The position numbers were made by a program, and so were the translations under genes. A model generated the notes under the pieces. That model was not told the DNA's origin. It was given only the letters and a program-made list of their open reading frames with translations, and ran no database searches. A DNA stretch of 64,000 nucleotides from NCBI RefSeq assembly GCF_006345805.1, contig NC_043000.1:125674001-125738000 (forward strand). The letters are read 5' to 3'. Position 1 is the first letter of the stretch; the number at the start of each line of letters is the position of its first letter. This stretch comes from Octopus sinensis (lineage: Eukaryota). Positions 1-64,000 of the stretch are shown here, in pieces.

Positions 1-360
1 GCTGAATATCATTTGCGATATTGTGAAGTAGAATATTTAAAATAGATTGTACTAAGTGTTTTTTATCTCCTGCATAATAATGTTTTATATGAAGTAACAG
101 CCCTCTTGAATTTGGATACATACATGAATAAAATAATAGCACAGGCCAACAAAGGAGCACCTATGTAGTCACTTGTCTGGTAGAAGTAGTAGTTGAATGT
201 TCCTCAAATCACACAGTATTATCTTAGAAATGGAAGGATATAATCCTGGATATGTGAAAAGAAAGTGCTAGACACAGCTGGAAAGCTTTCAATAATTGGC
301 CCTGTTAAGAGCCATTAATGATGTTGATTTAACATGGGCATCAAAGTAGATAGAAACAGC

Positions 361-650
361 TAAGGCAGCAAGTTGGAAGAAGCGTTAGTACACCAGCTGA
401 AATGCTTAGTGGTATTTTGTCTGCCGTTACATCCTGGGTTCAAATTCCGCCGAGGTCGACTTTGCCTTTCATCCTTTCGGGGTCGATAAATTAAGTACCA
501 GTTACGCACTGGGGTCGATGTAATCGACTTAATACCTATGTCTGTCCTTGTTTGTCCTCTCTGTGTTTAGCTCCTTGTGGGTAATTAAGAAATAGGTATT
601 TTGTCTGCCGTTATGTTCTGAGTTCAAATTCTGCCGGGGTCGATAAATTA
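361..650 (+). mobile_element. tRNA-derived SINE, family A, plus a partial tandem copy
   Basis: B-box ggttcaaattcc; central gccgaggtcgactttgcctttcatcctttcggggtcgataaattaagtacc; matches 35831. Confidence 0.8.
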
Positions 651-1508
651 ACAAATATTGTTAATATTGTTTTGGGTATCATGAAAAAGATAAGATTTAG
701 ATGCAACAAGAATAGCTTCCATTTTGTGGTTGGTTTTACATAACAGAGGGTATGAAACTTTTGCTAGATAGAACTCAAATATATCATAGCAGAAAATCCT
801 TTTTTCTCTTTTAGATAGTGTAGGATGTTGGATGAAAAGAGGAGTTTGGTGTAATAATGCCTGCTTTGATGGAACTGAAATTTGTGATTGGTAGACTTAT
901 TCCTCCCTCTTAAACTGATGTGTAAGCAACACTTGTACTGAACCATGAGACAGCTATTATGTAGCTACTTGACATGCTAGAAATACTAGCCAAATTTCCA
1001 AACAACATCAAAAAGAAAAGGAAGATTTCATTGCATACATTATGTCAGAGGAAAAGACCAAATAGTTATGACTGAAATGCTCTACATTATAGGTACTGGG
1101 GTTAACTTGGGGCCCAAACAGCAATAACTGTTGATGCAGATAATGACATTGTAAACTCTAATTGCCATAGATGCAGTCTGAGAAAAGATTTTATGAATTT
1201 TCTGTTAATATCACTTGAAAGATTTTGTAGAATGACATATGAGATTGGTGAATATTTGGATGCCTCACTAAACTTCACCTTCAGGATAATAGGTGCAAGC
1301 TCTCTTAGGAGACCAATTACCAAATAATATACATTGGTATGAGATTTAATCACTCATCCAATACTGTCTGAGGCACCATATGTAAATAAATATGTTGGTT
1401 ATGCTTCAATGAAACAATATTTGACCAGGCAGCAATCAGCTAAAATTATGAATTACCAGCCAAGACTAAAAGCAAGAACATCATTGCTTGGTTTAACCCC
1501 TCATTTAA

Positions 1509-2594
1509 CCCTTTCGTTACTATATTTCTGACCAAATTACACCCCTTATGTGTTTCAATTAATTTCTAACGTAATCATAAATTTAGTCTGGTTTCATTAA
1601 ACAACTATAACTTTTTTATTTATCAATATATCAATCTGATTTTTGGAAGATAATTTAATGAAATATTCTCAACCAATTCTATACTATAATTTTTGTTACA
1701 AAGTGACTCTAATTGCAGGTAGATACAGGTAAATTCCACAAAATATAAAATTATTAAAATTTTGTTCAAACATCGCTATAGAAAATGGGTTATTAGCTAA
1801 TATTCAATTGGGTATATAACAAAATTTTACGATAGAATTTGTTATTCTGGGTAACTTTCTGATACCCATAATAATATTTATGGCAAAATAGTCTTAATTT
1901 CATTTAAGGTTGAGGGAAACCACAAACTATCATTTCTTTTGCTTTGTTTACGTTTAGCGTAACGGTTCGTCTCCACTGTAATGATTTCAAATAGGCTCAT
2001 TCGAAAAAGTAAAAAGAAATAGTCTAAGGCTTTACTCTTCTGGGAAAGTCTGTGGCTTGGTCCAGTTTCTTCAGAGAAATCACCGAAAGAAACAGTTTTT
2101 AAATTTTCACTCCATTCAGGTGCCAATTCATTTTCTTTATCGCTATCGGAGATCTCAGATTCACTGTTTTCACTTTCGGAAAATGAAACATCAGATTCAT
2201 TATCAAATACCACATGCTTTTTTTTTTCAGTCATAGAGTTAGATTTATGAAGGTCTTCAGTAGAAAATCCTTCGAATTCTGACTTGCTGCTTGATATAAT
2301 GAAATTCGTATCCATTTTTTGTCAGAATTACAAATTTTGAAAATACAATAGGAACAAATTTTGGAAAAAAATCTCCCAAAATTCACGGAATTAAAATTAC
2401 ACTTCGATTATTGTACAAAACTGTAGTTGAACTGTTTACGAAGTATAATACGTGTTTTCACGAATGTACTGAAGAGATTTGCTCTGATATTCTCATTTAA
2501 ATATGAATAGGTAAATTCGGGCGGCTTTGGGCGGTTTGGTTTCATAAACCAAAATTTTGTTCGGGCGGCTTTGGGCGGTTTGGTAACGAAAGGG
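1509..2594 (-). mobile_element. Internally deleted piggyBac DNA transposon
   Basis: TTAA flanks at 1505-1508 and 2595-2598; TIR ccctttcgttac...gtaacgaaaggg; subterminal direct repeat ttcgggcggctttgggcggtttggt twice (~2516, ~2560); carries a transposase N-terminal ORF. Confidence 0.9.
1878..2315 (-). pseudogene. Truncated piggyBac transposase N-terminus
   Basis: Acidic Ser/Asp/Glu-rich N-terminus followed by YFFLLF...IITVETNRYA...W.PST.NEIK, typical of the start of the piggyBac DDE_Tnp_1_7 domain; stops before the catalytic core. Confidence 0.8.
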
Positions 2595-3574
2595 TTAATG
2601 TGATTGTCCACACTTGTATAAATAAAGCAATTCTTCAACCTAAGCAGTTATATATATCGAGGTGTCTTATGGGTTTAAAGTTATGTGAGGTTACGATACA
2701 CCTGAGTAATGAGAATGAATATAACAATCAAAGGGAACAATACATTTGTAACCAAGAAGAGTTAAGCTCCTTAGTCAACTTTTGTTTAAAGGAAAATGTC
2801 TCTCACATCAATATAAACTATGTTCCAGCTAAAAATGACAGTCAAATCTCCCATTCCTAACTGTTTCACATCCACTGAAGGTTACTAACATCTACACAGA
2901 TATCTACATGGTTTGAAAGCTGTAATTCCAAACTAGTAGGCTTTGGAAACTTATCTTCAGGATATTTTGTTGGTGTAGCAGTTTTTGAGTATTATGTAAG
3001 GAGAAAAATAATGTGTTAAAATAGAATGCATTTAACACTGATCTGTTTTGAAATTGGTGCATGTCCTGTCTGATATACAACTGATAATTTGGTAAGAAAT
3101 ATGTTGATGGTTGCTAAATACCTTTGTTAGTTATTTACTTGAATTTTTACCTTAAGAAGCAAAATACAAAAAAAAATGATAGCTGTAAACTTCACATATC
3201 TAGTTCACATAAAGAAGCACTCTTACTCTGGAATTTTAATATTATAAGAATAAATAAAAAATTTTAGCTATGGGAAATATTTTCCATTAGCTAGCTACCT
3301 AGAAAATTCAGAAAAGGAATGCTTCAATAGATGTTTTAATTATTAAAACTGAAAAGTTGGTTCATCTTATAAAAGTATTCTTCTTTTGACTTATTTGTTA
3401 ACATACTGTTCTTGTCATAAGGTATTTTAATGGAAGGCAATTTTAAGATGCTAAACTTTTTGAGAGAGGGCTAGTTTCCTTTTTCTTTCTTCAATTTGTT
3501 TTAACGTACATCTCTCTCTTTCCCATCCCATATATAGAAACTATACATACACACACACATATATTTCTGCACGC

Positions 3575-3756
3575 ATTTTTTTTCTCTCCTTGTTTCTCTC
3601 CGTGTTTCTTTTCTGTGTATCTTTCTGTTGTAGAGCGTAGGCTCGAAACGTAAAAGACTTGCTTTATTTATATTCCTGAGCGCCATACTAATACAATTGT
3701 TTGTTTGTACTCCACCTGCCTTCGTCTTTTGTTTATTTTCATAAAGCTTCCCGTTA
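3575..3756 (+). mobile_element. Copy of the same (TA)n-associated family
   Basis: tctttctgttgtagagcgtaggctcgaaacgtaaaagact ... cttcgtcttttgttt followed by (TA)n. Confidence 0.65.
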
Positions 3757-3946
3757 TATATATATATACACACATAAACACTTCATCATCATCTTCATTG
3801 AATGTGTGTTTTCTATACTAGCAAAGGTTGGACAGCTTGCTTGGAGCGAGTAAGGCCGGTGGCTGCACCAAATACCAACCTCTATTCTGATATAGTTTCT
3901 ATGGCATATGTCCTTCCTAATGCCAACCACTTTCTATATATATAAT

Positions 3947-3991
<45 letters not shown>

Positions 3992-4758
3992 ATATATCAA
4001 TTAAGAAAAAAAGAGAGAGAGATAAAAGCCAAGCTAGCCTCATGCTGCTCTGAATTTCACCTTTGAGTACACAGTTTCTCCAGGCAAGTTACCACACACG
4101 TATGCATGCGCGCACACTCACTCTTATAAATTATAAAAGTATAACCAGTTCATTTGACATAAATTTTAGCAACAGAATCTTATGTGGATCCTTAAGGGTC
4201 ATATGGGCTCCAGTGAAGAACCACTGGAATCCATACTTGCATTGAAAAATGGACATAAAAACAAACATATTGCTAATCAAAACTAGAAATCTTATTCAAA
4301 GGGTTCAGCTGAGAATCCAACCCAGCAAAAAACATTAGGTTATGTCTCAGTGATAACAGAATCATCAATACAAGGAGAGCTTGCTTCTTGTGCTATTTGA
4401 ACCAATATATTAATGTATAAAGCCGTGCTGCTATGCTGCACAGGAGAGAAATAGAAAGACAGAGAAAGTGAAAGAGAGAGAAGGTGGGAATATCCCTCTC
4501 TAGCAAAGTGTGCCAGTAAACTGTCAGATATAAGTGAAACAAAATAACATAGCAGCATTACATGTTGATTCACAGTAATGTTAACAGATGACAGCGCATA
4601 CTATGGTGCATTTCCTTTCGGTTAATCCTGGGAAGGTTGTCAAAGCTTGCATTAAAAGGGAAATATTTTTAGAACAACTGGGACAAAAGCCAAACAGCAA
4701 AAGCAAAGACTTGGTATTTTGTTTTTACTACTAGACAAAGAACATTTTAAAATGCCAC

Positions 4759-4795
<37 letters not shown>

Positions 4796-4844
4796 AAAAT
4801 GGTTTTTGTTTTATCTTACATCATAGTTTTGACCAAGCAGTGCA

Positions 4845-5513
4845 TCTCTCTTTCTCTCTTCTACTCACATTCTCTGTCACTCCATCCCCATATTAATATC
4901 TCTCTATTTATCTATCGCTCCCTCACACACACTATTCCTGCTGTCGTTGTCACATTCATCCCCTAAAATGCTTGTTCGTTCTTTACGTTTCATTCTAATT
5001 CTCCCATTCTTAAACTGGCGTGCATGCAGATGCACATACACTCACTCCTGCAGGCATGTGCATGCTGTTGCACATGAAAACTCTTTCACATCTTGTTCAC
5101 GCACTTTCACTATCTTCCTCTCTCTCTCATTTTCCTCCATGCTCTTTCACTCTCAATTATTCTCTCTCTCTCTCCCTTTCTATCATTTTGTGTGTGTGTG
5201 TATGTATATATATATAATTCTCTTTTTATTCTCTCTATTATTTTCTCTCTCTCTCTCTCTCTCTCTCCCATTCTTTCATTTTGTCCTTCTCTCATTTTCT
5301 CTCACTATCTTATACCATCTCTCTCTCTCTCTCTTCTCACAAGCTCCCTCCCCACCTTTCTCAGTCTCTTTCTCTCTCTCTCCCTCTCCCATTCTTTCAT
5401 TCTGTCCTCTCGTTTTCTCTCACTAACTTATTCCATCTCTCTCTCTCTTTCTCTCACTAACTTATTCCATCTCTCTCTCTTTCTCTCACTAACTTATTCC
5501 ATCTCTCTCTCTT

Positions 5514-5545
<32 letters not shown>

Positions 5546-5550
5546 CCTTC
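4845..5550. repeat. (CT)n low-complexity region with a ~34-bp unit repeated three times
   Basis: ctaacttattccatctctctctct at ~5423, ~5456 and ~5489. Confidence 0.85.
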
Positions 5551-6164
5551 ATCCCACCCACTCCACAGTAACCTATAATTTACCACTTAACTTAAATGTT
5601 GAATATTATTAGACATGATATATACTTCATTCTGAAATCAGATTTATGCGATATGGTTGTGGCATTGGCCTACAACATAAATCTCAAACGATTCTGTATA
5701 TTTCTTCTTTACCTGTCATTCTCATTTGTCTTCAGTTTTTGTGAAGAATGATATCAGAAATAGCATATTATACTTACATATATGTCACACCTGTCATGTC
5801 TTCCTGTAAAATTCTATCTACTTGTGTTTTACACACACTATACAATTCTTACAAACAATGCATGCAAAATGGTCTGGAGGTTAGAGTTATGAACTAACAA
5901 TCGCAAGATTCTGGTTTCAATTCCTGGACCGGCATATCTGTTGTATGGCTCACCATGCGTATCTGATGTATGGTACACCATGTGTGACTGTTCAGGCAAC
6001 TTTAATTTGATGGGAGGAGTGAACTAATGTACAGCACCCACATTTGATCAATCACTATAAACAAGTCATTTGTGCAGATCTCTCAACAAAACTTGAACAC
6101 TTATGCACTGTCTTCAACATGAGATTACATCACACACACATACACACACATATATTTTTTTTTT

Positions 6165-6357
6165 CTGCTACTCATTTCAGGCATTTGACTGCAGCCATGC
6201 TGGAGCACCGCCTTTTGTTGAGCAAATCAACCTCAGGACTTATTCTTTTTTAAGCCTAGTACTTATTCCATCAGTCTCTTTTGCCGAAGATCTAAATTAT
6301 GGGGACGTAAATGCACCAGCATCGGTTGTCAAGCATTGTTTGTGGGCGACAAACGCA

Positions 6358-6409
<52 letters not shown>

Positions 6410-6570
6410 AGCATGACAGGCTTCTTTCAGTTTCCATCTATGAAATCCACTCACAAGGCTTTGGTCTGCCCAAGGCTATAGTAGAAGACACTTGCCGAAG
6501 GTGCCACACAGTGGGGCTGAACCCAGAATCATGTGGTTGGTAGGCAAGCTACTTACCACACACTCACTCC
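6165..6570 (-). mobile_element. SINE family B (bipartite, internal microsatellite)
   Basis: Reverse complement of the gtgtggtaag...ggttcagtcccactg...ggcggtgctccagcatggc...gactgaaac consensus seen at 16936, 18105 and 23479. Confidence 0.8.
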
Positions 6571-6714
6571 CATATATATATGTATAAAACATGGAAATGA
6601 TTGACAGTGAGTTCGAAGTTTCAGCTTGCTTGCCATTTGTAACTATAAATGTGGTGCTCTTCAATTTAATGATCAACTATTTTTATATATAGCTTTACAT
6701 AAAAATAAACATTT

Positions 6715-6727
6715 ATATATACATACA

Positions 6728-6786
<59 letters not shown>

Positions 6787-6839
6787 TATATATATATAAT
6801 ATATATATATATTATATATATATATATAATATATATATT

Positions 6840-6925
<86 letters not shown>

Positions 6926-7112
6926 ATATAGATACATATATCTATATATATATATATATATAATATAATATATATATACATACATATATTATATATATTA
7001 TATATATATACATACATATATATATATATTATATATATATATATACATACATATATATATATATATATTATATATATACATATATATATATATTAATATA
7101 TATATATATTAC

Positions 7113-7143
<31 letters not shown>

Positions 7144-7145
7144 AT

Positions 7146-7186
<41 letters not shown>

Positions 7187-7208
7187 ATATATATACATAG
7201 ATACATAT

Positions 7209-7245
<37 letters not shown>

Positions 7246-7740
7246 GATATATATATATATATAGATATATATATATATAATACATATATATATATTATAT
7301 ATATATAGATATATATATATATATAGATACATATATATATATAATATATATATAGATATATATAGATACATATATATAATATATATATACATATATATAT
7401 ATAGTATATATATATATATTATTATATATATATATAATATTATATATATATATATATATACTATATATATATATATATCTATATATATATAATATATATA
7501 TATACTATATATATATATATATATATAGATAGATACATATATATATATAGATACATATATATATACACACACATATATATATATATATATATCATATATA
7601 TATATATAGATATACATACATATATATATATATATATAATATATACATACATATATATATATATACACACACATACATATATATAGATATATATACACAC
7701 ACACACATATACATGTGTGTATGTGTATATACACACACGT
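6715..7740. repeat. (TA)n-rich microsatellite array, ~1 kb
   Basis: Directly visible. Confidence 0.95.
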
Positions 7741-10625
7741 GTACGTGCAAACTTTTGCAGCTGGTACAAACATAATCACATACCTATGATAAAAATCAAC
7801 TGAGATCTATGCTTCATTTCATTTCCTAAGTGGCTTAGCTAAAGGAGAAAAATATTGTTTGTTCAATCAAGCTTAAGATGTAAATTTATTCAGAAATGAA
7901 AATAGGTATACTTTTTGTTGCGCAGCAGAAACTATAGAAGGCGAGCTTTCTCTTGTTCCATTATTTGAAGCGGGTTTTGAGGTGGATTTCTTATCCATGA
8001 TTTTGTTTGTTCTGCATTCTTAACCAAGCATCATCTTTTTAAAGCTTACACTTAGAAAATAAAATAGATTTTAAATGTGGTTTTCGAAGTGTTTTAATAA
8101 GTTTATAAATTTCGATATATTGAAAATTTTCTAATATGTGAACGAAAGGAGGAAAAGAAAAAAAGAAAAAAGAATGATATGCATGCAAGCAATATACTCG
8201 TAAATGCATTCATATAAAAATACAAATATACATGCGTTTATTTCTATTGTTGTTGTAGTTATTATTAAAGTATATATGATTTGTAACATTTGAATATATT
8301 GAAATTCAGTAGTTTTAAATTTTGTTTAGTTGCAGGAAAAGCAAAAGGATTTCTTCTTGTTTGAAGCCCCTTTGACATGTTGTTTGTGAAAAATATTAAG
8401 TTTAAAGAGTTTATGTGTGTGTTTAGGAGAGAGAGAGAGAGAAAGAGAGACAGAGTAAGAGAGAGAGATATGCATATAAGAGGATATATTTATAGATAGA
8501 TGTGTGGGTGTGTGTATTACATACACACATATGAATACAGATGTATGTATGTGTGTATATACATATATATATATATATATATACACATACACACATAGAT
8601 ATATATACACACACATATATATATACATAGAGAGAGAGAGAGAGATGTACACACAGATGTGTGCGTATGTATACATGTATGTATATATATACACACACAC
8701 GCATGCGTGTGTGTGTGTGTGTATATGTGTATATATGTATATATTTATATAAATATATATATATGCATACGCATATACAAAGTGGTGTGTGTGTGTTCGT
8801 ATACCCACACATATTTATATGAATAAAAGAGGCTGAGTAGGAGTGAAAGGGGGAGCTATGTATAATAATATAGATATGTGTTTGCATAGGAAATGTAGAG
8901 AAACCGAAAGAAGTGTGCTGTATGACAAAGGTGAGAATCATGATAAACATGAATTTAGGGAGAGAGAAAAAAATATCAAAAAAAAAACTGTGAAGATGTA
9001 TTTGGAACATGATAATATCTTGACATGAGGTTTATTCTCTTCAAGTAAACATGGTGGCACAACATAAAAGAAAGGGAAAATAACAGAAACGAATCAGCTT
9101 GCTTATCATGAACTCTTGGGAAATGTTCAATTACATTTCTTTGAATTAAAAACGAAAAATAAAATATCTTAAATGCTGACAGAGAAGTTTATTGAAGTTC
9201 AGATATCTTGTTTATCGTTTTAGCTTTTGATTAGGTTGTAGGGGTTTTGTGTGTGTGTGTGGTTTGTGCAAAGGGATTTTTTATTTCTTCATTTATGGAT
9301 ATTTTGTTTGGTTAGTTCAGACAGAGGCTCATTAAAGCTTGAAGCAGATGATGCAATTTTTTTTTTTTTGCTTTGTAAAGGAATTTGGTGAATATATTTC
9401 AGTAAAGCAACATATTTCTAACTATAAAAACTAAATTTCTTTTTTGATATAATAAACTTTCTGGTTTATAGATAATTATTGGCTGCTACACCCCAACTCC
9501 CAACTCTATCTCTATCTCTGTTGTGCTCCCTACCTCTCTCTCTCTCTCACACACTCTCTCTCTCTCACTCTCTCTGTCTCTTTCTGTGTCTTTGTCTCTC
9601 TCTCTCATATCTTTTTCATTTTCCAAGAGTACTTCTTAAAAAAAAAGTCAACTGTAGCACTCATTATTCTTTCACATTGTCCTTACCCAACAGTCATTGG
9701 TTGGAGAGAAAGTTTCCAGCTGGATAATATGCATAGATTCTCTCAGATATATATCTAGTTATAAATATATACGAGAAGTCTAGCTTCAAAGTAACTCAAG
9801 GCTGTTAGGGAAAGGAAAAAAAAAAGTAACTGCAGCCTTGCTTCTTGAATCAAAGATAAATTGATTTCTTACCCAAAGATAAATTGATTGATTTTTATTT
9901 TTCTCTTCTTTTTTTCTATCCTTTGACAGCCTTAGATAGGTTTGAACCTATGATCAAGATTCCACCGATATATTTTTGATATTTGCTTCTTATTTCAAAA
10001 GTAATATCTCAAGATGATACGTTTGTTTATTGATAGGAGGAATATTTGTTTATGAGAATAACTAATTTAGTGAACTCTCTCCTCTCTCTGAAAATATGTG
10101 AGATGCAGCTGCATGCATTCTGCTATTTCTAGCTTGTTTTGATACAAACGATAGATTATTTGCTATTCTATATTATCAGATAATGCATCTACTTGCATAG
10201 AGGTTGCATATTTTGTGCGAGTAACTTGAAGATAAAATATTTTATCTTACATCAAGATATTTGTAAATCTTGTTACATTTATGTCCAATTATAGATTTGG
10301 CTAACAATATCTTTACTGTGAGTAGTTGATATAAATGTATACAGTTTATACTTTATACCTTCAAGTCATAAAACTGGAAATTCGTCTGAAGTTCAATATT
10401 GAATAACAAATATATTCTCAGTCTGCAAGATAGAATAATGCATACAGGCTTTGTTTCAACAAAATTTCTGCTAAATTTGTTAATTAGCCTATAAATTAAG
10501 AGAAACTAGACCATAATTATGGGTATTAGTTCCCAAGTGGTTTTAAAATATTTTCTGGTAGAGCTAAAATAGATTGATTTTTTTCAGTTATTTCTGTTAT
10601 CAATATTTTTATTTTTGCATACACT

Positions 10626-10659
<34 letters not shown>

Positions 10660-10663
10660 CACA

Positions 10664-12475
10664 CTAGCAGAGATACCCGGCGTTGTCCGTGTTACATTCA
10701 ATTGAAGAATTAGACTTTTCTGTTATATTTTCTCTAATGAACTGGAATACCTATGTTTTAAATTTCATCAAAATTGCAGATGTGGGTTATTTCCCTCTTT
10801 ACACAACCTAAAAAAATTGTAATCCTGACGCATGTATCCCATACTACTGATCTTTATGCGCAGATTCCAAAATTCTGGTCTTATAGAACCTGTTAAATGG
10901 ATTTTACTCCTGAAAAATGAAGGTCATGGAGCTCTAAAATGTGGGAGTTTAGGCCCCTATTGGGGGTGGGTCTTAATGTCAACCAGAGAAGTTGAAGTGT
11001 TGAGAATATTTTTAACTTGGGTTTTATATCTATTATTCCAATTTCTTTGAAATAGGAAATATATGTTCACTGGGTTTGTAAAAGTGAACAAAGCTACAGG
11101 AAACCAAAAGATGAATGATCACAATAAGCAGTCAGCTACCCTACCCTAGTTGTTACCACTCCCCAATGTAGGATTCCTCACCATACAGGTGACAGGCACA
11201 GCTGTAAGATGCCTTACAGATCTATAGCAATTGGAAGGGCATGACCCAACTCAAATAAACATGAACAACTGTGTGACCTGAAGGCTATGGGGAAATGAAA
11301 GTGTCACCTCTGGAGTTTGCAAATGACCACTATACTGATAGGTAACTGGACAGAATAAATTTACAATCTATAGATGTCATTGAATAACCAGTCACTCATC
11401 TGGGAAGGACTTGAAATCAATCTTACCATCTGGGGACTATGTGTGACCCAGTGATAATAAAAAGACTCAAAAGAGGTCTGCAACCAAATAACTTTACTGA
11501 ACACTTTGCAACTGAATCAGTGGAGGCAAAGATGCCTCTCATTTACTTGACAATTTATGCACCACATTGCAAAAATCACAATCTAAGTATATCTCAAAGC
11601 AAACTCTTACATTGTTGTACCATTGAATTACAAATAATGCTCATCTTTTATGCTCAGATGACCCTATAGCTCCCACAAGTACAACTGTTTTCATCTTTGC
11701 TTAGATAAAATGACTAAATTGTGTGTGTTAAGTCCCCATGAAGGGGGTCTTTCTAACTTCTAAGAAGATGAAATTTTAGAAATATTACTTTGTGTCTAAT
11801 ATCTATGGTTAAAATTTCATCAACAGCAAAAATATATGAATTTTCATGGGGTTTATGGCTCTTATGCATAGAATATAATTTCCAAATTTCATAAAGATCC
11901 ATTGAGCACCTAGTTTTGGATCATAAAAAATGACTAAAATTTGGGAGTTAAGGCCCCCAGTAGGGAGTCTTAGAATCCTCATGAGAAGTGGAAACTTTGA
12001 GAATACTTCTTGATGTGTGTCAATTACCCATGGTTGAAATTTCATCAACATTGAAAATTTATGAATTTTCATTGGGGTTCTGCTCCCTTTAAGCCATCTC
12101 AAATTAAAACCAAACATATTGCATTATACCTGCCCTTATGCATTGAATCTAAGTTCCAAATATCATAAGGATCCATGCAGTAATTTTGGTCCATGAAATT
12201 GTATGAAACACACAGCATTACTCTTCTCCCTAGGCTTGGATTTTGTGAAAATGTCTGATATTACAATAGAGAGATATTATTCTTTCACTTTTGACTTGTA
12301 ATACTGAAATAGTGGAGGAGATATGATATTGCTCTGGGCTCACACTAGGCAAGAAGTTAATTCTTTTGGCCTATAACACTACATGGACCCTAAGTAAGGC
12401 ATGTGTAAAATTTGAATGAAATTGGTTGTGTAGTTCTGAAGTTTTAGGGATTCACACAAACAGACAGACACACAT

Positions 12476-12480
<5 letters not shown>
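10664..12480 (-). mobile_element. Non-autonomous Helitron-like element (~1.8 kb)
   Basis: Left end a|ctagcagagatacccggcgttgtccgtg matches the end of 24233; repeated aaatttcatcaa/aaatttcataaagatcc subrepeats; right end cacacaaacagacagacacaca next to (TA)n. Confidence 0.7.
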
Positions 12481-12527
<47 letters not shown>

Positions 12528-12814
12528 TATATATATATAATGTTTAAAAACTTGTGTTGTATTGAATAGCAACACCTTATATAACTGGCTGTACAGTTGT
12601 TCAATTTGTAAATAATGTCAAATATTGGTATTACTTCTAATCAATTCTTCAGTTATACAAGGCAGTTTCATCCAGTGTTTTCCTTAGATTAGACTTAGGC
12701 CCCAACACCCAATATATAATTGGTTATAATTTTTTTTTGTTTTAATGGAAATCTTTTAAGAATTACACACTTTTTAATGTTGTATTTGAGTTTTTATTAT
12801 ATATATATATATAA

Positions 12815-13438
12815 TGAGAATATACAACAAAACAAAAGATGAAGACGGATGTGTAAACAACAAACAGGTGTATTAGTTTTTAATACTCAGGAAGTGAGAA
12901 AGTCTTTTACATTTCGAGCCTTCGCTCTGTGACAGAAAGGAGCACAGCAATAGAGAAAAAAAAGCAGAAAGTACAAAAAAGTTTAGGAAAGTTCAAAAGG
13001 TTCAAACGTTGTGGTGTATTGGAGCGATTTCTTATCAATGGAAGAGTCCAGTGTAATCCATAGGTAGGAGAGGTGCAGCCGAAGTGTAGGAGTCCGAGTA
13101 TTGGAGAGTAGAAAGTCCAGGTAGAATAGTCCTAGAAAAGTTCGAATTGTTATGAGGTGGAGACAGGGTAAAATTGTTGTGACCACGTGAGCATGTAATA
13201 TATAGTGAGAATTTACAAAAAAAACAAAAGGCAGAGACAAGTATACTTGACAGCTAAACCTACAAGTTTTTTTCATTATCTCTCTGTTTATTTTCTCTTA
13301 TTCCTTTCTGTTGAAGAGCGTAGGCTCGAAACGTAAAAGACTATTTCATTTTCCCTAGTATAAAACTAATACACCTGCTTGTTCATACACCTGTCTTCAT
13401 CTTTTGTTTTTCTATAAATTTCAACTATATATAAATAT

Positions 13439-13507
<69 letters not shown>

Positions 13508-13680
13508 CATCATGATTGACTGCTAACTCCAAAAGTTTTTTTTATTCTCTCTGTTTATTTCCTCGTGTTCCTTTCTGTTGAAGAGCGTCGGCTCAAAACA
13601 TAAAAGACTTTCTTACCTTCCCAAGCATCAAACTAATACACCTGTCTTCATCTTTTGTTTTTCTGTAAATTTCAACTATG
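12815..13680. mobile_element. Cluster of a (TA)n-associated repeat family in both orientations (Penelope-like terminal repeat?)
   Basis: Minus copy 12815-12960, minus partial ~13203-13265, plus copies ~13275-13426 and ~13535-13678; shared core ctttctgttgaagagcgtaggctcgaaacgtaaaagact...acacctgtcttcatcttttgttt. Confidence 0.65.
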
Positions 13681-14814
13681 TGTGTTTGTGTGTGTGTCAC
13701 TGCTGGCATAACAACGAGGAGCTATTAGCTTAAGTTCTGTGGCAGCCTTCCTGTGAGAAACAAAGAAGTGGACCACCAAAAGCATTATATTAATCAGTTA
13801 CTAGGAGACACTGGACACACCAGCCAATAGCTTTAAAATGCCTTAAGTGAGATAGGAATGACATACTCATGTCAGACATTGCAAGATGTTCTTGATCCAC
13901 TGACACACATGCTCATGCACATGGACATATTATTGGAGTGGATTTCCAACACATACACACACATACATACATCCATACATACTCGTCTTATGTCTCTCTT
14001 AACATACCAAATCTCTTGAAGTGTAACTGAACAAGAACCTGCTCTTTTAGATACTTTTAATACCATACCATTTTGGAAATATAATCTATTTTATTTACAT
14101 GAGGCAAGAACTTGAACCTCTGTACAGTCATTTGATATGTTAGAAATAGAAGTCAAATCTACTTTGAGAGATTTGACTTCTATTAGTACATAAGTACAAG
14201 TGCAGTTATGTAATTACAAAGTTTTCATTTCAGTTACAGCATGTCAGATTTTATCCAACTGCACTTTACCTTAGGCAAGTGTCTTTTTCTACCATCTCTT
14301 GAAATTGACCAATAGATTGCAAGTGGAAATTGCTGGAAAGAAAATGTGAGGAATCATACTGCTTTTGTGTGTGTGTGCACATGTGCATGTGCATGCATCT
14401 TTTGCAAATGTGTTTTGGTGAAATCTCTAAATGCTGATGAAAATATTGAAAATCCTGTGCTTCGCAAATGAAGTATTTGGAAGTATTTGATTAGCCTTGA
14501 GCTAGGCACTCCCTTGTTAGCTTTCACTGTCAAAAAATGCAGTGATTAACTTGTTGGAAGCCTGTAACCAAGAACTCTGTTGGTCACAAATGGCAATATA
14601 AAATAACAGCCTACAATCTTAAAAATAGGACGGAGACAGACAGACTCTCTCACTGTCTCTCTTTCTCTCTTTCTCTCTCACACACACAAAAGAGAGAGTT
14701 CTGGGCAGTGTAATCTGAGATACATTGTATGTTAGAAAATGATATCAGGATAACCCCTGAAATAACTTTGATTACTAATGTGCTACATCAGGACTGGTCA
14801 GGGACAAAACTACT

Positions 14815-15217
14815 TTAACCTTTTGGCATTCAAACTATTCGGTCAAAAGTAATGCTTATTTATTCACATTGTTTTGAACTGATCATGCTTTATTTCATAC
14901 TTTCTAGATTTTGATAATATGATTGTGTGTTTTTAGAATGACTTTGTAGGGTAGATGTGAGAGGCAGGATCTGGCCAGTTTGAACATAAAACAGGTAGAA
15001 TATTTTGACCAGATATGGTCAGTTTAACCCTTTAGCATTTAAACCAGCCATATCCAGCCAAAATATTCTGACTCTTTTATGTTCAAACTGGCCAGATCCA
15101 ACATCTCATACCAAACCTACAATGTCATTCTAAAAATATACAATCACATCATTGAAATCTTGAAACTATGACATTATGCATGATTAATTCAAAACACTGT
15201 GAATAAACAAGCATTTC
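14815..15217. mobile_element. Two copies of a second TTAA MITE family in inverted arrangement
   Basis: ttaaccttttggcattcaaac... to ~15028, then ttaaccctttagcatttaaacc... whose interior is the reverse complement of the first (ggatctggccagtttgaacataaaa / ttttatgttcaaactggccagatcc). Confidence 0.7.
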
Positions 15218-16935
15218 TGAAGCAACATCTTATTAGTTACAGTCTACTTGATTATTAATCTAAAATTTCATAATATTGATTTATATTAAGCCCAGTATGC
15301 TCTGCTTTCACCCTCTTCTCCTGCACTGCTTGTTACCTCCCTATTTCATACCATCCACCAGCCTACTCTTGCTTACATTCCTCTACACATCTTGGGTGTA
15401 TGTCCTTTGTCTGTCTCCTGGCTCACATAGATTGCTGTTATTGTCCTGTTGTCTTGAATATAGGTACCTATCTCAGAATAACAAATACTCCTACTACTAA
15501 TGCCTCTGTCTCTCAGGTTTCTCACACTGTAAAGAGGATGGCAAGCAAACAGACATGGGATTGTGTAGTCCCTTTAAAAATGCTCCCCTGTAAAGAAGGT
15601 TGTTGTGAAGATTCTTTGGTCTTGTTGAGGACATGAGTCCTCTATTGTGTTGGTGCTATAAAAAAAAAGTCCCCCAAAAAATCACCCAGTACACACTGTA
15701 AAGTGGTTAGTGTTAATAAGGGCATCCAGCTGCAGAAACCATGCCAAAAAATGAAAGAACTGCAAGATGAGGTCCCTCAAACTGTCTTTGTAAGCAGTAC
15801 CCCACAAATATATGTTGCCTCTGACTGTGGTGACCTATGCCAACATGAAAACAGATGTAAAATGAAGATGGTGGTGCTGGTGATGACAATGATGGTGGTG
15901 GTGGTTGTAGTTAGTGTAAGATATATATGGAAAAGGAAGCACAAATATTTACTATAAAGACAATCAAAGGCTTGTGTAGCTTTTGAATTTATATCAAATG
16001 CTACATGGTTTGCTTTTGTTTTTGATTTCTGCATATGCCCTTTAACTTTTTGTGCAAAAATATTGTTTTTATACAAGGTGCAGTCTCTAGCTTGGAAAAT
16101 TAATCAATAATTTTGTGTTAACCTTTGCAGTCTCCGTATTAGTGATGGAGGTTATTATAGTCTGAATGTATAGTTTTATAGAAAGCACTAGGAAAGAAAA
16201 TTTTCACACTATTTCTACCATTTGATAATTCATGGTATTTTTTTTCTTTCCTAGTTCTATATTTACCATGATGAATATATTGATGTATATGTTTATTAGA
16301 AAGATGTTAATAAAATCTGTCATTTATATAATATTCATTTTAGCAATGTGTCAACCTTTGTTAGTAAATTAGCCTTTGGAAAATACTTTTCTCTATTATT
16401 ATTCAATATTTGATGTTTTTTCTTTCTTTCTTCTGTTATTGGTCAGGAAATCTATATCTTAGGATATCAATTAACATCTAGAATGATCCGTGCACAGGCT
16501 TCTGTTAGATATTCTGGTTATTCTTTGATAATCTGATCAAGCAATGTATGGTTAGAAAACTACACAATTTAATCAGCGTCAGCCTTTTTTTTTTGCTTTG
16601 ATTTACATCTAGACTCTTAATAAGCTTTTAGCTTGATAGGACTAAGTGACTGTTGTGCAATCCCAGATCAGATCTGATTAAACAGATTCTATGATTAGAC
16701 ATTCCTGTTGTAACAATCTTGTCTTTTTGTTTTAAGCATGGTTAATCCAGGACAACAGCTTTGAAAGTGTCCTTGCTTACATTATCCATTGTCGTTCCTT
16801 TCCTAAGATGGTAGCATGTGGTTTGAGGGAATTTGACTGCTATTTCTTACAAGTTGTGCAGCCATGTAAGAATTCCTCATTGGCTCATAATAAGCAGTTT
16901 AATCAACTACCTACATCAAATATAGTATATGCTGA

Positions 16936-17303
16936 GGCATAGCTATGTGGTAAGAAACTTGCTTCCCCACAAAATCGTTCCAGGTTCAGTCCCATTGCAT
17001 GTCACCTTGGGAAAGTGTCTTCTACTATAGCCTTGAGCCAGTAAGAGCCTTCTGAGAGGATTTGGCAGACAGAAAATGAAAGAAGTCTGCCATGTGTGTG
17101 TGTGTGTGTGTGTGTGTGACAACTGACAACTGGTGTTGGTGTATATATGTTCCCATAACTTAACAGTTCATTAAAAGAGCCCAATAAAATAAGTAAGTAC
17201 CAGGCTTAAAAAGTACTGGGGTTGATTCGTTCAACTAAAATTCTTCAAGGCAGTGCCCCAGCATGGCCACAGTCTGATGACTGGAACCAGTAAAAGATAA
17301 AAG
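16936..17303 (+). mobile_element. SINE family B
   Basis: tRNA-like head (gctatgtggtaag...ggttcagtccca), internal (TG)n, tail cagtgccccagcatggccacagtc. Confidence 0.8.
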
Positions 17304-18104
17304 ATCTGTACTGTACGACCCTACAACCTTTCTCAAGCATTATTAATCAGATCCATAATCAATGAGTATCTTATCTGAATTTTCCAGTGATCTGAATATA
17401 TTCAACGATCTAAATCTGGTCTTCCTGTTATTGCTTCTTTTAATATATTACTATTATTTACTTGATCAAGTATGGAAGATCATAATGACTGAGATTGCAT
17501 TTCAAACCAAAATTAGAACCGGGAGAACAATGCTGAAAACAATACAAAGACTTTATCACTGAGTTGTAATTACATCTTCTATCTAACATGTCCGGCTTAA
17601 TGGCTCTTGATAATTGAGTTAATTTTCTAGTTAGTTTTGGTCATCTCATCTGTGCTGGTTTGTTATTTTAACGATTAAGATTTGAGACGTGTAATCTCTG
17701 CTCTTATGACAGTCAAGATTTGTTTGTGGAAAAGCTCAATTGCTGTCAAGTGTTTTACACAAGAGCTCCAGTATTTATGTAATTCATTGATATGTGCAAA
17801 AGTTAATGAGGAGATTATTTCTAATAGATGACAGCCAAATGGTTGTAGAAGGACTTCCAGACAATATGAAGTTTTTTGACTATGTGGTTTGCCCTTGCAG
17901 CTGATGTTTTTGTAAGGGTGATAATCATTTCCAAAATCAATCCTGGCAAGATTAAAAGTTGGGATTTTAAATTGAAGAGCAACGAAAGAGATGCACTCAA
18001 TATATATATTTTTTCTTACTCATTATAAAGGCTTAAACATTTCTAATCATAAGTAATAGATAATCATGTATTATAATTCTTTAAATATTTTATATATCTA
18101 TAGA

Positions 18105-19155
18105 TACAGGAGTGGCTGTGTGGTAACAAGCTTACTTCCCAACTACATGGTTCCGGGTTCAGTCCCACTGTGTAGCTCCTCATGCAAGTGTCTCCTACTA
18201 TAGTCTCGGGCCAACCAAAGCCTTGTGAGTGGATTTAGTAGATGAAAACTGAAAGAAGCCTGTCATATATATATATATTATATTTGTGTGCCTGTGTTTG
18301 TCCCTCCACCATCGCTTGACAACCAATGTTGGTGCGTTTACGTCCTCATAACTTAGCAGTTCGTCAAAAGAGTCTCTCAAATGTTATACTATTGTGATGT
18401 GCCTTGAAACAATTGATACCTTGTCTTTTGATACCTTCTTCATTTATTCTTCTTTTGCTGGTTTCAGTCATTGAGAGTGTGGCCATGCAGGGGCACTGTC
18501 TTCAAGTGTTCTTCAGTCTATGGTATTTACTTCATTATTCATGTTAGCTATGAAATACAAAATGTGTGCGTGTTTATGGATGTGTATATGTTTGTGTGTC
18601 TGTGTTTGTCCCCCCAACATCGCTTGACAACTGATGCTGGTGTGTTTACATCCCCGTAACTTAGCGGTTCAGCAAAAGAAACTGATAGAATAAGTACTAG
18701 GCTTACAAACAATAAGTCCTGGGGTCGATTTGCTTGACTAAAGGCGGTGCTCCAGCATGGCCACAGTCAAATGACTGAAACAAGTAAAAGAGTGTGCTGA
18801 GAGTTTTAGCCAGACTTTCATGACTGTTGTAAACAGCCCAACCTAGAGTGAAACTACTCTGAGTAGTGTGTCAACTTTTAAAATAATGAATATAGGCATG
18901 GCTGTGTGGTAAAAGGTTTCCTTCTCAACTGCATGCTTCCAGGTTCAGTCCCATTACATGGCACCTTAGGCAAGTAAAAGATAAAAGATGATATATATGC
19001 CAGACTTTCTCACAGTTTCCCTCTGCCAAACTTCATTCACAAGGAATCAGCTGTAACTGTGATAGAAAGCACTTACCTTGAGTGATGTACAGTGGAATCA
19101 AACCCAGAACCTTGTGATTGCAAGGTTAGATGTTTAACACCATAGCCACACCTGT
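18105..19155. mobile_element. Cluster of SINE family B copies and fragments in both orientations
   Basis: Plus copies ~18105-18372, ~18590-18793 and ~18893-18990; minus copies ~18445-18500 and ~19000-19155. Confidence 0.75.
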
Positions 19156-21727
19156 GTTCATTAAACACTATTATACTGTATATATTGTATTTGTTCAAAA
19201 ATATTTTTGAAATGCTTCATCACTCTTCCCATTTCCCAAATTATTTTTTTAATCTTTCTTCCTTTCAAAAATAGAAAATTTCATTTAGGAAAACAATTTA
19301 AATTAACATGTTTTTAATTAGTCGAGTTTATTAATTTGATTCAATGCCAATTCAAATTTGGAGCTTTTCCTATGATAGTTACTTTGAAATTGATTTAATT
19401 AATATCTGTAATCAAACTGATCAGGAGCAAATAAGGGAACACTTATGTTTGAAAATTAATTGTCAACCGATGGCTATCCCTTGTTATTCCTGATTGCTAA
19501 ATTGCTACAATTTTACAAGACATTTTTCTTTGTTGATGAGCAGGGAAGGTAGGAATGTTGTTGATGTTTGTTCAAAGGACATCACTGACTGAGTAGTCCA
19601 CAGACTAAATGTTTTCCAACTGTGGCCTTCCTGTCTTTCTCCATTTTTATCCTTCTGTAAAGTATTTAAGCAGCTAACTGGAAGGGTCGGTCATTAGCAT
19701 GTCAAATAAAGGGCTTAGAGGTTATTCTTCCAGCTTTTTATACAGGAGGAATTACAACCGTGTTTCGTGGTCTGCTACCACAACATCTCCTTTATAGGAT
19801 CCAGTTAGCTCAAGACGTCATCAGGAGGAACCACGTCCGGTTTCAGCCCCTACTCCTCTACTGTTTTGATGTGGCGGGGCCTCCCCTTTCGGCGGTGTCT
19901 TCAGCTCTGGTGTTGAGTGCATGTTTTCTTTCTTCTTTTTTCTGTTCCCTGGCCTCTTCAATGTAGCGTCAACGAGTGTCAGCGGGCGACTGACTGACTT
20001 GTCAAATTTTTTCCTTTTAAATACCTGCCACTAGGCTCCAGCAGGCAGCCCCAGCAAGTTGTCATGTGACACTGTCTCAAAAACATACCTGTGAGTGCTT
20101 TAATGAGTATATTGCAACAATACAGATGTAATATGAAAAGTAAACTTTCCAGGTTTTGTTTGGCAACACTGATAATTTAGTCTTTTCCGAAATGCTCACC
20201 AGAGGTGTTATTATTCAAAATAACAGCATCAGTGAGAAAGAAAGTGTATTGTGTGGTGGAATATGCACAAACTACATCATATTCTGAGTTCAAATTCTGC
20301 TATGGTCAGCTTTGTCCTTCATTCTTTTGGGAGTTGAGAAAATAAAGTCTCAGCCGAGTACTGGGGATGGTTTAATTGACTTACCTTCTTTCCCCTCAAA
20401 ATTATTGGTTGTGAACCCTATAATGGACAGCGTCCTGTCCAAGGGAACATTTTGATCTTGGTCACTTACACACCATGAAAACTGAGTAACTGGCCTCTTA
20501 GGGGCCAACAAAAAAAGAATATATAAATAAAATATTTAAAACAAGATTATCCAATATATTTTTCACTTGTGTTTGTTTATTTAAGATGTTCGGGTGTGAT
20601 TTTAGGGTGAGTTGGCTGCCATTTCTAACAGGTCATCTATCACATTGATACTCTGTCATCAGCTCAAGTAAAAATATCATTATTCAACCAAGTTGTTGCT
20701 CCTGTTGACTGTAAAATTCAAGAATATATACATAATTACAATCTGTAAAGGCCTGCTTAAATGATGAAGAGGGAAGGAAACTGAAAGTCTTTTGGTGGAG
20801 TCCTACGGATACTTGCAGCTTAAATCACTTTGTGATTTGGCAGACAACTTTATTATAGCATATGGTACACGTTAGTTCTTGTGGCACATGCTACAAATTC
20901 TTTGCTCAGACAGCTACTTACTGACTTGTACCTTTGTCGGTATTCAACTGAGATTAGTTCCACTGGGTCCAACACAATGAATCTCCATCATCATGAGTAA
21001 AAGGTAGCCATGCTTAACAATCAGTTAGCTGTTGATGTTATCCAGGTAAAGGTGGTGTTCCTTGTTTTCAGTTCCTCACTTACCAAATCCCTAAGTTTCC
21101 CTGGGAGAAATAATGATTATTTGCAGCTTATACACATCTCTCTCCCTCTCTCCTTCTCCCCATCTCCCATGTATCTCTTTCCCCTCCTATCTCTCCTCTC
21201 CTCTTTTTTTGCTACCCCCATTTCTCTCCCCCCTCTCTCTCTCCTTGGATCATTGTTTTTTCCTTTCTTTCCTTTTGTTACATATAGTACAGTCTTTTAT
21301 TGGGTATGTGTGTATATTCTCTTATTCCTAGGTTGATGTCAGCCACTGGATTGGGCATGCTGGTGTACTCCTTTCTAGAATTTACCCAGCTTCAGAAGTA
21401 TAAAAGCTAAAGTGGCCATGTGCACAGGAACTGGAATTAGAAGATCAGAACATAAACAAATTATGTTATGTCTGGTGCTCTACCAATCCTGCTTTCCCCC
21501 TGCAACACACACACATGTTGCAGCAACAGCATCTCACAAAGGAAGGTTGTAGTTCTCTGAATAAGAACTGACACGAGAGAGAGAGAGAGAGAGAAAGCAC
21601 TCTATAGTCCAGCTGTATCTTTCTAATGCCAGTGGCACAATGACCTGTATCCAGCCCATGTTGAAAGTGAGTGATGACCGAAGGTACATCCAACCATAAA
21701 AATTATGCACGTGCCTAAAATATATAT

Positions 21728-21948
21728 CTCAATCGAAGGAGAGGGGCTTTCTCTGTCCGGGTTGTGAATCCGTGGAATAAACTGCCGGACGAGATAGTGA
21801 AGATGCCGACGACCGCTCGGTTCAAAGTCTCTCTTGACCAGAAATGGCCTGAACTCTTTGTATGAACACCCTCCCTGTACATAACTCCATCTCCCCCTAC
21901 ATGGCCTTGCTTTTGCTTTTTGAGCCAAAAAATTAAATTAAATTAAAT
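21728..21948 (+). mobile_element. CR1-type LINE extreme 3' end
   Basis: Encodes RRGAFSVRVVNPWNKLPDEIVKMPTTARFKVSLDQKWPELFV*, followed by a short 3' UTR and an (aaatt)n tail. Confidence 0.85.
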
Positions 21949-21965
21949 ATATACATATATATATA

Positions 21966-22007
<42 letters not shown>

Positions 22008-22010
<3 letters not shown>

Positions 22011-22195
22011 AAGAATTCACAAAAAAACAAAAGACGAAGACTGGTGGTGTAGACAACAAACAGATGTATTAGTATAATGCTCAGGAAGTGAAAAAGTCTT
22101 TAATGTTTCGAGCTTATGCTCTTCCACAGAATGGAACGCAGAAAGAAACAAGGAGAAAAGATAAAGAATGTGTAGTGGTTAGCGATCTGTCATAT
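22008..22195 (-). mobile_element. Copy of the same (TA)n-associated family
   Basis: aacaaaagacgaagac...agtctttaatgtttcgagcttatgctcttccacagaa, directly after (TA)n. Confidence 0.65.
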
Positions 22196-22251
22196 ATAGT
22201 CAATAAAACATATATCAGAAAAGAAGCACACTCTAAAAAATAGATCGGTAA

Positions 22252-22529
22252 TTATTACAACAAAAGTTTTATATCTTGGACATAGAGTTACCAAAGGTTT
22301 CATATTCACAAAGACAAAGCCTTGTGGACAGCTCGGCAGACAGAAAATTTAAACTTTCTATGTCACAGATGCGAGGAAATTCTCAGAAATCGAAATTTAA
22401 GTCTTAATGTAGAAAGTTTAAATTTTTTGTCTTTTTATAGAGTCTGATGAGCTGTCTAAAAGGCTTTGGCTTTGTGGATACGAAACCTTTGGTAACTCTG
22501 TGTCCAAAATTTAAATTTCTGTTGTAATA
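22252..22529. mobile_element. Fold-back element carrying the hammerhead, abutting (TA)n
   Basis: 22252-22361 is an imperfect reverse complement of 22408-22529, e.g. ttggacatagagttaccaaaggtttc / gaaacctttggtaactctgtgtccaa. Confidence 0.8.
22436..22502 (+). ncRNA. Type I hammerhead ribozyme motif (canonical core)
   Basis: Stem I tatagagt/actctgtg; CTGATGA at 22444-22450; long stem II (g-c-tgtcta...tggata-c); GAAAC at 22482-22486; stem III ACC/GGT with a ttt loop; GUA triplet with predicted cleavage after 22494. Confidence 0.75.
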
Positions 22530-22533
22530 TATA

Positions 22534-22580
<47 letters not shown>

Positions 22581-22599
22581 GGACTCTCCTGTCATTAAT

Positions 22600-22882
22600 C
22601 GATGTATGAGGATTCAACAATTTCTTACTGAACAACCACACAGATGATTTGTTTATAGTGATCAAATGTTTGTGTAGACATATGCTCCCTCCCTCCATCA
22701 AATCGATATTATCTGTACAGGTGCAACTGCGTGCTGCATGTCAGATGTCGAAGTGATCGCAGAGCAATGTGAAATGAAGTGCTTTGCTCAAGAACACAAT
22801 GAAACACCTGGTCTGAGAATCGAACCCACGATCTCGCAGTCATGAGTTCAACACCCTCGCCACTAAGTCAGGCACTTTCACA
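22600..22882 (-). mobile_element. SINE with a family C-like head; similar copies at 55350-55610 (-) and 5870-6105 (+)
   Basis: agagcaa(t/c)(g/a)tgaaatgaagtgctttgctcaagaa(c/t)acaa shared between 22.7 kb and 55.5 kb. Confidence 0.7.
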
Positions 22883-23037
22883 CATGGAAATGTTAATGAT
22901 TTTCTCTTGTGTTGTATATACCTGATTATAAAGGACTGCTAAAGAAGGCAAGTCCTTGCAAGACCTGTCCTTTGGGGTCATGGAAAAAATTGGAAGTATA
23001 ATTGCATGCTTGTATGCATATAGATTTCAATATAAAT

Positions 23038-23722
23038 AGGCACAGGCATGGCTGTCTAATTAAGAAGTTTGTGTGGCAACTGCATGGATTCAGGTTTAGT
23101 CCCTCTGTGCAGCACTTTACTTGTCAAGTGTGTTCTATTATAGCTCCATGCCGATCAATGCCTTGTGAGTCCATTTGCTAAATAGAAAATGAAAGAAACC
23201 CATCACACACACATGCGCACGCATGTGTGTGTTTTACATTTGCACTGTATGTGATGTTGTTGTCACATCTGTTAAGCAATCATTTGCTGACTTTGTGCCT
23301 TCAAAGACTTGTGGAATCCCTTACTTGAAAAACAAGCGAAAAGATAACAACAGTAGTTTTTCCACTTGTAAACCTATGTCACAGTAATAATGTATATGTC
23401 TAACACATGCTGGCAAATAAACATGTAAGAGAAACAAACACGAGTGTGTGTGTGTGTGCATATTTATGTGTATATATAGGCACAGGCACAGCTCTGTGGT
23501 AAGAAGCTTGTTTCCCAACCACATGGTTCCGGGTTCAGTCCCACTGTGTGGCACCATCAGCAAGTATCTTCTACTATAACCTCAGGCCAACTAAAGCCTT
23601 GTGAATGGATTTGGTAGGCAGAAACTGAAAGAGCCTGTCGTATGTAATATATATATTTGTGTCTGTGTTCATCCCCATACCCTACCACTGTCGCCATTGC
23701 TTGACAGTTGATGTTGGTATGT
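23038..23722 (+). mobile_element. Two SINE family B heads (23038-23205, 23479-23722)
   Basis: ggcacaggca(t/c)...ctgtggtaagaagcttg...ggttccgggttcagtcccactgtgtggcacc. Confidence 0.75.
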
Positions 23723-24154
23723 TCAGGGCTGTCACATGACTTTTAGAAGCCCCCCCCCCCCCGCAACATCTTTTTCCAGGCTTCATCTCTTCAATCAAAA
23801 TTCATAATCTACACACCTTTATTATATGCAAAAATCAAACATAGTCCCTTACAGCTTGCTGTATTTTAGAATCATCACAGCACTCTGCTGTGATGATTCT
23901 AAAACACAACATATAAAAAAAACTAACTGTATATTTTTCCTACTCCTCTGTACATAGATAGATACACACACACACACAAACTTTTGTATGTGTGTGTCTA
24001 TGTGTGAGTGTATGTGCGCACGCACGCGTTCACTCTCGCATGCCTTGCTTTTGATACAGAAAGAATTTTGTCTCCAGTTTTTATTGCCTTAGGAGGTCAA
24101 AGGCAACTGTTCTGGGTACAAAGTGACCAGCTTTTCACCATCAAATAACAACGC

Positions 24155-24186
<32 letters not shown>

Positions 24187-24191
<5 letters not shown>

Positions 24192-25055
24192 TATTCGAAG
24201 AAATTCCAACTCTGTCTGTTTTTTATGTTTTACTAGCAGTATCGCCCGGCGTTGCTCAGGTTTGTAAGGGAAATAACTATAAAGCATTTTTAGAGAGTTA
24301 TAGCCAAAAAATAGCAAAAAAATGGAAAAAAATGATGGTGAATTTTTTTTCGAGATTTAAAAAAGGTAGAGTTGCATCCCCTAGACAATTTGTGGTTCGT
24401 ATTCCTGATTCTCGACCCCATGTCGAATTTATCGATTTTTTTCAGAACTGGGGGAACTTTTCAAAATTTTCGCTGCGTTAGTTTTGAATTATGACACTGG
24501 GCAATGTGTGTGTCAAGTTTCATCAGAATCGGTTGAAAGCCGTGGTCAGGGTGAGGGTACGAGAAAACAGACACACAGAAACACGCACAGACAAACTGCC
24601 GTTTATATAGAGAGAGATTTATATTCTTTATAATATTAATGTAGAATATAGAATATATAGTACAAAAAGTATATATAGTAGTATAATGAAATGAAGAATT
24701 GATTGTTTTTATTGAATAGATGAAATATTGAATATAAAATATTAAGGGACTAGTATACTTTCTTGCATTAAAGCAGTCTCCAAGGTCCCACGTTGTGACA
24801 GGAGTGTTTCAACTGTTGAAACACTCCTGTCACCACCTGGGACCTTGAAGACCGCCTTAATGCAAGAAAGTATACTAGTCCCTTAATATTTTATATTCAA
24901 TATTTCATCTATTCAATAAAAACAATCAATTCTTCATTTCATTATACTACTATATATACTTTTTGTACTATATATTCTATATTCTACATTAATATTATAA
25001 AGAATATAAATAAAACATAAAAAACAGAGTTGGAATTTCTTTCAATAATATATAT
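24187..25055. repeat. ~240 bp-arm palindromic (fold-back) element centred on 24814, left arm interrupted by a Helitron
   Basis: 24618-24813 is a gap-free reverse complement of 24815-25010 with about 5 mismatches, all near the centre; outer arm 24187-24232 matches 25011-25055. Confidence 0.9.
24233..24617 (-). mobile_element. Non-autonomous Helitron (385 bp)
   Basis: On the minus strand it begins TC and ends CTAG with a GC-rich subterminal hairpin (cccggcgttgctcagg). It is inserted between A and T with no TSD; the empty site is reconstructable from the opposite arm of the host palindrome. Confidence 0.85.
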
Positions 25056-28000
25056 CCCTCTATACACAATCATACAAACCCCTTTATATATATATACACA
25101 CTCACACAGATAGGGAGAGACAGGGAAACTACCAGATGTGTGTGTGTTTGGTACATCTCTCTCTCTCTCACTCTCTCTCTCTCTCTCTCTCTCTCAGCTG
25201 ACCAAAGCCTTGTGAATGGACTTGGTAGAGTGAACCAGATAAAAGCCAGACATAAATATGTATGTATGAATGTGTGTATGTATGCCTGTGTGTGTATGTT
25301 TGTATGTATGTATAAGTATACATCCCCTCCTTTCATCACCATCCCTTCTTTTTCTTGTCTTTTTCTTGAAGTTATCCTTATTTTCATTGTTTTGGATTTC
25401 TTTCGTTTTCCTTTTATCTCCCTAGGGAATTCACTGGAAAGCTTTTTCCATTTACTTTTCTGTTTCTTTTAAATTTATTTACGGTACACCTTCATATTTT
25501 TTCCTCGGCTGTCTTGAAATTTTCAGTTAACATCTTAACCAAAGTAAACAGATGGCTCATCTATGTAAGTTGATCTTAACATGGAGCCCCTCAACCGCAG
25601 GGGCTTAGTGATGACCCTGGGTATGTTTAAGTCCTGGTAACTTAGCAGTTCAGCAAAAAAGGGCCGATAGAATAAGTACTAGTGTTACAAAGAATAACTT
25701 CAAGGGTTGATTTCTTCAATTAAAACCCTTTAAGGTGATGCTCCAACATGGCCACATTCAAATGTCTGAAACAAGTAGAGGAATAAAAGAACATATATAT
25801 ATGGTATAAAAGAAGCATTGACATTTCAGTCACACCTCAATTTCAACAATGTGTATTCAGGAAATGGCACTGAAGCATGTAACATAGGCCCAACATCACA
25901 TACAGGACCCAGGGTGAGTTATTGAGGCTTCCTTTGCAGGGTGAGGTCTTGCATAACTATACAATGCAGTATGTGCATGTGTGTATATAATGTCGAGTTA
26001 GCTGGGCATCTCCCACTTAAATTACTTTTAATATAGCCAGGATCTCTTCCATCTTGGCATATTTTCATTTTATCTCTTGTCAAACCAAAAACTAATAAGA
26101 ATAAAATCAATCGTGTCAGTGAAATAAGTTTCCCATGGAAGATTATTAGAAACAGTGGAACGGTCCTCTTCAATACATGCTGCATGGATAGACGGGTAGA
26201 TGTTGGTGGATAATTTGGGTGGTGATGGATATTAAGCCGAGTTTTTCTCTTGGGGTTTAGTAACATAAAAGAAACTAACTTTTAAGAGCCGAAAATTTTT
26301 TTTGTTTTTTTTTTTTTTCTATTTTTCCATTTTTAACATTTATTAATTTTGATTTTTAAACACACATTCTGTTTTGACTTCCATTCTTGTTTTCTGCAAA
26401 GAATAGACAATGTGAATAGAAAATGTCATATAATAATGAAAACAAAAGAGATAAAATTAATATTCAGATATTTGATTTCTTGTTTCTGTTTGATCTTTGA
26501 CTAGAAAGAGTTTAACTATTGTGAATGGTTCTTTCATTTAAATTTGGCATCTTCCATCAATTTGGCTATTTTCAAAAGTTTTGTAAACTTGCTAAATTCA
26601 TTTATTTCCAGTTTAGTCTACATCTCTACATTATATTGCATTAAATATTTCAAAGTCTATACAATTATCTTGATATCTTAAACAGATTTTCGAAAATTCT
26701 GTTTGTTCTGTTAATATAATGTATGCTTATGGATGCATACTCATAAACAACACACACACACATTTTTCTTTGAATAAGATATATTTTTAATTCTTCAGGC
26801 TACAGTTTCTTTAAAGCCCTTCAATACAAATAAACAAGCACATACAAAATTTTAATTTCATTTTCATAAATATATATTTTTGTGTGTATGTGTATATAGA
26901 CACACACACATACACAAATACATACACACACAAATATACACCGAGCTAGTAGACATGTTCCATATGAAGTTTTCTTTCTAATAGCTTCTTCACTTTGCTT
27001 ATCTTCAAACCTCTCTCTCTGCTTATGTTTATGTATCTGAATGAAGTAATGACAAGAGCATTATTATTACAGTCTGTTTTTTTCTTTTTTTTTCTTTTTA
27101 CATTTGGTAGTTCCCCCCTCCCTTTCTTTGCAATACAAGATTTACATTTTACTACACATGAGGTAAAAATTTCCACCTATTAAATCTGTATTCTCTTCAT
27201 ATCTTTTTTCGCAAGCCTTTACAACTGGTGTTTCTATTTCTTTTACTTGGATTTCCAATAGAGTTGGTATCTAATCTCGTTTTTGCCAATGTTATTTAGC
27301 TTTTGAATCTAGTCTTACTTTTTCAATGTAAACCCATCTATATAAATGTAATTTAAAATCTAAATGTTACAGTATAGAAGTTTCTGACTAAAATAATGCA
27401 CATATCCTATGGGGGAACTCAGCAATACATGAAGCACAATTCCTTTTACTCTGCCCATTATTATGAATTATAAGACTATTCTTGATAGGTGCTGGTGTGG
27501 CCCTAGTAAGGGGTTTGCTTCTCAAACATATGCTTTCATGTTCATTCTCATTGTGTGGTACCTAGGCTAGGTGTCTTTTACTGACTAAAGCTCACTGACT
27601 AAAGCTTTTAAAAAAGATTGAAAATATATAATAGAAGCATTGGAAGCAGTGATCCAGCATGGCCACAAACCTGTAGCTAAAACCAATAAAAGAATAGAAA
27701 ATCTTTTTTAAATAATATTTTCTTGCAAGCATAAAAAATTGGATGTTCAAATGATGATAAGGATGGGGAACTACTTTTAACTTACTTGTGGCCAACTTAG
27801 TAAGTAAAGTGAAACTTTAAAAAAGGTAAAAAAAAAAAAAACTAGTGTGGTTAATAAGTTCAGTTTTTGACCATCTGGTTCCACATCCAATTTCACTGTG
27901 CAGCAGCACCCTGGGCAAATATCTGCTATTATGTCCTTAGGTTGACCCACGCCTTGTGAATGGGATTTGTTGGTGAAACTGTGAGAAGTTTATCATGTGT

Positions 28001-28083
28001 GTTTATATTTATGCTGTGTCCCTTTATGTCTTGTAAACTAGCAGTTCAGCAAAAGGAGATCAATGTAATATGTACCAAGTTAA

Positions 28084-28297
28084 CCCTTTTGTTACTGTAT
28101 TTATTTTGAGATGCTTTCTGTTTCCTTCAATTACTTTAAATATTACAAAGAATTTAGTAAAATAACTTAGTTGTCATTAAACTAGTGTTAGGAACATAAA
28201 TTGTGACTAAGATTTGGTGGAAGATGAAAAACTTATGAAAACAAGACATTTGTACTCAGAGCCAGAGCCAGTTTCAGCCTGGTTGGTAACGAAAGGG
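28084..28297. mobile_element. piggyBac-type MITE (~214 bp) inserted in a SINE
   Basis: TTAA|cccttttgttac ... gtaacgaaaggg|TTAA; same TIR as 1509-2594. Confidence 0.85.
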
Positions 28298-31200
28298 TTA
28301 AAGTAAGTACTAACTTCAAACGGTTTATTAAACCATTGGAAGCACTGATCCAGCATAGCCACAAACCTGTAACTAAAACCAATAAAAGAATAGAAAATCT
28401 CTTTTAAATAGTATTTTCATGGTTTTTGTTTAAGCTGTAGTATCAAAATATGGAGGACATAGAAAGTGCATACAGACCAAGCAGAACATCTTTGATGAGG
28501 AAGATTTCTCAGTATTGTAATTTCTAATCAGATTTTTTTTTTTAATTGTTAAATTAAATATGGATTCTCTTCAACTGCTGATTATTGGTGTTAGTTTCTA
28601 GTGAGATTATGGTGTGATCTGGGATTTAAACAGGAACCTCAGCTGCTATTTAAATATTCAAAAACTGCAAAATGCACTGTCACTGAGAGACATTAATTAT
28701 CTTAATGTTTCTTTTTTGACAATCTTTGTGTATAAACTGAGATCAAGTTTGGTGAAATAACATTTCTCTAAATCAATCTTTTATGAAGTTCTCTAAATTC
28801 ATAGCAAAAGCAATAAATTTAAAAGATACGATTACATGATATAATAGGAATATTTAGTTCTTGTAATATGAAATGTTGTTGAAGAAACTGTACCATTTTG
28901 CGAGGGTAGTGCTATCTTGTTTAATTGTCATGAATCATTTCTGTCTTTTCTGAAGAAGATTAAATGCTAATAAAACAGTTTTCCTGTTCAAGTATAGCAA
29001 TCAAATTATTTTGGTAGATTTTCTCAACTCAGTCTTTGAAACGACTGTTGACCTTTTCGAAGAGACTTGATCTGACCGTATTTATTTCCTGGTGTAGTTT
29101 ATAGAGTCGTTCATTACTTTACAATCCATTTTACATGAAAGAAATGTCATAGGGTGATTTTGTGTATATGTCTAAGTGTGGCAGGTATTTAAGGGATTTA
29201 GAAATTTCTGTGATTTGCATAGGAACTGTAAAACAGGATATGGTTGAAGTAGTGAAGTCACATAATTTTTCCATTCAATGTCCAAGACAATTGGTTTCAA
29301 TTTTGTTTGTAAATAGCAGGCAGAGAAGTGGGGATTAAGATACAAAGGATTTATGAGAAGGTTTAATCCTGATAAATATTTACATTTAACTGGATACACA
29401 TCCCTGACAAATCTTGATGATAAGCACCTTGTTTATAAATGATATAAGTTGTTTGCAAGAGGCGTAAATGTAAAATCTTCAATGGACAGCAACAAAATTA
29501 GGCATAACAATCATCCAGGAAGTTACATGATATCTTTGTATTAAAAACACAACTCACAATCTGTCATACACACCCCCTCTATATCTGCATGTTTCAGGTT
29601 GGTGTCAAAGGCTTTAGAAAATCATCTCATCTCATGAAATGTCCTTCTTCTGAATATTTTGGAAATTTTGTATTATTTTTTCTAAATTTCTGATTTATAC
29701 AAACACAAAAGAAAGCTGCACAACCACTGCATTTACAATTTCCATAAACAGTTTTGCATATTGTTGAAGATATTTCAACTTGCCAACTCAGACAACTAAA
29801 GAGAAAAATCTCTGATATGCATTTATTTCTCTTTATATGTGCAAGCTTTGTGAAATCCCTTGCTGTAGCTCATTCTTTTAGAATGGCTCTAAATTCACAG
29901 TAGATAGAATTCTTTGGGGTTTTTTGGGCTTTTTTTTTTCATTTTTTCTCTCCCAAATTGCACAATTCATCTGAAGCTTCTGTTTATGATGGCTGTAGGT
30001 TGCTGATGTTTGCTAATGAGGTTATATATGAATAATGTCTGGAAGGTGATGGAGAGTTTAAATAGCCAAGTGATGAGTGAGAGCTAAGAAGGAATAAGTA
30101 ACACACATCCATCATAGATACCCCATGACAGTCATCTATTGTCCTTATAAAATAAACTCTGAAAACTTTTAGAGATGGAAACGCACACTGCCAAGCAAAT
30201 GGCCTTGCACTACAGACCCTTGTGTATGAATAACCACAACTAAAGGCCTCACAGTCGCTACAAATGATAGGCATCACAAACTCTGACAATATTTCATGGT
30301 AACTTCACATCAGTGTTACGTTTTTGGATTTGGTTTGCAAGATTCTTTATATGAGTTCATGTGTTGAAGCATATTCTGTTGTGTCTGGGGAGAGTCATTT
30401 TCTTTTTATGCCTTATAACACACTCACCGGTAAAATTTCCACTTGTTTCTTATTTTTATTTTCCTAAAATTTTCGTTGCTTCTTGCAACCTTTTCGATAG
30501 TCTTGACTATAATTCACATCAGTGACTTTACGTCTATCATTGCCAAAATTGCATCTGAGAACCTAGTTAGGATTCATCTTCATGGCCAGGAAAACAATTC
30601 CTCCCTGATCAGCTGATGACTCTTATAAAGCTCTAGCGTGTTCCACACTAAACCTCATGTATTTAATATGATGCTGGTAAACACATCTATACATTAGTGT
30701 ACACACACACACATCCACATTTTTAAAAAATACCAATCTAGCTGAATGTCAACATCATGCATCAACCCAATCCAACATCTAATTGTTAATTTATTGCTTT
30801 TTCTCTGCACCCATTCTACGACTAAAAATAATATCTGCTCCTTTTAAAACCCCTATCCAAGCCCATTTGTTGCACCCAGCTCTCTTTCTCTTGTCTTCTC
30901 TACTAAGATCTTCCTTTAAATAATTTGTCCAATCATATCTTTAAAACAGCATTATACTCTAATTCCTTCTCTCACTACATTTTCCTTCAAGATGTTAGTC
31001 AGCCTGTAGAAATCTTTAAAAATCAAACATCAGCTATTCTGATCTCACCTGAGTTTACAAATGTCATAGATGCTGCCCTCCTCCTCTAATTAATAAAGAA
31101 GGGTTAGGATTAATGACATATGGGAACTCATTAGTGTAAAATCTTTCCATAATATCTTCATTCCAAAGGTGCCTTAGTCTTTGGTTTCAGTTACATTTTA

Positions 31201-31763
31201 TTGAAGTTTTCAATAGCATTCTGTGACTGGTCACCTTTCCCTACGTCAGAAAAATGGTTCTTCCTTCTTTATGCATATTTTCCTGTTGCATTTATTTCCT
31301 TTTCAAGATTGGTATTTAGCTCTAGAACATGCAAGTGGCCGAGTATTCCACAGACACATAGATGATAAGGTTGTGAATTCAATTTCCAGGAGTGCAATGT
31401 GTCCTTGAACATGGCACTTCATGTTGCTCCAGTTCACTCAGCTGACAGAAATGAGTAGTCCCTATATTTCAAAGGACTAGTCTTGCTATATTCTGTGTCT
31501 GCCTAAAAATTATGTTAAGGGTACACAAATCTCTAGAGTGCTCAGCTACTTGCATCTTATTTTTACAAGGAGGCTGTTCTGCTAATCAGATTTGCTGGAA
31601 CCCTCATCGACTTAACCAACAGATGTTAGTTATTTATTATTCAAATTTACAGAAAACAAAAGATGAAGACAGGTGAACGAGTGGCAAGCAGGTATATTTG
31701 CTAGTTATTTTAGCTCTACAAAATGTAGGAACTTTTGAAATTGTTAAAAAAAAAAACAACTTT

Positions 31764-32015
31764 TTAATCCTTTTCTGATGATATTTCTAATGAAATTCAC
31801 TACCTCTGTTTTAATTAATGTTTAATATTTTCGATTAATATTTAAATAATAAAAAAATTGGAGATAATTAGTAAACTAATTTCTTTATTTGTAAGTTTAT
31901 GTTTGGAACATGATAAAAGATTCTTACATGAAATTCTAAGGATTTGTTTTAATTTTCATATAAACACTTTAAAATGGAACTTTAGTTTCAAGCGTGTTGG
32001 TATCATAAGGGTTAA
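31764..32015. mobile_element. Old TTAA-flanked MITE related to the piggyBac MITEs
   Basis: ttaatccttttctgatg ... ggtatcataagggttaa ends; weak interior similarity to the other MITEs. Confidence 0.4.
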
Positions 32016-32476
32016 TTAATCAGAGTTGTATACCAGTGGAAGGAAATAAAATATATTTATGACTTCATCATGCATTGATCAGTTATATGTAATCTATTTG
32101 CTGACAACTGAGAATTGCATTATTCTTCCACCAATCAACATCGTTTAACATCCATTTTCCATGATGTAATGATAATAAAAATAATGAGCCATTACTTTAA
32201 TCAAGGCAGAAGTGTTGTATAGCGACAAATAACAGTTAGTATTTTCTGTACCAGAAGGAGAGATTTGGCTGTTATCTTTAGCAAGTTGAACAATTACATA
32301 GGAGCTCTACAGGATCACACAACTTGTGACAAATAGCAGCTAAATTTTCCTCCAGTCAAATACCACCATATTAAAACAATGAAGAGTATACATTATATAA
32401 TATAATAGTATGTGTCTTTCAAAAGATGTGATGGTCGTGACTGGAATGCCTTTAATCATAGATTTATTGCCTTTAA

Positions 32477-32696
32477 CCCTTCCGTTACTAACCCAGCTAA
32501 AACCAGCTCTGGCTCTGAATACAAATGTCTTGTTTTCATAAGTTTTGAATTAAAATTTTCCACCAAACCTTAGTCACAATATATGTTCCTAACTCTAGCT
32601 TAATGATAACTAAGTTATTTTACTAAATTCTTTGTTATATTTAAAGTAATTGAAAGAAACACTGAGCATCTCAAAATAAATGCAGTAACGAAAGGG
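32477..32696. mobile_element. piggyBac-type MITE, inverted relative to 28084-28297
   Basis: TTAA|cccttccgttac ... gtaacgaaaggg|TTAA; interior is the reverse complement of the 28 kb copy. Confidence 0.85.
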
Positions 32697-33271
32697 TTAA
32701 TCAAGACTGATCTAGGGAAACAAGATTTGAACTTAGGATCTAGAGAAACAAAATTAAATGCAACAACTACAATACTTCATTTTCTTTTATTTTGTTTCAT
32801 TTTATTTTCCAATTTGACATAAGCTATAAGATATATATATATATATATATATATTTCATATACATTGAAGACAAGATATATATTTCAAAATATTTTGAAG
32901 AAAGGATATATCATCATCCAGAAATTTTAAATAGTAAACATATTGAAAACTGTGCTTTTTTTTCTTCTCCTGTCTCCATAAAATGTAATATTGTAAGAAT
33001 TCTAATTATTGTGCATAAACTTTATTGAAAATGTGAACTATAAAAGTGCAATGGCATAAATAAAATGGCTTCTTTATTATTAGAGATTATAGACAAAAAA
33101 GAAATTACATTTCCTATCTTACATCTATTAGCTTTCAGTTGACTTTGACTTTTCTTTTAGAGATTTTTATTTTGTTTTTACATATTATACACCTATGTGT
33201 GTGTGTGTGTGTGTTTTTGAAATATTTAATTTTTTTGTTCATCTTTTTTTCTTCTTTTTCTCTGTCACTAG

Positions 33272-33452
33272 GTTCTGGCAAATCATATACTATGATGGGA
33301 ACAGCAGACGAGAAAGGAATAATACCTCGTTTGTGTGATGCCCTTTTTGAGAAAATAGCCACAAATGATGACCCTGATTTGACCTACAAAGTAGAAGTAT
33401 CATATATGGAAATATATAACGAGAAAGTTCATGATCTTCTGGATCCAAAAGG
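33272..33452 (+). CDS. KIF13: Kinesin-3 (KIF13A/B, Khc-73-like) motor-domain exon containing the P-loop end
   Basis: Polypyrimidine tract plus ctag| acceptor at 33271; encodes (G)SGKSYTMMGTADEKGIIPRLCDALFEKIATNDDPDLTYKVEVSYMEIYNEKVHDLLDPK(G); donor GG|gtaagt at 33453; 181 nt. The ending 'DLLDPKG' is characteristic of KIF13. Confidence 0.95.
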
Positions 33453-35236
33453 GTAAGTAAAACAAAATGGAGACTTATTAAATCAATTACTTTTCAATCC
33501 TGCAATAACGTAATCTGAAATGGATTGTCTCCCTTACAATAGCTGCTGACCACTAGGGGCAAACCATGTATATATAATCTCCATTTGTTCTTCAATTATT
33601 ATGGTGTTTGATTTTAAAGGGTGGAGTCCTGCTTCTGTTTCATTGTTATGTTGTTGTGAACAAAAGCATAAGATTACTGATAATAATAGAAACGCTAATA
33701 ACATACAATCAATGAGAGGATAGGTAAATAGACGCTAAATGTAATAAAGAAGAGGGGGGAAAATATATAACATAGAAACAATTTCAAAAAATGTAACATT
33801 AAAGGTGTTTGTGGGCGTTTAGAATCTCACAGCACATAAATGTATGGTGTTATATTTGTATAAGCAGCATGTTTGGCTCTTGGTTTGATATGAGAATCAA
33901 CATACATCAAAGATTATTGCTAAATCCCTTGTTCTTCGTGTTTGTCATGGAAACATTGACATGGGAGTTCAGGCATGAGAGCTCGTCTATGTTAATGCCG
34001 CTACAATAATTAGATGAATCCATTAAGCCCAAAGATTGTATACAAGTTTGATCTCAAATCAAAGGGCCTTCACATCCCAAATTTTCCTGCAGTAAATATG
34101 ACACTATGCTCCAGAGCACAGGGTCCAGTAAATGGCCTGTGTGCTGTTTTTCTGGATGGTAGCAGTAGTGGTGGTGATGGAAACTGTGCAATAACTGTCT
34201 TCTGACATTGGTGGTAGAACTGCGGCTCAGTGAAGAAGACTCTGTACAGTCATTTGACTAGCTAGAAATAACAGTCAAATCTCTCTCAAACTACACACTA
34301 CTGTTGAAAAAAAAAAAAAAGAAGACACTGGATAATGCTGTCCTTGTTACATTGGATGGTCATGGTTAGAATTCCTTTAATTATAGGTCTTATTGACCTA
34401 GGCTAATTTAAGGCTAAACAACAACCATTAAGTTAATGAATACTTTATTTAATGGCATACAAGACACACTTTTTCCTCCAAAAATATCTCAAAATATCCC
34501 TGCAGCTCCTATATGTGAAGTTGGGCCTCCCAGAATTTTTTCTTGATTAATCACTTCTGAAATTTGGTGCATCTAATATGCTTGTGCATCTTTTATGCCA
34601 TCAAACACAGAAATAAATCCGACATGAAGATTAAACTGAAACCCAAGTCTGAAAGCCATGTCTGAAAACCAAAAAATAAATCCGATGTGAAGATTAAACT
34701 GAAACCCAAGTCTGAGTTCAAATGCAAAGCATATTCTAGAAACATCTTTCTATGTTGGTTGTTTACTATCTCAAATTGTATTGTAAATTGCATTGTAGTA
34801 ATAGCAGCAGCAGATTAAACAGAAACCAGAATCACTTTACTGGAAACATTAACTCTTTGAAAGAGATACATAAACAGTGTATGAGTAAACACGATACGAG
34901 AACATTTACAGAAATAGATAAATATACTATAAAGATATTAGTCAGACCTGTTGATAATGGGAAGACAGTTTTAGCATATATGTGTAATGTGTGTGTGTGT
35001 GTATGTTTACAAAGAAGTGGTTGACAGTGACTTTGAAGTGTCAGTGAGGGTTAGCTTTATCAGACTGTCTGCTGAATCCAGCCCACAGTAAACTTTGAAG
35101 TCACTATCAACATTTTCCTTGTTAAAAATATACTTAAATGTATTAAGTGATCAGTCGGTTAATATTTGGCTGGTTTTTATGTGTGAATACATAAAAATAA
35201 TGCGCATTATTTGGCTGTGTGAGCATCGTGTGTGTG

Positions 35237-35274
<38 letters not shown>

Positions 35275-35830
35275 AGACAGAATATAGAACAATGTTGGTG
35301 ACTTGATCATTATAAGTATTTATAAATCACTTTCAAAAGAAACTTGACAATCTATTGAAAATATAAACACTGGTTAGCTGAAGAGAATGGCTGTTTATTG
35401 CTAAAACAAAGAACCATAAGCTGGTCACTTGCTTGTTGGCAACACATAAAACAGTGCAGACATCTATATATTATGTTCCTAGAAGATAAATAGCTCGATG
35501 CTTAATCTATTTATGTTGATGCAAATATATTCATATTAGTGAACAAAAGTGTATTGAACATCAGAAGAAGATTGTCTCAAAACCCAACAGGGTGTATGAA
35601 GATAGACTATAAGGAATACACTATTGAATATTGAAAAACATTCTGTACAAATAAGGCAGCACCACTAACGTCAACTGTGAATCATAAGAAATTGGTAGTG
35701 ACAAAATAAAATGGTAGAACTATTACGGTCATCATTATCTTTTCATGTCTACTCTCCATGCTGTTGTTATGGGTAGGATGGCTCCTCCTGGTCTGAGATA
35801 GTCCTTACATGGTATTACTACCCACTCCAA

Positions 35831-36063
35831 GGCGGTGAGCTGGCAGAAGCATTAGCACACTGGGCGAAATGCTGAGTGGTATTTCGTCTGCTGCTACGTT
35901 CTGAGTTCAAATTCCGCCGAGATCGACTTTGCCTTTCATCCTTTCAGAGTCAATTAAATAAGTACCAGTTACACAGTGGGGTCGATGTAATCGACTTAAT
36001 CCGTTTGTCTGTCCTTGTTTGTCCCCTCTGTGTTTAGCTCCTTGTGGGTAGTAAAGAAATAGA
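35831..36063 (+). mobile_element. SINE family A, full length with TSD
   Basis: Flanked by tattactacccactccaa (35813-35830) and tattactacctactcaa (36064-36080). Confidence 0.85.
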
Positions 36064-36681
36064 TATTACTACCTACTCAAGTGGGTTAGGGACCACATCT
36101 CACTTATATGTGAGTATGGAGCTTTAATGCCATCTTGTAGGGAAATGGATTTGGGGAGGAAGAAAAAGAAGCTTATATATTTATAAATCAATGATTTAAG
36201 AAAAAATTAAGGACAAACACCTTAATTGCTATTACAACGAATCTGCTGCACAAGGAAGTAAAATAAGTTAAAGTAGGATGCAGGCAGTGATGTAGATTCA
36301 CTCTGACTTTTAAGATATGATGTCAAGAAGAAATAATATAATAATATCTAATATATAATCACATTATATGTTTCACATTTCTAATGTCATAAATTGGAAA
36401 ATAAGGGAACTAAAAGACATATGAAGGAAAGTGAGTAAAATTATGGCAGATTGAATTTATAATTCATCACCTAAAATCTGTTAACATTTGAAATACATAT
36501 TTGATACATTCCCACAGAGAAAACTACAGTAATGAGATTTATGAAAATATCTTTTAAAATAGAAACATTTCAGATGAAGTTAAAATATTTTATCTGAGAT
36601 AAATTTAGTTAGATGTGAGTCTACAAGGGAAAGTCTATGAGGTCACTTGTTTTGTTTTATCTGTCTATACAGTGTCTAAAC

Positions 36682-36980
36682 GTGGAGGCACATGGCCTAG
36701 TGGTTAGAGCAGCGGACTCGCGGTTGAGGGATCGCGGGTTCGAATCTCAGACTGGGCAATGTATGTGTTTATGAGCAAAACACCTAAGCTCCACGCAGCT
36801 TCAGCAGAAGGTAATGGCGAACTTCTACTGACTCTTTCGCCACAACTTTCTTTCACTCTTTCCTCCTGCATCTTGCAGGTCACCTGTGACGGGCCGGTGT
36901 CCCGTCCTGGTGGGGAACCTATATGCCAAGAAACCGGGAAACTGGCCCTAATGAGCCAGGCATGGCTCGAGAAGGAACAA
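36682..36980 (+). mobile_element. Young tRNA-derived SINE, family C, with a 13-bp TSD
   Basis: A-box tggcctagtggttagagc and B-box ggttcgaatc; acagtgtctaaac at 36669-36681 and 36981-36993. Confidence 0.85.
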
Positions 36981-37119
36981 ACAGTGTCTAAACCTTTTAC
37001 AGTGCTTACTGAGACTGATGAAAGGGATGTAGGAAGGTATCCACAGACTAGAGGTCTGACCCAAATGCATACAACAGAGTGGACTCTGCTAAAGACATCC
37101 TAAGGTGCCGGACAAAAGC

Positions 37120-37297
37120 ATGTGACCTGTCGAAATAGCCAAGCCACTCTCAAATCACAGTCAGTTGTCTTAGGAAAAGAAATGACACTTTGGATAATGT
37201 TATTGCACATATCTCTAAAATGATAGGATTGTTATGTTTGAAATCCTTTAACCATAGGTCTGTTGGATCAGGATTGACTTGGGGATAAATAACAACC
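37120..37297 (+). repeat. Dispersed repeat family E (old SINE or LINE tail); further copies near 160, 955, 14120, 16640, 20560, 32320, 34240 and 53880
   Basis: Shared consensus ctagaaatagcagccaaatctctctcaaatcacac...ggtcatggctggaatgcctttaatcataggtc...aaacaacaac. Confidence 0.6.
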
Positions 37298-39661
37298 ACA
37301 TAATCAGTAATGATTACTGAGTGTTGTGCAAACAGAAAAATCTGAAAAGAAGTAGTAAACGATATTGATAGTCTGGTATTCACATATCAGTCCTCCTAAT
37401 GTGTCTTATCAAAATTGAGAAACCATGAATAATTTCGAAGTGGAGGGAAGTAAAGTACTTGTAAAGAATGGAATTTCAAACCATCCTTAGAATATTAACA
37501 TTAGGAATGATAAATAAAATTGAAGTTCCTGAAAAACTCTAATTCCTGATAATTTTGCAGACAAAGGATTTCTTGGTTAAGAGAGCCAAGTCTGGCTTCC
37601 CATCCTTACCGTTGCCCTTAATCTCATTGGCATTACACTTATCTATTAGACAGTTTTCCTGTAACTTACAGCAAAGACCTTTATCTCCTTATGGAATTTA
37701 TTTATGGAACATGTTTAGAGATATACTACAGTGCAGGTGGTGCCCCCAATAATCTGAAGACTAATTAAGATACAGTTATCACCTGCAACTTACACAATCA
37801 CTGATTAAAATGATGTGAAAATAATAATTTAAAACAGAAAAAGGAAAAGAATTCACTTGGAGCTCTCTTGGTTTGTATGACATGGAGAAGCCCAAACTTG
37901 TCTAAGTACTTCATGTATATTAAATTCTCTGGGATCGCTCTGACCCTGTGGTTCTCAACCAATTTTTGCCTATAGACTTCTTTGATTCTTGTTTTATTTA
38001 CTGGACCCTTATCCATTTAATGTATACAAAAAAAATCCTACTGTATTTTTGTGATTAGATGTTATTATAAATTCTATATAAAAAAAATTTAAATATCTTG
38101 TGTATTGGAGAAGTATAAGCATTTTATTACACGTAAATTTTAACAATAAAATTTATATGGACTTCCAAGGGTCATATGGGCCCAGGTTGAAAACCACTGG
38201 ACTCACCCAAAGATTATGCAATCATTAAAGACTTGGACACAAAATACCTATTTTTTTTTACTTGGGTATTTTCAGTAGATTATTGTGTATACACTATATT
38301 TCGTGCTTGAGCTTCCCCCTTCGTTTGTTTCTGTGACCAAACATTGATACAGAAACCGGAAAAAGAAAAGAAAAAAAAGTAAATAAAAAGTTACTACAAT
38401 TAAAAGAAAATTCCTTAATGCAAATGAACTTGTGTATAAAACAAAAACGAAAAAAAAACATAGTCAAGTATTTAATAACTCATTAAGGCTATTTTAAGAC
38501 TCATGACTGACATAATATTTTTATACAATGGAAGCTAATTGCATCATACGGTAATGAACACTTTTCATGTGACAGCTTGTTTGTTTGCGTGAGTGGGTGT
38601 GTGGGTTTGTGTGTATGTGTGTGTGTTGTAGTACATGTCTGTATATGTTGCTGAGTTAGAACTTAGAGCTTTTTCATTCAACATGGGAGGCATAATACCC
38701 TTTTGTATGTACCCTCGAATCTACACTAAACACTTGTAAATAAATCAGCCCCACACATCATCATCGATGTCATTTGTGCATCCATTTTCCCCTTGATGGT
38801 CAGGGTAGGATAGGCAATCTTTTATGACTTAGGCCTATCCTGACAGCAATTCTTTTACCTGTCTTTTACAACATGCAAGGCTGTGCTTATTCTAAACACT
38901 GGTGTCCGCATAGCTGTGCATATGTGTAGATATACACATGCATACTCATATGGCTGTGTGTATTTATACATACATGTATGTATGTATACATGTATGTATA
39001 CATGTATGTATGTATATGTGAAGGCATGTGGATTAAAAGTTAGGGTGTTGCTCTTTCAGTTTCATGATTGTGGTTTCAATCCAGGACCAGGTGGCAATTC
39101 TGGACAGGGCAGCAATCCTGGACCAGGCAGCGATTCTGGACTAAGCGGTGATCCTGGACTGGGATGTGTGTAATTTCCATGAGCAAAACACTTCGCTTCA
39201 TGTTACTTAAGTCCACTTAGCTACAAAATGAGTACCAGTTAGCTAAGCCAAGCCTGATATGCTGCATTAGATCTGCATTCACTTCGACATCTGGCAACCA
39301 ATGCACCAATGCATTGCACAAAGGGTAAAATTGTTATATTTATTGCACTCATGTTTTCCAGACACTTGTTTGTCATTGTCTCTCTGTGAAATACAGTAAA
39401 CCAGATTCTGATCCATTGGAAGGTACCAACCAATGAAGCTGTAATTTAAAAAATGCATGGTTTAAGGTGGGATAAATAAAAAGAAAAGTGTTTTGTTGAC
39501 CAAATTGCAATTAGTAATGTCTTTCAATATTCCAACCTGGTTCCTGGTCTTACCAATTCTCTCCAAACTATTTATTTCTACATATCTGTGTGTGTGCATG
39601 TGTGCACATTCTTGATTTCTTGTTCTCACTCTTGAATATTATTATTATTAATAATAATAAT

Positions 39662-40205
39662 AGTGCCCTGATGCAGTATCAGGCACTAGCCTTCATGGCT
39701 TCTGATCTTGACTAATTGGAAGTGCTATCATGTACATGTTTTTTTTTTCTTGGTATAAAATATGGGCTACAGCATATATTCTGCTAAGTACCACAGATTT
39801 GCTTGTCAGTTGTTTGACTTTTACCAGTTGAGCATGACCCTTGGTGGTTGACTATGCGCAGAAGTAGTGGGGTGGCATCATGGCCATATGTTGAGAGGAA
39901 TTCTTTGAGGTTTGAATAATTCACTTCTGGAAACATGGACGTTTTGTTCAACATCCTTAAACAACCCTTATTCAGGGACCTTTTGAGCAGGATGGGCTAC
40001 TCAACTTGAAGAGAATTCTAACTGGGCCCCACCTGCAAGGTCATGTGTTGTTTATCATGATATGAGATCACCATGTCGCGCACATATGGTTGTGATGCAT
40101 GCGTCTGGTGTACTCTTATCAGATAGTCAGTCATGATGGGTATATTTGGCTTGATATATTTGTATGCCAGTGTGACTGCGATGGCCTGCACTACTCTCTC
40201 ACTGA
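39662..40205 (-). mobile_element. ~545 bp non-coding element inserted in an (AAT)n tract
   Basis: Comparatively GC-rich block bounded by attattattaataataataat on the left and aataataagaagaag on the right; no ORF, no TIR. Confidence 0.5.
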
Positions 40206-40224
40206 ATAATAAGAAGAAGAAGAA

Positions 40225-40875
40225 TTCTTTCTAATTTTACCCAAGATCTGCAATTTTGAGGGGACAGGGGCAGTGGCAAGTCAGTTACATAAAATACCAG
40301 TGCTTGAATGATACTTTATTTTATTGACCCTGAAAGGTAAAGTTGACTGCAGGATTTGAATGCAGAACATAAAGAGCTAGTAAAACTGCTGCAAAAGTTC
40401 TGGGAAACTCACTTCTTTAATAATAATAATGATTTCAAATTTTGGTACAAGGCCAGTAAGTTTGGGGAGAGGTTAAGGTGATTACATCAACCCCCAGTGC
40501 TCAACTGGTACTTATTTTATTGACCCCCTAAAGGATGAAATGCAAAGTCAATGCCAACAGAATTTGAACTCAGGACGTAAAGGTAGACATAATGCCGCTA
40601 AGCACTTTGCTTGGTGTACTAACAGTTTTGAAGGCTCAACACCTTAATAATAAAAATAATAGTAATTATAATCCTTTCTACTGGAGGATCAAACCTCAAA
40701 TTTGGTTGGGAAGGGTACCGGTCAATTACAATGACCCCAGTGTTTAACTAGTACTTAAAGCGTCAATCCCCGAAAGATTAAAAGGCAAAGTCGACCTCGG
40801 CAGAATTTGAACTCAGAATGTAGCAGCAGATGAAATAAGCATTTTGCCCAGTGTGCTAACGATTCTACCAGCTCA
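40225..40875 (-). mobile_element. Three SINE family A-related copies in tandem on the minus strand
   Basis: Repeated ...ttattgaccc...aaaggcaaagtcgacctcggcagaatttgaactcag... separated by (aat)n. Confidence 0.7.
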
Positions 40876-43834
40876 AATATATTGTGCTTGTGTTTTTTAT
40901 GGCAACAAAAAAAAAAAAAGAAAAGAAATCATCCCGAAATGCAACAATAATAGAATAATAATCATCTTTTTAATTACTTATCCCATCCTCGTTTCAAAGA
41001 TTGTGGAGGCAATTCTAATAGGTTTCCATTGCTATATTGAATCACTTCTCCTTCTTGAAATAGATAAAATGATAATATTTTCTCTCAGTGGCTGAGCCAA
41101 TGTGCAGCTGTTTTGGCCATAAAGTTTTATAGTTACTAGTTTCATATGTGTTGTTGCTTTGTGAAATAAAGGTATGGAATATTGCGGATCTCAGGTAGTG
41201 TAGAAAGTTCCACTCAGAAAGTCCACTGTGAAAACCATAACTACAAGATGCCTACAGTTTGAAATGTTTCCAACTCTTGAAACAGGTTCTCCAACAAAAA
41301 TAATGTTGAAATTTTCAAAAAAGAAACAAAAGTTTCTCTTTTTTCTTTTTAACATGGAAACGAGTTGTCAAGCAATGACTAAACTAAAATTTTAGAAAAT
41401 ATAAAAAAAATGTTACAACATAATACATTACAATGAGTTATTGTTAGATTCCTATTGGTTTTCCAAAATGTTTCTTTTTTCTTTTATTTGTCACTATTTA
41501 TAGTCAGTCTAGACTTTTTTGTGTACATTTTACCTAGACCTGTTCTGATGGCACATATTTGCATATCATCATCATCGTTTAACATCCGTTTTCCATGTTC
41601 GCATGGGTTGGACGGTTTGACTGAGGTCTGGAAAGCCAGTGGCTGCACCAGGCTCCAATCTGATCTGGCAATGTTCCTACAGCTGGATACCTTTCCTAAT
41701 GCCAACCACTCCAAGAGTGTAGTGGGTACTTTTTATGTGCCACTGGCACAGCAGCCAGCCAGGGGCACTGGCACCAGCCATGTTCGGATGGTGCTTTTTA
41801 TGTGCCATTGGCATGGGAGCCAGTCATGGGGCACTGACACAGGTGCCAGTCAGGTGGACCTGGCATCGACCACATTCAGATATACGTTTGTATAAACATG
41901 TGTATGTATGTGTATTTATATATATTTCTGCATATATAAATGTGTTCATCTGTGTATATGTATAAAGTCGGGAAGACCCGTGGCTTAGTGGTAAGGGTAT
42001 TCTTGATCTCTGAGCTTCCAAATAAATCAAATTAAGCAAGTTCAGTGTTCATCACTACCTTGAACTAAAAGGATCACGCATATTGATTGTGAGATTGTAA
42101 CATTCCCTGAATTTTTTTGCAATTAGTCTTTTTCCTCTCATGTAAATATGTAACTGAGGTTCAATATACCATACCTTGTGAGGAGTGAAATCCCTGTGCA
42201 GACAAGCAAATGGATTGGTTTTGAGATCCTCAAGTACGTTTTGGGAGGGGATGTGTAGATTACTGTTTTCTTGTCGTACTATTTAAAGTTAGAATTGATG
42301 TTGTCTAGGCAAGAATAACTGGTATTGACATTCTGAGCCTTAAAAAAGCTTATGGTATTTGTGTGCTGGTGGGAACTGCTACCTTACATGAGATGTTCAC
42401 GAAGACATGTAACTTAAATACTAAACCAAGTTAACTTTCCTCTTCTTAACACAATTCTATACACAATGTATTGAGTGCTCTTCTCTTTTGATGTATAAAA
42501 GTGAATGTATTACATGAAGCAGGCTATGTATATCAAAGTGAAGAGCATTCAGCATAATGGTTAGTGACATGCATTAATCAGAACTTGTCAGTTCATCTGT
42601 TTCTTCAAGTCTCATGAAATCCTTCCTTAAAACTTAGTATTAATCATCAGACACCTGTACAATTTCAACTAAGTGATATGCTGTTGAGGTCAGACAGGAA
42701 GTTCTTTTTACTTTTATTTAGAGCTTATAAAAGTACTCTGAAGAATTTAGTAAGAACACAACTTATGGTCAAAGGGAGGTAACTAATTAAACCCTAACAT
42801 TGCTTATGCAGAATGGCTGTTTTAATTTCTAAATGAAAGAAATGTTTGATTGTAGTAAAGCCTCTGAACTATAATTTCCATTTCTTCATTCAGATCAAAT
42901 TCCACACAGCTCTCAAATTGTTACTGGGATTTGATAGAAAATGTTTTAGACTATATTAAATGGAAAATTGTTGAAAAGATAAGAATGGCAATAACAGATG
43001 TGACCTATGCATGTTATAAAAAAAAAAATTCAATAAAGAAAAAAGAAAAACTGATCCCAATAGAAATTCACGGTAACCAGAGAAAATACTATAGCTGAAG
43101 TGTTCACAGTATGTTAACATGCAGATACATTTATGCCCTGCAACTGGACATAACTGCACTGAGTAAAATATTGTATCTATGCGTGTGGGTGAGGCACTGC
43201 GTGAATACATGCACACTTTAGCTTTGCATATATCCTCAAACTACACCAACAAAATACCCCCCCCCCTTTTTTTTCCTATTTTTCTAGGAAGCTAATCTTT
43301 ATCACCTTAGTCTTCATTTTGTTTCATTTGGAATTGAGTATGGTCATTTTCCGTAAGGGACATAACATCTTTAAATTATCAGTTACCTCCCTTCAGTCAT
43401 AAATTGGGAACATAACTGATTAACTAAATTTTTGTGAGAGTGATTTGAATTCCCTAAACAGAGGTGAATTGAACTTCGTCTCTGAGCTCAGCAACATATC
43501 GCTGATTTGATATTGTTTAGGTGTGTACACATTATCAAGTTAAAATAATGTGTAGATTTCATGAACAAATAACTGGAGTGACTGATTAAAGTACTTCCCT
43601 ATTATAAACACCCAGTTTTTTATTTACTAAAGGATTAGTAAACAAACTAATACATGCATTAGAGGGGTGTAACAGGAGACCTGTGCACTTTCGGAATAGC
43701 TGTCAGTGGGCAAGGAATTGAGTGATTGTTTCTTACTCAGATAGAATTTTTTGTCTAAAACAATGAGATTTATATTTTTTTGCCCTCCAATTCCATTAGT
43801 AAACAAACAATGGGGTGTCAATAATAGGAGAGTG

Positions 43835-43835
<1 letters not shown>

Positions 43836-43878
<43 letters not shown>

Positions 43879-44723
43879 TATATATACACATATATGTATA
43901 TATATACATATATATATATATGCATATATGTATATATATACATATATATATATGCATATATGTATATATATACATATATGTATATATATGCATATATGTA
44001 TATATATACATATATGTATATATATACATATATGTATATATATACATATATGTATATATATACATATATGTATATATATACATATATGTATACATATATA
44101 CATATATGTATATATATACATATATGTATATATATATATATAATATATGTATATATATATTATATATATATATATATATCTATATATATATATATATAAT
44201 ATATATATATATTATACATATATATATATATATATATATATATTACATATATATATATATACATCTTGAGCAAGACACTTTATTTCACGTTACTCCAGTT
44301 CACTCAGCTGTAGAAATGAGTTGCGACGTCACAGGTGCCAAGCTGTATCGACCTTTGACTTTCCCTTGGATATCACTGGTGGCGTGGAGAGGGGGAGGCG
44401 GTATGCATGGGCGACTACCGGTCTTCCATAAAACAACCTTGCCCAGACTTGTGCCTCAGAGGGTAAACTTCTAGGTGCAAACCCATGGTCACTCATGACC
44501 GAAGGGGGTCTTTACTCCCTTTATATGTATTATATACATATATGTATATATATACATATATGATATATACATATATGTAGAATATATACATATATGTATA
44601 TATATATATATATATATTATATATATGTATATATGTATATATATATATATATATATATGATATATGTAAATTATTATATATATATTATATATAATATAGA
44701 TATATATGTATATATATATATAT

Positions 44724-44762
<39 letters not shown>

Positions 44763-44846
44763 TATATATAATATATATATATATATATATAATATATATA
44801 TATAATATAATATATATATATATATATATATTATTATATAATATAC

Positions 44847-44899
<53 letters not shown>

Positions 44900-44916
44900 C
44901 ATATAATATATATACA

Positions 44917-44948
<32 letters not shown>

Positions 44949-45087
44949 GACATATATATTATATATATACAATATATATATATATACCATATAATATATA
45001 TATATATACATATATATAATATATATATACATTACATATAATATATATATATATATCATATACATATATATATATATATATACATAC

Positions 45088-45128
<41 letters not shown>

Positions 45129-45338
45129 CATACATATATTATTATAATATATATGCATACATATATATATATATATATATATGCATACATATATATATAT
45201 ATACATACATATATATATTATATATACATACATACATATATATATATTACATACATATATATATATATATATATAATACATATATATATATATATACATA
45301 CATATATATTATACATAATATATATATATATAACATAC

Positions 45339-45393
<55 letters not shown>

Positions 45394-45418
45394 TATACAT
45401 ATATATACATATATATCA

Positions 45419-45497
<79 letters not shown>

Positions 45498-45640
45498 GAT
45501 ATATATATATATACATATATATATATAATATATATATATACATATATATATATTAGATATATACATATATAATATAATATATACATATATATATATATAT
45601 ATAATACATATATATTATATATATATACATATATATATAC

Positions 45641-45673
<33 letters not shown>

Positions 45674-45760
45674 CAATATATATACATTATATATATATAT
45701 ATATATACAATATATATATATATAGTATATATATACATATATATAATATATACATATATA

Positions 45761-45812
<52 letters not shown>

Positions 45813-45828
45813 CATATACAATATATTA

Positions 45829-45863
<35 letters not shown>

Positions 45864-46406
45864 CATATATATATATATATATATATATACATTATAATAT
45901 ATATATATACATATATATAATATATACATATATTATACATATATATACATATATACATATACATATAATATATATATATAATATATATACTATATATACA
46001 TATATATATAATATACATATTATATACTATATATACATATATACATATACATATATATTATATATACATATACATATATATACATATATATACATATATA
46101 CATATACATATATATATATATACATACATATATACATATACCATATATATATACATACATATATACATATACATATATATATATATACATATATACATAT
46201 ACATATATATATATATACATTACATATATACATATAATATACATATATATACATATATATAATATATATATATATATTATATATACATATACATATATAT
46301 ATATATAATATACATATATACTATACATATATATATATATATTACATATACATATATATATATATACATATACATATATATACATATATACAATATATAC
46401 ATATAC

Positions 46407-46440
<34 letters not shown>

Positions 46441-46577
46441 ACATATATATATATATACATATACATATATAACATATATATATAATACATATACATATAT
46501 ATAATATATATATATATATATATACATATATATACATATACATATATATATACTATATATATATATATATATAATAT
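43836..46577. repeat. (TA)n/(TACA)n degenerate microsatellite array, ~2.7 kb, interrupted by a SINE
   Basis: Directly visible. Confidence 0.95.
44264..44520 (+). mobile_element. 5'-truncated SINE inside the (TA)n array
   Basis: cttgagcaagacactttatttcacgttactccagttcactcagctg, related to 31400-31460 and 39175-39235. Confidence 0.65.
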
Positions 46578-47216
46578 AAATCCTTAAATCCTTAAAAATG
46601 TTTTAGCCCGAAGGCCGCGGCCATGCTGGGGCACCACCGCTGAATGAGCCACACTAGTTTGTGAATCCACCTCTGATACGTGGCACTTGATCAACAAGGG
46701 AGTTCGATGCTGCTGCCCGCATCCGTGTCTCCTGTCGTGAGGTAGGTTCATCTGGGACTCCCAACAAGAAGGGATCCAGTTTAGTTTTAAAGAACCCACA
46801 TCCACACTATGTAAGTCTCTCAGGCATTTAGGGAGGATGTTGAAAAGCTGTGGTCCTCTGAAACCCAAGCTGTTGCAGTATCTGGACTGTATTTTGATGG
46901 TGATGTGGAATCCTTGGCACCACGCAGCGGCGCCCCGTTCTGCGGTTGGAGTAACTTTGAATGCCAAAGTTTGGGATAAGACCCTCCAGGATTTTCCAGA
47001 TGTATATTACTGCATATCTCTCCCGCCTCCGCTCCAGGGAGAAGAGGTTTAATACCTTCAGTCTTTCCCAGTAGCTGACATTTTGCATTGAGACGATTTT
47101 CTTGTGTAGCTTCTCTGAGTTGCTTCGAGTTCTGCTGTTTGTTTTATATTGTGTGGTGACCAAAGTTGGGAGCAGTAGTCCAAGCGGCTGAGGACAATGT
47201 TTTCCATAGGACCATC
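46578..47216 (-). mobile_element. CR1/L2-group LINE 3' fragment
   Basis: Minus-strand frames encode [46 protein letters not shown] and SLGFRGPQLFNILPKCLR; 3' hairpin and (ttaaggat) tail. Confidence 0.9.
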
Positions 47217-47231
47217 TATACATATATATAC

Positions 47232-47268
<37 letters not shown>

Positions 47269-47311
47269 TATACATATACAAGATATATATATATATATAT
47301 ATACATATATA

Positions 47312-47342
<31 letters not shown>

Positions 47343-47346
<4 letters not shown>

Positions 47347-47672
47347 GTTAATAAAATAGAATATATGCATATATATAAAAATATATGTACGTACCTACCT
47401 CTACATGTACATATACACGCATATGTGTACAGGACACCAAAAAGACGTCGAACACATAGAGAGACGAAACACATAGACACAAACAAGGAACAAGACAAGC
47501 AAAAAAAAGGGAGAGATACAGGACAATAAGCACAACGAAAAATCCCCTTCTTCAGTCGCTAAGATTTCATCTACTAAACGTTTCGAAGGATAAAAGCGAG
47601 ACGTATACTTCGAAGAAAAATTCCTTCCCGCGAAAAGCAAATCAATTAAAATTCTGAGATCTTTTCGCAGAG

Positions 47673-47730
<58 letters not shown>

Positions 47731-48574
47731 ACGGTAACGACAGTTACAAACATTTAAAAGTAAAAAATATATATAAACAGTGGAAAAATAAATATATAAC
47801 AGTGAGAGACAGGACAAGGAGAACAAGATAAGAAGGGCTGTTAACGCCAGACGAACAAAGTATTGCAAACGCTGGATTATCGTGGAAGACAGAGACAGAG
47901 AGGAAATTTGTCGACCATAAGCCTTACAAGGCGGGCGAGAAAGGACAGGAAGCAGTTACGACGGAAGTATCGTCGCAGATGGATGACGGGAATGGGGGAG
48001 GAGGAGCAAGAGGAAGAGAGAGAAGAAGGGGAATGGTGCGAGGAGACCTGAAGAATGGTGAAAGGGAGAGAGAGAATGAAGAATGAGAGAGAGAGGAAGA
48101 GACAAGTTAAGTAGGGAAAAAAAAAAGACGAAAAAGGGAATGGGAGAGAAAGAAAGAAAGATTCAGAGTCGCGTGAGAGTTAATATCAAGGCTAACTTGA
48201 TAAACAGAACAATCTTACTTAGTAGGGTGCGTGCGTTTAGTCGTATAATATGTTAATAAAATAGAATATATGCATATATATAACATATATGTACGTACCT
48301 ACCTCTACATGTACATATACACGCATATATGTGTACAGGACACCAAAAAGACGTCGAACACATAGAGAGACGAAACACATAGACACAAACCAAGGAACAA
48401 GACAAGCAAAAAAAAGGGAGAGATACAGGACAATAAGCACAACGAAAAATCCCCTTCTTCAGTCGCTAAGATTTATCTACTAACGTTCGAAGGATAAAAG
48501 CGAGACGTATACTTCGAAGAAAAATCCTTCCCGCGAAAAGCAAATCAATTAAAATCTGAGATCTTTTCGCAGAG

Positions 48575-48620
<46 letters not shown>

Positions 48621-49464
48621 ACGGTAACGACAGTACAAACATTTAAACAGTAAAATATATATATATAAACAGTGGAAAAATAAATATATAACAGTGAGAG
48701 ACAGGACAAGGAGAACAGATAAGAAGGGCTGTTAACGCCAGACGAAAAAAGTATTGCAAACGCGGATTATCGTGGAAGACAGAGAGGGAAAATTTGTCGA
48801 CCATAAGCCTTACAAGGCGGGCGAGAAAGGACAGGAAGCAGTTACGACGGAAGTATCGTCGCAGATGGATGACGGGAATGGGGGAGGAGGGCAAGAGGAA
48901 GAGAGAGAAGAAGGGGAATGGTGCGAGGAGACCATGAAGAATGTGTGAAAGGGAGAGAGAGAATGAAGAATGAGAGAGAGAGGAGAGAAGAGACAAGTAA
49001 GGAGGGAAAAAAAAAAGACGAAAAAGGGAATGGGAGAGAAAGAAGAAAGATGCAGAGTCGCGTGAGGTTAATATCAAGGCTAACTTGATAAACAGAACAA
49101 TCTACTAGTAGGGTGCGTGCGTTTAGTGATAATATGTTAATAAAATAGAATATATGCATATATATAACATATAGTACGTACCTACCTCTACATGTACATT
49201 ACACGCATATATGTGTACAGGACACCAAAAAGACGTCGAACACATAGAGAGACGAAACACATAGACCCAACCAAGGAACAAGACAAGCAAAAAAAAGGGA
49301 GAGATACAGGACAATAAGCACAACGAAAAATCCCCTTCTTCAGTCGCAGATTTCATCTACTAAACGTTTCGAAGGATAAAAGCGAGACGTATACTTCAAG
49401 AAGAAAAATTCCTTCCCGCGAAAAGCAAATCAATTAAAATTCTGAGATCTTTTCGCAGAGGGGG

Positions 49465-49507
<43 letters not shown>

Positions 49508-49545
49508 ACGGTAACGACAGTAGAAACATTTAAACAGTAAAAAAT
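47343..49545. repeat. ~0.9 kb tandem repeat, about 2.5 units, embedded in (TA)n
   Basis: Unit starts (atatgttaataaaatagaatatatgcat) at ~47343, ~48249 and ~49133; each unit has a long A-tract; third unit truncated; copies differ mostly by 1-2 nt indels. Confidence 0.9.
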
Positions 49546-49679
49546 AATATATATATACATATATATACATATACATATATACATATACATATATATATAT
49601 ATTATATATATATATATATATACATATATACATATACATATATATATATATAGATATATATACATATATATACATATAC

Positions 49680-49712
<33 letters not shown>

Positions 49713-49780
49713 ATACATATATATACATATACATATATATATATATATATATATTATATTATACATATATATACATATAC

Positions 49781-49837
<57 letters not shown>

Positions 49838-49839
49838 TC

Positions 49840-49870
<31 letters not shown>

Positions 49871-49962
49871 TACACACACGTTTGTTGTTTACACACCCGT
49901 CTTCGTCTTCGTTGTAAATTTTCGCCATGTGTATATATATATTATATGTGTGTGTGTGTCTG

Positions 49963-50015
<53 letters not shown>

Positions 50016-50023
50016 ATATATAT

Positions 50024-51117
50024 GATGGAGCCACCTCAATGAAAATACAAATAGTGAGCAGTGTTCCACAGGGCACTGTCTTGAGACCACTGCTTTCCAT
50101 AGTGGCCCTCACAGATATGCCTTCAACTGCCCAGATAGCCACCCTTGCTAGCTAAGTTGATGATACGAAAGTCTCACAGAAAATACAGAACCCCAGCGAT
50201 GTTGCACATCTGCAGCAGGAGTTGGACTCAATTTACAGATGGGCTGAGGATAATAATGTGCTGAAAAATTCCAAGCCCTGCACTACCAGCATCCAAAACT
50301 GAATATGAAATTTACAGGGTATGCTGAACCACAGGGAATTTCAATCCTAGAGCCTAAATCAGTGAGGGACCTGGGTATAGACATGAGTGATTATACCTCT
50401 TTCCAAGTGCACATTACCAGGATGGCGACAAAGTACAGACGACCGGCTGGATGGATCCTGAGAACATTCAGAATCAGAGATAAGGAAACCATGATGGTCT
50501 TCTGGATTACATTTATCCTCAGCTGCCTGGATTACTGCTCCCAGCTATGGTCACCCATCAATGTAAAATTAACAGCGGACCTTGAAGCAATCAAGCAAAG
50601 CTTCAAAAAAGAAGATCGTCTCTACTCAGCTACTGGGAAAGGCTGAAAAAGCTAAGACTCTACTCCTTGAAGAAAAGGTGGTAGAGGTATGCATTAATAT
50701 ACATCTGGAAGATGCTGGAAGGAATTGTGCCAAATTTTGGCATTGAAAGCTACACAAATGCCAGAATGGGTCGACATTGCACAGTGCAAAAGATCTCAGA
50801 AATGCCATCGTGTTTCAAGACCGCTTACTGCAACAGCCTGGGTTTCAGGGGCCCACAGCTATTTAATATTCTCCCAAAGAGCCTGAGGAACCTGCACAAA
50901 GTAGATGTAAGCGTTTTTAAATCAAGGCTGGACTTCTTCCTCTCAAAAGTCCGAGACGAACTTAACTCATGGCAAGAGGTGCAAATGAGGGTAGCTATAT
51001 CAAACTCCATTCTACACCAGGTGCCACATATTAGAGGAGGATCTCAGTAATAACAGTGTAGCAACACAGTGGTGCTCCAGCATGGTCACAGCTCTGAGTT
51101 GAAACTACAAATAAAAA
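50024..51117 (+). mobile_element. CR1/L2-group LINE fragment: RT domain to 3' end, decayed
   Basis: [13 protein letters not shown]...AS*VDDTK (the YADD-type motif has a stop), [37 protein letters not shown]; same family as 46578-47216 but opposite orientation. Confidence 0.9.
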
Positions 51118-51594
51118 TATATAGAGATATATATATACACACATATATATATATATATGTATGTATGTATGTATATATATATAGATATATACATGCATAC
51201 ATATATATATATATAGATAGATAGATAGATTTATATATGTATATAGATAGATAGATAGATAGATAGATTTATATATGTATATAAATAGATAGATATATTT
51301 ATATATGTATATAGATAGATAGATAGATAGATAGATTTATATATGTATATAGACATATATATATAGATGTATTTATATATATATAGATAGATATATATAT
51401 ACACATATATATATATATACACACATACATATATATACATATGTACATATATATATACATACATATACACATGTATATATACACATATGCGTTTATATAT
51501 ATACATATATATATGTCTATATACACACATATATATACATACATATATACATGTATATATACACACATGCATCTATATATATGTCTATATACAC

Positions 51595-51651
<57 letters not shown>

Positions 51652-51732
51652 TACGCATTTACATATATACATATATATATGTATACATACACATATATAT
51701 ACATATATGTGTGTATATATATATATATATGC
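51118..51732. repeat. (TA)n/(TAGA)n/(TACA)n microsatellite array
   Basis: Directly visible. Confidence 0.9.
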
Positions 51733-53007
51733 ATGTCTCTTCTGATTTGTTATTAGCTTCCTTCCTCTGCGGGTCTTTGCCTAGAAGGCAAGCATCATCC
51801 AATATTGACATAGGAATTTATTTTAATTTTGAGCATTTTATTTTTTTCTCATTTTTTATACAAAACACCTCTTGATTTGTAATTTATTTTAAATTGGCAA
51901 CCCAGTGGGAAATTCTGTTTCAGTAATTTAGATATGCTGCATCTAAAGATGTACTATTCCAAAGGTTATCGAGCTCGGCCACTCATTTTTACTTTTATCA
52001 AATGTCATTGTGTCATGGAAACGTATTCTCCTGATATATATATTTCTTTTTTCTTATTGATCTATCTGATTGTGGTATTCGCTTATGAATCCTTCTGATC
52101 AAAGTATTTCTGGGGTTTTTTTCCATTCATTTTTTTCTTTCTCTTTTTGTTATGGATTCTAACAAATGAAATTCCAGTACACTTTTTCTTAAAAGAAAAT
52201 ATATAGTTTTTTTCTGTTTTTTTTGTGTTTTTTTTTTACCTCCTTTCTAAACTTATTATATACCAAGCAAAATACTTTTTCCTCAGATGTCCACTATGAA
52301 GTAAAAGCAAACATAAAAAAAAGTTTTGTTCAGACTCTATTATAAGCTTGGATGTTCTTTGTGATATTCAAAGTTTAGATACAGTAGTTCATGCTTTTTA
52401 ATCTAAGTTAGAAAGGACCACATTGTCACAACAGTATAATGATTGGACTTTCATCAATGCAGCTTCATAAACATTGATATTGGGGTTGAGGTTCTGAATT
52501 AGGAATAATGCTTTAGATCTATAAAGGAAAAGACATGAGAATCTTTGCCATTCATGGTTTTTCCAAAGAGCCTTAGTTGTAACAACACAAGTGAATTAAA
52601 TGAGTCTTAACTGGGCTTCAAATGTAGGTCATAAATTCAGTTTACTGAGACCTTTCTGTCGCACAGCAATTTCACTTGACTCTCTTGAAAGGTAGACTGA
52701 ATTTTGCAAATGCTTTGTTTTGCATTACTAGATATGCATGCACTTACACACCACACACACACAAGCAACATCATCATAATTTTTATATTTATCTAACATT
52801 ATCCTTTCCAGTATGGAATGCAAGAGTCTACAGTATGTTTTATATCTATATATATATATGTATATAGATATAAGAATAATGTAACACGAGGATGGAAGAT
52901 ACCAGGCTTTAATAGCAAATCACAACATTTGTGACTGCATTGAACACCAGCTTTAAATTGCTGAGTTTACATTGAAAAACCATTATATAAGGTTAGAATT
53001 GTAGTTG

Positions 53008-53325
53008 TGATACCAGTGCCGGTGGCACGTAAAAGAACCATCCAAACGTGGCCGTTGCTAGCGCAACCTCGACTGGCCTCTGTGCCAGTGGCACGTAAAA
53101 AGCACCAACCGACCGTGGCCATTGCCAGCCTCTCCTGGCACCTGTGCTGGTGGCACGTAAAAAGCACCCACTACACTCACGGAGTGGTTGGCATTAAGAA
53201 GGGCATCAAGCTGTAGAAACACTGCCAGATCAGACTGGGCCTGGTGCAGCCTCCTGGCTTCCCAGACCCCAGTCGAACCATCCAATCCATGCTAGCATGG
53301 AAACCGGATGTTAAACGATGATGGT
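53008..53325 (+). mobile_element. SINE family D with internal tandem subrepeats and a (gat)n tail; inverted copy at 41565-41875
   Basis: gtgcc(g/a)gtggcacgtaaaa repeated three times; tail catgctagcatggaaaccggatgttaaacgatgatg; fragments at 3785-3930, 15650-15900 and 53690-53825. Confidence 0.75.
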
Positions 53326-55886
53326 AATGATTCTTTAGAATTACTATATAATTGAATATTTTTCAGTAACAACTGTGTGAATGCATCATTGGGTGGAATG
53401 CAATCAAGCAGTGTATGTGTGTGTGTAGGAGGGGTTGAATGCAACTAGGGTAACAGTAGGTGGAAAGACAAATGAGTTGATAGTGCCTAAGTGGAGGAGT
53501 TATGAGATTAGTTGGTGCTGAGTAGCAGAAGACAGCATGCTTGTGGGTCAGAGGCTGGAGCATGTCCCTAAGTGATTGAATGCTAGTCAGTTGAGCAGCC
53601 TTTTTATGGAAGCAGCTTGGAGTGTTTCTGCGTAGCCCGGCACTGTCCCTTTTGTGGGGAATTGTAGTCTTTAGAAAATTGCAATTGATATGATTGGCAT
53701 TAGAAAGGGCATCAAGCCTTAGAAACCATGCTTAAACAGATGACTAAGGCCTCAATGCAGCCAGTTTGTCAAACCATCCAACCCATGCCAGCATAGAAAA
53801 CAGACATTAAATGATGTTGATGATAATTACACACACACTTAAGAAGGAGGAGAAGAGGAAAGAGAGGAAATATATTTATTTGTTGGTGATGTTTAAACCC
53901 CAGATGGTCCCTGATCAAAATTGTTCAGGCTGTAACTATCCTTTCTTCCCCATGTATATCATGATTCATACACTGTTCACTTTCCTAACTTTTGTACATA
54001 ATTCTATGTACTGTACACCTTTGATGAGTTGTAGTGCACCTGAGCAGCACTGCAAACAATAACTTCATTATTATTATCTTAGGTATCTATACTTATATTT
54101 TGCTATGTATTTTTTTCTAAGGCAGTGGAGTGGGATTTTAGAAAGATTTGACTACTATTTCTAGCAAATTGAGTTACCATTTTGGTTCATTTTATGTGAT
54201 AATGTTTTATCAGGTGTACTCAATATCAGGCTGATTAATTCTGAAGTGCTAACAAAAAATATAGTCACTTAGCTACTTTAAGTATATTATTTTCTTCGAT
54301 TTTTACTGGCAGAAATGGTAATGCACTTGGTGAATTGTCTTAAACTCCTCTTTATGTCTAGACTTATAAGTGTTGGTTCAACTAGCTGTATAGATTGACA
54401 GAAATAATTTGATGTATTACTGAAAGAAAAGGAAAAAAAAAAAAGATCCAGAAGTTACAGGAATTGTACACTTAGATTCAAACTATGCTGCGGTGCAAGA
54501 GAACTGAATAATTTGCTAAGTACTAATATTATTTCGCTGATTAGCCAATTTGAACATAATGGTCATCTTAGTAACACCACACCATTCTTTTTAATTAGCA
54601 GTGATTCTTCTTTCTAACAACACTTTTTGTTCCTCAATTAAACTTTGAAAGAATGAACTAAACAGCATGTTCTGAATAAAAGCAATGGGATCTTCATAAT
54701 CTTTTATTTTTTGTTATTCTAAATTATCTTTCGTTCCCTCTCTCTCTCCCTAACCTTTGTCCTGTGATAATCACCCCAATAAATATTTGAATGAAATTTC
54801 TGTTCATTATTTAAAAATTCATCTTTTAAACTGGTGTTAATAAATATTAAGTATATTTATGTATTTCGTGTGTGATATATTCTAACACATTCTTCTCCAA
54901 AATAGGGGTAGCTTATCCTATTCAGGCTATATTATTAGCATTATCCTGAGTTTGAGAATTTAAAATCACTTCTTCAGCTTTCTAAGACATCTCAACGGTT
55001 CTAAAGCAAACTTCTTTGTTTGTTTACTTTCATTGTAATTTTAATTTAATATATTCTAAGATTTTTATACAAATATTCAGAACTTCTAAGCCTGCAGAAA
55101 AATTTCAAATCATTAAAAGTACTTGTCAATTTATATTATTCTATAACTTAGACAAACTAATTATTTTCACAAATTTGCATATAATTAACTCCTTTGTGAT
55201 TAGAAGTTTCAATATAATCAAAAGTTTTGAGATGTTTAGTAAGACATCTGTAACTTTTAACTTTATAAATTGGTGTATATAATATGACAGTGGTGACCTG
55301 TCTGGATTTGTTGGTAGTCTCTTGAGTCTAAGGAAGACGTTTCCATAATTTCTTGCTGAGTAGCCTACATGGGTGATTTGTTTATAGGGGTCAAATCATT
55401 GTGCTGTACATAAGCTCATTCTCTCCATCAAATTGACATTGCCTGTACAGTTTCAGAGTGTGCCACATGTCCGATGTCAAAGTGATGGTAGAGCAACATG
55501 AAATGAAGTGCTTTGCTCAAGAATACAACACACTGCCTTGTCCAAGAATCAAAACACTGATCTTGTGATCATGAATGCAACACCCCTACCACTTGGCCAC
55601 ACACCCTCACTGATCAATTATTTATATTATAAATGCCCATTAAATGATATTATAATGAGATTTTGATTGACACTTTAGATTAAATATGAATATTTCCATA
55701 CTGGCCTTCTCAGCAGAGTTGGTACTAAAAGGCTTAAATGCATGTCCTCGAGTGTCTATTATATATTTTGTCTTGAATTATTGTTTTTATTTTGGTGCTC
55801 ATGTCCTTATATATATATGAAATACTACTGATATCAATAAATGATTTGCTAGTAATTTTAATTCTCTTCTAATTTTCATTTTTTAG

Positions 55887-55974
55887 TGGCAAACAAAACC
55901 TACGGGTTCGAGAACACAACATCCTTGGCCCCTATGTCGATGGACTTTCAACACTAGTTGTATCATCATTTGAG
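55887..55974 (+). CDS. KIF13: Next KIF13-like motor-domain exon (absent from the ORF track)
   Basis: Acceptor ttttttag|; phase matches the previous exon (GG|T = Gly); encodes GKQNLRVREHNILGPYVDGLSTLVVSSFE; donor GAG|gtaaat; 88 nt. Confidence 0.95.
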
Positions 55975-56195
55975 GTAAATATCTTCTATTTTAAACTGTT
56001 GCCTACTTTCCCCCGCCCCATGTCTTTTATTGTTGAATGGAAGAATTTTTCATTATTATTGTTAAAGGAATAACTTATATTTTATTATCCCATGACTAGA
56101 GGCAGTACCATAATTTCAAAAACCTGGCGCTTTGTCAGTTACAACTATGAGTGTTCCAGTTGAACCAGTCAACAAAACAGCCTGCTCATGAAAAA

Positions 56196-56417
56196 CCCTT
56201 TTGATACCAAGCCGCCTGAAACCGCCTCTGGCTCTCTAGTACAAATGTTTTGTTTTCAAAAGTTCTGAATTAAAATCTTCCACCAAACCTTAGTCACAAT
56301 TTATGTTCCTAATACTAGTTTAATGATAACTAATGTATTTTACTAAATTCTTTGTTATATTTAAAATTAATTGAAAGAAACATGGAGCATCTCAACAGAA
56401 ATATGATAACAAATGGA
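56196..56417. mobile_element. piggyBac-type MITE (diverged copy) inserted in a SINE
   Basis: Same interior as 32477-32696 (caccaaaccttagtcacaatttatgttcctaa); decayed TIRs; TTAA at 56418-56421. Confidence 0.75.
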
Positions 56418-56814
56418 TTAACATGCACTCCACAGACACACATAGCCTTAATTCTCAGAGGTTCAGCATGACATGCCGAATGTGTGAAGGCCATCTCCAC
56501 TGAACTACAGATGTAAGTCATTTTCGCCAGCTGAGTGGACAGGAACAACATTAGATATCCCTAACCATTAAACCATGTACCCTCACCTATATATTTATAC
56601 ATAATCGCAATAAACCTTTCAAACACATCAACATTTAAGTTATGACAAAATCAACTTTGTTGTCATAAATTGACCGCTGAAGTAAAGTGATATCAAGTCT
56701 GATGTAACTCAGCGTAAATACTTTGAAAAGCTTTTGGAATTTAATTGTTTGGGTCCAACCAGATAAAAATATATTATTTGTATTGAATTTATAATTTCAA
56801 CTACTAAATAAATT

Positions 56815-56987
56815 CAAATAACTACACCTGATTTTCTCCTTTCCATACACACAAAGCATGTATCTGACTCATACACTGTTCACTTCCCAGACATTTGTAC
56901 ATTACTGCATATGCTTTATACGCACTTTTGACAAGTTGTGGTACACCTGAGCACTGTATACAATAATTTCATTATTATTATTATTAA
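56815..56987 (+). repeat. LINE-like 3' tail ending in (att)n; second copy at ~53962-54077
   Basis: Shared catacactgttcactt(c/t)cc...tttgtacat...gttgt(g/a)gt(a/g)cacctgagca...aataa(t/c)ttcattattatt. Confidence 0.6.
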
Positions 56988-59900
56988 AAGGGATATTTAT
57001 GGAGACACTTATTGAAAGTAATCAGTAATACTTCACTTTCCCTATGTAATAATTCAACGTTTATCATTTAAATTAGATTTATATCATATTAAGTCCTTCC
57101 TCTTGTCATGGATTTAGTTTTTCAAACGTTTGCTGACAGCAACATCTCATGCACAGCTCATATCACTACATACGTGTTACATGATTTTTTAAACTATATA
57201 TTACACTTTTTGTATATGCCCGAAAAGGCTGGATGACCATGGCTGCAGTAACTCCAACAATAAATCTACTTGACTGGGTAAAACTAGGGTTAAAGAACGA
57301 CAAAGCAACTACTTTATCGGGCACATGGATTTGATTACACACATATTTTCCGTGTACAACGTTGTTAGCTTGACGCTTTGTTTTAGGAAGGGAGATAACT
57401 TTCAGAACTGCAATTTATTATCTTTCTTTTAACATGACAAGCTTTCAGCGCAGTTCAAAGAAATTCTTGTCGAACCGTCTGTAGCGTGCGCGTACACGCA
57501 TACTATATATGTGGCTTTTGTCATAATTTCTCAATAGTAATGATTTTAGAGCAAATAAGGCGAGATTATGATTCAATGGCATGACGAGGCACAAATTTAG
57601 CTATCGTTATAAAATGCATTCATATCACATGTAGTGTTCACCCAGAAAAATGTAATATTTTTATATTTTGAGATTTGGTGAGAAAAATAAATTCATTTGA
57701 AATTACTTTCAGCTGTGATTTTTTTTTTCTCTCTTTTCCATAACTGCATTTGTAAAATGCCTTTGGAGTAGCATTTCACGATTTTTTGTTGTATCTCACA
57801 TTGTATTTAAATTACTATTGCATAAGTCACAGGAATGAGGGTTCAATCCTTTGTTATATTAATATTTATTATGGATCCTGTATTGTGATGCGCTACTATT
57901 AATGCCCTCTTCACAGGTGATGTTGGCATAATTCAATATTGCAGCTTCTCTTATTAATCTCTATTACAGCCACACTGCTAGAATTACTACTGTACAAAAT
58001 ATCAGTGCCAGGATGGAGTGGCTGGGAAAAGAATGATTGCTTGACAGTCTTTGCTTAGAAATGTGTTTAAACAAACTCTATGAAATTACAGGAGAATCAT
58101 TACAGAAATACCTACTGTATTGATTAGACCAAATTTGATTCTCTCATTACACACACACACACACACACTATTTTGATTACTATAGTCTGAGATAATTTTT
58201 AGATGCAATATTTCTACATATTCAAACTTCCTGCCACTACATTTGAAAGAATGTTATTTATTGGAGACTGAATTCATAAGACACAGTAAAAGACAGTTTC
58301 TGTTTTAGTGACACAAATGCACCTGTGGTATAGTTGACATTAATGTTGCCTGGAACCCAAATTCTAGCTTAAGCTTTTATTCTTTCCAGATGGAATTTGA
58401 ACTTAAACTCCATTGGGATCATTTTGTCTTTTAGCTGTTTGTAGTAGTAGTAGTAGTAGTAGTAGTAGTAATGCTGGGGAATTGGTCTCAGTGAACAGAT
58501 TGCAGATAGTGTGACAAAAAGTTTGATACCAAATTATAGATGATTGAGTTAACAGTTTTCGTATGTTTTTGAATGGCTAATATTGTCTTCCACAAAGTAA
58601 TTGCTTTAGTTTCAGCGTATGGTCTCAGATCACATCACTTACCAGACAAGCACATCTCCAAAATAATAATGATCATAATAATGATAATAACAATATTAAC
58701 TAACGTTAATTCTCAGGTGGAGATCTGGCCAGTAACTAAAATGCCCCCAAAATAAAGCTAAAATATAAAGTATAATAATATTTTCTACTCTAGGCATGAA
58801 GCTCGAAATTTTTTGGGGAGGTGGGGGCAGTCAATTAGATCGACCCCAGTACGCAACAGGTACTTAATTTATCATAAAATATAATAATAATGATAAAGGT
58901 GTGTGATAAAGAAGAAAAAAGTTGCTAAATATGGCAGGTTAGCTTGGGAGGTTAAACAGTTGTAGCCACTGAAAAAGGTGGTAGTAGTACTAATAATTGT
59001 TGGAGTCTGAGGAACAATAAGTAAAGATCTTGAGTCTATTGAATGAATATGAGTTGTAATACAAATGGAGCACTTAGAGAAAACGGCATTGCTTGAATAC
59101 TCCAGAAAATAAAGGGTCTTTCCTTGTTCACAGGCAGTAAAATCTGACACTGCAATACATTTCTAGTATTAGAAGCTGAGCAAAGAAAACATAATAATAA
59201 TAACAATAACAACAACAACAACAATCAGGCATGTATCAAGATAATTTCAGTAAATGTACCTCACCTCAAACATGTGAGAAAGATGTAAAGAATATTTGTC
59301 TTATTTGTTAAAATCTGTTTTCTCATTGTCTCTGGTTGTCACTATTTTCAAAGGTGCTTCTCCCTCACATGATGATCAGCTTTTTTGAAACACATTATGT
59401 TTTCATTTCCCCGAATATGTTAGAATATATTGTGGAAAGGTCAACTCTAACATTTTTACATGATTGGAATCTCTGCTGAAACAAGCTTTTCTAACCTCTT
59501 TGTAATTCCATCAATAGAGTAACCATTTGCAGGTGCATTTTCAATTGTTATTTTATAAGAAGATCAGAAAAAAATTGGAAAAAAAAATATCACTTCATGA
59601 AACAAATTTGTGTTTTAGTTAGAAATGTTTGTTCCATTTCATCCTACTAGCTTTTTTTTTTGATACAAGAAGCTTATTACTTTTTCCCCCTGATGCCTTT
59701 AGTTCCAAATATTTTTGTTGTGTCATGGGTTCCTCAACAGAAATTCAATGTTGCAATTAAAATAACTGAACGGCTTCAATGCAAATAGATGTAAGATTTT
59801 TATATTCTGGGAAGAATTTAGCCGAGAGATTTATACCTCAAGTTTGGCACAGCCAGGACTGTGTGGGAAGTTTGGTACAGCAGTTTGCACTCTAGGCAAA

Positions 59901-62900
59901 CTATGATTCCACATTGAAAAACACAACTCTGATTGGAACTAGTTTCAAATATTTAAATCATTTATTGGAAAAATTATGTCTTGAATATTTTAACTCTTCT
60001 GTCTATTTGTAATAAAAACTAAATATTCTTCTATCACAAGCGGTTATGAATTGGCAACGATAACAATAGTGTTGACATTGTTTCTTGCGGCCTTTGTCAT
60101 CAACATCATCATCATCATAATAATCGCCTTTATCATCATCATTGTTCACATTGTTAATCGATGTCATTATCATGGTTGGTCATGATTTATGAAATTTTAG
60201 CTCTTATCATGAATAAATTTCATACGTTTTAAAACTGATATTGAATTCAGTACATTTACAAATGTTTTTGTAAGCAATTATCTCGCCAAACTGAAGATAT
60301 TGTTCGGAATAATACAGAAGATATTTCAGCCTATCAGAAACTAAAGAGGAAATAATTATTATTTTCCAACATTCGCAAGTTAATTGATAAGAACTTCATT
60401 CTAGCTGCAAGGAAGCTAAACGACTTTGTTGCTTTAACGCCTCATTGATTGTAGCTGCCAAAGTATTATTCCAAAGATTTAGATATGTTCTACAGGAAAT
60501 CTGGAAATTTCTGTTCTCCAATAAAAACAACATTTTATGGATATTCTGTTGTTTAAATCTAAACGCTAATCGATTTAGGACATGAGTGTGCCCTAAACAC
60601 ATTTTTCCAACGCTAATATATGGAAATGGTTGTTGAAATGTCAATAAAGATAATGACAATGATTATAACGACAATTTATATTATATAAATGCAGGTATAT
60701 AGAAAGAAAGAAAGAGATATATGCTCTACTACGCATTTATCTAGCCTCCACTAACATAGTAAAACCGACATTAAAATAATAATGACTCTGGTGATTTATT
60801 AAAATACACAAACTATTTTATGTATAATTTTAATGCATTTTCAGTCTGTCAACACCATCATCACTGTCATCATCATCATCATCATCATCATCGTCAACTA
60901 AAACTGCAACTCTGTTATTGGTGTAGCTGTATTTCACATTCCTAATAATACGTATTTGCATTCCTCCGTTGAGATGTCACTCAATTAGGGCCAATTATTT
61001 CTGTGAAGATAGACTTTTACTGGAACTAGCAACCCTCGTGCATGTTAATTAATTTTCTTCTTAGCATCTACCTAATGAAATCAGTGGGGGGGAAATATAA
61101 ATCCAGATGGGAAATAAGCTTCTGATTTTGTGACATTCGCTATTGATTCTATTTGAATTTTCTTATAACTGATTTATTTCCCTCTCCATCTACCCATCCA
61201 CTCCTACCTTCAGACTTCTTTTTTCATTTATTGGATATTAATTAACGAGTGGGAGTACTTTTCTATTCACATGTACTTCCCTTCTCAGTAGTCCAATATC
61301 ATCATCATCATCTTCATAAACGTTTTTTTTTTTTAATAAGCTCCAGATAAGTGAAGTGCTTCACTTAGAGGCAATTTTCGATTTTCTGTATAGGTATAAA
61401 GTCACATATATATAATGTGTGTATGTGTGTGTATGTATGTATGTATAGCAAAATGTACCTAGAACACATTGCTCTACATGGCTTTAGTCATGATGCTTAA
61501 AACAAACTAAAGAGCATATAGAAGTGGGAATAACAAGTTACAAAAAATCAATAGTTTTCCCAAGGGCTGAGAACAGCCCCAAAATAAAATAAAAAGCAAA
61601 TTCTAATTGAACTGGAAGCCTTTATCAATCCATTCTTATTTCATGTCCTTAATTTCCATAACTCTCTCTCTGACTACTGCCTCATTACTTTGACAAAGTA
61701 AACCCCTCTGATCCACCCACAATACACATACAGTTTGTTTAAGTTCGCTGATTACAAACATATCTATACTGACTGTCATGCCTGCGATCATTCTTTCTTT
61801 TGTGTATCCCTCACATCTCCTGAACTGGCAAACTATTCTCTGCAGATATTTTACAGAAAGAATATGAATTTGCTGTTCAAAGAAAGAATAGAGCCTATCG
61901 TTTATGGGAAAATATTCCTACCTCTATTTATGCCAATCAACAATATCTTTTGCATTCAGTTGCAGCCTGTTTTGCTGGCAGACCACGTTTACATATAGCT
62001 AACAAGTACCCCTCCTCTCTCTCTCTCGTATTTTTTTTAAACAGCATCTCCTTTATTCATCAACCCAAATGACTTTGTCAGCAGATTTTTCATTATAAAA
62101 GAAAACTAACTCATTTAGTTCTCTCCTTTCTAAGTATAAAGGGTCCTTTTCAGTACAATCTCCCTCCTTCCTTCTATTCAAAGAACTATCCTTGAGTCTG
62201 TTGTTTCCAAGTTTGTGTATTCCTTTTCTCTTTACTTTCTTCCACCCTTTTAATCTCTCTTGTCCCCAAATATGAATCACTCTTTCAAATTATCCCCAAG
62301 TCTTTGACTTTCAATTAACCTCCACACTGATATGACTTAACCTTCACTGAAGGTGCCCAGTTCGAAATATGTACTCAACTGCACTAACCTCCAACCAGTT
62401 CCTTCCCTCAAATATATCAAGGTGTCAATTATATTTTGTAATGTTTCTTGATTGGTGTGTTGCCAGTTTAACTGAAGCAGTTGATGTAATACCCTTATAA
62501 TGTTTTGTCAATAGTTTTACATAGCACACAACTAGATTTGCAGTGAATTTCACAAAAAGAATAGTACTCACTGGTTCTTCTGAATATCTGCAGACCATAG
62601 AAAAGTGTTTCCCCACGTAAAGGTGCCGGACTTCGGGTCACATATTACTGGGACAAATATTGTATTGTGACCCCAAATCAAAGTGCAAACTGCTGGCTCC
62701 AGTTTACCAAACTGATATATAACGAATATCATCCCATTCCCTGTAGCTGGTCAGATGGTGGTAAAAAAACAAGGAGCATCCACTGTGGAAGTAATTGCAT
62801 CAACAAATGCTGCCCTATTCAAAATGGATGTAAAACAGCAAAACAAAAACAAATAATAACAATAACAAGGATTTCTTACATTTCCCCACTGCTGTTTTTT

Positions 62901-64000
62901 CAACACTTGCAACAAATAGTATCTGTTGGCTGGACATTACATGGCCAGCTGATATTTTTTTAATTTTTAAGTAACCGAAATATCATTATAGGTATTGCAC
63001 TCAATTAATTTGAAAATTTTCTAGAGGAATAACATTCACCAGGAGTTGCAGATAATTAGTTCCTTCAATTGTAGCTTTATACAAAGACAAACAGCTAATG
63101 CTGCAGGGTGCATGTACCGCAGGAGATGTGTGTATCACCAAGAAGTTTTCAGGTCAGGGTTCACATTTCTTGCTGACAGTTGTAATTTTAGTAAATTTAA
63201 ATCAAGCTGTAATTTACTCACTTCCATTGGCATTCTCTAATAGACTCCAGACAAGTTTAAAAAGGTATTTATCACAGCAGTGACAGCTATTAAATACAGC
63301 ATCTTGTGGCAATTCAGCCATTTCTATTCTTATTGAAATACATTATTTGCGTTAAATTATTACAATATCTTAATATTATCGCAACAGGTTAAAGCTACAA
63401 TTAAGCTCCATGAATACATAAACATATAAAGCACTTTTTAAACCGGTTTACCCTCTCGGCACAAATATTTTCCAAGGGTATCTTCTTGTTCCTTCTTAGC
63501 AACTCCTCAAAATGACTCTAGATTCCTAAAATGGTAATACTGCACTCCTGCTTTTGCGTATTTCCAATTGTAATTCCTGATTGACCATGAATTCTTACAA
63601 CCTCTGTATATGAAAGGTCTTTTGAGCTCCTATATTTTTCTCGTAGATAAACCATTTTTCAGCATTGTTAGGATTACAACAAACTTCGCTTCCCTTTTAA
63701 ATCAAAAAGTCTATAATCCTTGATCAGTTATTGAGTCTTTGTAAGATTCACTTAGATGCCAGTCTAAAATATCAGTTAATGGATGTTGCACTTGGCTGCT
63801 ATCAAAATCTAGCCACTAGGTAAACCTTTAATCTCTACTTCAAAAATGTCTTCTTTTTGGTTCTTCTTTCATGACCACAGATGTTGTTCTTCTCTTTTAC
63901 CTTTATGGTTTCCTTATCAAATGCATCTTTCTTTTTCCCTAAGTCCAAACTTTCTTAGTTTCTTACTTTATGCAGTTTCTTTAGAATATAAGGCTTTGAT

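Follow-up and report, generated by a model that had tools for sequence, protein, structure and literature searches.

A truncated copy in inverted orientation and a tail on one of the two ends are typical of Penelope-like elements (PLEs) (PMC8557442, PMC3846280). In the inverted insertions described for Penelope itself, the terminal repeats (pLTRs) stand head to head in an AT-rich target, with two 3' end points and a single tail (PMC3846280; PMC11167929). This tail lies between two start sites of the reverse transcriptase (RT), and in vitro the enzyme cleaves both strands of DNA and extends them (PMC11167929); self-priming on an antisense template has been proposed for head-to-head junctions (PMC3846280). 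The pLTRs of PLEs can also carry type I hammerhead ribozymes with a small palindromic helix III, and such motifs have been reported in pairs, one on each strand and 100-700 bp from each other (Cervera and de la Pena 2014, PMC4209133). In the Hydra clade, RWK, DKT, CxCx5C, CxxC and CxH motifs are given as features (Craig et al. 2021, PMC8557442). In the supplement of that study nearly all members have (TA)n targets; one comes from octopus and carries a hammerhead that differs from the one considered here, and in another, Penelope-13_HM, an inverted 5' copy puts a hammerhead on both strands. Penelope-like expansions in an octopus genome have already been published (PMC13282606).

The window analyzed here is a stretch of 64,000 nt of Octopus sinensis DNA in which a hammerhead motif lies beside a broken mirror copy of itself. 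We consider it very probable that the two are the head-to-head 3' ends of one heavily truncated Hydra-clade PLE insertion, likely neutral; its fold-back, by prediction, leaves the ribozyme permanently unfolded in KIF13 pre-mRNA. This reading draws on family membership, the order of open reading frame (ORF) and ribozyme, a recurring one-tailed layout, the (TA)n target and decay of the core at background rate. The insertion would be of a known kind among inverted Penelope insertions, from a family absent from those supplement rows of PMC8557442 that we examined. Its features, in window coordinates, are as follows.

22436..22502, + strand: type I hammerhead motif, intact at 13 of 13 scored core positions, with cleavage predicted after 22494
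22407..22529, + strand: right arm, a 5'-truncated 3' end (pLTR) that stops at the short, untailed end point; (TA)n follows
22197..22407, - strand: left arm, inverted and longer, also a 5'-truncated 3' end of this family; its hammerhead is broken
22197..22254, - strand: tail of about 58 nt, on the left-arm end only
22362..22407, - strand: loop left unpaired in the fold-back, formed by additional 5' element sequence belonging to the left arm
21950..22008, no strand: (TA)n tract left of the composite insertion
22530..22578, no strand: (TA)n tract right of the insertion
33274..33453, + strand: following coding exon of the KIF13-like host gene, encoding motor residues 105-164

The hammerhead and its inverted twin

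The original prediction placed every conserved hammerhead base in order at 22436-22502, and a base-by-base check on the + strand confirms it: C3-A9, G12-A14, A15.1-U16.1 and H17 are all present, together with three stems. Stem I pairs 22436-22443 with 22495-22502 (8 bp, two of them G-U). CUGAUGA occupies 22444-22450 and is followed by a stem II of 12 positions (about 13 bp with the bulge), closed by G22451-C22481, with C22452 bulged and one A.G mismatch. GAAA (22482-22485), a 3-bp stem III with a UUU loop and the GUA triplet (22492-22494) complete the motif, whose core pattern has a single match in the window and none in 100 shuffles. The Rfam hammerhead models, to which the prediction had also looked, were of no help: against 20000-25000 no family matched at E<=1, possibly owing to the long stem II. 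In isolation the motif is marginal, the hammerhead fold lying 1.1 kcal/mol above the minimum over a 71-nt span, and the minimum-energy fold of 22430-22510 differs from it. Judging from the bases, then, the motif is real and self-cleavage a prediction.

Like the PLE hammerheads of PMC4209133, the motif is of type I, lies in a pLTR and has a partner on the opposite strand. Unlike them, the window family has a longer helix I with an internal loop and a 3-bp helix III, which makes activity of the source element as a monomer plausible. Its hammerhead sequence is not among the Hydra rows consulted in the PMC8557442 supplement, and its stem II, with 13 bp and a bulge, is longer.

The inverted copy upstream had been correctly recognized. 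A 74-nt ungapped arm is 86% complementary, and the computed fold-back hairpin has an energy of about -134 kcal/mol (z = -15.4). Several details of the original description need revision. The two arms are not separated by some 50 nt; they abut head to head at 22407, overlapping by about 1 nt, and what forms the 45-nt loop is additional 5' sequence from the left arm. Of the limits first given (22252-22529) the right one holds, and the left arm continues to 22197, so that the insertion spans 22197-22529, inside a (TA)n tract. The core of the left arm (22339-22333) is indeed broken, by A6>C and C11.1>U; the accompanying 13-nt deletion takes out almost all of stem I's 5' strand. A contig from another sample covers 22307-22460, across the junction, which is therefore no assembly artefact. 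The right arm matches a natural copy of the family at 88%, and its non-CpG divergence from the family majority is 4.3%, a figure biased low by a sample retrieved with the window sequence.

A Hydra-clade family with one-tailed pairs

Counting genomic copies had been proposed at the outset, and the search of the 2.72-Gb genome returned a dispersed family with 529 candidates, 40 of which were scored; a 24-mer search allowing up to 1 mismatch gave 69 matches, against 0 in the control. Remnants of RT, a CxCx5C linker and GIY-YIG lie upstream on the ribozyme strand at six loci (L031, L032, L067, L068, L070 and L071). At the last four, broken ORF remnants follow in order when compared with an intact 708-residue sister ORF from the same genome, to which they are mostly 32-60% identical. 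At L068 and L071 a second ribozyme-bearing repeat (5' pLTR) precedes the ORF and an inverted copy lies beyond it. The window copy itself has no ORF, and no intact ORF of its family was found among the loci examined. The motifs RWK, DKT, CxCx5C, CxxC and CxH (around the catalytic E/N) were found in L067, L068, L071, L032, L040 and L101. From ORF start to 3' end, L067 measures about 2.7 kb; Hydra-clade elements are under about 3 kb. The pLTRs are both direct and inverted, the hammerhead lies inside the pLTR and the tail at one end, as in PLEs, and (TA)3 occurs within 24 nt of 47 of the 78 family ends.

Pfam gave no RT or GIY-YIG match for the six remnants and two intact sister ORFs, so that the protein assignment rests on the motifs, on the 32-60% identity and on Atlas neighbours: the sister ORF sits at 0.96-0.99 beside clusters with GIY-YIG, RVT_1 and HTH_animal families. 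A PDB sequence search returned nothing below E 0.17. By eye, no CCHH finger was seen in the GIY-YIG core of the intact sister ORFs; in the window family itself this core is decayed and interrupted by an insertion. An early assignment to the Neptune clade was dropped once RWK, DKT and CxCx5C fitted the Hydra description. With Hydra-1_Obim, Penelope-13_HM and Penelope-1_SK (PMC8557442) the family shares RWK, DKT, CxCx5C and CxxC/CxH, a C-terminal GIY-YIG, short length, (TA)n targets and a type I hammerhead near the 3' end. On this sequence evidence we assign both arms to a dispersed Penelope-like retroelement family of the Hydra clade, as copies of its 3' ends (pLTRs).

Two observations concern the proteins and their relatives. 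At L031, L032, L033, L037 and L038 a Thr/Asp-rich, repeat-like insertion separates the linker from the remaining GIY-YIG core, reminiscent of the inserts reported for rotifer Penelope ORFs (PMC3846280). The genome also holds two young Hydra-type sister families (L061:2496-4646, L062, L063:2444-4624, L064, L065 and L066), with ORFs of 664-766 codons from stop to stop, which Pfam misses, and hammerhead-like motifs of their own; the L061/L062 family has CCGAAGA where CUGANGA is expected.

Family 3' ends stop at two points about 58 nt apart. Among 78 ends scored, 32 were short, 4 were cut earlier and 42 were tailed, a few of these last being internal 5' repeats that run into the ORF; in full elements the tail continues toward the ORF start, as at locus L101, where the 5' pLTR reads into the ORF. 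Head-to-head pairs account for 22 rows, or 20 loci after removal of 2 internal repeats of insertions already counted, and there are 0 convergent pairs. One end is cut too early for scoring at 3 of these loci. In 16 of the 17 scorable pairs exactly one end carries the tail, be it the main or the inverted copy, an outcome with a probability of about 1.4e-4 at even odds; five pair loci had been chosen for appearing as pairs and not by tail state, and most loci were taken with 1.5-kb flanks. The exception is a tail/tail pair within a later palindromic duplication. This duplication (L035:3877-8279) is 4.4 kb long, 95.7% identical, and includes the family end and flank.

Head-to-head pLTRs, one tail, two 3' end points and an AT-rich target are all shared with the inverted Penelope insertions of PMC3846280 and PMC11167929. 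The tail is longer here (about 58 nt, against 30-40 nt there), and what the available text of those papers words as 'optional' or 'often' is in the window family a counted rule. Non-LTR retrozymes likewise have a type I hammerhead and a PLE origin (bioRxiv 10.64898/2026.07.22.740005); they form head-to-tail tandem units, in contrast to the head-to-head pair and ORF-bearing relatives described here, and no retrozyme-type tandem array is found at the window locus.

A short, non-coding insertion with inverted arms and TA flanks might suggest a MITE or fold-back DNA element, moved by a transposase and holding a hammerhead in its terminal inverted repeats by coincidence. The two ends are unequal, with the tail on one of them. 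Spacers between paired ends measure between 147 nt and more than 4 kb and contain remnants of RT and endonuclease (EN), and the 5' truncation points differ at every locus. These properties, together with the ORF-linked copies, which already largely refute a DNA element, leave that origin a very small probability.

How would a retroelement produce such a pair? The element's endonuclease would cut both strands of the (TA)n tract, and the RT would prime both DNA ends with a single RNA as template, using two start sites some 58 nt apart, one per end; the two cDNAs would then stop early and join at 22407. We infer that two-ended priming from one RNA is the origin of the head-to-head pair. The near strictness of the one-tail rule fits a single enzyme-RNA complex that primes both DNA ends and has two start sites. 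An inverted copy could instead have been made after insertion, as the tail/tail pair in the 4.4-kb duplication illustrates, or by the antisense-template self-priming published for head-to-head junctions (PMC3846280). Later duplication would copy the same end twice, whereas the ends of the window pair and of 15 other pairs differ by a tail; no long palindrome was found at the 22407 junction; and cutting and extension of both strands from two start sites has been seen in vitro (PMC11167929). We regard these other routes as very improbable, and were one of them correct, the origin of the hairpin would change but not its neutrality. As a transposon record, the value of the family lies in a clean count that bears on PLE integration.

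Core decay and the KIF13 intron

The exon at 33274-33453 has its best match in KIF13B residues 105-164, and the preceding KIF13-like exon ends about 150 nt before the window. The insertion thus lies in a 33-kb intron with the ribozyme on the sense strand, as first proposed. The location raises the question of whether the hammerhead has been retained for a function in the host.

Decay was followed in an alignment of 56 copies (one duplicate among the 57 found was dropped), a sample biased toward window-like copies. The family core is CUGACGA, so that CUGAUGA in the window represents tolerated CpG decay. All 13 core positions are intact in 7 of the 56 copies, 8.2 being expected from column rates. 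In the 41 copies that cover the upstream flank, and to which the flank comparison is limited, G>A changes at the catalytic G8 and G12 (24/82) are as frequent as at flank CpG sites (49/164; p=1.0), and non-CpG changes affect 15 of 197 core positions against 50 of 684 in the flank (p=0.88). An apparent protection of core CpG sites over all 56 copies (31% vs 43% in the flank, p=0.007, uncorrected) was rejected as an artefact that disappears when the flank-lacking copies are removed. Among 1344 stem-pair cells of the 56 decayed copies, 107 are broken and 4 doubly changed. In a divergent relative, L075, stem II is kept through two double changes in 7 bp, read by eye, as would be expected if source elements once needed the fold. 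The median non-CpG divergence of 8.7%, again from a sample biased toward window-like copies, indicates that the family is old.

Across paralogues, then, the aligned sequences have catalytic bases that decay at the flank rate and a core that is not conserved beyond background. This is one half of the outcome that the original prediction had itself named as refuting it, the other being no cleavage of the isolated motif: CUGAUGA and GAAA fare no better than background in family copies. Its fallback, a neutral transposon remnant from a Penelope-like terminus, gains from family membership, recurring layout and core decay alike. Neutrality here is a property of the family, measured across paralogues in one genome, and is no proof for the window copy itself. 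The right arm is among the best-preserved copies; it may have kept its core by chance, as about 1 copy in 8 does. The ribozyme would have served the element's own RNA and not the host.

The more ambitious claim was that the hairpin, or its A-to-I editing, gates cleavage of the KIF13 intron. Such co-option would mean that a hammerhead shut by its inverted twin acts as a self-cleaving switch in a neuronal motor gene, the sense ribozyme cutting the intron and tuning KIF13 output whenever editing, a helicase or another protein opens the hairpin. An intact core on the sense strand of a confirmed intron, the length of the duplex, and the protein assistance reported in vitro for one PLE hammerhead (PMC11167929) all lend themselves to this idea. 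Against it, the inverted layout is the family default, occurring at 20 loci, the catalytic bases stand at background, and the two window arms have no derived change in common in the alignment of family copies.

Computed folds point the same way. The fold-back has -134.6 kcal/mol and the ribozyme-constrained fold -75.0, a gap of 59.6 kcal/mol. The antisense arm is transcribed before the ribozyme arm. Folding of successive prefixes has it pairing with 13 of 15 ribozyme bases when the transcript reaches 22450, and with 57 of 67 by 22502. We made increasing fractions of the 88 upstream As unpairable, which sets an upper bound on editing in what are equilibrium predictions without proteins: the hairpin stayed ahead by 34-54 kcal/mol with 25% of them, 19-41 with 50%, 12-28 with 75% and 5.6 with all 88. 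Since it wins even in the last case, editing is unlikely to gate the ribozyme. In hammerhead chemistry, editing of the right-arm As would hit core adenines. Modeling thus predicts that the duplex sequesters the ribozyme during its synthesis and would hold even if the upstream arm were edited completely. The proposal that the upstream arm blocks folding finds support in these folds, with the qualification that the block would be constitutive and not a gate.

Published activities do little for a switch either: the metazoan PLE hammerheads tested had low activity (PMC4209133), and in one PLE no reads ended at the cut site (PMC11167929). All considered, we hold co-option of the window copy to be highly unlikely. 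If it were nonetheless true, the same accidental on/off pairs would sit in many introns and could link editing of double-stranded RNA to transcript truncation. According to the abstract of bioRxiv 10.64898/2026.07.22.740005, vertebrate retrozymes are excluded from introns; by extension, shielding by the inverted arm could be the reason why this copy survived, and not a regulatory design. In titles and abstract openings, a scope with most subscription literature outside it, we found no description of a hairpin- or editing-gated intronic hammerhead, nor of cephalopod hammerheads. Any transcript of the hairpin would likely serve, incidentally, as a dsRNA substrate for editing within the intron; as a regulatory element, the insertion is most likely of no consequence.

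Element B and other neighbouring repeats

The insertion is abutted by a different repeat, which we call element B and which has further copies in the window.

22009..22193, - strand: element B, a separate abutting repeat of about 180-185 nt with a minimal-hammerhead-shaped core that has U6 (22129-22123)
3594-3738, 12817-12950, 13253-13420 and 13537-13645: further element B copies

The segment 22009-22190 was considered as a 3' end of the window PLE and rejected, being a separate repeat. The layout of its core includes an extra base after A9, a G-C closing pair and an ACGU palindrome. Exact pattern matches number 17,322 with U at position 6 against 306 with A, and all four bases occur at position 7. 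The 3' end is fixed at (TA)n, and most of 24 loci start near one 5' point, a few extending further. A search with two sister ORFs found no PLE ORF remnant within 1.5 kb of these 24 loci. From its sequence, element B could be either a dead ribozyme that has out-spread the live form or a natural core variant that works. The ratio of U6 to A6 bears on whether PLE hammerheads need to cleave at all. Within the same titles and abstract openings, subscription literature again being mostly outside the scope, no natural A6U hammerhead and no SINE-like non-autonomous Penelope hammerhead was found described.

Element B or a relative also lies directly against a family end at L023 (G000:C15:25959550) and at L003/L024 (G000:C6:55642819), the junction at L023 being nearly the same as in the window; a shared (TA)n target likely accounts for this proximity. 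Elsewhere in the same intron, weak matches to miRNA models, below gathering scores, fall at 24628-25000 of the window, where a 186-nt inverted repeat is 97% complementary with a 1-nt spacer.
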